Notes under the pieces: model-generated
Told to the model about the DNA's origin: nothing
Databases searched by the model: none
Seen by the model: the letters and a program-made list of their open reading frames with translations, nothing else
Translations under genes and position numbers: made by a program
DNA from: a virus
Lineage: Duplodnaviria; Caudoviricetes
Reading direction: 5' to 3' (one strand)
Length of the DNA: 64,000 nucleotides
IMG/VR virus record: IMGVR_UViG_3300020465_001196
In this document: piece after piece, positions 1 to 64,000 of the stretch
How positions within the stretch are numbered: position 1 is the first letter of the stretch
Layout of the letters: every line of letters starts with the position of its first letter

Positions 1-337
1 CTTCTACCACTGCTGTAAATGATGTAGTTGTTTTTGCTGATATAGAAATAATTCTAACACATATACCACTTGTTGCTGATGCTAACCAGTCACCAACTTG
101 TATATCTAATCCATTGTATTCAAAATCTTTTCTTGTTAAGTGAGAACCATGTGATTGTGCTGTAACTGTACCTTGTATAGTCCATTGATATTGCTTTGCG
201 TTTGAACCACCTGACCACCATTTGTCACCTTGTCCATCATTATGTGGCCATTGTGCTTTGTTATTAATTGATGTTACGTTTACTGTTAAAACTTTTGCTG
301 GTTTGTTTACATCGATGTAATTAGTTTTGTAGGCCAT
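1..337 (-). CDS. Virion structural protein, truncated by the window edge (MAYKTNYIDVNKPAKVLTVNVTSINNKAQWPHNDG...)
   Basis: ATG at 337, 3 nt after the tail-fibre stop; frame open to position 1; manually translated. Confidence 0.6.
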   Translation of the reverse strand, partial: MAYKTNYIDVNKPAKVLTVNVTSINNKAQWPHNDGQGDKWWSGGSNAKQYQWTIQGTVTAQSHGSHLTRKDFEYNGLDIQVGDWLASATSGICVRIISISAKTTTSFTAVVE

Positions 338-340
338 CTA

Positions 341-3300
341 TTAGCCTCCCATTACCAATTGTACCCATGCATGAGTTACTGTACCAAATGATCTACCAGC
401 TCCTGTATCATTTTCAGATGCCTTAACTTTAACTGAAGCAAATGATCCAAATGCTGTTGGAGAACCTGATGATCCACCTCCTGGTACTTCTCTTAAAGTA
501 ACGTCTTTGTTCATATTAGTTACATTGTATTTGTTAGAAGCATATTGATAACCATAGTAAATTATGTTTGCTGGTGGATATGAATATCCTGTTGTATTAA
601 TTGTTATGTCACCACCTGATGCTGAATCAATTGATACACTTGATATACCTGATGTTTTATCTGTTATAGTTGATAATTGTCCATTTGTTGCATAGTTAAT
701 TTTAAATCTTTCAACAACTGTTGAACCACTACCACCTGATGGTGTTGCTGGTGCCCATCTTGTGTTACTATTATCCCAAGTAAGTACCTGTCCATCTGTT
801 GCCGCCGCTGTATGTACGTTTGATAAGTCTGCTAAATCAGCCGCCCCTATACGTGCATCTGCTCTTGCATTAGTAAAGTATAAATTACTTGAACCTTCTG
901 ATAATGCATCTGTGTCTGCAGGTCCACCTGAATCTGCCGCGTTAACCCAAGCACTACCATTGTATTTTAAAACTTGTCCGTTACTTGCACCTGATATTGT
1001 TACATCTGTTAAATTATTAATTGCACTTGCACCGCCGCCTGATTGTGCCACCCAAGCATAGTCTGAACCGTTCCATGAAAGAACATATCCACTTGTTGGA
1101 CCACTTTGGTTTAAGTGTGCATCAATTGATGCATTAAGATTTGTAATTCCGTATCCAGCTATTGTAGTTGGTTTGCCTGTTAATGAAGCAAATGACTGTG
1201 CTGGTACTGAAGTTAAGTAACCTGCACTTGCATGATTGCCCCAACCATATGCTGTATCCCATTGACCAACTTTTGCATCTGTAATAACATTTGAACCCAT
1301 ATCAATTGTATTACTGTTAGCATCTAGTGTACCACCAAGTTGTGGTGTTGTATCTTGTACTAATGATGTAAATGTTTCTGATGACAAGTAACCAGCACTT
1401 GCGTGGTTACCCCAACCATATGCTGTATCCCAATTTGATGAATTTGCAAGTTGACTGTTGTTTGCTAATTTAATCCAGTTACCACCGTGTGCAAAATAAC
1501 CTGCACCAGTGCCATGTACGTGAGCAAACATACCATGATATGTTGTTGCATTAGGTAATGCACCTTCTGTAGCATACATATTTGCAAATAATACTTTACC
1601 GGTTGTAGTAATATTATTACTACCCATATCAATATTAGTACCTTGTACGGCACTAATTGCTCTTGCATTTGTAAAGTAAAGGTTCGATGAACCTTCTGTC
1701 ATTTCATCTGTATTATCTTTTGTTAAAATTTGTGCATCAACATAAGCCTTAACTGATTGTTGTGATGGTAATTTTGTAGCACTATTTGATGCCATATTAT
1801 CTTCATCAATTAATGCGTTAGTAATTCTTGCATCAGCTCTTGCATCTGTATAGTATAAGTTAGATCCTTCTGATAAATCACCTGTGTCTGCCGCCGCAAG
1901 TTTTACATCAAATCTTATATCTGCTCTTGCGTCTGCTCTTGCATTTGTATAATATAAATTTGCACCTTCTGATACATCATCAGTTGTTAATGAATCCCAA
2001 CTTAATTGTCCTGCACCATCTGTTTTTAAATATTGGTTTGCTGAACCATCTGCTTGTGGCCATTTTTGACCATCAATTACAACGTCACCTGTACCATGTG
2101 GTGTAATTGTAATATTGCTGTTTGATGCTGTAGTTGAAATTCCTAATGCACCTGAAGATGATATAGCCGGTGAAGCACCTGTTGTTGTAACTGATCCAAC
2201 TGTAATTTTATTTGTTGTTTTGTTATATGTAAAGTCTGAATCACCACCAATTGTGCCACCATCATTAAATTGTACGTATGTATCTGAACCTGCCGCTGTT
2301 GACGTTCCTGCTGTTACGTTTTCCCATTTACTAGATGTACTGTTGTATCTTAAGAACTGATTGTTTTGAACTGATGCTATTGTAACATCATTCATTTCAC
2401 TTAATTCATTTTCACTTGCTACTTGTGAATCTACGTATGCTTTAACTGATTGTTGTGTTGGAACTTTAGTATTACTGTCTGAAGCCATGTTGTCTTCATC
2501 AACCATTGCATTAGTAATTCTTGCATCTGCTCTTGCATTAGTGAAATATAAATTTGTTGAACCTTCTGCAATTTCATCTGTGTTATCTTTTGTTAAAATC
2601 TGTGAGTCAACGTATGCTTTAACTGATTGCTGTGATGGTAATTTCGTAGCACTATTTGATGCCATGTTATCTTCATCAATTAATGCATTTGTTATACGTG
2701 CATCTGCTCTTGCGTCTGTATAGTATAAATTTGTTCCTTCACTTAAATTTGTTGTTGACTTCGCACTAAATCCTGCATCAACTCTAGCATCTGCTCTTGC
2801 CTGTGTATAATATAAGTTAGAGCCTTCTGATAAATCACCTGTATCTTTTGCCGCTAATCTTGTATCAAAGTCTGAGTTAAATGAACTATAAACTGTATCA
2901 GTATCATTTGCTGGTGCCCATCTGCTGTTACCATTATCCCATTTTAAAACTTGTCCATCAGTTGGAGCCGCTGTGTGTACATTTGCCAATGCATTAATAT
3001 TTGCCGCACCTATACGTACATCTGCTCTTGCATCAGCTCTTGCATTAGTAAAGTATAAATTACTTGAACCTTCTGTTAATGTATCTGTATTTGTATGTCC
3101 TGTATCACTGTTCCAAGTAACGTTACCTGAACCATCTGTTTTTAAAACTTGTCCGTTTGTACCATCTGCTATTGGTAATGTCCATGCACCTACTTTTACT
3201 GGACCTGCAAAGTATGCCGTGTCGCTTGATTCAGGTGCGTAAATTGAATATCTGTTTGTTATAGTTGCTGAACCATCTTTTGCTGTATCAACATATAAAC

Positions 3301-6121
3301 CATATGCATTTGTGGCTGTACTTCCTGCTTTGTAATTTCCAGCTCTTGCTCTAACACCAATAATATGTGATGTATTAATAGTTCCAGTGGAATCATCTCT
3401 TACTTCTGCTTGGAAGTGATGACCAACTACACCATTTGCAGTTGTATTTCCACTTGAAGTAAGATTTGTATAACTGTAATCTCCATAAAGTTTTGTAATA
3501 TCATTTACATCATTAGTACCATGTGTAAAGCCACCTAACTTTAATGTTGAATCTGTATGCCAACCTTGTTTCTTATTTGCCGCATCTGTATTAGCTGATA
3601 ATGTTTGTGTATTGTTCCAACCTGTGCTGTAATGTCTTTTTGAATTATCTGACGTTCTAGTAAAGTATGCCGCTAATCCATTAATTCTTGAAGCAAGTGT
3701 TCCTGTAAATCCTGTTGCACTAATACCTTCACCAAGTTGTACATTATTACCACTTGATTTAATTGTGCTTGTTTGTACATCTAAATTACCACCAAGTTGT
3801 GGTGTTGTATCTTGTACTAAACTTGTAAATGTTTCTGATGACAAGTAACCAGCACTTGCGTGGTTACCCCAACCATATGCTGTAATAAATTGTCCTAGGT
3901 TTGTATCTGTTAATACATTCGTACCCATATCAATTGTATTACCATTTGCATCTAGTGTTCCACCTAATTGTGGAGTAGTATCATTAACTACATCTGTAAT
4001 ACCACCTGTACCATTTGCTACCCAAACATAATCTGAACCGTTCCAAGAAAGAACATAACCCGCTGTTGGATTACTTTGATTTAAGTGTGAATCAACTCTT
4101 GCTGTTGTAAAGTATAAATTACTTGAACCTTCTGACATTTCGTCAGTATTGTCTACTGTTAAAATTCGTGCATCAACATAAGCCTTAACTGATTGCTGTG
4201 ATGGAAGTCTAGTAGCACTATTAGTTGCCATATTATCTTCATCAATTAATGCCGCTGTAATACGTGCATCAGCTCTTGCATTTGTAAAGTAAAGATTACT
4301 TGAACCTTCTCCTAAAGCATCTGTATCTGCTGGACCACCTGAGTCATCTGCTACTACCCAAGAAGTACCATTGTATTTTAAAATTTTTCCATTTGCCGCT
4401 CCAGCCGTATTAACATCTGTTAAATTATTCAATGCAACTGAAGTTAAGTAACCTGCACCACTATGGTCTCCCCAACCATATGCTGTGTTCCAGTTTGCTG
4501 AACCTAATGCTGAAACTCTTGTGTTTACTCTAGCATCTGTATAATATAAATTAGAACCTTCTGCTAAATTTGTTGTTGATTTAGTTGCTAATCTATTATC
4601 AAAATCTGTATTAGTATAACCTGCATTAGTAACCCAAGCATAATCTGATCCATTCCAACTTAATACGTAACCTGCTGTTGGATTTGATTGATTTAAATGT
4701 GTGTCTACACTTGCATTAGTATAAGCCGCTGGTAAATTTGTAAGGTTCGAACCATCTACTGCTGGTAGTTTTGCTGAACCATCTAGTTGTACAATTTTGT
4801 TTGCACTTGTACCAACGTCAACGTTTAATGTTGCATCACCTGCCGTTGCACCACCTGTTAAACCTGTACCTGCAACAACTGATGTAATATCACCTGAACC
4901 TGTATTTGATGGAGCCCATCTACTATTACCGTTGTCCCAAGCAAGTACTTGTCCGTTTGTTGGAGCCGCCGTATGTACATTTGATAATGCACTTAATACT
5001 GCGTTTGAAATTCTTGCGTCTGCTCTTGCATTTGTATAATATAAATTTGTACCTTCTGATACATCTGAAGTTGACTTACCTGATAGTCTTGTATCAAATG
5101 TACTATTGAAATCTGCTGTTGCTAATTTTGTTGCAATACTATTTGTTACTGTTGTTGAAAAGTTTGCATCATCACCTAGTGCCGCCGCAAGTTCATTTAA
5201 TGTGTTTAATGTACCTGGTGCCGCATCAACCAATGCATCAACTTTTAATTGTGCTCTTGCATCTGCTCTTGCATCTGTATAGTATAAATTTGTTCCTTCA
5301 GCAACGTCTGTTGTATTTAAAGTATCAAACTCTATTGCGTTTGCACCTGAATTAACTTTTAAATATTTTCCTGCGTCACCTGTAAAGTTTGCTGGAGTAT
5401 CTGATAAACCTACGAAAGTAGATGCACCACCTCCGCCGCCACCACTAATATCTGAACCAACTTCCCATTGTGAAGTTGATGAATTATATTTTAAAACTGA
5501 ATTGTTTACTGCACCTGATGTATCTACATCTCCTATATTATTAAGTGCCGCAATTGATCCTGCCGTAGTTGCAAGACCATAAAATCTGTTTGCATAAATT
5601 GCCGCCCATCTATTTGAGTTATTACCTATTGACCATGTATTGTCTGCTGATGGTAATACAGAAGCATTATTTTTTAATGCAAATCCATCTATTTCTGTTT
5701 TAGAGTAAACTTCTAAATTTGTTCTTGCTGTTGCTAAATTTGTTAAGCCTGATAAATTATTTGATTTTTGTAAAAAGTCTGATGATACTACACCACCTAA
5801 TTTTCCTGCATCAACATTTGCTGAAACTAATTGTAATGTTAAATCATTTGCATTTGATGTTAAACTAATACCACTTGCCGCATTTGCAATTAATGATTTA
5901 AGTTGTATATTATCGCCTGACTTACTTGTAAATAAACCAGATCCTGTACCTATATTTAATGCTGTTGTGTCGTTTGATGCTGTAATTGTTATTTCAGTAG
6001 CAGAGTTTGCCAAAGTGACATTTGTACCCGCTTTGAGAGTTTTAAACTGTAAATCATCACCAACTTTTGAACTAAAAATGATGTGTCCAGTACCTAAATT
6101 TGAACCTGTGTTATCAGCCAT
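341..6121 (-). CDS. Large tail fibre / virion fibre protein with modular internal repeats
   Basis: 1926 aa, rich in G/S/T/A/N/D; repeats EGxxNLY[YF]TxAR x13, DEDNM..SQQSVKAYVD x4, AYGWG[ND]H..AGYL x4, DTTPQLGG x3. Confidence 0.75.
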   Translation of the reverse strand: MADNTGSNLGTGHIIFSSKVGDDLQFKTLKAGTNVTLANSATEITITASNDTTALNIGTGSGLFTSKSGDNIQLKSLIANAASGISLTSNANDLTLQLVSANVDAGKLGGVVSSDFLQKSNNLSGLTNLATARTNLEVYSKTEIDGFALKNNASVLPSADNTWSIGNNSNRWAAIYANRFYGLATTAGSIAALNNIGDVDTSGAVNNSVLKYNSSTSQWEVGSDISGGGGGGASTFVGLSDTPANFTGDAGKYLKVNSGANAIEFDTLNTTDVAEGTNLYYTDARADARAQLKVDALVDAAPGTLNTLNELAAALGDDANFSTTVTNSIATKLATADFNSTFDTRLSGKSTSDVSEGTNLYYTNARADARISNAVLSALSNVHTAAPTNGQVLAWDNGNSRWAPSNTGSGDITSVVAGTGLTGGATAGDATLNVDVGTSANKIVQLDGSAKLPAVDGSNLTNLPAAYTNASVDTHLNQSNPTAGYVLSWNGSDYAWVTNAGYTNTDFDNRLATKSTTNLAEGSNLYYTDARVNTRVSALGSANWNTAYGWGDHSGAGYLTSVALNNLTDVNTAGAANGKILKYNGTSWVVADDSGGPADTDALGEGSSNLYFTNARADARITAALIDEDNMATNSATRLPSQQSVKAYVDARILTVDNTDEMSEGSSNLYFTTARVDSHLNQSNPTAGYVLSWNGSDYVWVANGTGGITDVVNDTTPQLGGTLDANGNTIDMGTNVLTDTNLGQFITAYGWGNHASAGYLSSETFTSLVQDTTPQLGGNLDVQTSTIKSSGNNVQLGEGISATGFTGTLASRINGLAAYFTRTSDNSKRHYSTGWNNTQTLSANTDAANKKQGWHTDSTLKLGGFTHGTNDVNDITKLYGDYSYTNLTSSGNTTANGVVGHHFQAEVRDDSTGTINTSHIIGVRARAGNYKAGSTATNAYGLYVDTAKDGSATITNRYSIYAPESSDTAYFAGPVKVGAWTLPIADGTNGQVLKTDGSGNVTWNSDTGHTNTDTLTEGSSNLYFTNARADARADVRIGAANINALANVHTAAPTDGQVLKWDNGNSRWAPANDTDTVYSSFNSDFDTRLAAKDTGDLSEGSNLYYTQARADARVDAGFSAKSTTNLSEGTNLYYTDARADARITNALIDEDNMASNSATKLPSQQSVKAYVDSQILTKDNTDEIAEGSTNLYFTNARADARITNAMVDEDNMASDSNTKVPTQQSVKAYVDSQVASENELSEMNDVTIASVQNNQFLRYNSTSSKWENVTAGTSTAAGSDTYVQFNDGGTIGGDSDFTYNKTTNKITVGSVTTTGASPAISSSGALGISTTASNSNITITPHGTGDVVIDGQKWPQADGSANQYLKTDGAGQLSWDSLTTDDVSEGANLYYTNARADARADIRFDVKLAAADTGDLSEGSNLYYTDARADARITNALIDEDNMASNSATKLPSQQSVKAYVDAQILTKDNTDEMTEGSSNLYFTNARAISAVQGTNIDMGSNNITTTGKVLFANMYATEGALPNATTYHGMFAHVHGTGAGYFAHGGNWIKLANNSQLANSSNWDTAYGWGNHASAGYLSSETFTSLVQDTTPQLGGTLDANSNTIDMGSNVITDAKVGQWDTAYGWGNHASAGYLTSVPAQSFASLTGKPTTIAGYGITNLNASIDAHLNQSGPTSGYVLSWNGSDYAWVAQSGGGASAINNLTDVTISGASNGQVLKYNGSAWVNAADSGGPADTDALSEGSSNLYFTNARADARIGAADLADLSNVHTAAATDGQVLTWDNSNTRWAPATPSGGSGSTVVERFKINYATNGQLSTITDKTSGISSVSIDSASGGDITINTTGYSYPPANIIYYGYQYASNKYNVTNMNKDVTLREVPGGGSSGSPTAFGSFASVKVKASENDTGAGRSFGTVTHAWVQLVMGG

Positions 6122-6174
6122 ATTGCAATATATTCCTTATAAACTATTATATGTATTTATTTCTGGAACGTATA

Positions 6175-6546
6175 TTAGTGGTTCAAAAGAATTGACGTAA
6201 CTGAACCTGCAGATCTACCAAATACTAAAGCTCTTACATATAGGTAGTTACCAGTAAACGTATATGCTGTAGTACCCGTTTGAGTAGTATATGGAACTGC
6301 ATTTAATCCACCTAATGATATTCTAAACCAATCATTCGCTCCAGGAGTCTTAGCTAACGTGCCTTCAATTGCAATTGACCCTGTAAAACCACTTAAAGTG
6401 ATACCTACAGTATGTAAACCGTCTGAAAATCCATGATAAGAATCAGCTGGAACATTGGCACTTGTTACACTTGCACCAGTAAATGGTAATGTAATGCTCG
6501 CTCCTGCGGTATCTTTTGACAACATTTGTACACTAGTTCTTGACAT
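6175..6546 (-). CDS. Small virion structural protein (beta-rich)
   Basis: 123-aa ORF in the structural block; TAAATA 5 nt upstream of the ATG. Confidence 0.5.
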   Translation of the reverse strand: MSRTSVQMLSKDTAGASITLPFTGASVTSANVPADSYHGFSDGLHTVGITLSGFTGSIAIEGTLAKTPGANDWFRISLGGLNAVPYTTQTGTTAYTFTGNYLYVRALVFGRSAGSVTSILLNH

Positions 6547-6554
6547 AAAAGTAT

Positions 6555-8432
6555 TTATCCTAAACTAATTCCTGCACCTATCGTTATTCCGCCTGAAATA
6601 GTAATATTAGTTACTGAATCATTCACTGTTAACGAATAACTTTTATCTTGATACTCAAATCCATTATCTACTCTAACAACAAAGGTATAAGTTTGCCCAC
6701 CTGTTGTAGGTCCAGGCGTACCACTTATAACACCTGTACTATTGTTTAATGTAACACTACTTGGTAAAGATCCAGATTGTATTGAAAATGTTGCTGTATG
6801 TAATTGCTCAGAAGCTGAATTTCTAACTGTTGCTGATAAATCATAACTTAAATTATTATTTTCATTTACTGTTGCAACTGCATACGTTCCACCTATACCA
6901 TTACCTGTTTGCCATGTAAAATTATAATCTTGGTAAGGTTGATATGCTCTATTTAAGTTTGTCATTCCTCCACCCCAATCAGTAATTGCACCATCAATAT
7001 CTCCATTACCTTCTAACCATGCTATTGCTGATTCTTGATTTGCTTTTGTTGTTACTCCTGCATACGTGGTTGCATCTCTATCAAAGAAACAAGCAACAAG
7101 ACCTGCTACTTGTGGTGATGCCATAGATGTACCATTTAACTTGTTAACATAATATCCTGTTGAACCAATTTGTACTGCTGAACCTGAATTTATATATGCA
7201 CTATGAATTCTTGAACCAGGAGCCCATATTCTTAATGGAGCACCATAATTTGAATACGATGCTTTGGCTAAATTATGATCATGTGCCTGTACAGCAATAT
7301 CATGTCTTGTTGATGTTCCTGATTCTATCCATGCATTACCAGGTGACTGTCCATTATTTGTTGCTTGAAAATAAATTGTATTACCAAAACTACCACCTGG
7401 TGGTGCCCCTGCTATACCTGAACGTGCTCCTGTACCATGTACATTTGGATCATGTGCTGATGCATCTTGCATATACATTTTAGTTCCAGCACCATAACCT
7501 ATATCATTATTAGAATCAAAGAAATACCAATAACCTGAATTCCAACCACCTTCAGTTGAATCATAAACTCTTTCGTTGTCATTACCTGCTGAACAAACTG
7601 TTACTATACCTGCATTATGCATATTTTTTACTAGAGTATCATAACTAGATGAACGTGTCATATGATATTGACTGCTAGGAATATTACTTGGATCCCATGA
7701 CGCAATTGAAATTGTATGACCAGGATGATTTGGTGGATAATAAGTTGATGTTGCCCAACTCATATTAACTATTGTTGGTTTGTTATTTGATTTTGCATTA
7801 TGCCATGAAGTTAAATATCCCATTGACGATGGACTGTAACCATGTGTCAACCCACCTAGGTTAGTTGTAAAAGAATGTATAGTTGCTTCTCTGGCCCAAC
7901 CTTGTGTTCTACCCGCCATTGTTCCTGCTACGTGAGTACCATGTCCATCTGGATCAGTATAAAAATTTGCACCTTGTGTTCCACCAAAATTAACTTGATT
8001 AATTCTTGATGCCGTATTGGCTTGGTTTCTAAATTCTGGATGACCTGTAACAATTCCGGTGTCCATAATAACTACATCAACATTTGCACCATTATTTTTA
8101 TATGTAAATGTTGTTGAAAGTGTTGTACTGTTTTGTGTCATAGATGCAAGTCCCCAATTATGATGTGATGTACTTACTGTTGAAGATGTATTAGGATCAA
8201 TTGACGTTGATGTATTTTTATCAAATTTTAATGTCTTTTCATAGTCTTCACTATTTGCTCCGGCCACTTTATCTGATGCTAACCATTTATCAAATTGTGC
8301 TCTGTTGGCCATTTCTACCCAGATAATTTCAGGTATAGAATCGTCTATGATAGTTACACCATCAGCTTCTAACTCAGTAATTAACTGTTCTTTTGTAATA
8401 ACTTCTATATTTGGTACTACGAGTGCTCTCAT
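6555..8432 (-). CDS. Subtilisin-like S8 serine protease with C-terminal Ig-like (He_PIG-type) domain
   Basis: Catalytic triad motifs DVVIMDTG, HGTHVAGT and GTSMASPQVAG; C-terminal GxLPSSVTLNNSTGVISGTP. Confidence 0.9.
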   Translation of the reverse strand: MRALVVPNIEVITKEQLITELEADGVTIIDDSIPEIIWVEMANRAQFDKWLASDKVAGANSEDYEKTLKFDKNTSTSIDPNTSSTVSTSHHNWGLASMTQNSTTLSTTFTYKNNGANVDVVIMDTGIVTGHPEFRNQANTASRINQVNFGGTQGANFYTDPDGHGTHVAGTMAGRTQGWAREATIHSFTTNLGGLTHGYSPSSMGYLTSWHNAKSNNKPTIVNMSWATSTYYPPNHPGHTISIASWDPSNIPSSQYHMTRSSSYDTLVKNMHNAGIVTVCSAGNDNERVYDSTEGGWNSGYWYFFDSNNDIGYGAGTKMYMQDASAHDPNVHGTGARSGIAGAPPGGSFGNTIYFQATNNGQSPGNAWIESGTSTRHDIAVQAHDHNLAKASYSNYGAPLRIWAPGSRIHSAYINSGSAVQIGSTGYYVNKLNGTSMASPQVAGLVACFFDRDATTYAGVTTKANQESAIAWLEGNGDIDGAITDWGGGMTNLNRAYQPYQDYNFTWQTGNGIGGTYAVATVNENNNLSYDLSATVRNSASEQLHTATFSIQSGSLPSSVTLNNSTGVISGTPGPTTGGQTYTFVVRVDNGFEYQDKSYSLTVNDSVTNITISGGITIGAGISLG

Positions 8433-8479
8433 GCTTTAAACCCTTTTATATGACGCTTAAAATTGGATTTAGACGCCAT
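8429..8479 (-). CDS. 16-aa basic leader ORF MASKSNFKRHIKGFKA
   Basis: ATG 10 nt after TAAATA (8490-8495); its TGA overlaps the S8 protease ATG (ATGA). Confidence 0.45.
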   Translation of the reverse strand: MASKSNFKRHIKGFKA

Positions 8480-8522
8480 TATATAGTAGTATTTATTGTT
8501 TTGTAATATATTGTATAGCCAC

Positions 8523-8555
8523 AAAAAAAGGGCGACTAAACTGCAATCGCCCTTT
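8523..8555 (-). terminator. Rho-independent terminator
   Basis: AAAGGGCGA..TCGCCCTTT stem followed by a T-tract on the minus strand. Confidence 0.8.
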
Positions 8556-8569
8556 ATAAATTAGTTATA

Positions 8570-8677
8570 TTATTGTGCGTCTACTGGCACATCTGCTGGA
8601 CTTAAAACACCAGAACCGTATATAGCGAATGCTACAAGAACGATGATTCCTACCCATACCCATTTGTTTTTTAACAT
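8570..8677 (-). CDS. 35-aa single-TM peptide MLKNKWVWVGIIVLVAFAIYGSGVLSPADVPVDAQ
   Basis: AGGAG RBS; lies between two terminators; missed by the ORF track. Confidence 0.65.
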   Translation of the reverse strand: MLKNKWVWVGIIVLVAFAIYGSGVLSPADVPVDAQ

Positions 8678-8701
8678 AATGTTTCTCCTTGATTATTCAT
8701 G

Positions 8702-8734
8702 AAAAAGGGCGGATTTTAAGGCCCGCCCCTTTTA
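8702..8734. terminator. Bidirectional-type Rho-independent terminator
   Basis: aaaaagggcgg..cccgccccttttt. Confidence 0.75.
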
Positions 8735-8770
8735 TATAGTCTGTAGTTAACTTCCAAAGTAAATTAATTA

Positions 8771-9070
8771 TTATACTTGGAAACCAGCCGCGTCAGTTAA
8801 TGCCGCACCAGTTACGCCTAAAGCGTCTGATGAATCATTAGCAACGTCTACACCTTCTAAAATTACTGTAACTGCATCAGTTGTACCTGATACGAAAGCC
8901 GCCGCACATTTTACTGCGATAACTGTCGAAGTTAATTGTAAGTTTTGAACCATTGTAGTTAATTCAGCTGTTGTAATATTTGTTTTAGCGATGTTTTTAA
9001 CGAAAATATCTTTACCGATAAATTCACCTAAAGCCGCTGTAGGTTTGTCTGCTGTTGGACCGAATGACAT
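8771..9070 (-). CDS. Ala/Thr-rich small protein, probably an abundant virion/head decoration protein
   Basis: 99 aa, GGAG RBS, followed by a terminator. Confidence 0.45.
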   Translation of the reverse strand: MSFGPTADKPTAALGEFIGKDIFVKNIAKTNITTAELTTMVQNLQLTSTVIAVKCAAAFVSGTTDAVTVILEGVDVANDSSDALGVTGAALTDAAGFQV

Positions 9071-9200
9071 AATATTGTCTCCCTATCTAAAATTTATTGA
9101 TTACAATATAACCCTTATGTTTATATCGCAACCTTTACACTTTTATTTATACCAAAGAGGCCTATATTATGTAATATTATATAGATTTCTGTAATTTTTG

Positions 9201-9653
9201 TTAAATTAAGCCTTGAAAAGTACCTTGTTTATTAATTGTAAGGCATTGTTTACGATTGTTATCTTTGTTTTTATATGATACGTGAACCCACCCACTACGT
9301 GGATCTTTACCATTATAAAACTCTAATATCAATTGATCGAAGTCTAAATTGTTCTTAATCCATTCTGCTAAATCTCTATTGCTGACCGTTGGAACTTCTA
9401 CGTCTGCCGCTTCACCAAAACAATGTTGTGATTTTTTAGAACCACCAATTGCTGTGTTTAATTTTTTACATCTGTATCCTGAATTAATTACCGTTGGTCC
9501 AAATTTATCTCTAATAGGTTGTAGTGTTTTTTCTGCAAGTGTTTGCATTTTAGAAACAATATCAGGATCTTTTGGTAAGTTATCTATGTCTTTTCTTAAG
9601 GCAGTTTGACTTTTACAAAGTTCTGCTAGTGTAAAGTTATTAGTGAGTTGCAC
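9201..9653 (-). CDS. Peptidase M15A-family endolysin
   Basis: NFTLAELCKSQTA, INSGYRC..LN..IGGS..SQH..GEAAD, DQLILEF, WVHVSY. Confidence 0.9.
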   Translation of the reverse strand: MQLTNNFTLAELCKSQTALRKDIDNLPKDPDIVSKMQTLAEKTLQPIRDKFGPTVINSGYRCKKLNTAIGGSKKSQHCFGEAADVEVPTVSNRDLAEWIKNNLDFDQLILEFYNGKDPRSGWVHVSYKNKDNNRKQCLTINKQGTFQGLI

Positions 9654-10089
9654 GATTATCTTCTCCTTTTACCATGTCTCCGTAAGTTTTGTAATCAGTT
9701 TTTGTATTTTCAACTTTTGGATATGTAATTTCACATCCGTTTTCTCCATCTTCAGATACTTCTATTTTTACATCACGTTTTGCATATTTGTCTTTGATTT
9801 GTCCATAAAGATCATCTGCAATCATTTCACATGATTTATAGTCAAGTTGTAATGTACCTTCATTATAAAGTTTTTCAAGCCATCTTTTAAATTGTATAAA
9901 TTCAATATCTCTATCATCATGGAATACTTCAATAGCAACTTTAAAATGAAATATATGTCTATGTGGATATCCTAAAAAACTAACATCATATTCATCACCT
10001 GTTGCAAGTTTAGGATCATCTAATGCCGCCGGATACTTATGTATTCCTTCTTTTCTAAATGTTACCCATATCATTCTTTGTTGTGCCAT
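9640..10089 (-). CDS. dpdL: QueD-like T-fold protein with the DpdL signature (predicted CDG decarboxylase)
   Basis: LGYPHRHIF matches LxxxHRHxF rather than the QueD CxxxHGH; also DDRDIEF and SCEMIA. Confidence 0.75.
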   Translation of the reverse strand: MAQQRMIWVTFRKEGIHKYPAALDDPKLATGDEYDVSFLGYPHRHIFHFKVAIEVFHDDRDIEFIQFKRWLEKLYNEGTLQLDYKSCEMIADDLYGQIKDKYAKRDVKIEVSEDGENGCEITYPKVENTKTDYKTYGDMVKGEDNRATH

Positions 10090-10101
10090 TGTTTCCTCCT
10101 A

Positions 10102-10797
10102 TTATGTTTCTATCTCATCACCACAATCTACATAAAAACTTGAGCTTTTGCCTGTTGAGTCTTCTTGTAGATAATAATCTGTACCATCATATATAAAATC
10201 ACTAAACACTTTAAATCCATCAAAGTTTTCATATGTGATTTCTAATTTTTTAAAATCAAAACCATCTGGACCTGTTTTAATTGATTCTTCTGCTGTCCAA
10301 CCACCTTTATTAAAATATTGTCCAAACATAAAATACTTGTCTTTACAACTATCTGATCCTGTGTGATGTTCTGCTCCACAAGTAATTTTTGCTCCACGTT
10401 TTACAAATTCTGACATATCCACAGTTTCATCTTCAACATAGTTTCCATTTTCATCTTCAAGTGCATTACCATTTTTATCAACTTCAGATATTATAATGTA
10501 CTGTGAGTCAGCATATTCAGGTCCGTTCATATGACCTATATCTTCAAACTCATAAAATTCTCTTTCAAACTGTGCTTCTTTAGGAATATCTTTATTTGCA
10601 TCTTCCATATCAAAACCTAAGTTTGACATATATTCTTCAAAATTTTCGTTATCATACCAATAATCAAATTGTTCTTTAGTTATTGATCCCATAGCAACCT
10701 CGGCTCCATATCTACCAAAGTCTATTTTAAAAAAACGTTCTGGTGTTTTAATTTTTTTAATCAATTTCTTTTGTTGTGCTATTGTTGGTGCTGACAT
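10102..10797 (-). CDS. Acidic hypothetical protein
   Basis: 231-aa ORF. Confidence 0.6.
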   Translation of the reverse strand: MSAPTIAQQKKLIKKIKTPERFFKIDFGRYGAEVAMGSITKEQFDYWYDNENFEEYMSNLGFDMEDANKDIPKEAQFEREFYEFEDIGHMNGPEYADSQYIIISEVDKNGNALEDENGNYVEDETVDMSEFVKRGAKITCGAEHHTGSDSCKDKYFMFGQYFNKGGWTAEESIKTGPDGFDFKKLEITYENFDGFKVFSDFIYDGTDYYLQEDSTGKSSSFYVDCGDEIET

Positions 10798-11018
10798 TAT
10801 TCCTCCTTTAGTACAAACGATAGTTTTGTTGATCTAATTATTACTTGTTTTCCAGTTTCAATATTTGTATATGAAATACCATTTGGTTTTAAATCTCTAA
10901 ACTCTTTAACACGAACTTGAACTTTTTCTCCTTCAAGCCAATAAGTTAAATCTGCTGGTGCTCCAACAAACAAATACCATATATTAAGAAAAAATTGTTT
11001 CATGCACTTGTTTTCCAT
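10797..11018 (-). CDS. Hypothetical protein
   Basis: 73-aa ORF coupled to its neighbours. Confidence 0.5.
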   Translation of the reverse strand: MENKCMKQFFLNIWYLFVGAPADLTYWLEGEKVQVRVKEFRDLKPNGISYTNIETGKQVIIRSTKLSFVLKEE

Positions 11019-11218
11019 TCTTTTGATAATTTATCTTTTGCTTTTGGTTGTAATTTATTAAGTCTAAATGTTAATACTTTTTTATCGCCTTTACTTGTAA
11101 CAATAACAGGTTGTCCATGGCTGTCTTTTTTAATATCTTTAATTTTTGTTGACACATTTCTAAAACGTCCAACTTCAACCATATCACCAACTTTTAATGT
11201 TAATGTTAAAGACTTCAT
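11000..11218 (-). CDS. Small basic SH3/KOW-like protein
   Basis: LKVGDMVEVGRFRN..KIKDI..D.HGQPVI. Confidence 0.5.
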   Translation of the reverse strand: MKSLTLTLKVGDMVEVGRFRNVSTKIKDIKKDSHGQPVIVTSKGDKKVLTFRLNKLQPKAKDKLSKEWKTSA

Positions 11219-11736
11219 AATGGCTTATCCTTTTTATAGTCATCCCAACCTGTGTAATTGTTTGGAACTTTAATTGTTTCAATAGTTGTTGACCATACAC
11301 CAGGATTTGTTGCTTCAAAATCTTCATCATCAAGTTTGATATTAATTGTACCTTTTACTTTTTCAATATTAGGTACAGGTATAGCATAAGTTATACTAAA
11401 ATTTGGATTTGATAAAAAGTTTTTAATCTGAGTTGGAACTGTAACAGGATCAACATCAATTGTTACATGAAATTTTGCATTTAAACATTCTCTAATTAAA
11501 CCTACTAAAGGTGTTGTCCATTCTTCTTTCCAATTCTTTAATGAATGATTTGCACCAAAATAAATTTGTTCACAATCTTCTTTCATTACCTTATTAACAA
11601 ATATGTATGGTTCTTCTCTAGGTATTCCAACAACAAAATATGTTTTCATACCAAAGCATGGTGTTCTTTCAACTTCTATGCCTGTAAAAGTTAAAACATC
11701 ATCACGTACTACTTCTGAATCATATTGTCTTTTCAT
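11215..11736 (-). CDS. Conserved phage hypothetical protein (YFGANHS motif)
   Basis: FTGIEVERTP and IYFGANHS; lies between the dpdL-like and dpdA-like genes. Confidence 0.55.
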   Translation of the reverse strand: MKRQYDSEVVRDDVLTFTGIEVERTPCFGMKTYFVVGIPREEPYIFVNKVMKEDCEQIYFGANHSLKNWKEEWTTPLVGLIRECLNAKFHVTIDVDPVTVPTQIKNFLSNPNFSITYAIPVPNIEKVKGTINIKLDDEDFEATNPGVWSTTIETIKVPNNYTGWDDYKKDKPL

Positions 11737-11742
11737 AATACT

Positions 11743-11770
11743 ATTATAACACTTTTCCTATAGTTGTCAA
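11743..11770 (-). promoter_or_regulatory. Sigma70-type promoter giving a leaderless mRNA
   Basis: TTGACA-N16-TATAAT with TGn extension; ATG begins 7 nt after the -10 element. Confidence 0.8.
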
Positions 11771-11772
11771 TA

Positions 11773-12183
11773 TTAGATATCACCTTCTTTACGATTTTCG
11801 CTTTGGATAGCTGAAAATTCACCTTGTGGATATCTGGCCATTAATTTTTCTTTATTAGTGTTTATTACTTCATTTGGATTTACACCAAGTGCCATACAAC
11901 CTTGTGTCCAATACCAAACTACGTCTCCAAGTTCTTTAATCATATGTGTTTTTGTTTCATCAGTTAAAGGTTTTCCTTGAAAAACTAATTTTTTAACAAT
12001 CTCAGTAAACTCCCCAGATTCTGCTGATAGGCCAAGTGCCGCTGTTAACAATCTTGGAATATCTCCATTTCCTAGATCATCTAGCCTTTGCCTAAATGCT
12101 GTTGAATCTTTTGATTCATCACTTGTAACTTTATCTACAAACTCTGAATACTCTTTTAAATCTATATTATCTGACATCGTCAT
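11773..12183 (-). CDS. mazG: MazG-like nucleotide pyrophosphohydrolase
   Basis: LGLSAESGEFTEIVKK..KELGDVVWY..N.EKL..RYP. Confidence 0.9.
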   Translation of the reverse strand: MTMSDNIDLKEYSEFVDKVTSDESKDSTAFRQRLDDLGNGDIPRLLTAALGLSAESGEFTEIVKKLVFQGKPLTDETKTHMIKELGDVVWYWTQGCMALGVNPNEVINTNKEKLMARYPQGEFSAIQSENRKEGDI

Positions 12184-12397
12184 CCTCCATTTTTTGTTTT
12201 ACTTTGTCTATCAAATCATTAACGTCTTGATGCCATAAAATTCTATCTTTTGGAATAGCATCTATCAATTCATTAATTAGTTCTCTTAATTGACTGTATT
12301 GTAATTTAACATTTGCGGCTTCGTTTTTATATTCGTTTGCCATATACTCTGCTGTATATCTCATTTGTGCTTCTTTATTCTGCCAATCTGCTGACAT
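12167..12397 (-). CDS. Hypothetical coiled-coil protein
   Basis: 76-aa ORF with RBS. Confidence 0.5.
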   Translation of the reverse strand: MSADWQNKEAQMRYTAEYMANEYKNEAANVKLQYSQLRELINELIDAIPKDRILWHQDVNDLIDKVKQKMEDDDVR

Positions 12398-12407
12398 AAT
12401 ACCTTTC

Positions 12408-13934
12408 TTAAATTGTTTCTAACACCTTTTCTAAATTTTCTAACTTTTCATCATTTGGATCACCTAGTTCTCCATCACCCATTGAACTTTGTGTTTCAAC
12501 ATCAAATAAGTTACTAAAGTTATTACCAGATTGTCCAGTCCATCTTACACCTCTAATATCATGTAAGAATGCTTGATTGTCTTCTAGCATTTCCATAGGT
12601 TTTTCTGATTTAAAAAAGTCTTCAACAAACTGATTAAAATAAAGTACATTTCTAGGACACCAATCACTGAATTCAACTGACGTTTCTTTTTGTTTTGCTT
12701 TACGCCAATGTCTATAATCTGGTTTATGAATTACTGATTCAATATCCATTATTTGATTTGCTTTTTGTACAATCTTAATATGTTGATTAACATTATGACC
12801 CATCATTAATGCATAAGCAAATGAGTCCCAAGATGTTTTACCTTCTTTACCTACTTTATTTAAATCGCCAGGTCCATACCAACAAATGTCTCCTATAGTA
12901 AGCCTTTTACCTATCTCCGACTCCCATGGGAACGGTATAGTAGAAAGTTTTAATGCTTTACTATCAGTTGCTTTGTCCATAATATATGACCATCGCTTGT
13001 TAGTATGAACCGGCGAAGTATAAACCAAACCGTGTGCTGTTGCCACAAAGGCACTTGCACTATCATAAGATACTGTAAGGTTTGGGTTAACGTGCTTTCT
13101 TAATTGTCTTTGAATTGATGTTAAGAAACAAGCCCAATCTAATTTACTTGTACCCAAGAAGTGTATCCAATCCCTGTTATCAAGTAATTTAGAATCTCGC
13201 AATATAATTAGGCGTCGGAGAGCCATACTCATATCACACATATTGTTTCCACCAAATGCCCAACCTTCAAATGGAAAATGCTTAACAGCATCATACCATA
13301 CATCCCCAGTTGGAACATCAAAGCCTTGAAGCACGTTTAAGAACTTGGTTTGTCCAAGTCTATTCTTTAAAAAATATTCATTGTTATGTACTGTACCTGC
13401 AATACAATCACCATACGATTTCAATCCTGTTTTTGGACTATGTGTGGCATCACTTGCCCAACTAGGAATATCTAACACCATTGACCAATCTGCTGTAAGT
13501 TCTAACCAATGTAGAATCTTATCACGCATTGCGTTTGCAGATTTGCCTTTGAAGTTTTCCCAATCAAATTTTAGTATACCTTTACCAATTTGATATCCAC
13601 CACTGTCACCTACAATGATAGTATCTTTTTTGTTTCTTGTATGAAACATTGATTCTTGAACCATTGATTTATCAACATCAAGATGGGCGTGTCCTGCCGA
13701 ATACAAACCATATTTGTAATTGAAGTATCCTTTTTCTTTATTAAGATAATTCATTCCTTCAATACCATTTTCAAATCCTTTTGGAATTCTATCATCTGGT
13801 ACAAATTGTTTATCAGTGCCTATAGTTTGTTGTTGCTTACTTACGTAAGTTTGATAAAAGCCACTAACTGCTGGTAAAAACACAGCATAGTCTTTGTGAC
13901 TGGCTGTTAGATCTTCTCCGTATGGTTTATTCAC
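12408..13934 (-). CDS. dpdA: DpdA/TGT-like guanine transglycosylase (7-deazaguanine DNA insertion)
   Basis: GDSGGYQIGKG, LNVLQG, GWAFGG, WIHFLGT and SYDSAS motifs of the TGT fold; co-occurs with folE/queE/dpdL. Confidence 0.75.
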   Translation of the reverse strand: MNKPYGEDLTASHKDYAVFLPAVSGFYQTYVSKQQQTIGTDKQFVPDDRIPKGFENGIEGMNYLNKEKGYFNYKYGLYSAGHAHLDVDKSMVQESMFHTRNKKDTIIVGDSGGYQIGKGILKFDWENFKGKSANAMRDKILHWLELTADWSMVLDIPSWASDATHSPKTGLKSYGDCIAGTVHNNEYFLKNRLGQTKFLNVLQGFDVPTGDVWYDAVKHFPFEGWAFGGNNMCDMSMALRRLIILRDSKLLDNRDWIHFLGTSKLDWACFLTSIQRQLRKHVNPNLTVSYDSASAFVATAHGLVYTSPVHTNKRWSYIMDKATDSKALKLSTIPFPWESEIGKRLTIGDICWYGPGDLNKVGKEGKTSWDSFAYALMMGHNVNQHIKIVQKANQIMDIESVIHKPDYRHWRKAKQKETSVEFSDWCPRNVLYFNQFVEDFFKSEKPMEMLEDNQAFLHDIRGVRWTGQSGNNFSNLFDVETQSSMGDGELGDPNDEKLENLEKVLETI

Positions 13935-14677
13935 TATTGGCTCCTAGCAGGAAGTATGTATTCATATTTGCCAATGCCAGAATCAATTGCAATTTGCATT
14001 GCTCCTTGATCACTAAATGACATTGTCGCTTGTGAAGTATCACTTAATTTAAGAATACCTAATACTTGTGCTAACGGCCAAGCCCAACCTTTTGTAAGTT
14101 TGCCTTGTACATTACTAGCAAATGGCATTTCAGTTCTATCATTAGCACCATCACCAATATAAAACTTTAATGTATCACCATCTGTCTTTGCAACAAATGT
14201 TGGCTCAAAGCCACCCATAATACTATTAAAATATGCCAAGTCTTTTAAATTTTGTGCTGTAGGTTGTACTGTAATATCCCATTCAACACCTTTAAATTTA
14301 ATTGTTTTTAATTGTTCTTCAATTAAAGAGCTAACCATAAATCTATAGCTCGAACTATAACCACTTGGAGTAGTAAATTTTAATTCTTCTGCAACATCTT
14401 TACCATCTCTAGTTGATGTCACAACTTCAATGTTTGCTCCATCTTTACCATAACCTTCATAGTCTAAATAACCTTTCAATACAGAAAGTCTACCCATTCC
14501 AATTAAGCCAGGAACTTCTTCTAACTTGTTGTTCAATTTGCCTTTTAGAACAACTGTTCTTTCTTCATCCATTGCTTCAACCATAGTACCATCATCTGTG
14601 TTTTCAAGTTTTACTGCTTGAATGAACCCCAATGAATGTGTATGTTTTACAATGTCTAATAATACATCTCTTAACAT
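13934..14677 (-). CDS. DNA polymerase sliding clamp (gp45/PCNA-like)
   Basis: 247 aa; C-terminal SDQGAMQIAIDSGIGKYEYILPA; near polB. Confidence 0.65.
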   Translation of the reverse strand: MLRDVLLDIVKHTHSLGFIQAVKLENTDDGTMVEAMDEERTVVLKGKLNNKLEEVPGLIGMGRLSVLKGYLDYEGYGKDGANIEVVTSTRDGKDVAEELKFTTPSGYSSSYRFMVSSLIEEQLKTIKFKGVEWDITVQPTAQNLKDLAYFNSIMGGFEPTFVAKTDGDTLKFYIGDGANDRTEMPFASNVQGKLTKGWAWPLAQVLGILKLSDTSQATMSFSDQGAMQIAIDSGIGKYEYILPARSQ

Positions 14678-14722
14678 AATATTTTCGCCTCCGACGTTTG
14701 TTTTATTTTTACTATATTAGCA

Positions 14723-14926
14723 TTACTGCTTGTCATTGTCAATATCTTTTTTAGACTTTATCCACGCCCTATGATGATGAAAATCAATTGACTGCATGGC
14801 CACTGATTTCCATATAGTATTGGCCTCTTCTTTATTTTCAAAAGGTCCGTGAATTTTTCTTGTTTTTAAATTCATAGTTGTATAGTCACTCGGATCTGTA
14901 TGCATTCCTTCTACTATGTAATACAT
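14723..14926 (-). CDS. DUF4170-like small protein
   Basis: YYIVEG..TD......HGPF....EA...W resembles the alphaproteobacterial DUF4170 pattern. Confidence 0.55.
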   Translation of the reverse strand: MYYIVEGMHTDPSDYTTMNLKTRKIHGPFENKEEANTIWKSVAMQSIDFHHHRAWIKSKKDIDNDKQ

Positions 14927-14927
14927 A

Positions 14928-15707
14928 TTATTTTGTTCCGGCTATTGAATTTGTGTAATCTACAGCAAATTGAATGTCTAACCATTCTTTTGGAGATAGT
15001 GTTGTTTTCCAACCTAATTTTTTTAATTCAGAATTGTCTGCTGTATTATCATCTGCTTCTGCATCTTGGCCTTCTTGTATAGGAACATTATATCCTGCGT
15101 GTTTTACAATGTCACTGACTTTGTTACCTTGGCCAGTTCCTACTTCATATGTTGCATTTTTATTTTGTGTGCCTGTATTAATGAATATCAGTACTGCTGA
15201 TACAACATCTTCTACATAAATTAAGTCTCTAATATGTTCTGTAGCAAATTTAACTGTGCCATTTCTTATTCTAGACATAAGCATTGTATCTCTAGCACCT
15301 TTACCAAATACAGTTGTAAATCTTAATCCAATTTGTCCTGGATGTGCTACTGCCTCCATTGCTTTTTTACTTGTACCATATGGTGATTTCCACCATGCGT
15401 GTACACAAGAGCTTGATGCATATACTACAGGAATACTATTTTTATAACATAAGTCAAAAATCTTTTTACTATACTCTACATTAGTTGTCCAATACAATTC
15501 TGGCTCTTTTAAACTGCGTCTTACATCTGCTATTGCGGCCAAGTGTACTACAAAATCAACATCTGCTGGAACTGTGGTAGAAGAAAAATCTTTAATATCT
15601 TTACCATGAGCTCTATCCCATTCTATGACTTCATGATCTAATTCTTTTAGTTTTTTAGATAAATGGCTACCAATAAATCCTGTACTACCTGTTACTACTA
15701 TTTTCAT
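14928..15707 (-). CDS. NAD-dependent epimerase/dehydratase (extended SDR)
   Basis: VTGSTGFIG, HLAA, YASSS, PYGTSK; start moved to MKIVVTG. Confidence 0.9.
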   Translation of the reverse strand: MKIVVTGSTGFIGSHLSKKLKELDHEVIEWDRAHGKDIKDFSSTTVPADVDFVVHLAAIADVRRSLKEPELYWTTNVEYSKKIFDLCYKNSIPVVYASSSCVHAWWKSPYGTSKKAMEAVAHPGQIGLRFTTVFGKGARDTMLMSRIRNGTVKFATEHIRDLIYVEDVVSAVLIFINTGTQNKNATYEVGTGQGNKVSDIVKHAGYNVPIQEGQDAEADDNTADNSELKKLGWKTTLSPKEWLDIQFAVDYTNSIAGTK

Positions 15708-15790
15708 AATATAAGTCCTTTTACAGTACCCGCTAGTATTATACCCCAACATAGTAATAACATACACCAAATAAATGCTCTTATCATCAT
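15704..15790 (-). CDS. 28-aa hydrophobic peptide MMIRAFIWCMLLLCWGIILAGTVKGLIL
   Basis: ATGA overlaps with both the polB stop and the epimerase start. Confidence 0.6.
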   Translation of the reverse strand: MMIRAFIWCMLLLCWGIILAGTVKGLIL

Positions 15791-18507
15791 ACTGTTTCAA
15801 ACAAAGAATCAAATACTGCTGACTTTTTAGTTGATTCTAAATCCCATCCTAATCCACTCATTAAGTTACTAACTTTTTGATCAATAATTGTTTTTTCCAT
15901 TTCATCATGATCAAAAGGTAATTCTTTAAACCATTTTGGAATATTTAGTTCATCAATAGGATATGCAATTGATGTATAGTTCATTGGATTTGGTTTTAGT
16001 TTACACACAATTACTTTTTGTCCATCCATAATTGGTAACGAATATAAGTCTTTGTATGCTTCACGCATTTTATTCCAATTAATACTTGCTCTAACATGAC
16101 CAGGTAATGCTGGTTTTTTCAATTTGCCATTACCATTGCCATTCATATGACCAACTCTTGCCGTATGCTTACTATATCTTATTAATTCATCAACATACTT
16201 GGTTAAGTTGTTTACACGTTTAGGAGTACCTTTTTCCCAACCAGGTTTTTCGCTAAACTTTCTTTTAAATTCTTGTATACCACTTAATATTTCTGTTTTA
16301 TCTTTGCCTGTTAAAATCTCAATTAAAATCTTTGATAAAAAGTTTTGTACAAACTCAGGTGTATCTGATCTTTTTAAATCAAGACCCATTGCTTTTAATT
16401 TACCAGGCTTATCAGCATCTTGTCTATGTCCTTCTAAATCATATATAAGAACTGCATATCTTTTCTTTGTAATAAACAATCCTTTTGATGCAACCATTTC
16501 TCTTCCACCAACAATTATTTTACCATTTTCAATTGGCACATTAGTTGCTTTTTGCATAAAAGATGGAAACGATTTGTTTACTTCATTTGCAACATTATCA
16601 TATAGTTCAACTACTGCTTCTTTAGACCAAGGTAGTTTACCACTTTTAACATCTTCTTTTACCATTGAGTATGCACTAAAGTAAACTGAATCTGTATCAC
16701 CATAAACAATTGCTTTGCCTTTGTGATCATATTCACCTGCAATAATTTCATTTGTAATAGATGCCATATGTTTTGTAATTGTTCTACCAGTTAATGTAAC
16801 TGACTGTCCAATCCTATGATCAAAAAATCTACAGCCTGGATTTAATATTGCACCATATAAACTGTTCAAGTTAATTTTTTTAACAAGTTGTCTTTTATCC
16901 CAAAAAGCAATAGCATCTTTATCATCATTTTTAATTGCTTCTTTCATATTACCTTGTAATACTTTTCTTTCTGCAAACCAACGTTCTAGTAATCCAGGAA
17001 TAATTGCTTTTTCTCCTGTGTTAAAAATAGTACCATTTGCTGATAAACACCAATTTTGATTTTGCTGAAATATTACTGCATATAATTCAGCACCACTCAT
17101 TTCTTCTGTTGTGCCGTCTTCAAAATCAACTATAATGTTTGTACCACGATCTTGTTCTATAACAGATGTATATTCTAATGTACCAAACAGACCTTCCCAA
17201 GAATCAGCCGCTGACTTTTTCTCATTATATATTTTATTATTAATATATTTTTCTGTATGTGTTGGTCTTAACTGTCCAACGATAGTTTCCGGACCCATAT
17301 TCAAACATCTAATTACACTTGGATATAGTGAATTAATATCAATAGCGCCAATCCAATCATGCAAACCTTTTTTAGGTTTTGCTACATAGGCACCAACTGC
17401 CGCATCTGTTGAATGTGGCTTACGATATTTTCTATCAGGAATAATTAAGTTTCTTTTATGTGATTCATTTACAATTGCTTGTTCTGTAACTGCAACTGCA
17501 CCCATTGTTGTTTGTAGCAATACAGTATTTGCGTGTGCTAATACATTTGACAAGTCAATAAACTTTAACTTCTTATCAAGTTTTGCCAATAGTGCTACGT
17601 CTTGTCTAGAATATGCAATAAACTTTTCAAAATCTTCATTATATAATTGATCAAGTGTTCCTTCATATGCAACTTTCTTTTCACCAATTTCATATTCACC
17701 AATTGCATCTAATCTATAACTATGCATCTCATGATATGTATATTTTCTATATAACTCTAAATAATCTAAATGAACTCTACCAAAGAAGTCATATGTTTGT
17801 TGTTCATTACCAAACTTTGTAAACATTCTTTCACGTGGATATAAGTCCCATAAACTAAAACGTCTTACGTCATCTTTACTTAAAACCATTTCAGTTCTGT
17901 TTACAATATATGGAATATCAAAACCTTCACTGTTCCAACCACTTAATATATCTGCATCTTCTATTAAATGTAAAAATGTATTAAGAAGTTGTGCTTCTGT
18001 TTCACACAATACAGTATTTTCAAATTTCTTTGCAATCGAATCTGCCATTTCAAACGGCATATCTTTTGGAGCAAGGCATAACGTAATTAAACTATCAAGC
18101 CAACTTAAATGAACACTAATTGCTGTGATACGTTGATGTGGATCATCTGGTCTTGCAAATCCACGATCTTTATCAAAGTCAACCTCAATATCAAATAATG
18201 CTATATGAAGATCTGGTGCTTCTCTATCTAAATAATTTTCTTCTAAACATCTAAACACAGGGTTAAGATCAGATTCATATAATCGTTGCCCTTCATAAAG
18301 TTTCTTTTCTTTTTGAAATGCTCTACTACTTGTAATTTCAAACTTGTCTAATGATCTACCATATATAGATTTATATGGACCATCTTTATCTTCATAATAG
18401 AATCTATAACAAGTAGGATAACTTTTGTATACCCTCTTGCCATTTACTCTTTCTACAATGTTAATAGTGTCTTTATCTCTATTTAAGTAAGCGTCTACAT
18501 AACTCAT
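15787..18507 (-). CDS. Family B DNA polymerase
   Basis: Exonuclease FDIEVD and GWNSEGFDIPY; polymerase DINSLYPS, KINLNSLYG, YGDTDS, KKRYA. Confidence 0.97.
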   Translation of the reverse strand: MSYVDAYLNRDKDTINIVERVNGKRVYKSYPTCYRFYYEDKDGPYKSIYGRSLDKFEITSSRAFQKEKKLYEGQRLYESDLNPVFRCLEENYLDREAPDLHIALFDIEVDFDKDRGFARPDDPHQRITAISVHLSWLDSLITLCLAPKDMPFEMADSIAKKFENTVLCETEAQLLNTFLHLIEDADILSGWNSEGFDIPYIVNRTEMVLSKDDVRRFSLWDLYPRERMFTKFGNEQQTYDFFGRVHLDYLELYRKYTYHEMHSYRLDAIGEYEIGEKKVAYEGTLDQLYNEDFEKFIAYSRQDVALLAKLDKKLKFIDLSNVLAHANTVLLQTTMGAVAVTEQAIVNESHKRNLIIPDRKYRKPHSTDAAVGAYVAKPKKGLHDWIGAIDINSLYPSVIRCLNMGPETIVGQLRPTHTEKYINNKIYNEKKSAADSWEGLFGTLEYTSVIEQDRGTNIIVDFEDGTTEEMSGAELYAVIFQQNQNWCLSANGTIFNTGEKAIIPGLLERWFAERKVLQGNMKEAIKNDDKDAIAFWDKRQLVKKINLNSLYGAILNPGCRFFDHRIGQSVTLTGRTITKHMASITNEIIAGEYDHKGKAIVYGDTDSVYFSAYSMVKEDVKSGKLPWSKEAVVELYDNVANEVNKSFPSFMQKATNVPIENGKIIVGGREMVASKGLFITKKRYAVLIYDLEGHRQDADKPGKLKAMGLDLKRSDTPEFVQNFLSKILIEILTGKDKTEILSGIQEFKRKFSEKPGWEKGTPKRVNNLTKYVDELIRYSKHTARVGHMNGNGNGKLKKPALPGHVRASINWNKMREAYKDLYSLPIMDGQKVIVCKLKPNPMNYTSIAYPIDELNIPKWFKELPFDHDEMEKTIIDQKVSNLMSGLGWDLESTKKSAVFDSLFETV

Positions 18508-19535
18508 TTGCTATATACTTGTCCGAATTTGTTGTTTATAAATGTTTCCCAATTAATATCTTCTTGTTTGATGAATCCTTCACCTGTAATTTCATCTCTA
18601 CAATAAGCTAACACTATAGCACAAACTCCTGACGCTGTCGACCTCTGAATTGCACTCATTCCATCTTCACCAAAAATACTTTTCTGATATGAACGTTCTA
18701 TTAGTTTACCTTTAGATATTCCAATTACTTTAACTAACATAACTACAACATCTTCTGTTGTATATGGAACTTGTTGATCAAAAAGGTCTGCAATTTTATC
18801 TCTGTTTCTTTTTAATCCTAAATCTTGTAATAAGAAATTCATCCTGTCTCTATGTCCAGGATATCTAATAGTTTTATAACTTAGATTTTGTACTTTACCA
18901 TCAAATGTTTCACACATTGTTGCTACTCCACCTGATGTATTAAATGCTTCATATTTTCTACCATCAATATAAATTTTTTCTACACCTGTTAATGGTGGAA
19001 TTTCTAATTTTTGGCCATCTACAATTGCATCACATAAATTACAATATTCATTTATTAAACCATTAGTAGACCAAGTCAAATAATAACTCATTTCGTTTGA
19101 TGGATAACGTGGTAATGCACCAACTCTCATTTGTACATCATGCACTTCTTCAAACTCTTTTGTTAAATTAGAACCTATGATATTAACTGCTCCAGGTGCC
19201 AACCCACATTGTGGCATCATAAATGTTTTAGTGTCTAAATCTTTAATATAACTAGTTACATCAGTATCTTCTGTTAAATCAAAATATGCTACACCCATTT
19301 CAGAAGCAACATAGGCAATTTTTTTATTTAAAAAATAAGGGGCCGCTGAAACAACAACATCTTTACCTTTTAAAAAATGTTCAATTTGCTTTTCATCTGA
19401 TGCATCAATAGGTATACATTCACCATTTGATGTATCTTTGTCTGCGACTGTTACATTGAAATACTCTGATTTTAATAGACTGGCTATGATTCTGCCAATT
19501 TTACCATTTCCTATAACTGCTACATTATTTTTCAT
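18504..19535 (-). CDS. Saccharopine dehydrogenase / lysine 6-dehydrogenase-family oxidoreductase
   Basis: GNGKIG, YFDLTED, CGLAPG, GLINEY, YKTIRYPGH. Confidence 0.85.
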   Translation of the reverse strand: MKNNVAVIGNGKIGRIIASLLKSEYFNVTVADKDTSNGECIPIDASDEKQIEHFLKGKDVVVSAAPYFLNKKIAYVASEMGVAYFDLTEDTDVTSYIKDLDTKTFMMPQCGLAPGAVNIIGSNLTKEFEEVHDVQMRVGALPRYPSNEMSYYLTWSTNGLINEYCNLCDAIVDGQKLEIPPLTGVEKIYIDGRKYEAFNTSGGVATMCETFDGKVQNLSYKTIRYPGHRDRMNFLLQDLGLKRNRDKIADLFDQQVPYTTEDVVVMLVKVIGISKGKLIERSYQKSIFGEDGMSAIQRSTASGVCAIVLAYCRDEITGEGFIKQEDINWETFINNKFGQVYSK

Positions 19536-19539
19536 AAGT

Positions 19540-19851
19540 CTATTTTTTCTTGGTACTTCTATTTACCTTTGATAGTTTAATACCGTAGGCATTTGCTAAT
19601 TTTTCAGGTTCCATACCATCAATTGCAATAATATTGCTATAGTTAAAATCATACCATTTACCATCAACATTAGATCTTGCGTGGAAACATACTGAACCAT
19701 TATTTTTTTTCTCTATTTCATTTATAGTAAAAAATCCTTTTTGGTCAAAAGTTCCTCCACCAAATTCATTGGCTTTATACCATGCTTCAATTTCAGTATC
19801 TACAGAAACAATATTACGTTTGACTAACGTATCTCCGAGTTGTTTTTCCAT
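19540..19851 (-). CDS. Conserved phage hypothetical protein
   Basis: C-terminal IIAIDGMEPEKLANAY. Confidence 0.55.
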   Translation of the reverse strand: MEKQLGDTLVKRNIVSVDTEIEAWYKANEFGGGTFDQKGFFTINEIEKKNNGSVCFHARSNVDGKWYDFNYSNIIAIDGMEPEKLANAYGIKLSKVNRSTKKK

Positions 19852-19961
19852 TTTATTTTTCTTTCTTTGTTAGTTGTTTTTCCTACACTATATCCTATTC
19901 CAAATGATACTGCTATCACAGTACATATAGCTAGAATATGCCATATCCAAAATGAGATCAT
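19824..19961 (-). CDS. 45-aa membrane peptide MISFWIWHILAICTVIAVSFGIGYSVGK...
   Basis: ATGA-coupled to the upstream ORF; missed by the ORF track. Confidence 0.55.
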   Translation of the reverse strand: MISFWIWHILAICTVIAVSFGIGYSVGKTTNKERKIKWKNNSEIR

Positions 19962-20560
19962 TTTTTATCCTCCTTGAATTCATCAAATGTTATTGCTGTT
20001 TCTACTTTTAAAATTTTGTCATGTAAGGCTAATTTACAAAGCATTACATCATCTTTTTCAGCAAGATATAAAACTGGATTGCACCAATAATATTCATACT
20101 GTCCTTTTGTTCTTATCATTTTTATTAATGACGACCCATATCTAAATCTAGTAGTATCTTTATCTTTAAAAAATCCTGTAAACCAGTCAACTGGAAAATT
20201 GTTAGACGAATCAAATGTAATTTTATATCTATATTTGTTCCAAAATAAAGTTGTTCTTGTTAAGCAACCAGGATTATTATTTAAATGTTCATAATGTTTT
20301 TTGTTTAAAGGCTCGTGTACTTCTGTTACGTATTGATGATTACTATCTAAAACGTGCATTAAGTCTTTTCTTGTTTTAAAAAACATTTGAAAATTTTTCA
20401 TATGCCTTACACGATAACTATTTTCTGGTAATGTCTTCATCCATTCAAGGATTTTTCGCATTGCACCATACCAACCATCTATATCGTCATGCTGATGATA
20501 CATTACTAATTTGTAAGGGTACTCTCCATAAAATAGTTTTGTTGTATTCTTAAACTGCAT
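19958..20560 (-). CDS. Hypothetical protein with two similar halves
   Basis: LFYGEYPYKL and LFWNKYRYKI internal similarity. Confidence 0.6.
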   Translation of the reverse strand: MQFKNTTKLFYGEYPYKLVMYHQHDDIDGWYGAMRKILEWMKTLPENSYRVRHMKNFQMFFKTRKDLMHVLDSNHQYVTEVHEPLNKKHYEHLNNNPGCLTRTTLFWNKYRYKITFDSSNNFPVDWFTGFFKDKDTTRFRYGSSLIKMIRTKGQYEYYWCNPVLYLAEKDDVMLCKLALHDKILKVETAITFDEFKEDKK

Positions 20561-22793
20561 TTGAATTAATTTCCAATTCTACTTTATCATTTGCAATTCT
20601 AACCATTACTGTTCCACCATTAATTAGTTTTCCAAATAATATTTCTTTTGCTAATGGTTTTTTAATATCTTGATCAAATACACGTTGCATTGGTCTTGCA
20701 CCCATTGCCGGATCATAACCTTTATCACAAATCCATTGTACTGCCATTGCATCTAATTCAATGATAACATTTTTCTCTTTAAGCATTTCATTTGTTTCAT
20801 TTTTAACTTTATGAACAATTTTAACAATTTCATCTTTAGTTAGTTTGTTAAATTTAATTGTTGCATCTAATCTGTTTCTAAACTCAGGAGCAAAAAAATC
20901 TTTTACATAATCATCTGATTGATTAATATTTTCTGGTTTACCAATACCCATTGGTGGTTTCTCACTTGCTTGAGCACCTAAGTTAGATGTTAAACATAAA
21001 ATTACTTTATTAAACATTACCATTTTACCTGTTGACGAAGTTAATTTACCATCATCCATTACTTGTAATAATACTTGTAATACTTCTGGTGCTGATTTTT
21101 CTACTTCATCTAATAGTAATACACAATTTGGATTGTCTTCAACATCATTAATCAATTGTCCTGAACCAATTGAACCTTCTGCATAACCTACATACCCCGG
21201 AGGAGCACCAATTAGTTTAGATACAGAATGCTTTTCTTGATATTCAGACATATCATATTTTAATAATTTAATACCTAATGACTCTGCAAGTTGTCTACAT
21301 ACTTCTGTTTTACCAACACCTGTTGGACCTACAAACAAATATGATCCTATTGGTTTATTATAGGGTCTTAGACCTGCTTTAGCAATCATAATCGAATCAA
21401 CAAGTTTTTCAATTGCTTCATTTTGTCCAAATACCTTTGCTTTAACTTTTCCTTCTAGTCCAGCATAATTATCAGTTTGTTTTTCATCAATAATGTCCAT
21501 AGGCACTTTAGATATTTTACTAACTTGCTGTTGTATCATTTTTTCTGTTACAGATGGTGCTTCTGCCAATCTTGCTTTTGCACCTGCGGCATCAATTACA
21601 TCAATTGCTTTATCAGGTAAAAATTTACCATGTACAAATCTACCTGCAAGTTCAACTGCTAAATCAATTGTACCATCATCATATTTTACTTTATGGAATT
21701 TTTCATAATACTTTTTAATACCATTTAAAATCTGTTTTGTATCTTCTTTTGAAGGCTCATCTAAATCTAATCTTTGGAAACGTCTCATTAAAGCACGATC
21801 TTTTTCAAAGTTTTCTCTATACTCTTCAAATGTTGTTGTACCAATACATAATAGTTTACCTTTTGCAAGTATTGGTTTTAATAGTGTACCAAAATCTAAA
21901 TTAGATTGTCCGGCACTACCCGCTCCCATAATTTGGTGAATTTCATCAATAAACAAAATAGTATCTTTACGTTTTTTTAATTCATCTAATACTACTTTGG
22001 CACGTTCTTCAAAGTCACCTCTAAATTTTGTACCTGCTACCAATGATGAAACATCTAAACTGTATACAATTTTATCTTTAAGTACTTCTGGAACTTCTTT
22101 GTTAATAATTTTTTTAGCAAGTCCTTCAGCAATTGCTGTTTTACCTACACCAGGTTCACCACAAATAATAACATTGTTCTTTTTACGTCTTGCAAGAATA
22201 TGTACAATATCATCTACTTCTTCCGCTCTACCAATTAAATCATCAACACGACCTTCTTTTGCTTCTTTGTTTAAATCTGTACAAAAATCTTGGAAGTTGA
22301 TTGCTGGATTACCACCAGGCTGTCCTGGCATACCACGTTCTTGTAATCCACCTTCTTCACCATAACGTTCTTTTGTTAGTTGTTCAATAACTGACTGTCT
22401 ACTAACTTTGTGTTTCTTTAAAAAGTGCAATGCATAACTTTGTTTTTCACTTAACAAACTTACAAACACATCTTTAATACCTAATTTTTTTCTACCAGAG
22501 AAAATAACCTGTGTTACTGCTCTGTTGAATACTCTTTCTAATGCAGAAGTTTTTCTTGGTGCTTCTTCTGATTCAATAACTATATCATTTAATTGATTTT
22601 CAATATATGCCATACAGTCATGCATAATCTCATCTGTTTCACCACCTATTTCACTAATAAGATTTTGTATATCTTTTTCTTCCATTAGTGATAATAACAA
22701 GTGTTCTAAAACTACATATTCATGATTACGTTCAGACGCATATCCCATTGCCCTATCAAGGACTTCTTCAATTGGATCAAACTCTTCTGCCAT
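20550..22793 (-). CDS. clpA: ATP-dependent Clp protease ATP-binding subunit ClpA
   Basis: Clp-N domain; GEPGVGKT and GPTGVGKT Walker A motifs; FIDEIH; GAPPGYVG; FAPEFRNRLD. Confidence 0.95.
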   Translation of the reverse strand: MAEEFDPIEEVLDRAMGYASERNHEYVVLEHLLLSLMEEKDIQNLISEIGGETDEIMHDCMAYIENQLNDIVIESEEAPRKTSALERVFNRAVTQVIFSGRKKLGIKDVFVSLLSEKQSYALHFLKKHKVSRQSVIEQLTKERYGEEGGLQERGMPGQPGGNPAINFQDFCTDLNKEAKEGRVDDLIGRAEEVDDIVHILARRKKNNVIICGEPGVGKTAIAEGLAKKIINKEVPEVLKDKIVYSLDVSSLVAGTKFRGDFEERAKVVLDELKKRKDTILFIDEIHQIMGAGSAGQSNLDFGTLLKPILAKGKLLCIGTTTFEEYRENFEKDRALMRRFQRLDLDEPSKEDTKQILNGIKKYYEKFHKVKYDDGTIDLAVELAGRFVHGKFLPDKAIDVIDAAGAKARLAEAPSVTEKMIQQQVSKISKVPMDIIDEKQTDNYAGLEGKVKAKVFGQNEAIEKLVDSIMIAKAGLRPYNKPIGSYLFVGPTGVGKTEVCRQLAESLGIKLLKYDMSEYQEKHSVSKLIGAPPGYVGYAEGSIGSGQLINDVEDNPNCVLLLDEVEKSAPEVLQVLLQVMDDGKLTSSTGKMVMFNKVILCLTSNLGAQASEKPPMGIGKPENINQSDDYVKDFFAPEFRNRLDATIKFNKLTKDEIVKIVHKVKNETNEMLKEKNVIIELDAMAVQWICDKGYDPAMGARPMQRVFDQDIKKPLAKEILFGKLINGGTVMVRIANDKVELEINSNAV

Positions 22794-23274
22794 ATTGTCT
22801 CCATATTTTCTTTTGTTTACGTTTAGCAATATCTAATGCTAACCTTGAAACTAAAGTATCGTAAGTTATACCGTTTAGGTGATCAGTTTCATGTTGAAAT
22901 ATTCTTGATACCATTCCTTCTAACTTTTCCGTTACTCTCTTCCCTATAGTATTTACATATTCTACAGTTACATTATCTGGACGTAAAACTTGTAACCATA
23001 AATCAGGAAAACTTAGACATCCTTCTTGCATTTTAACAAGATCGTTGCTTGTTTCAATGATTTTTGGATTAGTAATTACTGTGTACGACTCTTTACTTCC
23101 CATAATAAAAAAACTCTTGTTAATACCAACTTGTGGTGCCGCTAGTCCAACTCCATGACTTTTTATCATTAAGTCGTACATTTCGTTCCCATATTTTACT
23201 ATATTATCCATGTCTTCGTCAACACTTATTGTGGGTGTTTTTAAAATTTCTGAAGGTGCATAAACTAGTTCCAT
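22777..23274 (-). CDS. def: Peptide deformylase
   Basis: GVGLAAPQVG, EGCLS, QHETDHLNG. Confidence 0.95.
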   Translation of the reverse strand: MELVYAPSEILKTPTISVDEDMDNIVKYGNEMYDLMIKSHGVGLAAPQVGINKSFFIMGSKESYTVITNPKIIETSNDLVKMQEGCLSFPDLWLQVLRPDNVTVEYVNTIGKRVTEKLEGMVSRIFQHETDHLNGITYDTLVSRLALDIAKRKQKKIWRQYGRRV

Positions 23275-24158
23275 TATTTGTTACCTTTTAATTTAGATAT
23301 TAATTCTTTTTGTTCATCAGTTAATATTGATGGTATAGAATAATTTAGTTTAATATACAAGTTTCCAAAAGTTCCTGATGTTGTTGGCATACCTTTTCCT
23401 TTAAGTCTAATTATACTATCTGGTTCTGTTAAAGGTGGTACTATAACTTTTACTTTTCCAGCGAAATGATTTACAATAATTTCAGTTCCTGCTAACGCAT
23501 CAAAGACATCAACGTCAACTGTAGTATATAAGTCATAACCTTTTTTGGTATAATTTGGATGTGGATACAATGACAGAACAACATACAAATCTCCTGGACG
23601 TAATTCTTGATGTTTAGCCGAACCAAGTCCTGAAAATTTAATTTGTGATCCATCATCTGCTGTTGCTGGTATTCCAACTTTTACATTTTTATTTGATCCG
23701 TCTGGTGTTTTAACTATTAATTCTTTTTCTACTTTATTATAAATGTCATCTAATGAAACTGCTAAATTAATTCTTATATCTTGATTACGCAATGGTCTAC
23801 TATATCTTTGTCTATGTGTTTGCCTTCCTCTAAAAGGATGATGATGCCCAAAAAACTGTTCAAACATTGCTTCAAAGCCTTGACCACCTCCCATATTAAT
23901 AACTATATCATCAACTCCACCATTAAATCCAAATCCACCAGGTGCTTGACTTGATCCAAACTTACGTTGTAAATCATACTCTTGTCTTTTTTGAGGATCT
24001 TTTAATGTATCATGTGCTTCACTTATTTCTTTAAATCTATTACCGTCACCACTGCTTACATCAGGGTGATGCTCTTTGGCCAATTTTTTATAGGCTCTTT
24101 TTATTTCGTCTTGTGAGGCTGAAGATTGTACACCTAGGGTTTTGTAATAATCGCTCAT
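23274..24158 (-). CDS. dnaJ: DnaJ/CbpA-type J-domain co-chaperone (no zinc finger)
   Basis: DYYKTLGV..HHPD J-domain; G/F-rich linker; PGDLYV; LKGKGMP. Confidence 0.92.
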   Translation of the reverse strand: MSDYYKTLGVQSSASQDEIKRAYKKLAKEHHPDVSSGDGNRFKEISEAHDTLKDPQKRQEYDLQRKFGSSQAPGGFGFNGGVDDIVINMGGGQGFEAMFEQFFGHHHPFRGRQTHRQRYSRPLRNQDIRINLAVSLDDIYNKVEKELIVKTPDGSNKNVKVGIPATADDGSQIKFSGLGSAKHQELRPGDLYVVLSLYPHPNYTKKGYDLYTTVDVDVFDALAGTEIIVNHFAGKVKVIVPPLTEPDSIIRLKGKGMPTTSGTFGNLYIKLNYSIPSILTDEQKELISKLKGNK

Positions 24159-24164
24159 AATTAT

Positions 24165-24192
24165 AGTATATAACAGATTACAAGAAAGTCAA
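24165..24192 (-). promoter_or_regulatory. Sigma70-type promoter, leaderless dnaJ mRNA
   Basis: TTGACT-N16-TATACT; ATG at +7. Confidence 0.75.
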
Positions 24193-24196
24193 GTAA

Positions 24197-24577
24197 TTAT
24201 TTAGGTTTGTTGTCTTTTTCTGTTTGCTCTTCTTCATACTCTTCATAGTACTTTTTATATTCTTCTAAAAGAGTATTTGTTTCTTGAAGTTTTGCTCTAA
24301 TTTGTGCAAAGTTTTTGGCCAGCAATTCAAAGTCTTTATCTGACAAACCAAATAGTACAGGATCCAATCCTTCTGCTTCCATTTTAGCAAACACTTCATT
24401 AGCATTTTCGCTATTAATGATAATCCATTTTACTTTTTCAAGTTCTAATGGAGTTGGCATTGGATAATCTAATTTTTGTCTTGGTTCTTCAACTGAAAAT
24501 ATTTTTATTTTTCTTTCTCCAATTGCACAACCAGTTAATAAAATTGTTGTTAGTATTATTAAAATTATCTTATTCAT
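24197..24577 (-). CDS. Outer-membrane lipoprotein, o-spanin (Rz1-like)
   Basis: Lipobox LLTGC; Pro-rich PMPTPL; follows the i-spanin candidate. Confidence 0.7.
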   Translation of the reverse strand: MNKIILIILTTILLTGCAIGERKIKIFSVEEPRQKLDYPMPTPLELEKVKWIIINSENANEVFAKMEAEGLDPVLFGLSDKDFELLAKNFAQIRAKLQETNTLLEEYKKYYEEYEEEQTEKDNKPK

Positions 24578-25040
24578 ATGGTACATAAGAAGGATTTGCT
24601 AGTGCCGGACATTCTGGATTGATTTCCGACCTCTTAGTTGCCTTCAACTCCTTTTCTGTGTGTGGTGCACCTGAAGCCAATTCAACACATCTCATTGCAT
24701 TCTCGGCACCTTTATTAATAATTCTTTCTACTGGAACAGGTTTTTCAAGTGCAAGTTTACCTACATCTCTTTTCTTTTTGTTAAATCTTTTATCTAAATC
24801 TTTTAAATCTTTTTGTAAAACATTAATAAGATTGTTCAATTTTCTATTTGATTGTAGAATTTCTTCAAAGTCTTTTTTCTGTTGATCTAATAATTCTTGT
24901 TGTGTATTAATACTTTGTTCTAATTGTATTTGATTTGCTTTTAATATAGCATTATCACTGCGTAATTTCATAACGTACAATCCTGCACCAGCTATAGCTG
25001 ACATAAGGAGTGCCATAAACATTAATCTTAATCCAAACAT
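24570..25040 (-). CDS. i-spanin (Rz-like)
   Basis: N-terminal TM helix, long coiled coil, C-terminal Cys pair; overlaps the lipoprotein gene. Confidence 0.7.
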   Translation of the reverse strand: MFGLRLMFMALLMSAIAGAGLYVMKLRSDNAILKANQIQLEQSINTQQELLDQQKKDFEEILQSNRKLNNLINVLQKDLKDLDKRFNKKKRDVGKLALEKPVPVERIINKGAENAMRCVELASGAPHTEKELKATKRSEINPECPALANPSYVPYE

Positions 25041-25846
25041 TATCTTTTCCTATGAACTGTATCACAGTTCTCTATGTATTTACTATAATCGCCAATACCA
25101 TGATCTACAAAACCATCAGCTACTGTTTTATTAAACATACTTGCTATGCTATCTTTAAATAATCTCCAAAACTTCACTGCACCAATACGTATTTCATGAT
25201 TACGATCAATATAACAAAATTTACCAACGTGCTTAAATCCTAAAAGTATAAAAGGAACTCTAGTAACTAAATCTCTTTGGTTTCTAAATCTCCATACTGG
25301 ACATTTAATTGTGTTTATAAATTTTTTATTACCTGTTCTTGGAGATCCATAAGTAAAACATCCTCTAGCAAATGTTCCTAAACGTGAAGCCGCAACTGTT
25401 GCCGCCGCCGCACCTAATGAGTGTCCTGTTGTATAAACTTTTTTAGTTTTACCTGTTTCTGGATTTACTCCGTGCTTAAAAAATATAACTTTTATTTGAT
25501 CCCAAATTTCATCTACATAAGTAGCAAATCCTGTGTGTACTCTTCCACCTTCCCATGCTGGTCTTTTCCAAAATTTCATATCAGAAAAAACATCTTTCAT
25601 TTCTGTTGGTTGTGTACCTCTAAAAGATATAATAAAGTTTTTATCATCCCAAAGTACGTATGCTTGAGATCCATTTCTATCAACAAACTCATACTTAAGA
25701 TGATCTAATTCTTGTTTACGTAAAAAGTGTATAAATGCTTTAGGCGTGTAATATGCCGCACCACTTAATTTTGAAAATAATAATGCTGTATCTTGATGCC
25801 ATTCATCAACAACAATTTTAAGTGGCCCAGACATGAGTTGCTCCAT
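25040..25846 (-). CDS. Class 3 lipase (alpha/beta hydrolase)
   Basis: ISFRGT, VHTGF, TGHSLGAA, TYGSPRTG, DLVTRVP, C-terminal DH. Confidence 0.92.
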   Translation of the reverse strand: MEQLMSGPLKIVVDEWHQDTALLFSKLSGAAYYTPKAFIHFLRKQELDHLKYEFVDRNGSQAYVLWDDKNFIISFRGTQPTEMKDVFSDMKFWKRPAWEGGRVHTGFATYVDEIWDQIKVIFFKHGVNPETGKTKKVYTTGHSLGAAAATVAASRLGTFARGCFTYGSPRTGNKKFINTIKCPVWRFRNQRDLVTRVPFILLGFKHVGKFCYIDRNHEIRIGAVKFWRLFKDSIASMFNKTVADGFVDHGIGDYSKYIENCDTVHRKR

Positions 25847-26306
25847 TCTGTTTACCTACTCTAGCAATATGATTCATTCTTTTAATTACTTCGTTATAGT
25901 AACCTTCTGATTTACCACCACTAATCATAGTTGCTCCGCCACCTGATTTATCAACTGTTGTTGGTTCTTCTGGTGATAATTTACCAATGTGTTTTTGTAA
26001 CCATTGTGTTGTTTTTGCTATAAATTCATCTATTGGAAATGGGTGAGCTTCTTCTAAATCAGTTGTATAACCAAGTTCATCCATTACCATTCGCATATTT
26101 GCGTTAGCAAGATTGAGATCTAGTTCAGGTTTGTAATTTGGATTTGGCTTAGGATCTGCATCATATGGATAATCTGCTTTGTAAACATCTGGATGATATC
26201 TATCACCAGAATCAACTGAAGCTCTCCAATATCCGTCTTCACCTTTAGCACCTGCTGAAAAATTCATGCTCTCTTGTATTCTCTGAACTAGTTCTCTAAA
26301 TCTCAT
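25818..26306 (-). CDS. Hypothetical protein with an MRFRELV..IQE N-terminus
   Basis: Start moved to MRFREL; N-terminus resembles the 57-62 kb family. Confidence 0.55.
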   Translation of the reverse strand: MRFRELVQRIQESMNFSAGAKGEDGYWRASVDSGDRYHPDVYKADYPYDADPKPNPNYKPELDLNLANANMRMVMDELGYTTDLEEAHPFPIDEFIAKTTQWLQKHIGKLSPEEPTTVDKSGGGATMISGGKSEGYYNEVIKRMNHIARVGKQNGATHVWAT

Positions 26307-26307
26307 A

Positions 26308-26466
26308 TTAACCTCTTGTAAAAAATTGCCAAGCACCAAAGGCAATTGCGCCGTATGCCGCAATGTTTACCCAGCTACCTAGAAATAAAATAATTAATCC
26401 TACAGCAACTAAACCTAGTCCACCGTGTGATGCTTTTTCACTTAATCTGTCTAATAACCAACTCAT
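26308..26466 (-). CDS. Small two-TM protein (holin candidate)
   Basis: 52 aa, two hydrophobic segments, AGGAG RBS. Confidence 0.5.
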   Translation of the reverse strand: MSWLLDRLSEKASHGGLGLVAVGLIILFLGSWVNIAAYGAIAFGAWQFFTRG

Positions 26467-26476
26467 GTTAATCTCC

Positions 26477-26770
26477 TTATTTTTTGTTTTCAAGTTTATC
26501 AAGCCTACTCTTGATATCCTCTATTTCTTTTGTTAGTTGCGGATGTACTTTTCTCCAAGCACCCAAGTCTTGGTTAAGCCAAGTCCAACCGTATCTATCA
26601 CGAAAGAAATCAATTGTTGCGTCCCATTTGCCGTAAACCCATACAGCAATTCTTGTGTTACGCATATAAGCAATAAACATGGCACCAAAAATAGCACCTG
26701 CTATCGCTGTCCACATCCATAAACGGTCTGTGAACATTGCACTTATCATTGTTGTAATATATTCCCACAT
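26477..26770 (-). CDS. Single-TM protein (holin/antiholin candidate)
   Basis: TM segment LWMWTAIAGAIFGAMFIAYM; charged C-terminus. Confidence 0.45.
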   Translation of the reverse strand: MWEYITTMISAMFTDRLWMWTAIAGAIFGAMFIAYMRNTRIAVWVYGKWDATIDFFRDRYGWTWLNQDLGAWRKVHPQLTKEIEDIKSRLDKLENKK

Positions 26771-26771
26771 A

Positions 26772-26990
26772 CTATTTGTACCTATATACTATTCTTCCTT
26801 TAGTAACATCATATGTTGATAGTTCAATATCAACTTTGTCATTGTCTAAAATCTTAATATGGTTCTTTCTCATTTTACCACTTAAATGACCTATCACATC
26901 ATGACCGTTATCTAATTTTATTTTAAACATTCCGGCTGGTAATATTGACGTCACCATACCGCTCATTGTTATAATATTCTCTTTGCCCAT
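26772..26990 (-). CDS. infA: Translation initiation factor IF-1
   Basis: LPAGMFKIKLDNGH.V.GHLSGKMRKNHIKIL..DKV.IELS.YD.TKGRIVYR. Confidence 0.97.
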   Translation of the reverse strand: MGKENIITMSGMVTSILPAGMFKIKLDNGHDVIGHLSGKMRKNHIKILDNDKVDIELSTYDVTKGRIVYRYK

Positions 26991-27412
26991 TAACCTCTGA
27001 TTGCTTTTTTAATCATTTCTTCTGTTAATGAATGTGATCCACCTTTATAAAAATTTAAATTCCATTCTGTAACTGCTGTAATAGTTTTAATATCATGCAA
27101 TACTTCTGAAACTGTTTTCATGGTATTTTTATTTTTGTCTATTTCTACAAACACCATGTAATTTCCATCTTCATCTGGACCCGGCGATACTTCTGTATCA
27201 ATTACATCAATATAGCCTCTTTCAATAAATCTACTTAAATCTCTTGCAGGTTCTTCATCTTTAGCATACAAGCCCATCACAAGGATTTCACTTGAGTCAC
27301 CACTTTTTGGTTCAAACTCATCGATGCTAACTTTGTTTAAAATCAAATGTTGTAAATCATTTGGTCTTAAACCTTCATCTGTTCTACTCTTGATCAGTGA
27401 GTAAAGCTTCAT
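26990..27412 (-). CDS. Conserved jumbo-phage hypothetical protein
   Basis: EGLRPNDL..SIDEFEPKSG..FIERGY..D.EVSPG. Confidence 0.6.
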   Translation of the reverse strand: MKLYSLIKSRTDEGLRPNDLQHLILNKVSIDEFEPKSGDSSEILVMGLYAKDEEPARDLSRFIERGYIDVIDTEVSPGPDEDGNYMVFVEIDKNKNTMKTVSEVLHDIKTITAVTEWNLNFYKGGSHSLTEEMIKKAIRG

Positions 27413-27893
27413 CGCTCAATCCTTCCTCTTGCCCTTGTTGTTTAGCTTCTTGATCAGCAACTGTTTGATCTGTTGCATCTGCGTCTAATTCTAAATTAAA
27501 GTTTTCTAAAAACTTCTTAGGCATTTTAACATTAACTAACCAAACAGGAACTTCATCAACTTTTGGTTTTCTAGTTCCAGGCTGATAGTCATCATATGAC
27601 TCAACTTTGCGTGGAGAATTATAACTATCTTTTTTGTAAGATACTTTACAATCATAGCCTAATAATCTTTGTCCGCCTGACGGATCTGGCATTTCATTTA
27701 ATGGATACATTAAAGTTGTTTCAACCCAATACCTACTAACTCTAGGACCTTCAACAATTTCGCCTCGATCCCAATTTTTATAGGTATATAAACCCATCTC
27801 ATCTAATGCTTTTTCAAATTCAAGTAATGCGTCCAAAAGGCTAGTGCTTTTGTGTACTGCATAATGATTATTAACTATATTGTCTGCTTCCAT
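27384..27893 (-). CDS. Conserved jumbo-phage hypothetical protein
   Basis: LLEFEKALDE..YKNW..GE.VEGP..RYWV..MPDP.GG.RLL; TATAAATA upstream. Confidence 0.6.
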   Translation of the reverse strand: MEADNIVNNHYAVHKSTSLLDALLEFEKALDEMGLYTYKNWDRGEIVEGPRVSRYWVETTLMYPLNEMPDPSGGQRLLGYDCKVSYKKDSYNSPRKVESYDDYQPGTRKPKVDEVPVWLVNVKMPKKFLENFNLELDADATDQTVADQEAKQQGQEEGLSDEALLTDQE

Positions 27894-27909
27894 AACACTT
27901 ATATTTATA

Positions 27910-28146
27910 CTATTTTAAAGCTGATTCGTCTAGTTTGATTAACTGCTGATATCCGCCAATATTTACATCATCTATGAAAATCTGTGGCATTTGACGTAAT
28001 TGTGGATAATCACGCATGAATTTTTCACGTATTTCTGGCTCTTCAATACTGATTTCTTCATATTGAATGCCTTTATTGTTTAACCAAGTTTTAGCCATTG
28101 TGCAATATCCACATAAATTTTTAGAATATAAAACTACTTTTTTCAT
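27910..28146 (-). CDS. grxC: Glutaredoxin 3-like
   Basis: CGYC; MPQIFIDDVNIGGY. Confidence 0.92.
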   Translation of the reverse strand: MKKVVLYSKNLCGYCTMAKTWLNNKGIQYEEISIEEPEIREKFMRDYPQLRQMPQIFIDDVNIGGYQQLIKLDESALK

Positions 28147-29276
28147 TATTTTCCTTCTACGTTAAATTTAAATTCTTTTAATGTTACAGGTATTGTTAAT
28201 TTTTTATCATCTCTTATTACAATAACATCTACTGTATCACCAATATCATTATACCATAATTGCTTTATAAGGTCAAGTGAAGTTATTATTTCTTCTCTAT
28301 TTACAGATAATATAATATCACCTTTTTTCAACCCAGCTTCATAGGCCGCACCATCTTCTGGTGTATCTTCAATTATTACTATAGATTTTATTCCTTTATC
28401 AAGCAATTTTTGACGTTCATCTTTAGTTTCAACAGTTGTTACATGAATACCAATTGCTGGATATGTAACAAATCCTTGTTTTGTAACTTTGCCATCAGCA
28501 TCATATTCTACAGTATTCATAATATGTCTAACTGAACGTTCTGCTAAAACTGATGGTAACGAAAATCCAACTCCAGCAAATGATCCAGTTTGTGAAAACA
28601 ATAAAGTATTAACACCAATAACTTCGCCATGCATATTAAACAAAGGACCACCTGAGTTACCTTGGTTAATAACTGCATCTGATTGATTGTAAACAATCAT
28701 TGGAGAACCTGGCTTTTGCCTATGTGTATAACTAATAATTCCTTTTGTAACTGACCATGGCATACTCATACCGTGACCAATTGCAATAACATCTTCACCT
28801 AATCTTAATTCTTCACTATCACCCCATTTAACATAATCAGTTGGAAGTAATGGATCAATTTTAATTACTGCAATATCAGAAATTTCATCAACACCTATTA
28901 TTTGTGCTTTATCAAATTTCAAAGGAGATGACCAATAATATATTGTAAGTTCTGCCGCACCTTTAACCACGTGTGCGTTTGTAACAATATATCCTTCACC
29001 ATTAATAAAAAATCCTGTTCCTACTCCACGAATTGGAACTCCACTTGGCGGCATAAGACCACCAAAATTATTTTCATCTGGCTCTATGACTGCTCGTTGC
29101 TCAATGTAAATGTATACGACTGATGGTATAACTTTTTCAACTATGTCTGCTGTACTACTGAATAATGAACTTTTATATTCAAATACATTTGGGTTAGTTT
29201 CGTCTTGACCACCAGCAACATTAGTTGGTATTACTAATAATAGTAAGACTGATAGTACTGCTAAAATTCTTTTCAT
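28146..29276 (-). CDS. degP: DegP/HtrA serine protease with PDZ domain
   Basis: Signal peptide; TNAHVV, DIAVIK, INQGNSGGPL; C-terminal PDZ. Confidence 0.93.
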   Translation of the reverse strand: MKRILAVLSVLLLLVIPTNVAGGQDETNPNVFEYKSSLFSSTADIVEKVIPSVVYIYIEQRAVIEPDENNFGGLMPPSGVPIRGVGTGFFINGEGYIVTNAHVVKGAAELTIYYWSSPLKFDKAQIIGVDEISDIAVIKIDPLLPTDYVKWGDSEELRLGEDVIAIGHGMSMPWSVTKGIISYTHRQKPGSPMIVYNQSDAVINQGNSGGPLFNMHGEVIGVNTLLFSQTGSFAGVGFSLPSVLAERSVRHIMNTVEYDADGKVTKQGFVTYPAIGIHVTTVETKDERQKLLDKGIKSIVIIEDTPEDGAAYEAGLKKGDIILSVNREEIITSLDLIKQLWYNDIGDTVDVIVIRDDKKLTIPVTLKEFKFNVEGK

Positions 29277-29277
29277 G

Positions 29278-29499
29278 TTAATCCTTAAAACTGCCTGCAT
29301 CTAGTGACAAATCAGAAACCATTTTCTGTGTTGTCTGTACCGGTTGGCTAATCTTAGTTGACTCGTTTATCAACATTTGATTAAGTTCGCACATTATCGA
29401 TACGGCTTCTTCCCGTGTAAGACGTATTTCGTTACTATGAGTTTTTTGTAAATTTATAACTCTTTCGCAGAATTTTTTTACGTGTTCGTAGTTTGCCAT
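29278..29499 (-). CDS. Hypothetical protein
   Basis: 73-aa ORF. Confidence 0.5.
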   Translation of the reverse strand: MANYEHVKKFCERVINLQKTHSNEIRLTREEAVSIMCELNQMLINESTKISQPVQTTQKMVSDLSLDAGSFKD

Positions 29500-29978
29500 T
29501 GTCGTCTTTCTCGCTTTTTATTATTTATGTTAATTTGCATTTCCATTTCTGAATTAAACGGACCTGCAAACGACATGGCATTTTCAATTAAAGTTTGCAT
29601 TTTGGGGTTAAATGATGGAACCCAACCTTTGGGAAATTCCACGCAATAGTAACCCGCACAATGCCTAACCTGCGATTTAGACGTTTTTGTATAGGTTGGT
29701 AAATTATTTTTTACTTCAATATTAAATGGTTTAATCTCTGTTGGATATCCATTTACATCAAATTTTCCAGCTTGTGGCTGTTCTAAATTTTTTTTATTTA
29801 CAGACAAAGGATCAGATCCTAAAAAACTAATCACTTCATTATAAGTTTGAAATTCTTGTTTATTTTGTTCTAATAATACTTGCCATGTACTAGATGCTTT
29901 ACGCATGGTTCCAACTTTTTGCTCATTTTGTTCAAGTATCCAAAATGAATCTTTAATTATTTGCTTGGCTTGTAGCAC
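29478..29978 (-). CDS. Conserved phage hypothetical protein
   Basis: FWIL..KVG..TKT.KS....CAGYY..F..GW..F.PK. Confidence 0.55.
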   Translation of the reverse strand: MLQAKQIIKDSFWILEQNEQKVGTMRKASSTWQVLLEQNKQEFQTYNEVISFLGSDPLSVNKKNLEQPQAGKFDVNGYPTEIKPFNIEVKNNLPTYTKTSKSQVRHCAGYYCVEFPKGWVPSFNPKMQTLIENAMSFAGPFNSEMEMQININNKKRERRQWQTTNT

Positions 29979-30945
29979 GAGGATATCCTGCGTTTAAATA
30001 TTGAGCATGATCAGTTGGCTGTTCAGATAATTTAGTTAATCCATATTTTGCACAAAATTTCATAAATCGAACGCCAACTTGCTCAACGTGTTTTGGATTT
30101 TGTGCTTCATATATTTCTTTGTAAATTTTTGTTTTAATTTCTTCTGGCTGTTGTGTAAGATCAATTAGTTTTTTATTTCTTTCATAACATTCTTTTACTC
30201 TATGTTCTACACCATTATGATCTGTCCATCGTTGTAACATTAAGTTATTCCACATAAAGCCTTGATTGTTTTTATCTTTAAATGCTTCTTCTAATTTTGT
30301 TTTACGTACTTTTGGATATGCTGAGAATACATTATCAGCACTATCACCTCTCATACATTTTTCAAACAACATCCATTCTGGATTAGGTGGCATCTTTGTT
30401 AAACCAGTTTTTTTATCAACAATTGGTTTATCTTTTTCATCATAAAATCCATTTACTGTAACAATTTGATTTGCTACGCCATTATATAAAGAAACATTTG
30501 GATTTATTAATTGATAAAAGTCAGAGTCAGATGATATAATAATGTGTTTATCATCTGGATGTGCCTGTGTCCATAATGCTATCAAATCATCTGCTTCAGA
30601 TGTTGATTCACGCAATACTGAACAATTTGTATTTTCTTTTACGTATGTACAAAAATCATCAAATGCTTCCCACCATATCACGTCTTCTTCTTTTTCATTT
30701 GTAGTTCTTTTATCTAAAACTACTGCACGATTCTTTTTATATGGTTCATAAACATCTTTACGCCAACTACGTCCTTCTAAACAGAATACAACGTGTGATC
30801 CTGAAAACATAGTATTTGCTTTTTTAAGTGAATTGAAAAGTATATGAAATGCTAAACTAATTTTCGTATCAAGGTCAGTACCTCTTCCGGAAACGTGTCT
30901 AGCTCTAAAAAATGTATTTGCTGTATCAACTAAAATATGTGTCAC
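29953..30945 (-). CDS. rnh: T4 RNase H-like 5'-3' exonuclease
   Basis: LVDTANTFFRARH, EADDLIA, IISSDSDFYQL, RGDSADNVFSA. Confidence 0.9.
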   Translation of the reverse strand: MTHILVDTANTFFRARHVSGRGTDLDTKISLAFHILFNSLKKANTMFSGSHVVFCLEGRSWRKDVYEPYKKNRAVVLDKRTTNEKEEDVIWWEAFDDFCTYVKENTNCSVLRESTSEADDLIALWTQAHPDDKHIIISSDSDFYQLINPNVSLYNGVANQIVTVNGFYDEKDKPIVDKKTGLTKMPPNPEWMLFEKCMRGDSADNVFSAYPKVRKTKLEEAFKDKNNQGFMWNNLMLQRWTDHNGVEHRVKECYERNKKLIDLTQQPEEIKTKIYKEIYEAQNPKHVEQVGVRFMKFCAKYGLTKLSEQPTDHAQYLNAGYPRATSQANN

Positions 30946-31355
30946 GAATATTCTACTTTGCCATCTTCTAATGCTGTTTTGGTTACCTTTTCAGAATCTT
31001 GACCTTTTTTTAATTCATCAAAAACATCTTGATCCATAGTTTCTAATACAATACCTTTACATAAATCATCAAACCATTTGTTAACTGTTTCATCATCTGT
31101 GATTCCTGAGTACCCATTCTTACCTAACATATCAATAAAAGACTGATTCCAATCTAATTCAAAGTATCCTTGCTTTGGATTGTTTGGATCAAAATGCGTG
31201 TTCAGTACAGTTACATAAGGCTTGCCATCTATGTCGGCTAGTTTTTTTTCTAATGCAACACCTTCAAGATCATTCTTTGCTTCAGCAATATCTTTTTCTT
31301 TGCCTTTTAAGAACCAACTTTTAGGATTATACTTAAACGGTAGTTTCATCTTCAT
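30942..31355 (-). CDS. Conserved jumbo-phage hypothetical protein
   Basis: PYV.V....DP.NPKQGYFELDWN..F. Confidence 0.55.
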   Translation of the reverse strand: MKMKLPFKYNPKSWFLKGKEKDIAEAKNDLEGVALEKKLADIDGKPYVTVLNTHFDPNNPKQGYFELDWNQSFIDMLGKNGYSGITDDETVNKWFDDLCKGIVLETMDQDVFDELKKGQDSEKVTKTALEDGKVEYS

Positions 31356-31518
31356 GTTTATCCTTGTTTTTTAGTTTTTCTTGTTTTAATTCTTCTATTT
31401 GTTTATTGATTACTTTGTCCATTGGAAATAAAATGACATTGTCATATGCTATTGCTTTTATTACCTGTTTTAAATAATCTATATACTTCATTATATATGT
31501 ATTTATTGATTCTGTCAA
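31333..31518 (-). CDS. Small hypothetical protein
   Basis: Short ORF behind the promoter at 31490-31518; start uncertain. Confidence 0.35.
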   Translation of the reverse strand: MTESINTYIMKYIDYLKQVIKAIAYDNVILFPMDKVINKQIEELKQEKLKNKDKHEDETTV

Positions 31519-31868
31519 GTAGTCTTTCCAAGAAACTGCATACTTAACACTTTCAATTCTTCATTTGAAAAACTACTTTTCCAAGTATTGGCCTTATGTG
31601 TTAATAATTGGATATTATCTGCTGTATACCCTTTTGTTGGGTCTATCCTATCTATAGTACAAGATTGTGGATTACACCATTTGTTTTGCCACGTTGTACC
31701 ACCACGTATAAATTCTAAAGTATCTCCTGTAATTGCACATTTCCAATTTTGATTTTCACCTATTTTATAAACATCAAATTTAGTTATTTCACTTGGCCAA
31801 GATTTTGTTCCCCTATTTTTAGCACGGCTAATATTTTGCTGAATAAATTTTAATTTAGTATTATCCAT
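31515..31868 (-). CDS. His-Me finger/HNH-like protein
   Basis: CAITG..TIDRIDPTKGYTADNIQLL..KAN. Confidence 0.65.
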   Translation of the reverse strand: MDNTKLKFIQQNISRAKNRGTKSWPSEITKFDVYKIGENQNWKCAITGDTLEFIRGGTTWQNKWCNPQSCTIDRIDPTKGYTADNIQLLTHKANTWKSSFSNEELKVLSMQFLGKTT

Positions 31869-32340
31869 TGATTGGGTATTTGTGCCTATTTTTTAAAAAT
31901 TCTTCGCTTTCTATTATCTTTCCATTTATTAGAAAACCCCAAGTGTCTGCTTTCTTACCCATAAAAAATATACTCCAACAAGGAATATTATTACCATCTT
32001 TATCTTTGGCTAATTCTAAATAATGCAAATCACTGGCTTTTCTAAATCTAATTGAACCTGGTCCTCTCCAATGTCTGCCTTCTGGTGTGTTTTCCCAATA
32101 GCCACCTTTTAGTATTAATGCTCCCCAGTTCCAAGGATGACTATGTAGTATAGGTTCATCACTCATCATTACTTTGTGCATAGTAATATTAAAAGGAAAA
32201 TTCTTTCTATCTTTTAAAAACAAATAGTATCTTACAAGATACTCTTGAGAGTTATCTCTATTATAGATTATTCTTTTTCTATCTTTAAAAAAATCTTTTA
32301 TCACATTACTTAATTTAAGTTCTTCTTCAATCACATCCAT
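31861..32340 (-). CDS. Cupin-like protein
   Basis: LHSHPWNW..ILKGGYWE..FRKA..LHYLEL. Confidence 0.6.
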   Translation of the reverse strand: MDVIEEELKLSNVIKDFFKDRKRIIYNRDNSQEYLVRYYLFLKDRKNFPFNITMHKVMMSDEPILHSHPWNWGALILKGGYWENTPEGRHWRGPGSIRFRKASDLHYLELAKDKDGNNIPCWSIFFMGKKADTWGFLINGKIIESEEFLKNRHKYPING

Positions 32341-32633
32341 TTCCTTACTCTGTCAACTTTATCCATTTCACCTGGTTCAACTTTTTCTGGTACTGTGTAT
32401 CCTTCTTGTGCTGAATATTCATCTAATTTTTCAACATCATCTTTTCTTTGTATTTTTTCTTTTGCATAAGTTATTAATTCACCTATACAATATATAATAA
32501 ACACAATTAAACATAATACAAGCATAGCCATTGTATAAACTAATTTTGATAATGTTTTAAATATATCTAACTTACTATATTCTACTGATTTATCTTCAGC
32601 TTTAAACCATAGTTCTTTTATTTTAGATTTCAT
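32331..32633 (-). CDS. Membrane protein
   Basis: One TM segment. Confidence 0.5.
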   Translation of the reverse strand: MKSKIKELWFKAEDKSVEYSKLDIFKTLSKLVYTMAMLVLCLIVFIIYCIGELITYAKEKIQRKDDVEKLDEYSAQEGYTVPEKVEPGEMDKVDRVRKWM

Positions 32634-33559
32634 TATGTTCCTATTGCATTACCAAACAAATAAACGTGTACTCTTGCCGCAACATTATAACCTCGTTTAA
32701 AGGCCTTTTCTGCTACTTTACCAGCACCTGCTATTTGCTCTTCTTCTCTAGCACCTGTTGGCATAACCCATATTGGCCAGTCAACACCTGCTTCTTTAAA
32801 TTGTTTAATTACTGATTCCATTTCTTCCCATTCTCTATCTTCAGGGCCTACAACAAACTTTAATTGTCCTTTATCAGAAAGTTGTCTATACTCTGCAACT
32901 GTTTCAGGTTTAATTGCTTTTTCAGGCTTCTCACCTGATACTGTAAATAATTTAGGACTTACACTAAAAAATATTTCTGTGTCTATTCTGTTTACCCATT
33001 CTTTAAATGGCTCTCTAATTTTTTGTGTACCGTTTGTTTCAAATGTCATTGATCCAGGCAAGTTACCTTGTCTTTCAAGTTCTTCATATATGCCTATGGT
33101 TGCTGTTTGACCTGTTACCATTAATGGTTCACCACCTGTAATACATAAATGTTGTCGTTGTCCTGTAACAGGATGTAAAAATAATCCTTTTGGATTACTT
33201 TCATTTTTCATTATATCAATTATTTTATTTGCCATTACAGTTGGCGTTTCTTGGCCCATCAAATCTTTAAACTTTTTTGCCCAAGTATAACTTGAGTCAC
33301 AACCTTTATCCCACACAGGCAAGTCTTCAACTTTTTTTACTGTTGATACATCAAAGTTTTCAAATGGCAAATCATATGTATCAGGATTTGTTGGATCTTT
33401 TTGTCCAAACCCATTACATTGTAAATTACATAAGAAAAATCTAATCCATGCTGTTGGAACACCTGTATAGTGTCCTTCACCTTGAATACTGTGAAATATT
33501 TCTGAATAGTAAAACTTTTTTTCTATAGTTTTGCTAAATTCATGTTTTGCCAACGTCAT
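32633..33559 (-). CDS. queE: 7-carboxy-7-deazaguanine synthase QueE-like radical SAM enzyme
   Basis: YSEIFHSIQGEG..G.P..IRF..CNLQC..GCDS; ITGGEP; ETNGT; SVSPKL; RVH. Confidence 0.88.
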   Translation of the reverse strand: MTLAKHEFSKTIEKKFYYSEIFHSIQGEGHYTGVPTAWIRFFLCNLQCNGFGQKDPTNPDTYDLPFENFDVSTVKKVEDLPVWDKGCDSSYTWAKKFKDLMGQETPTVMANKIIDIMKNESNPKGLFLHPVTGQRQHLCITGGEPLMVTGQTATIGIYEELERQGNLPGSMTFETNGTQKIREPFKEWVNRIDTEIFFSVSPKLFTVSGEKPEKAIKPETVAEYRQLSDKGQLKFVVGPEDREWEEMESVIKQFKEAGVDWPIWVMPTGAREEEQIAGAGKVAEKAFKRGYNVAARVHVYLFGNAIGT

Positions 33560-33606
33560 ATAATATTCTCCATTATGCAACTATTATATAGTATTTAGGC
33601 AATATG

Positions 33607-34137
33607 TCAACCTTTTAAATAGGCCAACATTGTGTCTACATCTGATACTTCAAACGGATCAAAATCATCACCTTTGTCATTTTTTCCAGGTTCTATAAAC
33701 ATTTTCATAATGGCACCATTTTTAATTAGTGCTGAATATCTCCAACTTCTTTGGCCAAATCCTAAATGCTCTTTGTTAACTAACATACCCATTTCTTTTG
33801 TAAAATGAGCATTTCCATCTGGAATCATTTTAACATTTTCACAACCAAGATCTTTTGACCAACTGTTCATTACAAATGCATCATTAACACTAATACAATA
33901 TACTTCATCTACATAGTTACGAAGTTCTTTATATTTTTCTTCATAACCTGGTAAATGTGTAGAAGAACAAGTTGGAGTAAATGCTCCAGGTAAAGAAAAT
34001 AAAACCACAGTTTTGTTTTTAAAATAGTCATCAGTTGTTTTGTCTTTCCAACCGTATTCACCATCTTCTTTTTGAACTCTAGTTTTGAACGTGACTTGTG
34101 GTACACGATCTCTATACATTTCGTTTACTACATTCAT
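33607..34137 (-). CDS. Peroxiredoxin (Prx5 type)
   Basis: [37 protein letters not shown]. Confidence 0.93.
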
Positions 34138-34577
34138 TTGTCTTTTCCTTTTTTCATGTTTTCTGCTTGGTATGGATCATCTGGATATGCACGTCTTACA
34201 CCTTTTGGTCGACCTTTTTGATCTCCAAGTGTTCTTGGTATAAAGTGTACGTGTGGCCAAAATATACTTTGACCCGCTGACTCCCCATGATTCATTCCTA
34301 AATTAAATCCATCTATTTCTCCTGAGTTAACCATTTCTATTCCTTTACGATATGCTTCTTGGAAACATAATCCAATCATACCAGGAGCATCTTTGGTTTT
34401 TGGGATAAACAATAAATGACCTTCTTTTGTAGGATACTTATCTTCATAAACAGCAAAGCAAGGTTCATCATGCACTGGATTACGTTCTGCCCAAACTGTT
34501 TCTTTAAATTCTTTTGGATTTGTGTTTACTGCTTCATTGTGCCACGGATACGGTTCATCTGACCATCTGTTGTTCAT
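34134..34577 (-). CDS. HIT-family nucleotide hydrolase
   Basis: D.YP..GHLLFIP; [17 protein letters not shown]. Confidence 0.85.
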
Positions 34578-35056
34578 ATTGCCCACCATTCTTCCCATGG
34601 ATATACTATCCAACTAGGATTTTCATCTTTGTTAATAAATTTTGAAACATAATCTACATCACCAAATTTACTTGGTTCGTTTTCTGTTAATACTGCAAAT
34701 CTAATATTAGCTGGCCAGTTTATTTCGCCTTGCTTATTCCAATCGTTCTTTAGCCAATTTAATGTATCTCCAGTATCATTAATATCATCTACAATTAAAA
34801 TGTTTTTACCATTAACTGCATCTTGAGCCATCCATTTGTTTGACTCTGGTTTAACAGAATGGTCACGCAATTTAATTTCTAATGTATGCATCGGTACTTG
34901 ATAATAATGACTTAACATTGTTGCAGGAATTAATCCTCCACGTGTTAATCCAACTACATAATCAGGTTTAAAATTATCTCCATCAACGGCAATTTGCTGT
35001 ACAATGTCAGACACCATATCTTCTATGTTTTCCCAGTTATAGTATTCTTTTTTCAT
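34574..35056 (-). CDS. Purine (xanthine/guanine-type) phosphoribosyltransferase
   Basis: VGLTRGGLIPA; LIVDDINDTGDT PRPP loop; WIVYPWE. Confidence 0.9.
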   Translation of the reverse strand: MKKEYYNWENIEDMVSDIVQQIAVDGDNFKPDYVVGLTRGGLIPATMLSHYYQVPMHTLEIKLRDHSVKPESNKWMAQDAVNGKNILIVDDINDTGDTLNWLKNDWNKQGEINWPANIRFAVLTENEPSKFGDVDYVSKFINKDENPSWIVYPWEEWWAI

Positions 35057-36006
35057 ATGTGCATTACTGTTATTGGTTTAGTTTGTTCTTTTAATTTCTT
35101 TTCTTCAGCACTAGGAATAGTTTTAGTTGTTTTTACTGCAACTTCTTTTAAATATTCATCTTGCAAAAGACTTTTATGTACAAAAAATCTTTCCATTTTT
35201 TTAGTATAGTGTTCCCATTTAGTACCAACATCTGTACCATCAGATAATGTAATTACAAAATCTCTTGATAAAAACCAATCATATATTTGTTGACAACTAA
35301 ATCCAAAACGTTCAGGTTGCCCATCAACCATTTCTAATTGCACAATTGGTCTTTGTGTTACTATTGTGTTTTCTGCACCCATTACTACAGGAAATTCATA
35401 ACCTTCTGTATCTATTTTAATAATATCTACATTTTCAAAATTATATGAATCTAATGTTTTAACATCTACTTTTATTTTTTCAGGTTCAACTGTTCTTCTT
35501 CTTTTCTTTCCACTTGGTAAAGGTACTTCAATATTTTCAATATGATTATGTCCTGCATTGTCTTTTTTAATTAATATTTCAAAAGATCCTGGCTTATCAC
35601 CTAATCCATTATTGTATGTATTGATGTTTCCTGTTGTTTTTAATGATGCTCCAAACTTTCCATTAAAGTTTACACTACCATTTAAGTACCATGGCTTAAC
35701 CATATTTTCATCTAATTGTGCTTTTGCTAACACAATATTTTTAAGTGCCATATTGTATGTTTGTGGAGTTGGTTCAAATCCATGCACATCTTTTGCCCAA
35801 GTGGCATATTCAATTGTGTTCATACCAATATTCATGCCAACATCAATTATTGTTTTAGCATTTGGTTTTAATTCTCTAAGTCTTAATAAGTTTTGTTTTT
35901 GGTATGGACCAGCACCTGCAATTCTTTGTTGATAAAATGCATCGTCTTTGTAAATCCAATATTGTCTACCTATTGAGTTATCTACTAGCTCTTCTGTATA
36001 GGACAT
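35053..36006 (-). CDS. FkbM-family methyltransferase
   Basis: IIDVGMNIG, HGFEP, TLDS, IKIDTEGYE..V..GA. Confidence 0.9.
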   Translation of the reverse strand: MSYTEELVDNSIGRQYWIYKDDAFYQQRIAGAGPYQKQNLLRLRELKPNAKTIIDVGMNIGMNTIEYATWAKDVHGFEPTPQTYNMALKNIVLAKAQLDENMVKPWYLNGSVNFNGKFGASLKTTGNINTYNNGLGDKPGSFEILIKKDNAGHNHIENIEVPLPSGKKRRRTVEPEKIKVDVKTLDSYNFENVDIIKIDTEGYEFPVVMGAENTIVTQRPIVQLEMVDGQPERFGFSCQQIYDWFLSRDFVITLSDGTDVGTKWEHYTKKMERFFVHKSLLQDEYLKEVAVKTTKTIPSAEEKKLKEQTKPITVMHI

Positions 36007-36052
36007 TAATTGCCTCCTTTTGTTATTGGGCGGAGCCCTTTATTAAATTACT

Positions 36053-36081
36053 ATTATAGTAAATTTTTTTATTATTGTCAA
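36053..36081 (-). promoter_or_regulatory. Sigma70-type promoter
   Basis: TTGACA-N17-TATAAT perfect consensus. Confidence 0.85.
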
Positions 36082-36089
36082 CTTTAATT

Positions 36090-36236
36090 TTAACAAGCAG
36101 GACAGTTTCTAATTTGAAATTGCCAGAAAGGTTTAAGTTCTAATCCAAGCAATAAATTATCTCCATCTATCCATTGGCCAATTACATATGGTATTATTGA
36201 TGCAACTAAAAACACAATAACAATCCACTTATTCAT
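36090..36236 (-). CDS. 48-aa membrane peptide ending in CPAC
   Basis: MNKWIVIVFLVASIIPYVIG...RNCPAC; missed by the ORF track. Confidence 0.5.
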   Translation of the reverse strand: MNKWIVIVFLVASIIPYVIGQWIDGDNLLLGLELKPFWQFQIRNCPAC

Positions 36237-36747
36237 ATTTGGTTTTGTAAACATATCCTAAATACTTGGTATCTTTAAACTTTTCGTCCATTTGCTCATC
36301 AAACGTTCTTCCAGGAGATGACGTTTCTTTTTGTGGTTGTTCTCCTTGTATTCTACTTCTTAATTCAGTAGTACTCCAATTATGATCTCTACTGTTATAA
36401 ACTAATTCTATTCCTTTATCTATACAAATTTGCTTACCAGTAAAATCTTTATCTTTATATTCTACACCTAGTATTCTTGCGTTAATTGTTTTAGTTCTTA
36501 AAATATCTTCTACGTCACGTTCTGTTTGATATACAATAATTTCATCAACATATTTGCAACCTTCTAATTGTATTTGTCTTTCAATAATAGATTGCACAGG
36601 TTTATTTTTTGTACCTGGTCTATCAATAGTTGGGTCTGTTTGCAAACCTGCAATTAAATAATCACAACTTTCTTTTGCTTCTTTTAACATTAACACGTGG
36701 CCTGCGTGTAATAAATCAAATGTTGAAAATGTTATTCCTATCTTCAT
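36229..36747 (-). CDS. tagD: Glycerol-3-phosphate cytidylyltransferase-like nucleotidyltransferase
   Basis: TFSTFDLLHAGHV, GCKYVDE, SRDHNWSTTELR; start moved to MKIGIT. Confidence 0.85.
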   Translation of the reverse strand: MKIGITFSTFDLLHAGHVLMLKEAKESCDYLIAGLQTDPTIDRPGTKNKPVQSIIERQIQLEGCKYVDEIIVYQTERDVEDILRTKTINARILGVEYKDKDFTGKQICIDKGIELVYNSRDHNWSTTELRSRIQGEQPQKETSSPGRTFDEQMDEKFKDTKYLGYVYKTKYE

Positions 36748-37025
36748 AGTATAAACAATTGTACCAATGCTATTGCATTCATTATTGTAAACCAACTGCA
36801 CAATACAATTACAAATGCCGCTTTACGTATTACTGCACTAATAATTCCTAATGCTGAACCAAGGAAGTACATAGGAATAAAAATTCTTGTAGCAGGATCT
36901 AAAATTGTAAATGTTAATATTGCACTTGCCGTTATTAATAGTGAGGCTTCAACCATTTCACACCAAAATGCCATTGGTGAAAATGTATAACTGTCTTTTA
37001 CAAATTTTTTTATATGTGTTATCAT
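36744..37025 (-). CDS. Three-TM membrane protein
   Basis: Hydrophobic 93-aa ORF. Confidence 0.55.
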   Translation of the reverse strand: MITHIKKFVKDSYTFSPMAFWCEMVEASLLITASAILTFTILDPATRIFIPMYFLGSALGIISAVIRKAAFVIVLCSWFTIMNAIALVQLFIL

Positions 37026-37306
37026 AACCAGGTTAACCTAAATAGTGTATCAATTTTTCTATCATAAATTTGTACAGTAACATATCCTTCAGTAATTCCT
37101 ATTGCTCTATCTGTTTCCATAGGATGTCCACTTACGTACTTTTTAAAATTATATTTTTTTGGATTTATTTGATTTTTTCTAAACCACTCAGTGTATTTTG
37201 TAACTTTTTTGCCAATGTCCATATCTTCCCAAACTTCATAATCTGCATCTTCGCTTGGTTTAAATGTGAACAATGTATGCTCTGAAACATAGTTTGGTCT
37301 ATTCAT
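37022..37306 (-). CDS. Hypothetical protein
   Basis: 94-aa ORF, coupled. Confidence 0.5.
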   Translation of the reverse strand: MNRPNYVSEHTLFTFKPSEDADYEVWEDMDIGKKVTKYTEWFRKNQINPKKYNFKKYVSGHPMETDRAIGITEGYVTVQIYDRKIDTLFRLTWL

Positions 37307-37973
37307 GGCCCTTCATGCTCAGCATCAAATCATAAAACTCTTGCCTTAGTGCTTTATTATCTCTAAAACCGCCTTCCATAATTGCTGTAGTCATATCTGA
37401 TTCATGTTCACGTACACCTCTATGTGTCATACAATGATGTTCTGCTTTTACAACAACTGCAATGTGTTCTGTTTTTGCATACTTTTTTAATTCATTTGCA
37501 ATCTGTGATGTCATTTCTTCTTGTATCTGTGGACGTTCTGCTATGTGATGAACTATACGATTAAATTTACTTAATCCAATTACTTCACCATTTGGTACAA
37601 TACCTATCCAAGCTCTACCTACAATGTTTTGAAAATGATGGGCACACGTTGATCTAATTGAAATTGGACCACTTGTATATAAACTTTTGTATCCCATATT
37701 TGGAAAACTAGTAACTCTTGGAGGTGCTTTAAACCTGCCACCAAACACTTCATTCACATACATTTTAGCAACACGTCTTGCTGTGTCTTGTGTGTTATGA
37801 TCGTTGTCTGTATCAATAACAAGGCTATCTAATACACCTTGCATTTTTTCTTGTACTTCTGCTTGTAATTGATCTAATTCACCGTCTTTAATATATTCTG
37901 AAATATTGTCATTTGAATGAAACCGTTGTCCGGCATCTTTTAATCTTTGTTTTATTTCTTTACTTACACTCAT
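37299..37973 (-). CDS. folE: GTP cyclohydrolase I
   Basis: TARRVAKMY, STCAHHF, GLSK..R, RPQIQE, HHCM..RG. Confidence 0.96.
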   Translation of the reverse strand: MSVSKEIKQRLKDAGQRFHSNDNISEYIKDGELDQLQAEVQEKMQGVLDSLVIDTDNDHNTQDTARRVAKMYVNEVFGGRFKAPPRVTSFPNMGYKSLYTSGPISIRSTCAHHFQNIVGRAWIGIVPNGEVIGLSKFNRIVHHIAERPQIQEEMTSQIANELKKYAKTEHIAVVVKAEHHCMTHRGVREHESDMTTAIMEGGFRDNKALRQEFYDLMLSMKGHE

Positions 37974-38057
37974 TTTGTTCTCCCGATGTTAAGGCAGAGG
38001 GTTGCCTTTTATGTTTCTTATTATAACAATTTTAAATTTAAATTGCAAGATATTTTA

Positions 38058-38363
38058 TTAGTGGATTGTGTGATTAATTGGAGGGTAATAATTACCCTTA
38101 TATGTAAATCCTGAATCAGGATGATTTAAACTTTCTGCTATTTCAAATATTTGGTGATACATATGAGGTTCTGGAGCATGGCCAAACTTTTCTACTATTT
38201 CAGCCATTGTAACTCTATAATGACCATCTTTGATTTTTTCACGAAAAAATTTAGCAAGTTCGTACATAACTTCCTCTTCTTCCCAGGAAATATAGTCAGG
38301 CAATTTTTTATCACCTACCATATCAAACTCTATTTCGAATTTTTTCTTTTTTTTCTTCCCCAT
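38058..38363 (-). CDS. Hypothetical protein
   Basis: 101-aa ORF. Confidence 0.45.
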   Translation of the reverse strand: MGKKKKKKFEIEFDMVGDKKLPDYISWEEEEVMYELAKFFREKIKDGHYRVTMAEIVEKFGHAPEPHMYHQIFEIAESLNHPDSGFTYKGNYYPPINHTIH

Positions 38364-39450
38364 GCGTTACCTCATAATTCTTTATAGTATTTAAAAGATT
38401 ATTTGCAGAGAAGTATTTTTCAGTTAAATTTTGTGCTAATTTTTCTAATTTAGGCATTTTGTTATAATAATTTTCCATATCATGCCTAATCATTTTTATA
38501 AGTTTATCTTTGTTCTTTTCATAACTTTCATACGACTCTGTCCAACTTGAATCATATTTCCAATGTATATCATACATTTCTTTATAACTTAATCTATCAG
38601 GTACCATTGGCATTGCACCAACAAGTATTCCTTCGTATGGTGATATACCTAAAGTTTCTTGCGTGTTTGCACTAAACACCATTTTTGCTTCACCAAGTAA
38701 TTTATGATACTCGTGTTTAGTTAAATTTTGATCTTGACAAACAATAAATTCATACTCTGGAATATGTTTTGCTAAATCTCTAAATATGTCTGGTTGCTTT
38801 TCAGGAGCAATTCTATGTGGAAATAAAATTAAATTTCTTTTCTTTAAATTTTTATAATCTGCAAGTGCATCTTTCATATATTCCATTGGCCAACCAGTAC
38901 GAACAATTTTATTTGTTTTTGCCTGTGGAGTTAGCCCAACGTATGCACCTGCATTATCAATTGACCTAACAAATAAATCAATATGAAAATTACTTGCAAA
39001 ATGATTATGATCAAAACATTCAAAGAAAGAACGTTCTGCATATCTTACCCACGGAGCATCACCTATTAATCTACCTAAAAAGTCTGCAGGGTCATAACTA
39101 CCGGCGTGCCATAATCCATGTGTAATAACTTTAATGCCAAGTAATTCTGACATATACTTAACATTAATAATACCAGGATGCCAAGCATCAGTAAAGACAA
39201 CATGATCGCCATCTTTAACTTTGCCTTCTGTAAATGCTCTTGCAAGTTTTTCTATTTGTGTTGATTTATAAATGTTAGTACCACCAAAGTTTAAAAAAGC
39301 ACCAGGTGTTGTTGCTGGTGGAATATCTTCTGCACCTTCAACTACTTCAACTGTTAAACCTTTTGATTTTAATAACTCAGGAACATGAGTTTTCCATTGA
39401 CAAGTATATCTTGTTTCTACTGATTCTAAATCTATTAACCAAACTTTCAT
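38323..39450 (-). CDS. GT-B glycosyltransferase, candidate DNA-base glycosyltransferase
   Basis: FPHRIAPEKQP; QETLGIS..EG..VP.RLSY.EM; upstream of folE. Confidence 0.75.
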   Translation of the reverse strand: MKVWLIDLESVETRYTCQWKTHVPELLKSKGLTVEVVEGAEDIPPATTPGAFLNFGGTNIYKSTQIEKLARAFTEGKVKDGDHVVFTDAWHPGIINVKYMSELLGIKVITHGLWHAGSYDPADFLGRLIGDAPWVRYAERSFFECFDHNHFASNFHIDLFVRSIDNAGAYVGLTPQAKTNKIVRTGWPMEYMKDALADYKNLKKRNLILFPHRIAPEKQPDIFRDLAKHIPEYEFIVCQDQNLTKHEYHKLLGEAKMVFSANTQETLGISPYEGILVGAMPMVPDRLSYKEMYDIHWKYDSSWTESYESYEKNKDKLIKMIRHDMENYYNKMPKLEKLAQNLTEKYFSANNLLNTIKNYEVTHGEEKKEKIRNRV

Positions 39451-39456
39451 TTTATT

Positions 39457-39485
39457 ATTATATTATAATTTATTAAAAGTGTCAA
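39457..39485 (-). promoter_or_regulatory. Sigma70-type promoter, leaderless mRNA
   Basis: TTGACA-N17-TATAAT; ATG at +7. Confidence 0.85.
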
Positions 39486-39805
39486 TCTTTTTTAGGTGTA
39501 ACATCTTTGACCAATTCCATAAATTGTTGGTATTGCTGTGGATAATGTTTTTGTACGTGATCTAGCATACCTTGAACTGTAACTGGCTCTCCATCTGAAG
39601 GTCCTTTTAATACTTTCCAGTTATCATAATCAATTATAACTGTTGATGAATCCCAATGTCTTGTTTTTAATCTATCAACAAAATAAACGTATTCTTGAAC
39701 TCGCCATCTGCCTTCGGTACCAAAGTTTTTCATGGAAGGATTGGCTCCTTCTGCAGGCATATAACTATGTTGAAATACTACGAAATGTCCTTTATTCTTG
39801 CTCAT
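39482..39805 (-). CDS. Hypothetical protein
   Basis: 107-aa ORF. Confidence 0.55.
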   Translation of the reverse strand: MSKNKGHFVVFQHSYMPAEGANPSMKNFGTEGRWRVQEYVYFVDRLKTRHWDSSTVIIDYDNWKVLKGPSDGEPVTVQGMLDHVQKHYPQQYQQFMELVKDVTPKKD

Positions 39806-39812
39806 ACTACAA

Positions 39813-40739
39813 CTATTTATTACGAATTGCTTCTAATTCGACCATAGTTGCCGCTAAATTAATCTCAGGATCTACTACAACTGCATGATTAACAAGCCCT
39901 TCACGTATTGATAATAATGCTCTGTTTTGTTTTTCTTGTGTATCACCAAACCATTCTAAATTTTCATACATCTTTCTGTAAATGTTATCATATTGGTTTT
40001 GATCTGCATTTTCAACAATATACTTTCTTGCTTTTTCAATGTCACCATTTTGGAACATTGCTACATACGTGATTTCTAAATTACCTTCACCTATATCGCC
40101 ATCTTCTGGCTTTTCTAACTTGTCTGTTTGTGAATTCATTTGACAAGTATTAATACATTTTCTTAAATCTGGATAGTTTGCTTTAACATATATATCAAGT
40201 GTATCCATATCAAATTCAACGCCTTCATTAGCAAGTATCTCACCTGCTCTAACAGAAAACATTGTTTTGTCTAATTGCTTAATATGAAAGCCTTGACATC
40301 TAGAATGAATTGCTGGAATAACTCTACGTTCATAATTACAAGTTAATAAGAACCTACAAGTTGATGCATAATGCTCCATTAGTCCACGCAATATTGCTTG
40401 ACCATTTGGAGTAATATAATCTGCTTCATCTAGTAACACATATTTAAAATCACCAAATGGCATTGTTTGAGCAAAGTTAGTAATTTTGTCTCTCATTACA
40501 TCTACAGAGTTTTCATTAGATGCATTTATTTCTAATATATCACCTTTGTCAACTTCAAGTTCATGTAGTAATAATTTTGCTAATGTAGTTTTACCTGTAC
40601 CAGGATCACCACTAAACATTAGGTGAGGTATTGCTTTTGAATCAATCCAACTTTGAACTTGTCGTTCTTGTTTTTCATCACGAAAAACATATTCTTTAAC
40701 TTTTTTAGGTCTATACTTTTCTACCCATAATTCTTTCAT
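39813..40739 (-). CDS. Clamp loader AAA+ subunit (gp44/RFC-small-like)
   Basis: LWVEKYRP, GDPGTGKTT, INAS, LLDEAD, SRC. Confidence 0.93.
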   Translation of the reverse strand: MKELWVEKYRPKKVKEYVFRDEKQERQVQSWIDSKAIPHLMFSGDPGTGKTTLAKLLLHELEVDKGDILEINASNENSVDVMRDKITNFAQTMPFGDFKYVLLDEADYITPNGQAILRGLMEHYASTCRFLLTCNYERRVIPAIHSRCQGFHIKQLDKTMFSVRAGEILANEGVEFDMDTLDIYVKANYPDLRKCINTCQMNSQTDKLEKPEDGDIGEGNLEITYVAMFQNGDIEKARKYIVENADQNQYDNIYRKMYENLEWFGDTQEKQNRALLSIREGLVNHAVVVDPEINLAATMVELEAIRNK

Positions 40740-40819
40740 TATTTCCCGCCTATTAATTTGTTCAAGAGCTTACGCATACAACGTATAGTATAGTATATAA
40801 TTGATGATTTGTCAAATGA

Positions 40820-41176
40820 TTAAAATGTTGTTTTGCTAGATGATTGGATATCATCCGGTTTATTTTCTGAATATCCTAATATGCCTTCTGGATCGGCCTG
40901 TCTAAGATCAAATTCAGATTCTCCGTCATTTATTTTAACTGGCATAGTCCAACGACCATGTTCCATTAATACCCATTGGCCTTCTTTAATCCAATCAATA
41001 TTTGACCCAACTGAATATACTTCAGCCCATCTTGGTCTAATACCGGAGGCACCATCACTAACTGAATCACTTTGAGCTAAAATGATGCCACCTTTGGATT
41101 TTCTCATTCCTTGATCAATGTTTCTAACAAGAACTTTACTTCGCAAAGCTCTTATCTTACCATGTACTGTATTCAT
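40820..41176 (-). CDS. groES: GroES-like co-chaperonin
   Basis: RKSKGGIIL mobile loop; V.SVG..EGQWVL..HGRWT. Confidence 0.8.
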   Translation of the reverse strand: MNTVHGKIRALRSKVLVRNIDQGMRKSKGGIILAQSDSVSDGASGIRPRWAEVYSVGSNIDWIKEGQWVLMEHGRWTMPVKINDGESEFDLRQADPEGILGYSENKPDDIQSSSKTTF

Positions 41177-41181
41177 TTTTT

Positions 41182-41559
41182 TTATTCTTCTACTTCTCTA
41201 ATTTCAATATCACCATTTGGTAATTCAACTTCAACAGTTTTCTTTACCTTTTGTGTAGGTGCTGGTTTTGATTTAGCCGCTTTTGGTTTTGCTTTTTGTA
41301 CTGGTGCACTATCCATTTCTTTTGTTTGAACTGGATCAATAGCGTCTTTAATGCTTACAGTTTTAACAACTGCTTTTGGATTACTCGCATAATAAGCCTG
41401 TGCTTGTTCAGTTTTAGTTTTAACAATATTACCGTTTGCGTCAAGTTGGTCTCCTCTAGCATTTGAATTCATATTTCCAACTGCTACTGCTTTTTCATTT
41501 TTTAAAGCAAGACCTTCTATATCAATCATTTGCCCTTGGTTCGTTCTTCTTTGTGCCAT
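41182..41559 (-). CDS. Conserved phage hypothetical protein
   Basis: RT.QG..ID...NE..VAVGNM..NARGD. Confidence 0.55.
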   Translation of the reverse strand: MAQRRTNQGQMIDIEGLALKNEKAVAVGNMNSNARGDQLDANGNIVKTKTEQAQAYYASNPKAVVKTVSIKDAIDPVQTKEMDSAPVQKAKPKAAKSKPAPTQKVKKTVEVELPNGDIEIREVEE

Positions 41560-41578
41560 AAATAATACTCCTATATAA

Positions 41579-42127
41579 TTATTTATCTTTCAAAAATTCT
41601 GTTATATCTAAGTCATACTTAATAGAATCAACTTTATGAACTCCCATTAAATATAAAACATATGACGAAACTGATGATCCTCTACCAACTCCCCAAACTA
41701 TATCATTATCTCTCATAACTTTAATTAGATATACTAAAAATCTTAATACATTTAATAAACCATACTTTACGTATAGTTCAAGTTCATTATCAACTCTAGT
41801 TTTTTCCTGCTCTGTTTTTGCTAATGATTTTATGTATGCTAATACATCAAGTTGTTTATATTCATCTGGCATATACCAATCAGATTGTAATGCTGTATCA
41901 TAATCTTTTACTGGAATATCTAGTTTTGATAATGTTTTAATTTTTGGCCAATCAATATTAAGATCTGAAAGTACATCATTATACATTTCAATTCTTTTAT
42001 CATTGACTTTTAAATTATCAATATTTTTACCTTGATATATTAATTCAACCAAATCATTACAGTTTACAACTGGTTCACCATAATCATTTGTGTTTGTAAT
42101 TCTACCTGTATCAATCATTATATCCAA
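41579..42127 (-). CDS. Stand-alone fragment of DNA polymerase III alpha (DnaE)
   Basis: RV..EL....L..YL...R...VWGVGRGSSVSSYVLYL.G...VD..KY.L. Confidence 0.8.
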   Translation of the reverse strand: MDIMIDTGRITNTNDYGEPVVNCNDLVELIYQGKNIDNLKVNDKRIEMYNDVLSDLNIDWPKIKTLSKLDIPVKDYDTALQSDWYMPDEYKQLDVLAYIKSLAKTEQEKTRVDNELELYVKYGLLNVLRFLVYLIKVMRDNDIVWGVGRGSSVSSYVLYLMGVHKVDSIKYDLDITEFLKDK

Positions 42128-42142
42128 ATTATATTATATAAT

Positions 42143-42427
42143 TTAAGATTTGTCAATATCTTTGTTTTCTTTTTCTTGTTTTTCTAAGAATTCTTTAAGT
42201 GCCACATCTATTCTTTTATCACCTTTGTAGTACTCATGAATAAAATTGAACATCCAATCGACTACTTCTTTAGGCGAGTGTTCAATTATTAATTTTTGCA
42301 ATATGTAATTAACTCTTTTTTTGAGCTTGTCCGGAGGAAGAACAACTTTTTCAGAAAGGTTTTCCCTCGGACTACTATGCAGATCGTCTTCTTGGTCGTC
42401 CATAAGTTTCTCCACCAGTGCGTTCAT
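42143..42427 (-). CDS. Hypothetical protein
   Basis: ORF; true start may be MDDQED at 42403. Confidence 0.45.
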   Translation of the reverse strand: MNALVEKLMDDQEDDLHSSPRENLSEKVVLPPDKLKKRVNYILQKLIIEHSPKEVVDWMFNFIHEYYKGDKRIDVALKEFLEKQEKENKDIDKS

Positions 42428-42794
42428 TTGAAAGTCTCTGTTTCCATTTTTCGTTAAACTGAGTCATCCAATTTGTTTTTAAAGCCTGAACACAGGCTCC
42501 ATATGTGCATCCTGCTGGTTTGTATGATCTATATAATTTATATGCTTCGTGTTTAATTCTTTCTTCTTCAGCCCATTTGGCATATCTATCTTTAGAAGCT
42601 TGATCTCTTCTAGTTGATAATTCTTTCCAATATTTTTCTCTGGCGTGCCAGCCTTTTAATACTGATTCATCAACTAATTCTCCTGAACGTCTTGCACGTC
42701 TCATCATATTACGAGTTTTACGTCCAACTCTTCCACCTAATCCACCTTTTGAAGTGTAACCTTTTTTAGTATTATTTTTTGGTCCTTTTCCCAT
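42375..42794 (-). CDS. Basic hypothetical protein
   Basis: R/K/G-rich N-terminus. Confidence 0.5.
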   Translation of the reverse strand: MGKGPKNNTKKGYTSKGGLGGRVGRKTRNMMRRARRSGELVDESVLKGWHAREKYWKELSTRRDQASKDRYAKWAEEERIKHEAYKLYRSYKPAGCTYGACVQALKTNWMTQFNEKWKQRLSNERTGGETYGRPRRRSA

Positions 42795-43042
42795 TATTTG
42801 CTTTCCGGTTCATCGCCTACCACTGTAAATGGTTCTTCGTTGAACACTTGGTCGCTGATATCTTTATCTATTCGACCTTTCATTTCTATCATTAAAAAGT
42901 CTAGTTGTCTTTTCATTTGAGCATAGGCTTCATTGTAGCCGCCTCTTTTTTCAATAAAGGCTAACTTATGCTGAATTTCTCTGATCAACTTTACTAATTT
43001 TTCTTGATCTAAATCAGTACGATCAAAAACATTTTCTACCAT
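42794..43042 (-). CDS. Hypothetical protein
   Basis: Start moved to MVENVF after the iscA stop. Confidence 0.5.
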   Translation of the reverse strand: MVENVFDRTDLDQEKLVKLIREIQHKLAFIEKRGGYNEAYAQMKRQLDFLMIEMKGRIDKDISDQVFNEEPFTVVGDEPESK

Positions 43043-43043
43043 G

Positions 43044-43367
43044 TTATGCTCCGAATGATTCACCGCAACCACATGAAGAAGTTGCTGATGGATTTTTAAT
43101 TTCAAACTGAGACCCAAATACTTCACGCACATAATCTATTTCAGTGCCTGCAATAAAAGGAAGACTCATGCTGTCTACAACAAATTTACCTTCTTCTAAA
43201 TTGATTACTTCATCATTTTCATCAACTTTATCCATTGTAGTAAAACTCCAATCATACTTAAAACCTGCACAACCACCACCTAGTACAGATAATTTAACTG
43301 CATCTGTTTTGTGTTGTTTGCACAAATCTATAATTTGTTTTTTTGCTGATTCTGTAAGTGTTATCAT
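43044..43367 (-). CDS. iscA: HesB/IscA Fe-S cluster carrier
   Basis: ITLTESA, GGGCAGFKY, F...NP.A.SSCGCGESF. Confidence 0.95.
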   Translation of the reverse strand: MITLTESAKKQIIDLCKQHKTDAVKLSVLGGGCAGFKYDWSFTTMDKVDENDEVINLEEGKFVVDSMSLPFIAGTEIDYVREVFGSQFEIKNPSATSSCGCGESFGA

Positions 43368-43906
43368 TGTATAGTATTTATCTGTTTTTCAGCTGATATT
43401 CTAGATCTTTTTCTTCTACGTTTTTTTGCTTGTTTTGAAGTGCTTAAAAGCCTATTATAGGTATCTAATTGTCGTTGGTTTTCATTAAACCATAATACAT
43501 ATTCTATTGCTTTTGTTTTTGCTGATGGATTTTCAATTGCATTGATAAACTGTGGTTGATATACTTTTGTATTTTCTTCTGGAAAATACTTTACATAAAT
43601 TTGTTCATCAATAATATGATATTGTTTACCTTGTTTTATCATATATTCTTTTTCATCAGTATAGTTGTATATTTTAATATGTCTTGGCGGAACTTCATCT
43701 ATCCAAAACATACGAGGAAAATACGCAACTTCTCCATCCCAGCAAACACACTCTGGTCTATTTTGTTTTACTTCCCAAGCCATAATGTAAGCTGGTTGAG
43801 AATTTACTGTTCCCTGTGCAACAACTAACTCATCTTCAAAGTTATTCTTACGACCTGAACGCCACACCGTTTCTGTAATATCATATTTGTCATCAGTTGT
43901 TGCCAT
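43364..43906 (-). CDS. Hypothetical protein
   Basis: 180-aa ORF. Confidence 0.5.
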   Translation of the reverse strand: MATTDDKYDITETVWRSGRKNNFEDELVVAQGTVNSQPAYIMAWEVKQNRPECVCWDGEVAYFPRMFWIDEVPPRHIKIYNYTDEKEYMIKQGKQYHIIDEQIYVKYFPEENTKVYQPQFINAIENPSAKTKAIEYVLWFNENQRQLDTYNRLLSTSKQAKKRRRKRSRISAEKQINTIQ

Positions 43907-43912
43907 TTACAA

Positions 43913-44095
43913 TTAAGCCGTTTCTGTTTTTGCTTCTTGTATTTCTTTTCTTCTAACTTTTGCAAGTTTAGTCATTTCAGACAAGGCTTTTCTAGCTCTT
44001 GTACCTGCCGCTTTATTGCCTTTTTCAGCAAACTTATCATTGTTTTCTTTGTATTCATTAAATAGACTTAATAATTGTTGATTAGTTGTACTCAT
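43913..44095 (-). CDS. Histone H1-like (Hc1-type) small DNA-binding protein
   Basis: KF.EKGNKAAGTRARKAL.E..KL.K.RRKEIQ. Confidence 0.8.
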   Translation of the reverse strand: MSTTNQQLLSLFNEYKENNDKFAEKGNKAAGTRARKALSEMTKLAKVRRKEIQEAKTETA

Positions 44096-44117
44096 AATAT
44101 TTCTCCTTATTTGTCTT

Positions 44118-44146
44118 ATTGTAATATTTTTTTAACAAAAAGTCAA
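44118..44146 (-). promoter_or_regulatory. Sigma70-type promoter
   Basis: TTGACT-N17-TACAAT, then AGGAG RBS. Confidence 0.75.
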
Positions 44147-44157
44147 TTAAAATCACT

Positions 44158-44360
44158 AAACCCTGCAATGTCCAGCTATATATTGGCCTAATATATATCC
44201 TTCTTTTACAGGGCTCCGTTATGGTAATACCTTGCGAACAAGTGGCTTACCCAGCCAACTATCGGAAATCCAGTTTTTTTAGGTGTGGTGATAGCCCCCA
44301 CATAGTTAGACACTTTAGCAAAAACCTTTCGCCGCGGTAAAACTCATTATCTCTAACAAC
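44158..44360 (-). ncRNA. Candidate structured ncRNA/sRNA of unknown family
   Basis: GC-enriched ~200-nt gap without a credible ORF; several nested stems; TAAATA at 44366-44371; immediately after hfq. Confidence 0.5.
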
Positions 44361-44371
44361 AATATTATTTA

Positions 44372-44578
44372 TTATAGATCAATTGGATCAATTGGCATGA
44401 TTGTTGATATAGCATTTTTATATACCAACTGCGTGTGTTTATCACGTTTTAAGTTCAACGTATTATCATCATATGATGTAATTTCACCACTTAACTTTAC
44501 TCCGTTAATTAAGAAGATAGTCACTTGGGCATTGCCATCTATCAATGTTTGTATAAATTTTGTTTCGTTATCTTTCAT
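44372..44578 (-). CDS. hfq: RNA chaperone Hfq
   Basis: Sm1 [16 protein letters not shown]; Sm2 [13 protein letters not shown]. Confidence 0.95.
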
Positions 44579-44626
44579 AGTTTTTCCATTGTAAACTACT
44601 GTCTACTCTTTATTTTATTTATCTTT

Positions 44627-44869
44627 TTACTTATGTGATTTAGTTAATTTCAACAGCATTTGGTACTGTTTGTATGCTTCATTAACTGATGGATAACGTC
44701 TTCTCATGTATTGCTCATGCTTCATTTTTTGCTCTTGATTTTTGAGCTTTCTTTTCAAACTATGAAGTTCATTTATTTCAAAATTTTCATGATATGAATC
44801 TGATTGTAATTGTTTTATTTGAGCCTGCATTTGTTCTAAAGCATACTCTAAATCTTTTTCTTTATCCAT
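44627..44869 (-). CDS. Coiled-coil protein, paralogue of the next gene
   Basis: KHEQYMRRRYPSVNEAYKQY. Confidence 0.6.
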   Translation of the reverse strand: MDKEKDLEYALEQMQAQIKQLQSDSYHENFEINELHSLKRKLKNQEQKMKHEQYMRRRYPSVNEAYKQYQMLLKLTKSHK

Positions 44870-44871
44870 AG

Positions 44872-45138
44872 TTACCTCACTGTTCTCATTACCATTCTAT
44901 ATTGCTTATATGCTTCTTGGTAATTTTTATATGCTTCATTAACTGCTGGGTATTTTTTACGCATATATTGTTCATGTTTTGTTTTTCTTTCTACTTCAGA
45001 AACTTTACGCCTTAAACTTTGAGGATCTGTTTTTTGTGATGTTTTTACTATTGTCCTTCTAGTTATTAATGCTTCTTCTTGAATTAGTTCTTTTAGATCA
45101 TTAAATTCTTGGCGTGTTATTGTTTCTTGCTTACCCAT
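44872..45138 (-). CDS. Coiled-coil protein, paralogue of the previous gene
   Basis: KHEQYMRKKYPAVNEAYKNY. Confidence 0.6.
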   Translation of the reverse strand: MGKQETITRQEFNDLKELIQEEALITRRTIVKTSQKTDPQSLRRKVSEVERKTKHEQYMRKKYPAVNEAYKNYQEAYKQYRMVMRTVR

Positions 45139-46624
45139 TATTATCTATCCACTTGTTGAGTAGTTTAACTCCCCAACCTGTAGCACCACCTTTTGCTGTC
45201 ATAGATCCTTTATCGTTCCAAGTAACACCTGCTATATCAATATGTGTCCAAGGAGTGTCATTTACAAATCTCTGCAAAAATTGTGCCGCTGTTGTTGAAC
45301 TCGCTTCTCCACCTTTACCTACATTGTGCATATCAGCAATAGTTGAGTCAACATATTTGTCATATCTTTCTCCTATTGGATCGCATGGTAAACGCCATAC
45401 TTTTTCATCTACTTGATGCCCTGCATCAATTAATTGCTGTGCCATTAATGAATTATTTGTAAATATACCAGCAAGTTGATCACCAAGTGCAATTGAAATT
45501 GCTCCTGTTAGTGTTGCTAAATTAATCATTGTTTTTGGCTTGTATGTTTCTTGTGTGTACCATAAGCAATCTGCTAATACTACTCTACCTTCAGCATCTG
45601 TGTTGTCAATTTCAATAGTTTGCCCACTCATAGATGTAATAACATCGCCTGGCTTGTATGCATTACTAGATACCATATTTTCTACTAATCCAATAACACC
45701 AACTGCATTAATAGGCAAATTACGTTTTGCAATACTAATCATTGTACCAACAACTACTGCTGATCCACCCATGTCGTATTTCATATCTTTTAAACCTCTC
45801 GATGGCTTAATAGAATATCCGCCTGTATCGAAACACACACCTTTACCAACAAAGGCACTAGGTGCATCACCTTTTTTGCCATTCATCCATTCCATTACAA
45901 CCATTTGAGATTCTCTAGCACTACCTTGACCTACTGCCAATAATGCACCAGCACCCATTTTTTCAAGTTCTTTTTCACCATATACTTTAACTTTAAGTCC
46001 TAAGGCTTCTAATCCTTTAACACGGTCAGCATATGATTTTGGATATAAAACATTTGATGGTTCTGAAATTAAATCTTTTGCAAATGCAATTCCTTCTACC
46101 ATTGCGTTTTTATGTGTATATTCTTCTTGTAGTTTTGTTAAATCAACACCTTCTTGACAAACATCAACATCAAAATCAGTTTCTTCTTTGTCTTTTTTAG
46201 TAAAGTATTTGTCAAACTTATATTGTTTTAACTGCATACCAAAAGCAATATTACTTACAGATGTTTTAATTTCTTTGTCAGTAAACACTAATACACGACC
46301 TTGTGTACCACGTTCTTGCAATTTAGTGTAAACTGCTCCACCAATCTTTTCTAATTTTGCATCATCTAATTTTACTGGGTCACCTACACTAATAAACAAT
46401 GCATCATGACAAGGAAGATTATTAGATGTAATAAAAAAACTATCTAAAAACTTTCCTTTAAATTTATTTTGCCCAAGTGTTTCGTTTAGTAAACCATCAG
46501 TACCTTGATCTAATATACTTGCTGATTGTGATAGCTGAATGTCATCACCTACTTTATAAAGTAAATGTACTTCACAATTACTTTCACCGCTTGATTCTAA
46601 ATCATTTATAAAATTTATTTTCAT
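45131..46624 (-). CDS. pepA: Leucyl aminopeptidase (M17, PepA)
   Basis: VGKGVCFDTGG, MKYDMGG, NTDAEGRVVLAD, ATLTGA, HIDIAG. Confidence 0.96.
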   Translation of the reverse strand: MKINFINDLESSGESNCEVHLLYKVGDDIQLSQSASILDQGTDGLLNETLGQNKFKGKFLDSFFITSNNLPCHDALFISVGDPVKLDDAKLEKIGGAVYTKLQERGTQGRVLVFTDKEIKTSVSNIAFGMQLKQYKFDKYFTKKDKEETDFDVDVCQEGVDLTKLQEEYTHKNAMVEGIAFAKDLISEPSNVLYPKSYADRVKGLEALGLKVKVYGEKELEKMGAGALLAVGQGSARESQMVVMEWMNGKKGDAPSAFVGKGVCFDTGGYSIKPSRGLKDMKYDMGGSAVVVGTMISIAKRNLPINAVGVIGLVENMVSSNAYKPGDVITSMSGQTIEIDNTDAEGRVVLADCLWYTQETYKPKTMINLATLTGAISIALGDQLAGIFTNNSLMAQQLIDAGHQVDEKVWRLPCDPIGERYDKYVDSTIADMHNVGKGGEASSTTAAQFLQRFVNDTPWTHIDIAGVTWNDKGSMTAKGGATGWGVKLLNKWIDNNG

Positions 46625-46884
46625 TTGATCTCCATATCTTTTGTAAGAACTAATGGCGTATCTTCTTCACGTGCTTTACGAGATATTTCTTCTAGTTCTT
46701 GTTTTTCTTTTAGTTCTCGTTGCTCAAATATTTCTATTTGAATTGATTCTTTAATTTCATTAGCAAGTTCTGGCCATTTAGAAACAAAGTTATGAACAAA
46801 GTCATCACGTTGTTTTTGATCCATCCTTGCAATTTGCTCTGTAACGTCAATTAACATATTTCCTTCATATGATTTAACTATCAT
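46621..46884 (-). CDS. Hypothetical protein
   Basis: 87-aa ORF. Confidence 0.5.
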   Translation of the reverse strand: MIVKSYEGNMLIDVTEQIARMDQKQRDDFVHNFVSKWPELANEIKESIQIEIFEQRELKEKQELEEISRKAREEDTPLVLTKDMEIK

Positions 46885-47216
46885 GCTACTACTTCCTCTT
46901 TAGGCATTTCATACATTGGAAATTCTGCTTTACCACGTTTAGGTTCATGCATACCAACTGCCCAACCATTTTCAAGTTCAACCCAATACTTTACAGTCTT
47001 TTCAGGACCAGGCCATCCATAGTTACCTGCATTACGTTGTTTGATTTTTATATCACTAAACTGTTTAGCAGGAATTTCTTTTTTCTTATACTTTCGCATA
47101 TTCCACCACCATTGAAAATCAAGTCCAAGTGTAGTTTCGTTATCCAATTCATGAGAAACATTAAAAACTTCTGATGATGAATATAATCCTAATGGATCGT
47201 TTTTTTTATTTGGCAT
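46881..47216 (-). CDS. Hypothetical protein (WPGPEK..WVEL.NG.AVG motif)
   Basis: 111-aa ORF. Confidence 0.55.
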   Translation of the reverse strand: MPNKKNDPLGLYSSSEVFNVSHELDNETTLGLDFQWWWNMRKYKKKEIPAKQFSDIKIKQRNAGNYGWPGPEKTVKYWVELENGWAVGMHEPKRGKAEFPMYEMPKEEVVA

Positions 47217-47424
47217 TTAGCTCTCCTTTGTAGTTGATCTTAGTTTTAGTTTCTGTATTCCAAATATAGTGATGTGGAAATGCTTTTGGTCTTTTATCTT
47301 TTAATTCTAACATGGCTTGTTGAGCATCATCTTCTGTTTTAAATTGTGCTACAACTAATTCATCTTGTATTCTAGGTATATACCAAATCTCATACATTAC
47401 TTTACCTCCACTGGTCCGTACCAT
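47206..47424 (-). CDS. Hypothetical protein
   Basis: Likely start MYEIWY. Confidence 0.45.
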   Translation of the reverse strand: MVRTSGGKVMYEIWYIPRIQDELVVAQFKTEDDAQQAMLELKDKRPKAFPHHYIWNTETKTKINYKGELNAK

Positions 47425-47741
47425 TGTTCAAATTCAAATTGAAAATCTTCATCATATTTTACATAATGCCAAACACTATCTTTTTCTTTTTGTGATGCTG
47501 TAGAAACTATATCTGTAAATACCTGTTGTTGTTCTTCACTTGCTTGTTCTTTTAATTCTTCTACTTTGTCAAATTCTTCATCAGTTTCAGCATTGTCTTC
47601 TAATTCAGATGCTTGATCCCAAAGATCCCAAACTTCATTATGTGCATCTTCATTCCAACTATTAATCAATTCCCAAGCTTCATCTCTTGATAATAAATCT
47701 TGTTTTAGTATATCTACTACTTGTTGTTCTTTGTCAGCCAT
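47397..47741 (-). CDS. Acidic hypothetical protein
   Basis: Start moved to MADKEQ. Confidence 0.5.
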   Translation of the reverse strand: MADKEQQVVDILKQDLLSRDEAWELINSWNEDAHNEVWDLWDQASELEDNAETDEEFDKVEELKEQASEEQQQVFTDIVSTASQKEKDSVWHYVKYDEDFQFEFEQWYGPVEVK

Positions 47742-47869
47742 TAGTAACTCGCATATACTACAAATAAGATACAAGCAATGAATCCTGCAATCAATACATG
47801 ATTACCAAGATTCCACCAACTTGTACCTACTGTGTGTTTGTTTTTTGGATCTATAAATTTATTTTGCAT
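47741..47869 (-). CDS. 42-aa membrane peptide MQNKFIDPKNKHTVGTSWWNLGNHVLIAGFIACILFVVYASY
   Basis: TAATG coupling at both ends; missed by the ORF track. Confidence 0.6.
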   Translation of the reverse strand: MQNKFIDPKNKHTVGTSWWNLGNHVLIAGFIACILFVVYASY

Positions 47870-48195
47870 TAATCTCTTGTTTGTAAATGTTCTGGTATTG
47901 TATCAACACAAAAGAATGTTAAATTTTCTTCTTCAACTGCTCTCATTACTTTACAATCTTTACCAGTTACTTTTGATATAATATGATCAGTTGTTGTTTT
48001 TTCACCATTTAATGTTTGTGCAATATCTACACCAGTTTTTGCAATAGTAATTGTTTTATAAGTTTGATAAGAACCAGATGCTGTTGCTGTTGCACTACTT
48101 CCAACTAAAAAACTAGGGGCCGCACATCCTTGTAATAATACAAGTACACTTATCCATAACAACATTAAAAATAATATTGGTCTGTCATTCATCAT
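47869..48195 (-). CDS. Lipoprotein
   Basis: Signal peptide with lipobox LQGC. Confidence 0.65.
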   Translation of the reverse strand: MMNDRPILFLMLLWISVLVLLQGCAAPSFLVGSSATATASGSYQTYKTITIAKTGVDIAQTLNGEKTTTDHIISKVTGKDCKVMRAVEEENLTFFCVDTIPEHLQTRD

Positions 48196-48638
48196 ACTTT
48201 TCTACCTGCTGTCTTTAAATCTTCTCTTGCTACTACCATATAAGGTCCTTTATTATATGCTGGTGCAATTGAATATTGTCTACTTACTTCTAATCTTTCT
48301 TTTTCTTCACGCCAATTTCTTGTAGCACCACCACCAATTTTATTACTCAACTTAGGTTCTTGTTTGGCAGGAGTGGAAGGATTCGAACCCTCACTTACGG
48401 TTTTGGAGACCGACGTGCTAACCGTTGACACTACACTCCTAGTTGTAGTAACGGGTGGCTTGTATTTGCCACGTCTATAATCAATATAATCTTGCTCTGT
48501 CATTTGTGGTAACCCTTTGCTTTTTAAAAATTTATTTTGTTCTTTGAACCCTTGCATATAATATTCAGTTTTCTTAGGTTTAGTCTTTCGCTTCTTTGTA
48601 TTCAGAGTGGTTAAGCCACGTTCTAAGTGCATTGTCAT
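48192..48638 (-). CDS. Conserved phage protein (C-terminal IAPAYNKGPY motif) carrying an in-frame tRNA
   Basis: Phage-type N-terminus MHL..GLTT.NTKKRK and C-terminus APAYNKG; own promoter; ATGA-coupled to the downstream gene. Confidence 0.7.
   Translation of the reverse strand: MTMHLERGLTTLNTKKRKTKPKKTEYYMQGFKEQNKFLKSKGLPQMTEQDYIDYRRGKYKPPVTTTRSVVSTVSTSVSKTVSEGSNPSTPAKQEPKLSNKIGGGATRNWREEKERLEVSRQYSIAPAYNKGPYMVVAREDLKTAGRKV
48365..48440 (-). tRNA. trnW: tRNA-Trp(CCA), nested inside the CDS on the same strand
   Basis: AGGAGTG/CACTCCT acceptor stem, GTGT/GCAC D-stem, loop CT-CCA-AA, GAGGG-TTCGAAT-CCTTC T-arm, G73, encoded CCA; 76 nt. Confidence 0.88.
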
Positions 48639-48644
48639 AGTATT

Positions 48645-48672
48645 AATATAACACATATTAGTCTTTTGTCAA
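48645..48672 (-). promoter_or_regulatory. Sigma70-type promoter, leaderless mRNA
   Basis: TTGACA-N16-TATATT with TGn extension; ATG at +7. Confidence 0.7.
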
Positions 48673-48689
48673 CCAAAAAGACTAATCTT

Positions 48690-48887
48690 TTATTGGCCAA
48701 AAAGTTGAGAAAATAAAATATAGTCTATCCAAAAGGTTATCTGACTCATTAATAGTACTGAAACCCAATAATTATATTCATACTTTACATTATACTTTTG
48801 GCCAATATACATAAAAAATCTAACTAATATTCCTCCAACTAACAATACTCGTAAGGTATAGAGAAAATTAGCTACTAAAAATTCCAT
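48690..48887 (-). CDS. Two-TM membrane protein
   Basis: 65-aa hydrophobic ORF. Confidence 0.55.
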   Translation of the reverse strand: MEFLVANFLYTLRVLLVGGILVRFFMYIGQKYNVKYEYNYWVSVLLMSQITFWIDYILFSQLFGQ

Positions 48888-49927
48888 TATGCTGTTGCTG
48901 GTTGCTTCGCTTCTTTTTTATCAGTCATTTGTTGTTCAGCTACAATAAATGGTGGTTTTCTATTTTTTGAACTGTGGTTTAATAATGATAATGTTCTAGT
49001 AAAAATTAAATCAAGTTCTTTATCTAATGTTTTCTTTACCAGACCTTGTTGTTTAGCAATAGATATTACACCTCCAACTCCTGCAACAAACTCAGGTACA
49101 TACACTACATTTTTTCCATGCATATTATATCCTGCTTTATTACTTTGAAGTTGAGCATCAGTAACTCCTACTACATTTGATCCTTTTAACTCTATTGTAG
49201 ATTTTTTATCTAATTGATCTGCACTTCCACATAAAACATATAAATCAGATGGAACTGTGTGTGCTTCTTCAGTTGTACAAGTTCCAAAATGCATATGAGC
49301 ATATAACTCATTTATATTATTTTGATTAGTATCACAAACTGTAATATTTGCTCCTGCACGTTCTAACAATTGTGCTACTTCAGAACCTAATTTACCTACA
49401 CCATTAATTACTATGTGCTTGTATTGTAAATTTTTATTACCATGTAAAAACTGTTGTAATGCTCTTATTGAGTAATAAGCACCTTTTGCCTGTGCTTTAA
49501 AAAATAATTCATTATCTATTTTAAGTACATTTTCATTTGACTCACAAAGATGTTCAATAGCAAGTTCGTCAATTTCACTTTCAACAAAAGATAAAATAGA
49601 ATCTTTGTTTGAAGCAAGTATTGTGCTTAACTGGTCAATTACTTTTCTAATATTTTTTATTGCTGATGAATTTATTGTAATTGCTCCCCCAGTATATGGA
49701 AGTCCAGCATAAAAAACTTTTTTAGACATTGTACTTGTATATTTTAATGTTTGTTCTAGTTGTTGATTGTGTGATGAATATTCTTCAAATTTAATCGCAC
49801 ACAAACTAATATGATTTTGATTCATTATTTTTTGTGTAGCAATTATAGATTCTAAACCACTTTCTGGTTCAGTTACACGGATTACCTTCTCATACCCTTC
49901 TTGAGAAATCGTATCTATTTGTATCAT
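48887..49927 (-). CDS. Degenerate Glu/Leu/Phe/Val dehydrogenase homologue
   Basis: EPESGL..II, INGVGKLG, VVYVPEFV..GGVI; GGAI in place of catalytic GGGK. Confidence 0.75.
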   Translation of the reverse strand: MIQIDTISQEGYEKVIRVTEPESGLESIIATQKIMNQNHISLCAIKFEEYSSHNQQLEQTLKYTSTMSKKVFYAGLPYTGGAITINSSAIKNIRKVIDQLSTILASNKDSILSFVESEIDELAIEHLCESNENVLKIDNELFFKAQAKGAYYSIRALQQFLHGNKNLQYKHIVINGVGKLGSEVAQLLERAGANITVCDTNQNNINELYAHMHFGTCTTEEAHTVPSDLYVLCGSADQLDKKSTIELKGSNVVGVTDAQLQSNKAGYNMHGKNVVYVPEFVAGVGGVISIAKQQGLVKKTLDKELDLIFTRTLSLLNHSSKNRKPPFIVAEQQMTDKKEAKQPATA

Positions 49928-49943
49928 TTATTATCTCCAATTA

Positions 49944-50600
49944 TTATTTGGTTGATTGTTCATTGGTTGGTTTTTGTAAAACGAAAACTAAATTTCTTTC
50001 GTCAAACGGTTTATCTGGATCATTTTGATCAGTTAGTTGAATAGTAAAATCAGTAGCAACTAAAATGTGCCATCCTGTTCTCATCATTAATGCTCCCCAC
50101 ATTTTAACATCCATAATTGAATAATGGTTCGCAATTCTTTCTAACGGTCTATGATTATTTGGTGCAGGCATTTCAATATACATTTTTCCGCCTGGTTTAC
50201 ACACTCTAAAATATTCCATTAATGTAAAGTATGGAAACGGTGAATGTTCTAGACAATGTCTTGAAAACATAAAGTCATAACTGTTATCTTCAAACGTCAT
50301 AAAAGATTGATCCATGTTTTCACATTTAAATCCTCTTTCAATAGTTTTGTCAACATCTTCTTGACTCATTGTAATACCTTGTAAGTTTTCAAAACCAGCT
50401 TCTTTAAATTTTGTCATTGCATACCCTTGTCCACAACCAATATCTAAAATAGAGATTGATTTATCTTCACCTATTTGATTTTCTAAAAGGTCTTTTACTA
50501 CCATATCTATCATACGTGTATGCATTGGAGTATCTGGTTCAGAGTATACTTCCGTTTTAATTAATTCTAAAAATGCTTCTATTTTTTTACTGTTTTCCAT
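49944..50600 (-). CDS. Class I SAM-dependent methyltransferase
   Basis: ILDIGCGQG; SRHCLEHS..L.EY.RV.KPGG; start moved to MENSKK because the track's extension runs through tRNA-Gly. Confidence 0.9.
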   Translation of the reverse strand: MENSKKIEAFLELIKTEVYSEPDTPMHTRMIDMVVKDLLENQIGEDKSISILDIGCGQGYAMTKFKEAGFENLQGITMSQEDVDKTIERGFKCENMDQSFMTFEDNSYDFMFSRHCLEHSPFPYFTLMEYFRVCKPGGKMYIEMPAPNNHRPLERIANHYSIMDVKMWGALMMRTGWHILVATDFTIQLTDQNDPDKPFDERNLVFVLQKPTNEQSTK

Positions 50601-50636
50601 TTTATTTTTCTTTACATTATTATTTATACTTTTATT

Positions 50637-50711
50637 TGGAGCGGGCAGAGGGATTCGAACCCTCGACCCCTTCGTTGGCAACGAAGTGCTCTACCACTGA
50701 GCTATGCCCGC
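50637..50711 (-). tRNA. trnG: tRNA-Gly(GCC)
   Basis: GCGGGCA acceptor strand, CTTCG-TTGCCAA-CGAAG anticodon arm, TTCGAAT, ends TCCA. Confidence 0.95.
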
Positions 50712-50723
50712 CTATATTAATAT

Positions 50724-51932
50724 TTATTTGCTAAACCTGTCTTTAATTTCTTTTAAACAAGTTAGAAAATAATCAACTTCTTTTTTTGTACTATATACAC
50801 CTGTTGATATTCTACAACTACCACTCCATCCTATTTGTCTGTGTAGCATTTGTGTACAATGATGTCCTGGGCGAGTTGCAATCCCATAAGCATCTAAAAA
50901 CATTGCCATATCTTGATGATGTACTCCATCAAGGTTAAATGAAATAACAGCACTACGTTCTTTTGTGCCAATAAATTTTACTCCATCTATTTGCGACATT
51001 TTTTCATAAGCATAATCTATTACTTCTTCTTCATGCTTAATCATTTCTTCAAATCCTGTGTCAACATAAAAGTTTAATGCTTCATGTAGCCCAACAATTT
51101 CTGTTACTGCTAATGTGCCAGCTTCCCATTTCTTAGAACCTTCTGCAAAGTCAACATTATCATGATCTACTGTTGCAACTGTTCCACCACCGCCTAGTGC
51201 AGGATCTAAATTATCAATCCATTTACGTTTTGCATACATAACACCAATACCACTTGGACCATACATCTTATGTCCACTCATTGCATAAAAGTCACAATCT
51301 AAATTTTGCATATCAACTTTAATGTGTGGTGCACCTTGTGTACCATCTACTGCAACTACAATGTTATGTTTTTTAGCAATTTCACAAACACGTTTAATGT
51401 CTATTACTTGCCCTGATGTATTAGATACATGAGTAATTGCAATAATTTTCGTACGATCAGTAATTAATGATTCTATTTCTTCAATATCGATTTGATGTTG
51501 CTCATTAACTTTTAAAAACTTTATAACTGCACCATTAAACTTACGTTGTAAATGCCATGGTATATAATTCGAATGATGTTCTATTTCTGTTGTAATAATT
51601 TCATAGCCTGGTTGCATTGTTCTACCAAATGCTGTTGCAACCATATTAATTGCTTCTGTGGCTGATTTTGTAAACACTATTTCATCTGGTTCATTTGCAT
51701 TAATAAAATCTGCAACTGCTTGTCTACTTTTTTCTACCAATGCCGTTGCATGATTTGATAATTCGTGTATGCTTCTTCCAATACTTGAATATTCTTCTGT
51801 CATAAACTTATTCATTCTATCAATTACACATTGTGGTTTTTGTGAAGAATTAGCACTATCAAAGTATACCAATGGCTTACCGCTGGGTAGCATTTTGTTT
51901 AGTATCGGAAAATGTTTTCTTATATGTTCCAT
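50724..51932 (-). CDS. sufS: SufS/CsdA-type cysteine desulfurase
   Basis: YFDSANSSQKP, EIEHHSN..PW, SGHKMYGPSGIG, RPGHHCTQ. Confidence 0.95.
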   Translation of the reverse strand: MEHIRKHFPILNKMLPSGKPLVYFDSANSSQKPQCVIDRMNKFMTEEYSSIGRSIHELSNHATALVEKSRQAVADFINANEPDEIVFTKSATEAINMVATAFGRTMQPGYEIITTEIEHHSNYIPWHLQRKFNGAVIKFLKVNEQHQIDIEEIESLITDRTKIIAITHVSNTSGQVIDIKRVCEIAKKHNIVVAVDGTQGAPHIKVDMQNLDCDFYAMSGHKMYGPSGIGVMYAKRKWIDNLDPALGGGGTVATVDHDNVDFAEGSKKWEAGTLAVTEIVGLHEALNFYVDTGFEEMIKHEEEVIDYAYEKMSQIDGVKFIGTKERSAVISFNLDGVHHQDMAMFLDAYGIATRPGHHCTQMLHRQIGWSGSCRISTGVYSTKKEVDYFLTCLKEIKDRFSK

Positions 51933-51980
51933 TGTTATTATATTTACGTCAATTTAATTGTGAATAACTTATAGTTAATT

Positions 51981-52056
51981 TGGTGGAGGATAGCGGGATC
52001 GAACCGCTGACCTCCTGAATGCAAATCAGGCGCTCTCCCAGCTGAGCTAATCCCCC
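51981..52056 (-). tRNA. trnA: tRNA-Ala(TGC)
   Basis: G3:U70 identity pair, CCTGA-TTTGCAT-TCAGG anticodon arm, TTCGATC, ends ACCA; 76 nt. Confidence 0.96.
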
Positions 52057-52060
52057 ACAG

Positions 52061-52216
52061 TTAGCATAACTCATAAGCAGGATTCTGTTCATTGCTATCA
52101 TTTACCTTTGCGTCCTACCCTGTGTCCCGGCAGTTGTTGACACTCTACTTGGACTTGCACATATCTGCCTGTGTCCTGACTTTCCTCTGTTTCCAGCGAT
52201 AGCCCGGTTATGCTAA
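52061..52216 (-). ncRNA. rnpB: Miniature RNase P RNA (156 nt)
   Basis: GAGGAAAGUCAGGA and AACAGAAUCCUGCUUA form P4; P1 UUAGCAUAAC/GUUAUGCUAA; P2 GCUAUC/GAUAGC; P3 CUG-GAAA-CAG; GGCAG/CUGCC helix; GGUAGG in the P15 region. Confidence 0.9.
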
Positions 52217-52223
52217 TGTATTT

Positions 52224-52252
52224 ACTATAATACATTTCTATAATTTTGTCAA
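52224..52252 (-). promoter_or_regulatory. Sigma70-type promoter of the RNase P RNA-tRNA-Ala unit
   Basis: TTGACA-N17-TATAGT; predicted +1 at A52217, adjacent to P1; overlapping TAAATA at 52219-52224. Confidence 0.85.
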
Positions 52253-52255
52253 TTG

Positions 52256-52471
52256 TTATTTGCTGTGTGGCGGAAGTTTCTTTTCAACCCACCAAATGTG
52301 TTTACGTGTAATTGGATCATATTTTCTAACTCTCAATTTATCGTTTTTCTTTTCGCCTTTGGTTGGTTTTTTAGCATAATAATAATATGCATGATCTTTC
52401 ATTTTAGAATCTTCTGGTACTAATCTAACTTTTAAATATGGTTTTTTTGTTTTAGTTTTATTTTTTGCCAT
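52256..52471 (-). CDS. rpmG: Ribosomal protein bL33 (Cys-free type)
   Basis: KVRLVP..YYY.KK....KLR.RKYDPI.RKH..W.EKK. Confidence 0.85.
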   Translation of the reverse strand: MAKNKTKTKKPYLKVRLVPEDSKMKDHAYYYYAKKPTKGEKKNDKLRVRKYDPITRKHIWWVEKKLPPHSK

Positions 52472-52700
52472 TTGGTTTGTTTTTATCAGAAATCAGCTTA
52501 TCTAATTTCTTTTCAACTCGCTTGTTTAGTTTATGAACTTCTTTATTTAATTCTTCTAAATGAGCAATGTGCTTTTGAAAATCTTGTAAACTAATAGTAT
52601 GTAATAATAATTTTTCTTCTAGTTCTTTTTGTGTGATTAATTTTTTAAGATACTTTGGGTGTCTTAATAAATCTATTACGTTACTCTTTGTTTTGCTCAT
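52458..52700 (-). CDS. Basic coiled-coil hypothetical protein
   Basis: 80-aa ORF; no RnpA RNR motif. Confidence 0.45.
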   Translation of the reverse strand: MSKTKSNVIDLLRHPKYLKKLITQKELEEKLLLHTISLQDFQKHIAHLEELNKEVHKLNKRVEKKLDKLISDKNKPNGKK

Positions 52701-53625
52701 ATGTTCTTTTTACAACTTTGCCTATGTTTACTCTATTATACAATTTATCTCTATGGAATTGCAACCAATTTTCACCACCTAATGCAATGTGGATACAATT
52801 ACTTGGCGTTAAATTGTATGTTTCACATACTTTAGTTTGTGCTTTACTATATTTATTCCACTGATGATCTGGACCAAAATGTGTCATAAGTTCTAAACTT
52901 ATTCTAGTGTTAAGGTGGCAACCATGAGTCCAATCTGCTTGTAAAGCCAATCTATTTTTACGTTCTCCTGATGTATAATCTATTTTTCCATGCCTACTAA
53001 ACCTTATACCAGCCCTATAATCGCCGGTACACAATCCTTTGGTTGTAGAGAAAGCAACTTCTTCTATTGCTGGATGTGATAAGTCTATGTTTATATTTGC
53101 ACACGTTCCAAACCAAGCCATGTCAACAAAAACAGGCACGTTAAGATCTTGTGCGGCATCAAATATTCTATGAGTAGAATGATGCATCATTCCTGTACCA
53201 CTAAATGGACAACTTACAATAACTGCATCTCCTTTTTGCAAAGGTCTATCATCAATAAAATTAGATTGGTTATCATCAAAAAATTTATGTACATCTCTAT
53301 TATAAGGATACTCACCTCTAAACATTCTTAAAGTTCTGCCTTCTTCTAATATTCTATAATGAAACTCGTCTAAAGATTGTGTTACTCCAACTGAAGGGAA
53401 ACGATAGTTGAACGTTTCTAAACCGCGAATACAATTTAATGTACTACTACCTACCCAGTCAGGATAGTAATCAACAAATTTCTGTTGACATTGCAAATCT
53501 TCTTTTAATGCTGTATTAAAAAAGTCTTTATCGAGCAAATATGATAAAAACTCTCCATTATAAATTGAATTTCCGTTTCGCTTAAACTCTGTGTTTGATT
53601 CTGTGTATTGTGATTTTTCTACCAT
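52681..53625 (-). CDS. Fold-type-I PLP-dependent enzyme-like protein
   Basis: GVTQSLD, VIVSCPFSGTG, VFVDMAW, FSTTKGL (putative PLP lysine), RAGIRF. Confidence 0.65.
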   Translation of the reverse strand: MVEKSQYTESNTEFKRNGNSIYNGEFLSYLLDKDFFNTALKEDLQCQQKFVDYYPDWVGSSTLNCIRGLETFNYRFPSVGVTQSLDEFHYRILEEGRTLRMFRGEYPYNRDVHKFFDDNQSNFIDDRPLQKGDAVIVSCPFSGTGMMHHSTHRIFDAAQDLNVPVFVDMAWFGTCANINIDLSHPAIEEVAFSTTKGLCTGDYRAGIRFSRHGKIDYTSGERKNRLALQADWTHGCHLNTRISLELMTHFGPDHQWNKYSKAQTKVCETYNLTPSNCIHIALGGENWLQFHRDKLYNRVNIGKVVKRTYEQNKE

Positions 53626-53951
53626 TATAAATCTTGTGCTACTGTTATTGTCATTCCATCCATTTCTGGATTAACTTGAATTTGACATCCAAGTCTTGAT
53701 TCGTCAGTAACTCCTTCAGCCATCTCTATCATATCTTTTTCATCTTCAGTAAAATCGTTTACTGCCCATTTAGAAGTTGATTCAATATATACATGGCAAG
53801 TGGCACAGGCACAACAACCTCCACAATCACCAAAATGATCCATTTGAATTTCTTTTATTATAACGTCTTTTAAAGTTTTACCAATTTCTGCATCTATAGT
53901 ATGCTTTTGACCTTTTCTGTCAATTAAATGAAGTGTTACTGTATCACTCAT
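53625..53951 (-). CDS. fdx: 2Fe-2S ferredoxin (ISC/adrenodoxin type)
   Basis: CGGCCACATCHVY; ESRLGCQI. Confidence 0.93.
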   Translation of the reverse strand: MSDTVTLHLIDRKGQKHTIDAEIGKTLKDVIIKEIQMDHFGDCGGCCACATCHVYIESTSKWAVNDFTEDEKDMIEMAEGVTDESRLGCQIQVNPEMDGMTITVAQDL

Positions 53952-54982
53952 AGATTAACTACTTTTTTCTTTTGCATCATTCTATTGTAAAAATTTATAC
54001 TAGCAAGATTTTTTGCTTTAGACTCACACATGATATCAAAATCATCTGTAAATGTCCAAGCCCATTCGTTAACAGCATCATTCCAATAGTAATCAGAATG
54101 TGCTCTCAGTTTTGCTTTCTTGTAACCAGACTCTAATAGTGTTTTGTAATTTGGCTTAATATTTGTTGCATGACCTGGTATCACATCTTCGCGAGATACA
54201 GAATAATGCATAGCAGGCCTAACGCCACGCCAACTATCAATAATACGTTTAATACGGTCGTCGCCTGGAGTAATATATTCTCCGGCACTATGAACCCAGT
54301 GATGGTGTATGTCGACAACTAATGCTACCTCCTTCTCAAGTTCTAATGAAGCATCTAAGCCCCACGAGTTTTCATCATTCTCAATTGTAATACAATTTCT
54401 TGCTTCAGTTGATAGCCTAGGCAACACATCAATAATACCTTGCGGGCCACGTTTACCTGATATATGTACATTACATTTAAAGTCTTGAAATGTTTTACCA
54501 TAACCCATCCAACGTGCAACATTAATATGATATTCAAATTCTTCTATACTTCTGTTTACTATATCATCACTTGCACTAGCCAATACTGTAAATTGACCAG
54601 GGTGCATACTAACTCTTACATCAAGTTTACGAGCAAGATTACCAACTGCTGGAAATGACTTTTCTAAATAGTCAACAACATCTGGCTTACGCCAAAAGTA
54701 TGACCAAGTTGGTTCTGTATATACAGGCAGTACATCACTACCAAGACGTACCATTCTTAAAGGTTGTGGCAAACTACCAACGTACTCAATTAGATTATAA
54801 AAAGCTGAAATATTATGTTGCATAATATCCCACAATCTTTGTTCAGCTACTTCTTTTGTTTGCCTATTCAACCAAGCAACTGTTGTAGACTTGGTATTGA
54901 ATGGTCGTTGTAATTCTTCTAGAAGTTTTTTCTTTTGCGATTGATCCGAATGCATATATTTACAAGCAAAACCTATTCTCAT
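53948..54982 (-). CDS. uvsE: UV-damage endonuclease UvsE/UVDE
   Basis: RIGFACKY, RLGSD, SMHPGQF, NVH, IENDE, DIHHHW, HSDY, DIMCESKAK. Confidence 0.93.
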   Translation of the reverse strand: MRIGFACKYMHSDQSQKKKLLEELQRPFNTKSTTVAWLNRQTKEVAEQRLWDIMQHNISAFYNLIEYVGSLPQPLRMVRLGSDVLPVYTEPTWSYFWRKPDVVDYLEKSFPAVGNLARKLDVRVSMHPGQFTVLASASDDIVNRSIEEFEYHINVARWMGYGKTFQDFKCNVHISGKRGPQGIIDVLPRLSTEARNCITIENDENSWGLDASLELEKEVALVVDIHHHWVHSAGEYITPGDDRIKRIIDSWRGVRPAMHYSVSREDVIPGHATNIKPNYKTLLESGYKKAKLRAHSDYYWNDAVNEWAWTFTDDFDIMCESKAKNLASINFYNRMMQKKKVVNL

Positions 54983-55443
54983 AACTTACCTAACTTTTTA
55001 ACTCTACGTTGATGTCTACCACCTTCAAAGTCTGTTGTAAAAAATACTTTCACAATTTTCTTTGCTTGACTTGTTGTTGTAAAGTCTGCACCTAAACATA
55101 ACACATTCGCGTTGTTATGTCTACGAGACATTTCTGCTTCTTTAGGTGTTCTACAAACTACTGCTCTAATATTCTTAAATCTATTTGCCGCAATGCTAAC
55201 TCCATAGCCAGAACCACATACTAATATACCATAATTATCTTTATCAAAATAATGTCCCATTTCTTTTACTACATCTGGATAATCAACTGATTTTCCTGCT
55301 TCATGTGGTTTTAAATTTTGTAATACTGCTATATTAAATTTTGTACCACCTTCTATATCATCTGGAGATACCCAATCTAATAATTTATGTTTTAATTCTA
55401 GGCCTCTATGATCAGAGCCTAATATAAGATCAATTGTTTTCAT
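54979..55443 (-). CDS. rpiB: Ribose-5-phosphate isomerase B
   Basis: GSDHRG, VDYPD, CGSGYG..AN, RRHNNANVLCLG, FEGGRHQRRV. Confidence 0.95.
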   Translation of the reverse strand: MKTIDLILGSDHRGLELKHKLLDWVSPDDIEGGTKFNIAVLQNLKPHEAGKSVDYPDVVKEMGHYFDKDNYGILVCGSGYGVSIAANRFKNIRAVVCRTPKEAEMSRRHNNANVLCLGADFTTTSQAKKIVKVFFTTDFEGGRHQRRVKKLGKL

Positions 55444-55449
55444 ATGTAT

Positions 55450-55478
55450 AGTATATTTAACAATCCTAAATTTGTCAA
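55450..55478 (-). promoter_or_regulatory. Sigma70-type promoter, leaderless rpiB mRNA
   Basis: TTGACA-N17-TATACT; ATG at +7. Confidence 0.85.
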
Positions 55479-55539
55479 GAGGAAACGTAGGAATTACCCA
55501 ACGTTTCCAAATGATCAAGATGTTCTGATTTGCCTTAAA

Positions 55540-56466
55540 TTAGAATGTAAATTTAAAGCCTGTAGAATAACTGTCTGTATCTAAAGTAGATCCAGTATTA
55601 TTTGCGTGTTGATATTCAACATACGTAGATAATTTTCCAGTTACATTGTACGATGCACCGCCAGTATAGTATGAAGAAGAATCTTCAATTTTACCATAAC
55701 CTGCTGATACTGTTAATTTATCAGAGGCTGAATATGAAGCTACTACTTCATTGCCAGTAACATCTGTTGCGGCATCCTTTAACGTGTAAGTATAACCTAC
55801 TGTCATTGGAAGACCAATTGATGAAGCATCTGTTGTAAACCCTACACCATAATAGTTAATGTCATTAACTTTATCGTTAGATATACCACCTGATACCTTT
55901 ACACCTTCGACTTGATATGTTATTGTACCTTCTTGTACATCAACACCATCTTCTCCAGTTGATCCATCAATTTTAGCTAAACCATCAATTGTAATTGGGC
56001 CTAAATTATTTGAATACGCAATTGTATTTGTATCTCTTACAAATAAATTTTGATCTGCGTTCGAACCATAGACTTCAAATACATCTGTATGACCACTTAC
56101 ATTAGATGTAAATGGAGATGCTTGACGGCCTGCTGATAACGATCCAACCATACCAAAGTCTAAACCTACGTAGGCTAGACGAGAGTCTAGTGGATTATTA
56201 TTTGAGTCGTCAGTATCAACACCAAGTTCTAGTTTAGCAAAGCCAGTAATGCCTTCACCAATGCCTTCACTTGCATCAATACCAATCAACGATGAGTTGT
56301 TCTCAGCTTTCATATATGATTTACCAGAGCTATTTTCATCGTTACTTAATTTGTAATTAAACGTTCCGTAAATTTTTGTTTCTACGGCTTCTGCTTCACT
56401 ACAAGCTGTTAACGAAAATATCGCTACTAGCGAACCTATGATTGCTGTGCTTAAAAATTTTCTCAT
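55540..56466 (-). CDS. Gram-negative general porin
   Basis: Signal peptide; IYGTFNY, S.IG....E, FAKLE.G, SRLAYVGL..G.L..GRQ; terminal GFKFTF. Confidence 0.88.
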   Translation of the reverse strand: MRKFLSTAIIGSLVAIFSLTACSEAEAVETKIYGTFNYKLSNDENSSGKSYMKAENNSSLIGIDASEGIGEGITGFAKLELGVDTDDSNNNPLDSRLAYVGLDFGMVGSLSAGRQASPFTSNVSGHTDVFEVYGSNADQNLFVRDTNTIAYSNNLGPITIDGLAKIDGSTGEDGVDVQEGTITYQVEGVKVSGGISNDKVNDINYYGVGFTTDASSIGLPMTVGYTYTLKDAATDVTGNEVVASYSASDKLTVSAGYGKIEDSSSYYTGGASYNVTGKLSTYVEYQHANNTGSTLDTDSYSTGFKFTF

Positions 56467-56586
56467 CTTATTTCTCCTCTTGTAAAATTTCCTCCTTCAA
56501 GGAAATATTCTGAATGGCATTATAGCTCATTCAAAACTAGTATAACGTAAAAGTTGTATTTTGTCAATATATATTGTGGATAATTT

Positions 56587-56832
56587 TTATTCTTCTACTT
56601 TATCTTGTGCTTGATCTAATTCTTTTTCTTTACTTTTTGGTCTAGAATCATCAATAATAGCCTGTTCAATTGTTTTAGGATCAACTTCTCCGTTCTTTAA
56701 TGCTATTAAACAATCTACTACTGTTGGCCTTAATTTCATTCTATACATTTTTGCGGCTAATAATGGTAATTCCATTTGAGATATTTCTGTGGCTTCCATT
56801 ACGTCCTGGGGAAAAACTCTTAGTTCTGACAT
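56587..56832 (-). CDS. Hypothetical protein
   Basis: TATAAATA (56839-56846) with ATG at +7. Confidence 0.55.
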   Translation of the reverse strand: MSELRVFPQDVMEATEISQMELPLLAAKMYRMKLRPTVVDCLIALKNGEVDPKTIEQAIIDDSRPKSKEKELDQAQDKVEE

Positions 56833-56853
56833 TGTTTTTATTTATACAAAAAA

Positions 56854-56929
56854 TGGTGCCGCTTCACGGATTCGAACCGCGGACCTACTGATTACAAATC
56901 AGTTGCTCTACCAACTGAGCTAAAGCGGC
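56854..56929 (-). tRNA. trnT: tRNA-Thr(TGT)
   Basis: GCCGCTT/AAGCGGC, ACTGA-TTTGTAA-TCAGT, TTCGAAT, ends ACCA. Confidence 0.96.
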
Positions 56930-56940
56930 ATTCTTACATA

Positions 56941-56974
56941 TTTATAGGGCAAACTATAAAAGCCGCCCTATAAA
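56941..56974 (-). terminator. Hairpin overlapping the TATAAATA promoter of tRNA-Thr
   Basis: tttatagggc..gccctataaa 10-bp stem. Confidence 0.6.
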
Positions 56975-57008
56975 CTCAATTTGTGTTAAAGTAAATTGTA
57001 AAGAGAGA

Positions 57009-57236
57009 TTACTTTTTACTACCACGGCTTGAAAGCCAATATATAACACCAATTGCGATAAGTCCTACTACACCTGCATCACCAAGTGATCCAATAAGTG
57101 CAACAAGATTACCTACGACATCTGCTGGGAAAAACGGAACTGCTCCGAATACCACTTGCAATACGATGCCAAGTAGTAAAAATGTTAATGCCACGTCAGT
57201 TAGACTAGCAAGTAACGATTTAATTTTATCAAGCAT
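57009..57236 (-). CDS. Small multi-TM protein
   Basis: 75 aa, very hydrophobic; RBS and TTGACA-N17-TATTAT promoter. Confidence 0.65.
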   Translation of the reverse strand: MLDKIKSLLASLTDVALTFLLLGIVLQVVFGAVPFFPADVVGNLVALIGSLGDAGVVGLIAIGVIYWLSSRGSKK

Positions 57237-57385
57237 AATACTCCTCCTTGATAGTTGTTAAGAACTTCTTATTCTTGATCATGCTTATATAATACGTTAA
57301 AATGTTTATTCTGTCAATAGAATAATCACATAAAATAAATTTTATGGCCTATATGTCCTAATTTATAAATGAAAACTTAGATATA

Positions 57386-59101
57386 TTATTTTTTTAAACC
57401 ACGTCTAACCATTTGCATTACACCTGGTTTTGTTATAATGCTGGCCAATTTAATAACAACATCTACAACATCATCTTTGTATGTTATTGATAAATCTTTG
57501 CCTTTTGAAAGTGTACGCATAGCAGTTTTAAATCTTGATACTTTGTTTGACGGTACTAAACCTTGTCTTGCAAGATAATCTAATTTTGCTAAATCTTCTC
57601 TGCTGATTGATTCATGTATTACGTTTGCAAAGTCTACAAAGTCAGTGTACTTACCTGCTGTCATCATATTAACCAGTTTAGCTCTTTTAGAAGGATCTGC
57701 TAATGCTGTACCAATTTTATTTAATATTGGTGCCAATTCTGCTTCTTCTGGTGGTGTTAAGGGTTTTAAATTACCTGGTTTAAGTTTGTCTAATGCTTTT
57801 ACGGCTTTGCCTGTAGCATCTGGATTTAATTTTTTAATTTGTGCTAATGTTGGATCTTGTTTTTTCTCTGCATCTTGATCTGCTGTTGTTTGTGTTGTAT
57901 CAGTTTGATCAGTTGGTGCTGGTGCTTTTACACCCATTTGTCCTGCTTCTTTTCTTTGTACAAAATCTGTAATTGCTGTTGTTGAATTCGCTAACAATTG
58001 ATTTACATCGTTTTGTGTAAGTTCCATTTGATGATTTTTTCTAAACCACTCTATAATATTTTTTGAATCTAATGCATTATTTTTTACAAGATCAAATACT
58101 GTTTGACTACCTTGTGGAGTACCATCTGGTTTAAAAGTGTTAGTGTACTCTGCTGGTTCAATTGTTATGTTGTGATTTTTTTGAAACCACTTTGCTGATG
58201 TTTCAGGACTAGCATTTTTTCCAACACTTGCTATAAATCCTTTAAGCTCTCTGTTTATGTTAGTTGCTTGGCTTCCTGAAGTATATTCTGCCCAATTTTT
58301 TGCAATTTTATTTGCTTCAACACCGGTGTTTAATCTACCTTGTGCTTTTCTTGAACCAAACATTGATCCTAACGTGTTTAATGCTTTTTGTGTTCTACTA
58401 AAAGGTTGTGCTTGTTTCTTTTGAAAAGGTGCTTCTGTAAGTATACCTAAATCATAAATTCTATCTGCAATCCATTCATCTGGCATTCCAGTTCTTGCTT
58501 TCATAATACCATATGGCATTTCGCCTGAGTTTGCAAAGTAATTAAACAAATCATCATAAACATCTGAACCATATTCGATATCGTCTATACTTGTAATATT
58601 ATGTTTGTTTAAAATTGCTCTAACTTCATCTTGTTCTGATGCTTCAAACTTACTTCTTAATCTATTATTTTCTTCATCAAAATCTTCTGAGTTCATAAAG
58701 TCTTCCCAAGTAGGATACATTTTTTGATACTCATCATTGTTGTAATAAATTTCTTTTGCAAGTTCTTCTTTAGCACCTCTATCTGATCTTAAAGGATCAA
58801 CTGACTCATCTTTAATTAAATCCATTTGATGCTTTTGTAATTCTTCCATAGAATCAAACTCACCTGTTAGTTTACCATGTCTATATGATCTAAACTTGCC
58901 ACCAAACTTTGTTGCCGCTAAACCATATTTGTTCATGCCCATATCACCTGGACCATCTTCTTGTGATTCTTTTTTAGGTTTACCGTGTTTGTTATGTTGA
59001 GCCCAAGCAATAGCATAGGCTATTGATTTATCGTCAAACTTTTTTTTAAGTTTCTTTACTTGCTTTTCTCTTCCTGGAGGTGCAACTTCGTGGATACGCA
59101 T
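57386..59101 (-). CDS. Modular probable internal-head polyprotein
   Basis: MRIHEV start; unrelated modules separated by (I/L)xE-like sites. Confidence 0.55.
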   Translation of the reverse strand: MRIHEVAPPGREKQVKKLKKKFDDKSIAYAIAWAQHNKHGKPKKESQEDGPGDMGMNKYGLAATKFGGKFRSYRHGKLTGEFDSMEELQKHQMDLIKDESVDPLRSDRGAKEELAKEIYYNNDEYQKMYPTWEDFMNSEDFDEENNRLRSKFEASEQDEVRAILNKHNITSIDDIEYGSDVYDDLFNYFANSGEMPYGIMKARTGMPDEWIADRIYDLGILTEAPFQKKQAQPFSRTQKALNTLGSMFGSRKAQGRLNTGVEANKIAKNWAEYTSGSQATNINRELKGFIASVGKNASPETSAKWFQKNHNITIEPAEYTNTFKPDGTPQGSQTVFDLVKNNALDSKNIIEWFRKNHQMELTQNDVNQLLANSTTAITDFVQRKEAGQMGVKAPAPTDQTDTTQTTADQDAEKKQDPTLAQIKKLNPDATGKAVKALDKLKPGNLKPLTPPEEAELAPILNKIGTALADPSKRAKLVNMMTAGKYTDFVDFANVIHESISREDLAKLDYLARQGLVPSNKVSRFKTAMRTLSKGKDLSITYKDDVVDVVIKLASIITKPGVMQMVRRGLKK

Positions 59102-59105
59102 GGCG

Positions 59106-59624
59106 TTACTCCGACTCGTTTGCTCGTTTTAAAGCGTTCGCTACACTTGGATGACTTGCTAAACCTTTAGCAATTTTTTCAATGGCCGCGTGTGCTCCTG
59201 AATAATTACCTTGCTTAAATCTAGGATCATTTAAAATACCAAATGCCATTTTAATTTCTTTATCTGAGAAACCTGCATTATCTTGAGTTTCATCTGGACC
59301 ATCATATTCTTTAACTTCTTTATCTTGTGGTTCTTCTGGTTGTACTACTATTGCAACTGGTGTTTCTTTTTCATTTTCTTTCTTTTCATCGTCCCAAAAC
59401 ATTTCCCAGTGACGTTTTTTTAAACCATCAGCCATTAAATCAAACATTTCGTAACTGTCATTGTGGCTTGATGCAAATTCACGAGCTAATTGATTAATTA
59501 CTTCATGATAATGTTCACCTGCTTTTACTCTAGTAATCATAGATTGAGTAGCATTATCGTAATAATCTTTAAAATTTTGTAATGATGCTGTTTGCTCTGG
59601 TTTAAATAACTCGTTTAATTTCAT
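59106..59624 (-). CDS. Probable internal-head protein
   Basis: MKLNELF start. Confidence 0.5.
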   Translation of the reverse strand: MKLNELFKPEQTASLQNFKDYYDNATQSMITRVKAGEHYHEVINQLAREFASSHNDSYEMFDLMADGLKKRHWEMFWDDEKKENEKETPVAIVVQPEEPQDKEVKEYDGPDETQDNAGFSDKEIKMAFGILNDPRFKQGNYSGAHAAIEKIAKGLASHPSVANALKRANESE

Positions 59625-59658
59625 AGTATGTGTTTCCTTGTAAATATTTATCTTTTTT

Positions 59659-59910
59659 TTATCTTTTTATCATTGGATAGATATCTTTAACTTTTGTTTT
59701 ATAAGACAACATATCTGGGCTATAACCCATTTTATATATTTCTTTACGTTTTTTACGTGAATTTTTAAATATTTTACCCATTGGATCAACTGCTTTAATA
59801 GCCTGTGCGTGTGTTGTACCCGGTGTCATTGGAAAACTTAAAGCGGCAATGTTACCACTTCCTGTTGCTCCAGCTGATGGTTCTTCATTTATAATATCAC
59901 GAATACGCAT
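59659..59910 (-). CDS. Probable internal-head protein
   Basis: MRIRDIINEE..GATGSGNIA; start moved. Confidence 0.5.
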   Translation of the reverse strand: MRIRDIINEEPSAGATGSGNIAALSFPMTPGTTHAQAIKAVDPMGKIFKNSRKKRKEIYKMGYSPDMLSYKTKVKDIYPMIKR

Positions 59911-59911
59911 A

Positions 59912-60301
59912 TTACCACTTTCTACACGACCAATATCTTGCTTTTGTCTTTGGACCTGGATTATCACAGTTATGTCTAGCACGGAAACTTTTACGTGCTT
60001 TAGGATTAGACTTTCTAATCTTCATAGTCTTTTCACCTTTTCTTTTAGCACTTGTTCCACCGTGACCAAAATTTACTTTTTTAACATTACCAGTTTTTGG
60101 ATCTTTAACATATACTTTAAACTTTGCAACATCACCACGTGTTGGTTTGTTTAGTTTAACTGTTCTGCCTTGGTATTCTGCTTCAAATGTATTACTTTCG
60201 TCTATACTGTATGCAAGGTAGCCAAAGTAATCATGAAAATCACCATGTACTGTAACTTCATTTTCATTTATTTGTTCAAATAATACGTCATCAATTTTCA
60301 T
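59912..60301 (-). CDS. Basic conserved phage protein, probably packaged
   Basis: MKIDDVLFEQINE; EAEYQGR.V.LNKP; KF.VYVKDPKTG; RHNCD..YWSC. Confidence 0.6.
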   Translation of the reverse strand: MKIDDVLFEQINENEVTVHGDFHDYFGYLAYSIDESNTFEAEYQGRTVKLNKPTRGDVAKFKVYVKDPKTGNVKKVNFGHGGTSAKRKGEKTMKIRKSNPKARKSFRARHNCDNPGPKTKARYWSCRKW

Positions 60302-60302
60302 A

Positions 60303-60593
60303 TTATACCTCTATGCCTTTCTTTTGCTTTTTTGAATTTTCAATATCTTGTAGCATTTTTAAGAGCTTTTCACCAACATCTTTAAATTCTTTGTATTTAG
60401 GATCGTTGATAACTTTATCGCTTAAAAATTCATCCATAAAATTAAAATTTTGTGGTAAATCATCTGGCCATGCTTTAGATGGAAGTACAAATGAACCCAT
60501 TGCTAATGCTCCAGCTGTTGCCGCCGCTGTTTTACCCATACGTTTCATAAAATCACGTCTGTCATTTTCTGTTATGATATCAAATATACGCAT
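60303..60593 (-). CDS. Probable internal-head protein with a twin-arginine-like motif
   Basis: MRIFDIITE followed by NDRRDFMK, a hydrophobic stretch and SKA. Confidence 0.5.
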   Translation of the reverse strand: MRIFDIITENDRRDFMKRMGKTAAATAGALAMGSFVLPSKAWPDDLPQNFNFMDEFLSDKVINDPKYKEFKDVGEKLLKMLQDIENSKKQKKGIEV

Positions 60594-60597
60594 AATA

Positions 60598-61536
60598 CTA
60601 TTTAGTTCTTCCTGACTTCATGTTAGCACACCAGTGATACATCTTTGCTTTTTCACCTGATGCTTTTTTAGCCTTTGCTCTTAGGCTTGTAACTGATCCT
60701 TTGCAACTTGCACCAGAACGTTTTACTCTGCCAGGACGTGATTTACCTTTTTTCTTGCCGTCTGCAAAGTTTTCATTTAGATGTTGCTCTGATATATCTA
60801 AAAACGGAAAAACTTTTAATGCAAGATCTATTCCTGATACATGATCAGATGGATAATGGAACCCTGCTTGTATTCTCCCCATACCAATTTTTTCTGCTAT
60901 TTCTAAAAATTTTTCTTTATGACTAGGATGTTGTTTTGATAAAAATTCAGCAACTATTCTAGCACCACAACTATGTCCACTTGGATATGCTGGTGTTTTA
61001 TTACTTTCACCGTATAGTGTATCAAATTCCATATTGTATACTTCTGCCATTTGATATGGTCTTGGTCTATTATATTTGTTTTTAAATGTTCTAGTTATTT
61101 TCCAAACGTCTTCAATTATTGCTGATATTTCACTTGATCTATAATCTAAATTATTTGTGTTTAAATATTCTCTAAAGTGAAATGCATCCATCATATCTGA
61201 TGCTGATACAGAGTTTTCATCTTCTTGTGTTCTTTTTTCTTGTATGTTTGTAATTGTAACTAATTCATTTTTTGTAGTTTCACTATTATTACTTGGTGGA
61301 TTTTCTAATTCAACTTTTTCCCAACCTTCTTTAAAATGATGTTGTTTATATGCTTCAACTTTTTTATTAGACTCTTTCATTTGATCACTATTAAAGTAAC
61401 CCATACTATTCATTTCTGATTCTTTAATGCTTTCCTTTTTAACACAATTTGGTACACGTTTACCAAACATAGTTTTCATGCCCTTCTTTTGGTAACCGGG
61501 CCAGCATTTTTCATTTATTATATCTGCATATCTCAT
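60598..61536 (-). CDS. PAP2/acid phosphatase flanked by virion-type modules
   Basis: KYNRPRP, PAYPSGH, RIQAGFHYPSD; N-terminal MRYADIINE-KCWPGY module. Confidence 0.8.
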   Translation of the reverse strand: MRYADIINEKCWPGYQKKGMKTMFGKRVPNCVKKESIKESEMNSMGYFNSDQMKESNKKVEAYKQHHFKEGWEKVELENPPSNNSETTKNELVTITNIQEKRTQEDENSVSASDMMDAFHFREYLNTNNLDYRSSEISAIIEDVWKITRTFKNKYNRPRPYQMAEVYNMEFDTLYGESNKTPAYPSGHSCGARIVAEFLSKQHPSHKEKFLEIAEKIGMGRIQAGFHYPSDHVSGIDLALKVFPFLDISEQHLNENFADGKKKGKSRPGRVKRSGASCKGSVTSLRAKAKKASGEKAKMYHWCANMKSGRTK

Positions 61537-61835
61537 TTTTTGTACTTGTTGCTAACGTTCTTAGCTTTACCTTTTCTATTTGCGTTAGAATCTTTTCTAC
61601 GTTTTCTATTTACTGCTTGGGCTATTGCTTTCTTACCACCTTTAGCTCTTAATGAAGCCGCTCTTGACTTTGATAAGCATTTAGGTTTACCTTCACCAGG
61701 TTTTTTATCACCACACTTACCAATACGTTCGCCTTTGGTATTATAACGATCCCAGCCTCCGCCTCCGGCACCACCTTTTTTACCTTTACCAAACCAAGCT
61801 CTTAGATCTTCATTTATAATATCACTTATCTTCAT
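61533..61835 (-). CDS. Basic probable internal-head protein
   Basis: MKISDIINE-DLRAWF..GW..CG..KPKC. Confidence 0.55.
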   Translation of the reverse strand: MKISDIINEDLRAWFGKGKKGGAGGGGWDRYNTKGERIGKCGDKKPGEGKPKCLSKSRAASLRAKGGKKAIAQAVNRKRRKDSNANRKGKAKNVSNKYKK

Positions 61836-62026
61836 TACTTCTTACTCTTGTTTCCCCAATTTTTTGCACCAACTTTTCTGCATCTTACTAGAGCACCGCT
61901 GGCATAAGCTGAAGGCCAAACTTTGTATCTTGACTTAACTTTGTGATAACAAGCATCTTGTTTTTCAGCAAGTTTATCAAATTCAGCTTCAGTAATTGCT
62001 TTTGTTTTGATTTCATTTATTCTCAT
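61835..62026 (-). CDS. Basic probable internal-head protein
   Basis: MRINEI..ITE; DACYHKVK.RY.VWPSAYASGALV.CRK. Confidence 0.55.
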   Translation of the reverse strand: MRINEIKTKAITEAEFDKLAEKQDACYHKVKSRYKVWPSAYASGALVRCRKVGAKNWGNKSKK

Positions 62027-62664
62027 TTGCCTATCCTCATATTAATTTGATCCCAATCAATAATTGTCATCATTGCTTTAATATATTTTGCTTTTGCATC
62101 TTTGGCAGGAATATAATCTGTAAAACTATGTTCCCACATATCAATTGGCATCAATATATCTGTTTTATAACTTTGATTTGGTGTAGTTTTAATTAAACCT
62201 GTTTTATTTAAATACACCCAACCACTACCTTGTATTGTCATTGCTGATTTAACCATTTCATCAATCATTGTGTTTAAATCACCAAATCTATCTTCAATAA
62301 GATCTTTTATAGCACCATCTGGTTTTGAACCATCTGCTTTTTGTAATTGTTCCCAAAACAAATTATGTAGCATAGCACCGCCATAATTAAAATCTGTATC
62401 ACCTTCTTTATTGTTATATCTTGTTACATATCCGTTTGACAATACGTTGTAATGATATTCTACGTTGTCTTTTGATAATACTGGTGCAAGGTCACTTGTC
62501 TTGTATGCTAATTTTGTTAATTCTAATTTATTTGGTTTTGATTCGTTCATAGAAAACCTCATTCTTTCTAAATATCGTTGCGACATCATTTGTTCTATAC
62601 TTTGTGTTGTTGTAAATTTTTCTTCACCAATACCTGCTAATTTTTTTAATCTTGCTATATCCAT
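62023..62664 (-). CDS. sod: Fe/Mn superoxide dismutase with an N-terminal extension
   Basis: EYHY..GYV, HNLFW, GSGWVYL, DMWEH. Confidence 0.88.
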   Translation of the reverse strand: MDIARLKKLAGIGEEKFTTTQSIEQMMSQRYLERMRFSMNESKPNKLELTKLAYKTSDLAPVLSKDNVEYHYNVLSNGYVTRYNNKEGDTDFNYGGAMLHNLFWEQLQKADGSKPDGAIKDLIEDRFGDLNTMIDEMVKSAMTIQGSGWVYLNKTGLIKTTPNQSYKTDILMPIDMWEHSFTDYIPAKDAKAKYIKAMMTIIDWDQINMRIGK

Positions 62665-62667
62665 GTC

Positions 62668-64000
62668 TTAATCAATATAAAGTTGTGGACTTGCTGAAGC
62701 ATTGGCATCATTCCAATCAATCCCACCTATAACTTTAATCCCTTGTTGTACAAATCCTTCAGTAGCTCTTATGATTTTATATTCTAAAGATTGTGCATTA
62801 AACACCATAATATTAAACGGTGTTTGCTTTCCACTTGCATCTTTTTTACCATCACTGTCAGCGTAACTTTCATACAATAATTCAACTATTACTTTAACTG
62901 CGGTATCATTAAGTTGACCGTTTGTTACTATAGACTCTATTCTTGAATCAAAGTCTTTAATCGCTGTATGATTTTGAATCATTGCTTTCCATAAGGTTAA
63001 CATGAAGTCTTTCATTTTTACATCTCTATCATTTACATCTTGAATATTACTAGCAATAAGGTTATTAATGTTTTGTATTCCTTTTGCATTCCAATTTAGT
63101 TCTAATAATTTTGTTCCTGATAGATATGATTTAAGTAGTTGACTGCCAAGATTTGTAGTTATCCATTGTTTAATAACATTTCTACCTGTTGTAGGTTTAC
63201 TTACATCTTTACCGTTCATTCTTCCACCGGATTTAGCAGATTTACCTGCAGGGTTTCTTGTTTTAGCACCTTTAAGTTCATAAAGTACTCCGCCAACATT
63301 TAAATCTCCAACTTCACCTTTAATAATTGGATTACCAAACATAGTAAGAGCAACTTCTCCAGGACCCATGTTATGACCTGTTCCTGGTGGGCTGTAAGGA
63401 AATACATCTGTCTTAATTGCATCAAATACTGCTTTATACTCTGCACCAACATATCTTTCAATGTTTCCAGCATCAACACTGACCAACGACTGCATATCAA
63501 TTACTTTACCATCTTCTGCATCTTGTAAAAATTTAGTTAAATTTTCTTTTGTAATATTTTTCTTAACTAAAACTTCTGTTGTAAAACTACCTTTAAATCT
63601 ATTTGTGATTTCCCTTTGAATTACTCTATTACCACTTGCTTTGGAAGCCAATCTCATTATGTCTTCATCTAATCCTGCAAACCAATCTGAAACTTCACCT
63701 GCACCAGCATCTTTACCTGCTTTATGAATCATGTCAACATCTTTTTTTACATTTTGTGGTAAGATATTTTTAATATAATTTTCTGCTTGATCAATTGACG
63801 CAACAATTTTATTTTGTAAAAGAAACTGTCCACATTTATTCATATCTATTTTACACATATGAGCAATCATTTGTTGCATTTGTTCAAGTGATGCCATTGA
63901 TATTTGTTCAGCATCTTCTGTTTGTGGCGGTTGCTGTCCTGTGATATTTTTATATGCAACTGCTACTTTGTTAGCCAATGCTTTAAGATAGTTGGCAATT
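62668..64000 (-). CDS. Large protein, 5' end beyond the window; possible PD-(D/E)xK-like domain
   Basis: Frame open to the window edge; GEVALTMF..GDLNVGGVLYELKG. Confidence 0.5.
   Translation of the reverse strand, partial: IANYLKALANKVAVAYKNITGQQPPQTEDAEQISMASLEQMQQMIAHMCKIDMNKCGQFLLQNKIVASIDQAENYIKNILPQNVKKDVDMIHKAGKDAGAGEVSDWFAGLDEDIMRLASKASGNRVIQREITNRFKGSFTTEVLVKKNITKENLTKFLQDAEDGKVIDMQSLVSVDAGNIERYVGAEYKAVFDAIKTDVFPYSPPGTGHNMGPGEVALTMFGNPIIKGEVGDLNVGGVLYELKGAKTRNPAGKSAKSGGRMNGKDVSKPTTGRNVIKQWITTNLGSQLLKSYLSGTKLLELNWNAKGIQNINNLIASNIQDVNDRDVKMKDFMLTLWKAMIQNHTAIKDFDSRIESIVTNGQLNDTAVKVIVELLYESYADSDGKKDASGKQTPFNIMVFNAQSLEYKIIRATEGFVQQGIKVIGGIDWNDANASASPQLYID

Follow-up and report, generated by a model that had tools for sequence, protein, structure and literature searches.

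Can the codons of a protein also be, base for base, a functional tRNA gene on the same strand? The question is raised by a locus in a 64,000-nt stretch of DNA from a virus of the Caudoviricetes (IMG/VR record IMGVR_UViG_3300020465_001196), referred to below as the window, in which a complete tRNA-Trp gene lies inside an open reading frame. Phage tRNA genes are assumed to be intergenic, and annotation pipelines that meet an overlap between a tRNA and an ORF usually keep only one of them. The comparative evidence set out below leads us to consider it probable, at roughly 0.7, that this is a genuine dual-coding locus, in which the linker codons of a two-part phage protein double as a functional tRNA-Trp gene. 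The features concerned are collected in Table 1.

Table 1. Features at the nested tRNA-Trp locus and its surroundings (positions in the window).
Feature	Position	Strand	Details
tRNA-Trp(CCA)	48365..48440	(-)	76 nt, CCA encoded; ARAGORN and Rfam RF00005
Host ORF	48192..48638	(-)	148 aa + stop; ORF list, family alignments, profile search
N-terminal basic helical part	48441-48638 (codons)	(-)	Part of host ORF
C-terminal AYNKG part	48195-48364	(-)	Part of host ORF
Sigma-70-type promoter (sequence match)	48645..48672	(-)	TTGACA, 16-nt spacer, TATATT, TG extension
Stem-loop	48657..48686	(-)	3' arm overlaps -35 hexamer; -10.5 kcal/mol, z = -2.9
ATGA stop/start overlap	48192..48195	(-)	TGA 48194-48192, next ATG 48195-48193
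Downstream gene	47869..48195	(-)	Lipoprotein-like signal (LLQGC)
Mini RNase P RNA (probable)	52058..52215	(-)	~158 nt; RNaseP_bact_a 71 bits, E ~1e-21

The nested tRNA-Trp looks like a working gene. An earlier note, made from the sequence alone, had described a canonical tRNA-Trp(CCA) with G73 and an encoded CCA, and two programs agree with it: ARAGORN calls the gene at the same place, as one of four tRNAs in the window (the others being Gly, Ala and Thr), and Rfam RF00005 gives it 58.4 bits, where the gathering score is 29. The acceptor, anticodon and T stems are paired, and the seven-nucleotide anticodon loop, CTCCAAA, contains U33 and the anticodon CCA. The identity elements of tRNA-Trp are G73 and A1-U72, as in E. 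coli; the window tRNA has the A1-U72 pair and G73 as its discriminator. The same bases are also codons of the surrounding ORF, as the note had said. They stand in phase 0, the frame is open throughout, and they encode residues 67-91 of the host protein, reading RSVVSTVSTSVSKTVSEGSNPSTPA. Each of the other two frames contains two stops.

Where does the host protein begin, and what lies on either side of the tRNA? The longest reading of the ORF (48192..48656, minus strand) comprises 154 aa and is open through the tRNA-Trp. The true start is likely to be the ATG at 48638 (MTMHLERGLTT), since it matches the N-terminus of the family and sits 6 nt after the -10 hexamer of a promoter; this gives a protein of 148 aa. 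Beyond the tRNA, the ORF continues for 56 conserved codons. No in-frame ATG or Shine-Dalgarno-like site was found between the tRNA-Trp and the conserved C-terminal part, so this part could be produced only by ribosomes that read through the tRNA. In an AlphaFold2 model based on an alignment of 48 sequences (mean pLDDT 68), the N-terminal part has confident helices at residues 25-40 and 48-55, and the small C-terminal part consists of a helix (109-119) and two strands. Between them, pLDDT drops below 50 at residues 67-86, inside a low-confidence stretch from about 60 to 105. The residues encoded by the tRNA thus fall in a predicted disordered linker with conserved parts on both sides, which agrees with the suggestion of the earlier note that the tRNA occupies the linker of the protein.

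The function of the protein offers few clues. Searches of Pfam, PHROGs, NCBIfam and PADLOC gave no informative match to a known function or fold, and neither did PDB sequence profiles, Foldseek against BFVD, or the ESM Atlas. PHROG 4593 matches the C-terminal part only (E ~0.003), and the Pfam family DUF7216 matches only the homologue in phage Mosig, at 17.5 bits against a cut-off of 27; both are families without known function. Conservation alone suggests that the host protein is important.

Is the nesting of a tRNA in this protein peculiar to one locus? A tblastn search of phage genomes found homologues in Methylophilales phage Melnitz and in the Pelagibacter phages Mosig and HTVC008M, three members of the Kyanoviridae (T4-like marine myophages). 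Both flanks of the window tRNA are homologous to single ORFs in these phages, which bears out the view that they belong to a conserved phage protein. The homologue in Mosig and HTVC008M is a single ORF of 125-128 aa without a tRNA; that of Melnitz (gene 124) holds a tRNA-Trp(CCA) at the corresponding place. The paper describing Melnitz lists this tRNA as gene 125, reports that no tRNA of host or phage could be aligned with it, and is silent on any overlap between tRNA and ORF (PMC9004378).

The family was sampled from Melnitz, IMG/VR and marine metagenome contigs, with the C-terminal motif as bait, so that broken genes would still have been caught. A complete tRNA on the same strand lies within 54 of 192 distinct family ORFs (~28%), and about 72% of the members have no tRNA at all. 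Four isotypes are represented, namely Trp(CCA) in 19 distinct ORFs, Thr(TGT) in 19, Asp(GTC) in 15 and Pro(TGG) in one. The nested tRNAs occupy all three codon phases, and in one Asp lineage the tRNA is placed closer to the N-terminus. Together they span at least seven combinations of isotype, phase and site, all of them open and in frame; a tRNA that breaks or shifts the frame was found in none of the 54 nested cases among the 192 ORFs examined. The family itself is large: searching its profile against 1.84 billion representative proteins returned 574 clusters at E <= 0.001, which puts its size at no fewer than 574 clusters at 50% identity. The earlier note had treated the arrangement as a single locus, with a tRNA-derived linker that might be confined to one clade. 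The homologues show a wider pattern, with Trp, Thr, Asp or Pro tRNAs in the linker of other members too, and nesting recurs across the family. As a separate observation, a tRNA-Arg(TCT) lies 16 nt past the stop codon of a family member without a nested tRNA (L221, 1221-1298).

The tRNA usually ends a few codons before a conserved (S)NKIGGG/GGTKP motif. In the carriers of tRNA-Thr, the GGT of GGTKP is encoded by the tRNA's own 3' end, GGGGGCACCA. At the other edge, the first codons of the window tRNA (48423-48440) read RSVV, and comparison with L010, L011, L029 and L039 shows RS(V/R/L)(Y/Q/V) at this site in tRNA-less relatives. The ends of the tRNA seem to mimic residues at the edges of the linker (RSVV; GGT of tRNA-Thr). 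The sequence RSVVST in L039 was considered as a remnant of a tRNA 5' end and rejected, as its codons differ (AGG TCT GTG GTA AGC ACA).

Have the tRNAs been inherited together with the protein, or have they come and gone? Members of the "MGSIIYTYQRSK" subclade have almost the same flanks in DNA, and between shared boundaries they carry a plain linker of 66 nt, a tRNA-Pro or, in two different phases, a tRNA-Asp. Elsewhere in the family, a member with a tRNA-Thr (L071) is sister to one with no tRNA (L051). A tree made from the flanks only, which has about 107 columns and is weakly resolved, requires at least 12 changes between presence and absence, at least nine of which are forced by well-supported branches. 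We infer that the linker is an exchangeable cassette, most likely swapped by homologous recombination in the conserved flanks. The idea that tRNA-less linkers are decayed tRNAs found no support: ARAGORN with lowered thresholds gave only scattered calls in them, mostly on the opposite strand.

The record nearest to the window, G001, is a fragment of 32 kb that lacks tRNAs, and the genome used for comparison was G002 (host gene L004; IMGVR_UViG_3300020477_000990), the nearest relative that holds the host gene. G002 has 328,149 bp with direct terminal repeats and is rated 100% complete. Because its closest relative is a complete genome of this length, the window phage probably belongs to the jumbo phages, even though pelagimyophages of 140 kb have similar genes. 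There are 15 tRNAs in G002, and the nested one is the only tRNA-Trp. No other tRNA lies within a long ORF, either in G002 or in the window (Gly, Ala, Thr), and around the non-nested tRNAs of the two at most 16 open codons run on both sides. A partial overlap is seen at a tRNA-Asn of G002 (808-883 of L257, G002:C1:309700-311400), where an ORF with 94 or more open codons stops within the 5' part of the tRNA.

How is the host gene expressed? The earlier note had proposed that it has its own leaderless promoter, and at the level of sequence both consensus and geometry fit: a promoter scan found 11 of 12 consensus matches, and ATG 48638 follows the end of the -10 hexamer by 6 nt. A promoter layout of this kind is found within 12 nt of the ATG in 53 of 188 family members, most often at 6-8 nt, which suggests that the family gene as a rule comes first in an early transcript with no leader or almost none. 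Some other family members are coupled to an upstream ORF. In many family members, among them L004, L011, L013, L051, L071 and L081, the start lies 5-8 nt past a consensus -10 and has no Shine-Dalgarno sequence, as expected of leaderless mRNAs. The stem-loop over the -35 hexamer is identical in G002, and we take it to recall the promoter-early stem-loop cassettes of T4-type phages.

At its other end, the host ORF is joined to the next gene by the ATGA overlap that the earlier note had pointed out, and -3 overlaps with small exported or lipoprotein-like ORFs are common in relatives. A conserved downstream partner gene was considered and rejected: many of the partners are small ORFs with a signal peptide or lipobox, though their sequences are unrelated between clades. 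In marine metatranscriptome run X7, a 499-nt contig that may derive from DNA covers 47996-48491 and crosses both borders of the tRNA. A contig from a second library ends at 48363, 2 nt beyond the 3' end of the tRNA, although contigs cannot show RNA ends. In runs X7 and X16, a contig over the tRNA and the C-terminal part (48116-48491) has a depth of 25 and contigs over the N-terminal part or upstream genes have depths of 0.7-4, all of these depth figures being unreliable.

Might a phage-encoded RNase P act on the nested tRNA? A phage RNase P RNA had been placed 3.6 kb away by the earlier note. A match is indeed present there, and its score of 71 bits is below the Rfam gathering threshold of 100, at which the window has no RNase P RNA match. 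The match spans the full RNaseP_bact_a model with about 158 positions of the specificity domain deleted, keeps both strands of P4, and sits directly upstream of the tRNA-Ala. G002 has a counterpart that scores 73.6 bits (L245, G002:C1:327918-328075). Taken together, the mini RNase P RNA element is probably real.

The earlier note had reasoned that excision would make tRNA and protein output mutually exclusive for each transcript, and had suggested a processing-controlled switch. The presence of the RNase P-like element in the window and in G002 could be taken to favour a dedicated processing switch, in which ribosome traffic and/or the phage mini RNase P RNA would set the rate of tRNA excision, and this rate would deliberately set the levels of the protein and of the ATGA-coupled gene against the supply of tRNA. 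No match to an RNase P RNA is present in Melnitz, Mosig or HTVC008M, yet Melnitz nests a tRNA-Trp; thus, phage RNase P is not needed for nesting, and its role as a general partner of nested tRNAs was rejected. Excision must destroy the mRNA, according to established RNase P biology, and a model of the same kind was proposed for selB-selC (Mukai 2021; PMC8124441). Many members of the family have their stop coupled to the start of the following gene. Some 72% of members carry no tRNA that could be excised. Moreover, isotypes swap freely between near-identical proteins, so the protein does not need such control, and no regulatory element was found. A dedicated switch is therefore an unlikely explanation of the locus.

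Is the tRNA itself under selection as a tRNA? Among 28 distinct nested tRNA sequences, the acceptor stem is fully paired in all. Of the 17 positions in the acceptor, anticodon and T stems, 7-10 show two-sided compensatory changes in each isotype; for Trp, with nine distinct sequences, the figure is 10 of 17, and pairing holds in 98% of cells. Identity features follow the isotype, with A1-U72 and G73 in nested Trp, G1-C72, C2-G71 and A73 in nested Thr, and G73 as the discriminator in nested Asp. CCA is encoded in every nested tRNA.

Some nested tRNAs have unusual features. The tRNA-Trp of the Melnitz type (L001, 2599-2672, and others) has A8 together with U14, and a Melnitz subgroup also has an A31-C39 mismatch. 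A T28-T42 mismatch is present in several nested tRNA-Thr. The lowest-scoring tRNA of Melnitz is the nested tRNA-Trp, at 50.8 bits. Dual coding may therefore come at a cost to tRNA quality, seen in the Melnitz type as A8, A31-C39 and the low score.

Such features raise the alternative that the element is never matured into a working tRNA and has a cis-acting or decoy role instead; it might, for instance, be a tRNA-shaped structure in the mRNA that binds host factors, absorbs anticodon nucleases or stabilises the transcript. The noncanonical positions (A8 and A31-C39 in the Melnitz type, T28-T42 in several Thr) would fit an element of this kind, as would the scores of nested tRNAs, which are below those of free-standing tRNAs, but A8 co-occurs with U14, which suggests that a tertiary pair is preserved. 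Isotype-specific conservation of anticodon loops, discriminators, first acceptor pairs and CCA across deep divergence also speaks against it, as does the nested gene being the only tRNA-Trp among the 15 tRNAs of G002. We give this alternative a slim chance.

Is the protein reading under selection as well? In the clades that bear tRNAs, the protein part preceding the tRNA has a median dN/dS of 0.09-0.44, and the part following it one of 0.15-0.18. Between the window and G002, the values are 0.14 for the N-terminal part and 0.15 for the C-terminal part. Both flanks are thus under purifying selection.

Across 30 free-standing phage tRNAs, stop-free combinations of tRNA and frame number 24 of 90 (27%), and ten of the 30 have no open frame at all. 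The frame used by a nested tRNA is usually the only open frame of that tRNA. The bases U8-A9-G10 are near-universal in tRNAs and spell TAG. In nested tRNAs, positions 8-10 are TAG in 27 of 28 distinct ORFs in phases 0 and 1 (the remaining one, a Thr, has TGG), AAG in all 12 tabulated phase-2 Trp ORFs, and TCG in the phase-2 Asp lineage. The phase-2 Trp and phase-2 Asp lineages are exactly those in which TAG at 8-10 would be an in-frame stop. Base 14 of the phase-2 Trp tRNAs is T, and the tertiary pair U8:A14 appears to have been swapped to A8:U14 in them. For tRNA-Thr(TGT), phase 1 is closed by TAA at 36-38 and phase 2 by TAG at 8-10; phase 0 is the one used by all 19 nested Thr tRNAs. The intergenic tRNA-Thr of the window has stops in all three frames.

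Cloverleaf covariation, purifying selection on the flanks and the avoidance of in-frame stops together indicate that selection acts on both the tRNA and the protein reading. The claim of the earlier note that one sequence encodes both products is upheld by these comparative signatures. That the long ORF is not one protein, its open frame being a by-product or its C-terminal part arising by internal initiation, has a slimmer chance still: nothing direct favours it beyond the protein being small and uncharacterised, all 54 nested cases are in frame and stop-free in at least seven independent combinations against a null of 27% open frames, TAG is lost only in lineages that would read it as a stop, the stretch after the tRNA offers neither an in-frame ATG nor a Shine-Dalgarno-like site, and tRNA-less homologues are single ORFs.

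How would a dual-coding linker, the reading that we prefer, work during infection and over evolution? The early, probably leaderless gene would encode a small protein with a basic helical N-terminal part, a disordered linker and an AYNKG C-terminal part. Ribosomes reading through the primary transcript would make the full 148-aa protein and allow coupled translation of the downstream gene. Alternatively, folding of the transcript, a 5' cut by RNase P and the action of 3' nucleases up to the encoded CCA would give mature tRNA-Trp. Excision of the tRNA would leave a non-stop 5' fragment and a 3' fragment without a start, and would silence the coupled downstream gene. On a longer timescale, the linker is a hot spot at which Trp, Thr, Asp and Pro cassettes are gained, lost and swapped, and the only inserts to persist are those that are in frame and free of stops. 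No dedicated switch is assumed.

Is there a precedent for such an arrangement? The closest published case of nesting in a host ORF is that of selC, which encodes tRNA-Sec, in the selB ORF of Alphaproteobacteria, described there as the first nested tRNA in an ORF of bacteria (Mukai 2021; PMC8124441). As in the window, an entire tRNA lies in frame and on the same strand within an ORF whose stop overlaps the next start. The model put forward for selB-selC is likewise one of alternative expression, in which processing of the tRNA leaves a non-stop mRNA, and that study is also bioinformatic work only (PMC8124441). The two systems differ in the place of the tRNA, as selC forms a C-terminal extension of selB with nothing conserved after it, whereas here the tRNA is an internal linker. 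Furthermore, selC is one specific tRNA, functionally tied to selB and found in cellular genomes. In contrast, the family described here exchanges four unrelated isotypes, shows no evident link between protein and isotype, and is carried by phages.

Among phages, overlaps of a lesser kind have been reported. The segB gene of T4 overlaps a tRNA-Arg (PMC2330249). Like segB and the T5 genes hegC, hegD and T5.069, the genes considered here are phage genes co-transcribed with tRNAs, an arrangement in which tRNA maturation is presumed to cleave the mRNA and so reduce expression. In the T4 and T5 cases, however, overlap with the 5' part of the tRNA is confined to the final codons or the stop of the ORF, and there is no read-through and no conserved part after it. 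The tRNA-Asn of G002 shows this type of partial overlap, whereas the host ORF of the window continues for 56 codons. T5 was also considered as a precedent for full nesting and set aside, since its record has only partial 3'-end overlaps of 6-24 nt.

Mitochondrial genomes provide a further parallel. A tRNA-Lys inside cox1 of the Armadillidium vulgare mitochondrion is cited in PMC8124441, and a tRNA-Pro-like gene lies inside the octocoral mtMutS (PMC11353228). As here, a tRNA or tRNA-like element is located fully inside a coding region on the same strand and has been discussed as dual coding. The mitochondrial cases differ in that they concern organelle genomes, reduced tRNAs and single lineages, with no exchange of isotypes. 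A search of the literature found no description of full in-frame nesting of a tRNA in phages.

Does the protein family do more than tolerate its tRNAs? It is conceivable, though doubtful, that the family is a dedicated carrier and exchange platform, with the coding flanks serving as recombination arms and the early leaderless promoter as an expression unit. If this were true, marine T4-like and jumbo phages would trade tRNA cassettes via one gene. Translation of the host ORF would then gate the maturation of the tRNA, or the protein would act on the tRNA precursor, and nesting would be functional, beyond mere tolerance.

A widespread protein family of marine phages repeatedly hosts complete tRNAs in frame, and this offers a natural system in which ribosomes and RNase P would compete for one RNA. 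One carrier, Melnitz, is in culture on OM43 strain H5P1, which makes these questions directly testable. The swap to A8:U14 and the loss of TAG at positions 8-10 illustrate the limits within which a tRNA can bend to translatability. Finally, the exchange of cassettes in the linker points to a route by which phages may acquire and swap tRNAs.

Follow-up and report, generated by a model that had tools for sequence, protein, structure and literature searches.

The window analysed here, a 64,000-nucleotide stretch of DNA from IMG/VR record IMGVR_UViG_3300020465_001196, carries on its minus strand a miniature RNase P RNA (P RNA), 52217-52061, whose bacterial type A descent is clear from alignment and whose fold is supported by covariation, and a tRNA-Ala gene that begins 4 nt after the closing helix of that RNA. 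We consider it probable that the two are transcribed as one unit, the tRNA acting as the 3'-end-forming signal of the ribozyme gene, with the cut between them most likely made in trans. The arrangement of P RNA and tRNA recurs in related phages far beyond chance. From upstream to downstream, the locus contains the following elements:

52256-52471, minus strand: gene for ribosomal protein bL33, directly upstream of the unit (Pfam PF00471, E 5.4e-08)
52224-52252, minus strand: sigma70-type promoter (TTGACA at 52252-52247, a 17-nt spacer, TATAGT at 52229-52224)
52061-52217, minus strand: miniature RNase P RNA, catalytic domain only, 157 nt (RF00010, 71 bits; model R1, 188.7 bits; covariation)
52057-52060, minus strand: spacer CUGU, separating P1 from tRNA position +1 by 4 nt, with U at -1
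51981-52056, minus strand: tRNA-Ala(UGC) (ARAGORN; Rfam tRNA, 65.9 bits)
51937-51964, minus strand: second promoter-like site, made up of TTCACA, 16 nt and TATAAT, immediately behind tRNA-Ala and ahead of sufS
50724-51932, minus strand: gene for a SufS-like cysteine desulfurase, directly downstream (Pfam PF00266, E 6e-130)

In our promoter scan of the locus, the TTGACA/17 nt/TATAGT promoter matches 11 of the 12 consensus positions. Its -10 hexamer ends 7 nt before P1, and transcription is predicted to start at about 52217, roughly 1 nt before P1 or at the first P1 base. The bL33 gene, which is syntenic in the clade of relatives that share tRNA-Ala, has its stop codon 3 nt ahead of the -35 element, while tRNA-Ala(UGC) itself has the G3:U70 pair, the discriminator A73 and an encoded CCA. 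The site scan found no terminator-like site in 51600-52600, and the scan of the locus found no further promoter between the P RNA promoter and tRNA-Ala. These results bear out the preliminary description in its order of promoter, P RNA, CUGU and tRNA-Ala with no terminator in between, and the coordinates it gave for P RNA, spacer and tRNA-Ala all proved correct when compared with ARAGORN, Rfam and the RF00010 alignment. A separate tRNA-Ala promoter within the P RNA was considered as a candidate and rejected, none being seen at the scan threshold.

The bacterial type A model (RF00010) aligns end to end, model positions 1-367, with 52058-52215 on the minus strand, scoring 71 bits (E 1.9e-21) in a permissive scan of 801 nt. 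This is below the Rfam gathering score of 100 for RF00010 because 8 nt stand in for the specificity domain (S-domain; 158 model positions) and P18 is lacking, and at gathering thresholds Rfam reports only tRNAs in the window. The parts of the RNA were assigned as follows:

52216-52207 with 52070-52061, minus strand: P1, 10 bp
52203-52198 with 52099-52094, minus strand: P2, 6 bp
52196-52187, minus strand: P3, 3 bp with a GAAA loop
52187-52175, minus strand: CR-I with the P4 5' strand
52173-52170 with 52161-52158, minus strand: P5
52129-52169, minus strand: P6 pseudoknot, GGCAG (52169-52165), right after P5, with CUGCC (52133-52129) in the P16 loop
52162-52164, minus strand: AUA in place of the specificity domain (P7-P14, CR-II/III), from the alignments
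52154-52151 with 52115-52112, minus strand: P15
52143-52139 with 52126-52122, minus strand: P16
52116-52120, minus strand: GGGUA of the L15 internal loop, which holds GGU, the same in all 28 distinct sequences of the family
52109-52100, minus strand: CR-IV
52089-52074, minus strand: CR-V with the P4 3' strand

The following features of a type A catalytic domain are present: CR-I, CR-IV and CR-V, P1-P3, P5, P15/P16, P6, the GGU of L15, and a P4 pseudoknot (AAG-U-CAGG with CCUGCUU) that has its bulged U at 52179. The specificity domain is absent: AUA alone separates the 5' strand of P6 from the 3' strand of P5. The GGU of L15 pairs, in type A RNase P, with the tRNA 3' RCCA, the RCCA-RPR interaction (PMC11143913). 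When the 28 distinct homologous sequences are aligned, standard pairs make up 93.8% of the cells, against 30-39% when the partners are slid by 1-3 columns, and 23 pairs have compensatory changes on both sides, a result equalled in none of 500 shuffles. All seven P4 pairs are invariant in the 28 sequences, and P6 has changed in compensatory fashion among the relatives (GGUAG/CUACC, GGUGG/CCACC and GUUGAG/CUCAAC). CR-I, CR-IV and CR-V are conserved, and J5/15, a core element with a GCAAG or GCGAG stretch, is invariant or covarying. Judged from these patterns, the catalytic core of the miniature P RNA looks functional, and from this we infer that the RNA is catalytically active.

Relatives were sought with a pattern for short P RNAs (CR-I, a gap of 75-105 nt, CR-V). 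The pattern scan yielded seven true homologues in viral contigs, and the scan followed by filtering of the other hits with R1, a covariance model built in this analysis, yielded 34 strong homologues in metagenomes, nearly all of them marine. These 41 further members bring the family to 42 loci with 28 distinct P RNA sequences. Chance matches account for 39 of the 75 metagenome loci and 24 of the 25 cellular-genome loci returned by the pattern, as well as for the match at L003/L045, within coding sequence. Only one weak, different match came from the 185,579 species-representative cellular genomes. A distant blastn search of GenBank phages with 401 nt matched only the tRNA-Ala part, so that no cultured phage in that GenBank collection carries the P RNA.

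From its gene content, we take the source organism to be a large marine phage. Proteins encoded in the window include a 1926-aa structural or tail-fibre-like protein, a phrog_262 DNA polymerase and a Clp-like ATPase, along with the products of host-like genes (L33, SufS, porin, UvdE and leucyl aminopeptidase). Three other tRNAs (Thr, Gly and Trp) are present in the window, unlinked to any P RNA. The nearest record (G001), also viral, is a 32-kb fragment without the P RNA element. Relatives occur on IMG/VR contigs of up to 328 kb, and the P RNA is single-copy in the 328-kb relative (G002), a genome with terminal repeats and an estimated completeness of 100%. No RnpA (PF00825) was detectable in that complete genome or in two partial ones (G003 and G004).

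A tRNA directly follows the P RNA at 41 of the 42 loci (27 of the 28 distinct P RNA sequences). It begins 10-23 nt past CR-V and thus 3-7 nt past P1. The partner tRNA is complete at 40 of the 42 loci, that of L042 being cut by the contig end, and CCA is encoded in all 40 complete partners. The sole locus without a tRNA (L010) has a ribosome-binding site and a 70-aa ORF behind its P RNA. The partner differs by clade: tRNA-Ala(UGC) with a spacer of 3-4 nt, tRNA-Gln(UUG) with 4-6 nt, tRNA-Asp(GUC) with 4-5 nt and tRNA-Ser(UGA) with 6-7 nt. Spacers in the Asp clade were aligned by hand (P1 with a 1-nt bulge), as were those of L059 and L072, where P1 is very short. P1 length and spacer length show opposite trends in the two main clades, and by our own estimate the 3-4 nt spacer of the Ala clade would barely span its P1 of 9-11 bp.

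Each partner class forms one group on the maximum-likelihood P RNA tree, which needs a minimum of four label changes, equivalent to about three switches and one loss. The Ala and Asp units differ in their upstream genes, and the Ser and Gln clades have other neighbours. The gene that follows both Ala and Asp units, however, is sufS (61-65% amino-acid identity; L001 and L055 for Asp), which shows that the tRNA was exchanged on the spot and that its adjacency to the P RNA was retained. P RNA heads arrays of 2-7 tRNAs in the Gln clade. Members of the Ala, Asp and Ser clades have just one partner tRNA, and their other tRNAs are scattered. At all 42 loci the P RNA comes first in its unit, and it is never found behind or inside a tRNA array. 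All four tRNA-linked clades have a TTGACA/TATAAT-like promoter whose -10 element ends 5-7 nt before P1. Full-size bacterial rnpB genes, in contrast, are followed by a terminator or other sequence: in a control sample of 33 (30 sampled evenly across Pseudomonadota, plus 3 more), no tRNA on the same strand lies in the first 30 nt downstream, and the nearest one is 148 nt away. The preliminary description had left it to be checked whether the linkage is conserved in related phages, and it is, the adjacency outlasting exchanges of the tRNA itself.

Marine metatranscriptomes were used in the form of assembled contigs, from which presence and continuity across a junction can be read, but not ends or strand. 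In one run (X1), coverage of a 1101-nt stretch is restricted to 51981-52267, and the flanking coding sequence is at zero depth, an internal control that favours stable RNA over DNA carry-over. An exact contig of 127 nt (52052-52178) spans the junction of P RNA, spacer and tRNA, but reaches just 5 nt into the tRNA. A Ser-type relative is represented in a larger run (X21) by a contig that covers 103 nt of P RNA and then 67 nt more, in which the 3' strand of P1 is followed by the spacer and the first part of tRNA-Ser, identical to the tail of L029; about 124 nt of P RNA plus spacer are thus joined to about 46 nt of tRNA-Ser. Such junction-spanning contigs are compatible with a joint transcript, although contigs cannot prove single molecules or exclude DNA. 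Another exact contig (52149-52267) extends 50 nt upstream of the predicted start, through the promoter and into the 3' end of the L33 gene, and a further one (51789-51995) joins the 3' part of tRNA-Ala to sufS despite the second promoter-like site, indicating either read-through transcripts or the presence of some DNA. In X21 the P RNA of the window strain is unassembled while the 5' part of sufS is assembled, so that the argument for stable RNA rather than DNA depends on one run.

A joint P RNA-tRNA precursor is likely, given the one promoter, a 4-nt gap that is too short for a terminator or a second promoter, and the junction-spanning contigs. If there is a joint precursor, RNase P cleavage at tRNA +1 must also create the 3' end of the P RNA, and the proposal of the preliminary description that one cut serves both ends follows from it. 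Lacking a terminator, the unit must have some other signal for forming a 3' end, and the tRNA is the only one it contains. In the scheme that we favour, the strong sigma70-type promoter would initiate at P1 and so set the 5' end of the P RNA, making 5' processing unnecessary. RNase P would then cut at tRNA +1, maturing the 5' end of the tRNA and releasing a P RNA with a tail of 3-7 nt beyond P1. Early in infection the cut would be made in trans by the complete RNase P that the host presumably supplies. Later, phage P RNA that had already been released could possibly take over, presumably in complex with host RnpA, as no phage gene for RnpA was detected in the relatives inspected. The released P RNA, if catalytic, would act on other substrates.

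RNase P is the textbook trans-acting ribozyme. It is conceivable that the miniature ribozyme docks and cleaves its own 3'-attached tRNA, so that each transcript frees its own tRNA and the tether supplies the affinity lost with the S-domain, as the preliminary description had suggested. We regard such a natural cis-acting RNase P as unlikely. The leader-binding cleft of bacterial RnpA contacts the leader at about -4 to -8, and here it would meet a helix, since P1 is reached after just 3-4 single-stranded nt; the short, structured leader may therefore be a poor holoenzyme substrate in trans, which would speak for cleavage in cis. So would the conserved linkage with its short spacers, the CCA encoded by every complete partner tRNA, and the invariant GGU of L15. 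Tethering does have a precedent in an L15-tethered archaeal conjugate, in which deletion of the S-domain costs 12-fold, compared with 25,000-fold in trans (PMC2475606), and guide sequences on the 3' end of M1 RNA direct cleavage (M1GS; PMC11143913). When pre-tRNA was placed on the 3' end of two archaeal RPRs (Afu and Mja), however, there was no cis cleavage (PMC2475606). Helix arithmetic points the same way: the 9-15 bp of P1 add about 2.8 Å each, the junction comes on top, and a spacer of 3-7 nt reaches at most some 7 Å per nucleotide, so that the tether would be marginal or too short in the Ala clade unless P1 frays. The locus without a tRNA (L010) implies that a tRNA is not indispensable for making the P RNA, and the distal tRNAs of the arrays, like the unlinked Thr, Gly and Trp tRNAs of the window, require a trans-acting enzyme anyway. 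A single-turnover role would also leave unexplained why a whole conserved catalytic core stands behind a strong promoter. On these grounds trans cleavage appears more likely than cis, and tethering as a replacement for the S-domain is weakly disfavoured. Were the cis reading true, the phage would make its active RNase P autocatalytically, with no need of the host enzyme, and phage tRNA maturation would continue with host RNase P shut down or limiting.

The adjacency might instead reflect co-expression only, the P RNA heading a stable-RNA operon of tRNAs to share its strong promoter, packed as tightly as is typical of phage tRNA clusters, with 3'-end formation incidental. In phage T4, small stable RNAs share a transcript with the tRNA cluster, and here the tRNAs of the arrays are themselves just 1-20 nt apart and follow the P RNA in groups of 2-7 in the Gln clade. 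Yet the Ala, Asp and Ser clades pair the P RNA with one tRNA rather than a cluster and have their other tRNAs dispersed, no P RNA lies within or after an array, the tRNA has been swapped in front of the same sufS with the adjacency kept, and the need for a 3'-end signal would still have the tRNA as its sole candidate. We doubt this explanation for these reasons. Doubt is stronger still for the possibility that the P-RNA-like element is a decoy or regulator rather than a working ribozyme, for instance one that sequesters host RnpA or forms a structured 5' leader, with the tRNA junction merely releasing or stabilising it. The missing RnpA gene in the three relatives inspected (G002, G003 and G004), the L010 element standing as the 5' leader of a protein gene, the Rfam score under the gathering threshold, and an orthopoxvirus RNase P-like RNA that is inactive in vitro (PMC3001073) could all be read in this way. 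Against it, P4, CR-I/IV/V, J5/15, the GGU of L15 and P6 are invariant or covarying across deep divergence, which is more than protein binding alone should require. RNAs of type A consisting of the C-domain only are active in vitro (PMC5839562), and type T archaeal RNAs with most of the S-domain gone serve as the cell's only RNase P RNA (PMC3579882). We therefore consider the decoy or regulator reading very unlikely.

The phage RNA has in common with type A RNAs (RF00010; E. coli M1 RNA) P1-P6, P15/P16, a GGU-bearing L15, CR-I/IV/V and the bulged U of P4, and several of its stretches are near-identical to the type A consensus. It differs in being phage-encoded, in its size (157 nt versus about 350-400 nt), in lacking P17, P18 and the S-domain, in whose place 3 nt remain, and in having a P3 of only 3 bp. 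Functionally, it appears analogous to the archaeal type T RNAs, which likewise keep the catalytic domain and have lost most of the specificity domain. Those RNAs (PMC3579882) are archaeal and very GC-rich, retain S-domain remnants, work with Pop5, Rpp30 and Rpp29, are the only P RNA of the cell, and are not described as linked to a tRNA in the accessible part of that paper, whereas the phage RNA is, on its alignment, clearly of bacterial type A descent. The requirements of the E. coli C-domain ribozyme Eco CP RPR, which is active and needs a P6-mimic but not P18 (PMC5839562), match what the phage RNA keeps and loses. Eco CP RPR was made in the laboratory by deletion, however, while the phage RNA comes from a conserved gene found in nature and has a genuine P6 that covaries. 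The only other viral case that we found, the orthopoxvirus (camelpox) RNase P-like RNA, is also virus-encoded but belongs to a eukaryotic virus and has only some similarity in secondary structure, with no tRNA linkage described in the accessible part of PMC3001073.

For the co-transcription of P RNA with tRNA, yeast mitochondria provide a natural precedent, tRNA-fMet, RPM1 and tRNA-Pro lying on one primary transcript (PMC3797045; PMC3790967). Like the phage RNA, that of RPM1 is much reduced, and the phage unit would share its co-transcription with tRNAs, one of them downstream; in the yeast system the activity of the enzyme takes part in the processing of its own precursor. RPM1 differs in being organellar, in having tRNAs on both sides, in being cut internally and in needing Rpm2p for maturation, while the unit described here is found in phages, its promoter lying immediately ahead of P1 and a tRNA just 3-7 nt beyond that helix. 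The preliminary description had also likened the unit to engineered pre-tRNA-RNase P RNA conjugates that act in cis (Frank, Harris & Pace 1994, as cited in PMC11143913). The likeness holds for the covalent link, ribozyme and substrate or guide being joined in those conjugates and in M1GS as well, and tethering can offset the loss of the S-domain in the conjugates (PMC2475606). It fails in the topology and is hence superficial: the self-cleaving conjugates carry the tRNA at L15, at the active site (PMC2475606), whereas in the phage unit it is the 3' end of P1 that connects, by way of the 5' leader, to the tRNA. M1GS, for its part, attaches a guide and the phage unit a whole tRNA.

Our search of the full-text literature for a phage or viral RNase P RNA returned only the inactive camelpox RNase P-like RNA, and in the literature searched we found no description of a P RNA-tRNA unit of this kind, which by itself is not proof of novelty. 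The family touches on two long-standing questions, namely how little RNase P is needed for function and how RNase P's own RNA is matured. With P6 kept and both P18 and the S-domain dropped, nature has in effect carried out the deletion experiment known from the Kirsebom and Gopalan laboratories. The 237-nt transcript (52217-51981) would be a ready test system for cis versus trans cleavage and for substrate recognition without an S-domain.

For the phages, RNase P RNA joins the translation-related genes already known from huge phages, and a promoter at +1 with a tRNA at the 3' end would give them a terminator-free route to a defined stable RNA. The unit combines two known kinds of thing, a reduced RNase P RNA and tRNA-punctuated RNA maturation, in a form that is conserved in, and specific to, a marine phage family. 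Here a natural and widespread group of bacterial type A RNAs has been reduced to the catalytic domain, and the substrate of the enzyme probably serves as the 3'-end signal of its gene.

Within the phage mini P RNA family, the sole close member lacking a tRNA is the one at locus L010 (the mini P RNA together with about 230 nt 3' of it).

5329-5498, (-) strand: mini P RNA of L010, 128 bits

A ribosome-binding site, AAAGGAAAAGG, lies directly 3' of P1 in L010 and leads into a 70-aa ORF that starts with ATG; at this locus the mini P RNA would thus serve as an mRNA's 5' leader. Part of what looks like the P1 5' strand is overlapped by the -10 hexamer. For the window itself, an RNA-library contig matches positions 52149-52267 exactly, running from the P RNA interior across the promoter to the 3' end of the bL33 gene, which suggests either transcripts reading through from bL33 or DNA in the library. 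If such read-through is real, some of the P RNA molecules would need 5' processing. In the 328-kb relative (L002/L028), an additional ORF stands between the bL33 gene and the P RNA promoter, and the window has no counterpart of it in that interval.

18-486 nt upstream of the P RNA, L002/L028: additional ORF of about 156 aa

The P3 arm is longer in all members of the Gln clade, and in a single Ser-clade member (L022, 1251-1419) an 8-nt insertion enlarges the P3 loop; P3 is thus the variable arm of the family. The Gln clade also includes a divergent member, L072, in which the tRNA-Gln sequence differs and P1 is only about 4 bp. The P RNA of this locus is followed by an array of seven tRNAs (Gln, Ala, Glu, Asp, Thr, Cys and Gly) separated by gaps of a few nt.

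1442-1610, (-) strand: divergent Gln-clade member L072

In two Ser-clade loci the mini P RNA is preceded, at a distance of about 1.5 kb, by a tmRNA gene (tag ADENLALAA) of the same orientation, and tmRNA, RNase P RNA and tRNAs therefore lie near one another in these phages.

10573-10892: tmRNA gene, L004
2675-2992: tmRNA gene, L006

Two further reduced P-RNA-like sequences, scored with R1, the analysis's own covariance model, are of another kind than the phage family.

826-995, (-) strand: L033, 45 bits
3721-3895, (-) strand: L073, 42 bits

L033, which looks gammaproteobacterial, has P18 and is mostly missing the S-domain and the P5-P15 region, and L073 retains part of the S-domain. Both have T-runs and no tRNA 3' of them. 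The groundwater Elusimicrobia MAG G007 carries a full-size rnpB (155 bits) and, on a separate 20-kb contig, a second, GC-rich P-RNA-like copy without the S-domain (72 bits with RF00010).

Contig C57, 3931-4107, (-) strand: loci L105/L112 of G007
Contig C32, 47236-47672: locus L110 of G007

A hairpin and T-run lie 3' of the reduced copy, and 68 nt further on are two tRNA-Gly genes. This copy may be an independent instance of an additional miniature P RNA, and its contig is possibly a phage contig within the bin.

The phage tRNA-Ala (window 51979-52057) is identical over its full length to tRNA-Ala sequences in several marine metatranscriptomes (X12, X20), where the flanks are different. This pattern fits a recent acquisition of the tRNA-Ala from the host, and it might aid identification of that host.

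Follow-up and report, generated by a model that had tools for sequence, protein, structure and literature searches.

Can an RNase P RNA, one of the two universal ribozymes, be maintained by a virus as a catalytic domain without its specificity domain? This question is raised by a short locus in the window, by which we mean the whole 64,000-nucleotide stretch of viral DNA that was analyzed (IMG/VR record IMGVR_UViG_3300020465_001196). A first-pass annotation had proposed a miniature RNase P RNA (P RNA), encoded by the phage, in which the catalytic domain (C-domain) is kept and most of the specificity domain (S-domain) is lost. The sequence that it quoted was located at positions 52061 to 52217 of the minus strand, as it had stated, and the RNA itself, bounded by the two strands of P1, is 156 nt long and occupies positions 52061 to 52216. 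A permissive Rfam cmscan, run without the gathering filter on 451 bases around the P RNA, matched RF00010 (RNaseP_bact_a) over the full model (positions 1 to 367 of 367) at 52058 to 52215 on the minus strand, with an E value of 1.1e-21, though its score of 71 bits lies under the curated cut-off of 100 bits for membership. The best member of the Rfam clan was RF00010, not RF02357. At the gathering score (100 bits), the P RNA is not reported and the whole window yields only four tRNAs. Annotation pipelines overlook the phage mini-P RNA because its score falls under the Rfam cut-off. The end-to-end match, together with the phage context and a covarying family of 42 members, bears out the proposal; judged by these comparisons, the segment from 52061 to 52216 is a real, selected gene for an RNase P RNA that descends from bacterial type A and has a C-domain only.

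The RF00010 alignment contains two deletions, both of them clean. The S-domain block (P7 to P14, 158 model positions) is reduced to 8 nt in the phage RNA, 5 of which form P6, and the P18 block shrinks from 24 model positions to 0 nt, in line with the loss of P18 noted in the first-pass annotation. The specificity domain with its conserved regions CR-II and CR-III is thus absent, and so is P18. All other parts are aligned with high posterior probability: P1/P2, P3, the GAGGAAAGUC strand, P5, GCAAG (J5/15), and P15, as well as the GGGUAGG internal loop, P16, the A-rich J18/2 stretch, and ACAGAA.CC.GCUUA. The elements expected beforehand, namely a 10-bp P1, a 6-bp P2, a minimal GNRA-capped P3, and both P4 strands with the bulged U, are all present in the alignment (Table 1). 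P4 is built from CR-I and CR-V, AAG[U]CAGGA pairing with UCCUGCUU while the bulged U is kept, and its CAGGA/UCCUG version does differ from the consensus CCGGG/CCCGG by two compensated pairs. Also present in the phage RNA are the P15/L15 loop with its GGU and the P6 pseudoknot formed from the P16/17 loop. A single-sequence minimum free energy fold missed P4 and P6 and mispaired the core; the comparative structure was preferred.

Parts of the earlier reading had to be revised. The pairing GGCAG/CUGCC had been taken for a leftover S-domain helix; according to the alignment and to its complementarity in all 28 distinct family sequences, it is actually P6, which connects the P5 loop with the P16/17 loop. 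The S-domain had also been credited with about 31 remaining nucleotides. The 31 nt between GGCAG and CUGCC are the P5 3′ strand, J5/15, the 5′ strands of P15 and P16, and part of the loop; these are C-domain parts, and therefore the S-domain is gone, leaving 3 nt (AUA) in the window copy and 1 to 3 nt in the family. A GGU in the P15 region, also predicted, does exist as the counterpart of the CCA site, within AGGGUA on the 3′ side of L15; it is not the GGU in AAAGGUAAAU that had been singled out, which aligns with J18/2 (CR-IV). The remainder of that description holds. From its aligned position, the L15 GGU would correspond to the binding site of the tRNA 3′-CCA and may pair with it.

Table 1. 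Positions of the P RNA-tRNA unit in the window, listed in the direction of transcription, and of the second class of reduced phage P RNAs on their own contigs
Feature	Position	Strand	Description	Basis
Sigma-70-type promoter	52224-52252	−	TTGACA-N17-TATAGT; 11 of 12 consensus positions	
P1 5′ strand	52207-52216	−	Pairs with 52061-52070; 10 bp	
P2 5′ strand	52198-52203	−	Pairs with 52094-52099; 6 bp	
P3	52187-52196	−	Minimal stem, 3 bp, GAAA tetraloop	
CR-I	52174-52186	−	J3/4 and P4 5′ strand, AGGAAAG[U]CAGGA, bulged U	RF00010 alignment
P5	52158-52173	−	CACA/UGUG, around P6 5′ strand and linker	Alignment, pair counts
P6 5′ strand	52165-52169	−	GGCAG	Complementarity check
Linker	52162-52164	−	AUA, 3 nt, in place of P7-P14	RF00010 alignment
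J5/15, P15, L15, P16	52112-52157	−	J5/15 (CAA), P15 (GUCC/GGAC), L15 internal loop, P16 (GUGUC/GACAC)	Alignment, covariation
P6 3′ strand	52129-52133	−	CUGCC, within P16/17 loop (pseudoknot)	5 of 5 complementary
GGU of L15	52117-52119	−	In 3′ side, AGGGUA	Alignment to Rfam consensus ccGGGUAgg
J15/2	52100-52111	−	GCAAAGGUAAAU; aligned with J18/2 (CR-IV); P18 deleted	RF00010 alignment
CR-V	52074-52093	−	J2/4 and P4 3′ strand (AAUGAACAGAAUCCUGCUUA)	RF00010 alignment
Linker to tRNA	52057-52060	−	CUGU, 4 nt, P1 to tRNA +1, U at −1	
tRNA-Ala(UGC)	51981-52056	−	G3:U70, CCA encoded; P RNA is its 5′ leader	
Second-class P RNA, L008	12076-12272			
Second-class P RNA, L010	10596-10802			
Second-class P RNA, L011	1942-2136			
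Second-class P RNA, L012	482-672			
Second-class P RNAs, L009, L013, L014				

Is the window copy a singleton? A scan for two P4-strand motifs spaced 75 to 105 nt apart gave matches in 7 viral, 44 metagenome, and 8 prokaryote contigs. A covariance model (R1), built from the window and the 7 viral copies with nested helices only, scores the window copy at 184.5 bits, and there are 42 full-length members (124 to 185 bits; 28 distinct sequences), 154 to 168 nt long, all from marine viral or metagenome contigs. Among the 185,579 prokaryote species that the pattern scan covered, no family member was found, none of the 8 prokaryote matches qualifying; the matches L059 to L065 are ordinary full-length rnpB genes with a chance-fitting spacing (L061 and L063) or chance matches. 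Likewise, when the family and two larger forms were compared by blastn with 50,697 GenBank phage records, no member was returned, the sole exception being a 27-nt CR-V match in phage DLP6. Viral contigs scanned for a shorter spacing (45 to 75 nt between the P4 strands) gave no match, and the P RNA is missing from the nearest fragment, G001.

The family supports the structure by covariation. RNAalifold, applied to a plain MAFFT alignment, independently gave P1, P2, P3, P5, P15, and P16. In a pair count over the 28 distinct sequences, which also took in P4 and P6 as pseudoknots, standard pairs filled 94.8% of cells, compared with 83.9% in shuffled alignments and 29 to 38% when partners were slid by 1 to 3 columns. 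Changes on both sides were seen in 22 of 44 pairs, and 0 of 500 shuffles reached any of five measures. The doubly changed pairs are distributed over P1 (8 of 9 counted), P2 (5 of 6, with 98% of cells paired), P3 (2 of 3), P5 (1 of 4), P15 (1 of 4), and P16 (3 of 5). Because R1 left P6 unconstrained and one subgroup was off by one column, P6 was checked directly: all five bases are complementary in 28 of 28 distinct sequences, in five Watson-Crick versions (GGCAG/CUGCC, GGUGG/CCACC, GGUAG/CUACC, GUUGA/UCAAC, and GCUGG/CCAGC). The linker from the P6 5′ strand to the P5 3′ strand reads AUA, AAA, AGA, CG, or G, at the place where bacteria have an S-domain of ~150 nt. Across the 42 copies, compensatory changes are found in P1, P2, P3, P5, P15, P16, and P6, and the covariation rules out a chance match.

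While the helices vary, the core strands do not. P4 is unvarying within the family; in other reduced phage forms, its inner pairs occur in seven covarying versions. Invariant or nearly so are CR-I, which with its bulged U is identical in 28 of 28 distinct sequences, J5/15, the GGGUA of L15, the CR-IV-like stretch, and CR-V; within this list the GGGUA and the AACAGAAUCCUGCUUA of CR-V are strictly invariant and J15/2 is nearly so. P3 is the family's most size-variable helix, ranging from 3 to ~6 bp, with 5 to 6 bp in the subgroup fused to tRNA-Gln, in L021, and in L016. In L021 (1254 to 1416), an 8-nt insertion lengthens P3.

The P RNA is followed directly by a tRNA and preceded by a promoter. 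A promoter scan recovered the TTGACA-N17-TATAGT element that had been read in the first pass with its +1 at the base of P1; the predicted +1 is at ~52217, and transcription likely starts there, one base before P1. Downstream sequence sufficed for a check in 41 family members, and in 40 of them a tRNA on the same strand begins ~2 to 11 nt after the model match. Depending on the subgroup, the partner is tRNA-Ala(UGC), tRNA-Ser(UGA), tRNA-Asp(GUC), or tRNA-Gln(UUG), and all of them encode CCA. The locus L016 has the promoter and the P RNA and is tRNA-free for 850 nt. As the partner tRNA varies and L016 has none, the fusion is selected yet neither tRNA-specific nor obligatory. A TTGACN-N17-TANNNT promoter ends 1 to 10 nt upstream of the RNA in all but the Asp subgroup, where TTGTCC-N17-TATAAT has a weaker −35 element. 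Each of the four tRNAs of the window has an encoded CCA, and a U precedes three of them at −1. A tRNA-Trp(CCA) at 48365 to 48440 (minus strand) is wholly enclosed by a 154-amino-acid open reading frame at 48192 to 48656 on the same strand.

Such an arrangement might be a natural self-cleaving P RNA-tRNA conjugate that acts only in cis, freeing one tRNA from host RNase P and having no significant activity in trans. The near-universal direct fusion through a linker of ~2 to 11 nt, kept while the partner tRNA changes, would suit this role. We nevertheless consider it quite unlikely, as the RNA of L016 has its own promoter but stands without a tRNA for 850 nt, reduced relatives in other phages lie inside arrays of 11 to 34 tRNAs, and just one of ~15 phage tRNAs is fused. 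On geometric grounds, moreover, a 4-nt linker off the far end of the 10-bp P1 seems to fall short of the P4 active site.

As to expression, exact contigs of one metatranscriptome (X15) were found within 1.2 kb only at 52052 to 52178 and at 52149 to 52267, and none came from the flanking genes. These are assembled contigs with ends and strand not given and with DNA carry-over possible, and they lend weak support to an abundant small RNA. The contig from 52149 to 52267 extends upstream across the promoter, which suggests read-through or DNA.

The carrier is a marine jumbo phage of ~330 kb. DNA of this stretch was found in marine metagenomes from about a dozen studies, the window has a G+C content of 31 to 36%, and its large open reading frames lie almost all on one strand. 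It is syntenic, with 77 to 95% DNA identity, with the IMG/VR contig G002 (328,149 bp), which has direct terminal repeats and is estimated to be 100% complete. G002 contains a single RF00010-like match (73.6 bits) and no second one, and its 16 tRNA matches include one terminal-repeat duplicate, giving 15 tRNAs. A bL33 homologue (PF00471, E = 5.4e-8; 71 amino acids; 52256 to 52471, minus strand) has its stop codon just upstream of the P RNA promoter, and directly after the P RNA-tRNA unit lies a gene for a SufS-type cysteine desulfurase (PF00266, E = 6e-130; 50724 to 51932, minus strand). The close relative L039 also retains the bL33 gene. In the Asp subgroup, sufS comes right after the tRNA as well (L001, 10017 to 11231; L043, 12465 to 13679; 61% amino acid identity), and thus the P RNA-tRNA-sufS order is conserved. 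Other neighbors in the window encode a methyltransferase, UvdE (53948 to 54982), and an M17 leucyl aminopeptidase (45131 to 46624). A Gram-negative porin gene (PF13609, E = 1.6e-20) at 55540 to 56466 (minus strand) hints at a Gram-negative host.

The Gln subgroup has a G+C content of 39 to 40% and no detectable protein in common with the window, and thus the P RNA is present in at least two unrelated phage backgrounds. A Gln-subgroup contig, L006, encodes a full-length DnaK (Hsp70; 4811 to 6727, plus strand) that is 58 to 68% identical to bacterial and phage-record DnaK. The spread of the P RNA bears on whether it could be a functionless, decaying remnant of a captured host rnpB gene, as a score under the Rfam gathering cut-off might lead one to think. 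That notion is hardly credible: the 28 distinct sequences stem from at least two unrelated backgrounds, seven helices have changed in a compensatory manner, the core strands do not vary, the deletions have precise limits, and the promoter is conserved. The covariation contradicts a decaying pseudogene.

Which protein would such an RNA use? A search for RnpA with the Pfam profile PF00825 (E ≤ 0.01; controls positive in 10 of 14) gave no match in the complete G002 or in three partial relatives; the search covered these relatives, and a profile of this kind may miss a divergent phage-encoded partner. The absence of PF00825 from a complete 328-kb relative is consistent with a host RnpA being borrowed, which is what we infer. 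Regions CR-IV and CR-V are those that contact RnpA in bacterial holoenzymes. An unrecognized phage-encoded protein, or no protein at all, might take the place of host RnpA, given that G002 has no PF00825 match, that large phages have many small proteins of unrecognized function, and that the bL33 gene is directly upstream. This is very unlikely in our estimation, because CR-IV and CR-V are conserved and the loci compared contain no candidate protein common to the Ala/Asp, Ser, and Gln groups.

Taken together, this is probably an RNase P RNA that is reduced to the C-domain, acts in trans with host RnpA, and is born as the leader of a tRNA transcript; the comparisons show its homology, fold, conservation, gene arrangement, and phage context, and the start of transcription, the processing, the use of RnpA, and the catalysis are proposed on that footing. 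Host RNA polymerase would start at the base of P1, directed by the P RNA's own sigma-70 promoter, which is close to consensus, and the same transcript would continue into tRNA-Ala 4 nt downstream. Since the RNA is made as a tRNA leader, a single RNase P cut at tRNA +1 would finish both molecules, maturing the tRNA at its 5′ end and defining where the ribozyme ends on its 3′ side. This cut would be made first by the host enzyme and later possibly by released phage RNA. The released RNA, 156 to 160 nt in length, would fold as P1 to P6 plus P15 and P16, held together by the long-range pairings P4 and P6, and would bind host RnpA and cleave phage and host pre-tRNAs in trans.

In bacterial RNase P, the active site comprises P4, J3/4, J5/15, and J18/2, L15 pairs with the tRNA 3′-CCA, RnpA binds the CR-IV/CR-V face and the 5′ leader, and the S-domain gauges the distance to the T-loop. 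The phage enzyme would read its substrate by the acceptor stem and, via L15, the 3′-CCA, and the T-loop elbow would go unread because the S-domain is gone. Type A RNAs are also held by the interdomain tertiary contacts L18-P8, L8-P4, L9-P1, and L14-P8, all of which are absent in the phage RNA; with these contacts gone and P3 just 3 bp long, the RNA may need a helper to fold and work well. As to what the phage would gain, we can only conjecture: an early burst of tRNA transcription in a slow-growing marine host, freedom from host shut-off, or relaxed specificity.

Alternatively, the RNA, whose C-domain retains the protein-binding face, might serve as a sponge or decoy that titrates host RnpA, or forms a crippled holoenzyme with it, and so depresses host tRNA maturation during takeover without itself being of use as an enzyme. 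Loss of the S-domain and of the interdomain contacts should cut activity (PMC5839562), rnpA is absent from the complete relative G002, and the promoter is strong and of an early type. A decoy, however, needs no L15 GGU, no J5/15, and no bulged U in P4, and these are invariant while the helices drift with compensation; the invariance of catalytic and substrate-binding parts would indicate selection beyond the protein-binding parts. In addition, the ~15 phage tRNAs require the same enzyme that a decoy would impair, and the steady fusion to a CCA-bearing tRNA suits a processing role better. A decoy is therefore unlikely, and we retain the trans-acting ribozyme as the preferred reading.

It is tempting to go further and to regard promoter, ribozyme, and tRNA as a self-sufficient, self-amplifying cassette, in which fused transcripts cut themselves or their sisters without host RNase P RNA and the S-domain-less enzyme has a relaxed specificity. 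We hold this to be possible, if doubtful. If true, every cut would free a mature tRNA and a new ribozyme, and the relaxed specificity would allow all dispersed phage tRNAs and tRNA-punctuated mRNAs to be matured even with host RNase P limiting or shut down. The cassette would then be the first natural RNase P ribozyme built as the 5′ leader of its own substrate and the smallest natural RNase P of bacterial type.

Reduced P RNAs of other kinds are also carried by phages. L008 to L014 form a second class of ~190 to 205 nt with a bacterial type A core and a hairpin replacing the S-domain (Table 1). Five of these seven lie in or beside arrays of 11 to 34 tRNAs, and the L008 and L011 loci also carry a tmRNA gene. 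The Rfam cut-off is exceeded by L010, L012, and the metagenome form L029 (825 to 991, minus strand; ~170 nt, 108 bits), which keeps P18 and has neither the S-domain nor P15 to P17. Another metagenome contig, L055 (3720 to 3891, minus strand), encodes a form of ~170 nt in which a P7/P8-like piece is kept and P15 to P18 are absent. In the genome of Stenotrophomonas phage vB_SmaS-DLP_6 (DLP6), we found an unannotated 249-nt RF00010-like RNA (KU682439.2, 105774 to 106022, corresponding to L077, 1302 to 1550; 54.7 bits, E = 2.5e-15) located 3 nt upstream of tRNA-Arg(CCG). DLP6, a cultured phage, could serve as a laboratory system. On L066 (3931 to 4107, minus strand), a contig binned to an Elusimicrobia metagenome-assembled genome, a reduced RNase P-like RNA of 177 nt (72 bits) lies among six tRNAs; the contig may represent a prophage or a phage sequence binned in error. 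The larger phage forms have a hairpin of 30 to 90 nt for the S-domain, are tRNA-adjacent, and usually stand in big tRNA arrays without a promoter of their own, whereas the window family has a linker of 1 to 3 nt, its own sigma-70 promoter, and a single-tRNA fusion. At 154 to 168 nt, the family is the smallest found here that retains P15 to P17 and P6.

The minimum size of P RNA, the role of its S-domain, and its dependence on protein have so far been approached mainly through engineered deletions and one archaeal lineage. The phage RNAs amount to a natural deletion series, at the end of which a bacterial-type catalytic domain of ~155 nt is under selection in many marine phages, and they offer structural biology a compact natural RNase P core. 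A ribozyme gene thereby joins the translation-related functions of large phages, its tRNA-leader design would couple ribozyme release to substrate maturation, and a testable question is raised as to why a virus would need a tRNA-processing enzyme of its own. A literature search outside subscription-only papers, which took in reviews of RNase P and of jumbo phages, turned up no account of an RNase P RNA encoded by a phage; a paper on a survey tool lists the RNase P RNA types A, B, C, M, and T and leaves a viral form unmentioned.

Compared with type A RNAs such as E. coli M1 RNA (rnpB), the phage RNA has the same CR-I, CR-IV, and CR-V and the same topology of P1 to P6 and P15 to P16/17, and the two are alike in the bulged U of P4, the P6 pseudoknot, and the L15 GGU. 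It differs in its length (156 nt against ~350 to 400 nt), in the lack of P18 and of P7 to P14 with CR-II and CR-III, so that T-loop recognition would be lost, and in a P3 cut to 3 bp. Furthermore, it is phage-borne, with no rnpA partner found in the genome of the complete relative, forms the leader of a tRNA, and scores under the Rfam cut-off.

Among natural P RNAs, the type T RNAs of Thermoproteaceae are likewise drastically reduced in the S-domain and conserved in the C-domain, P15 to P17 and P6 included (as cited in PMC7191817 and PMC13462272). Type T keeps a hairpin remnant of the S-domain with a putative T-loop (PMC13462272, PMC7191817) and works with the archaeal proteins Pop5, Rpp30, Rpp29, and L7Ae (PMC13462272). 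The phage RNA, in contrast, has a linker of 1 to 3 nt and no hairpin remnant, is of bacterial-type sequence, and has a viral carrier. [quoted passage not shown] The phage RNA holds exactly the parts that were found sufficient there, P6 being kept and P18 dispensed with, and it is trimmed further than the nearly full C-domain of Eco CP RPR in P1, P3, and P15 to P17, while its P6 is a true 5-bp helix. What was made there as a construct thus occurs here as a natural gene.
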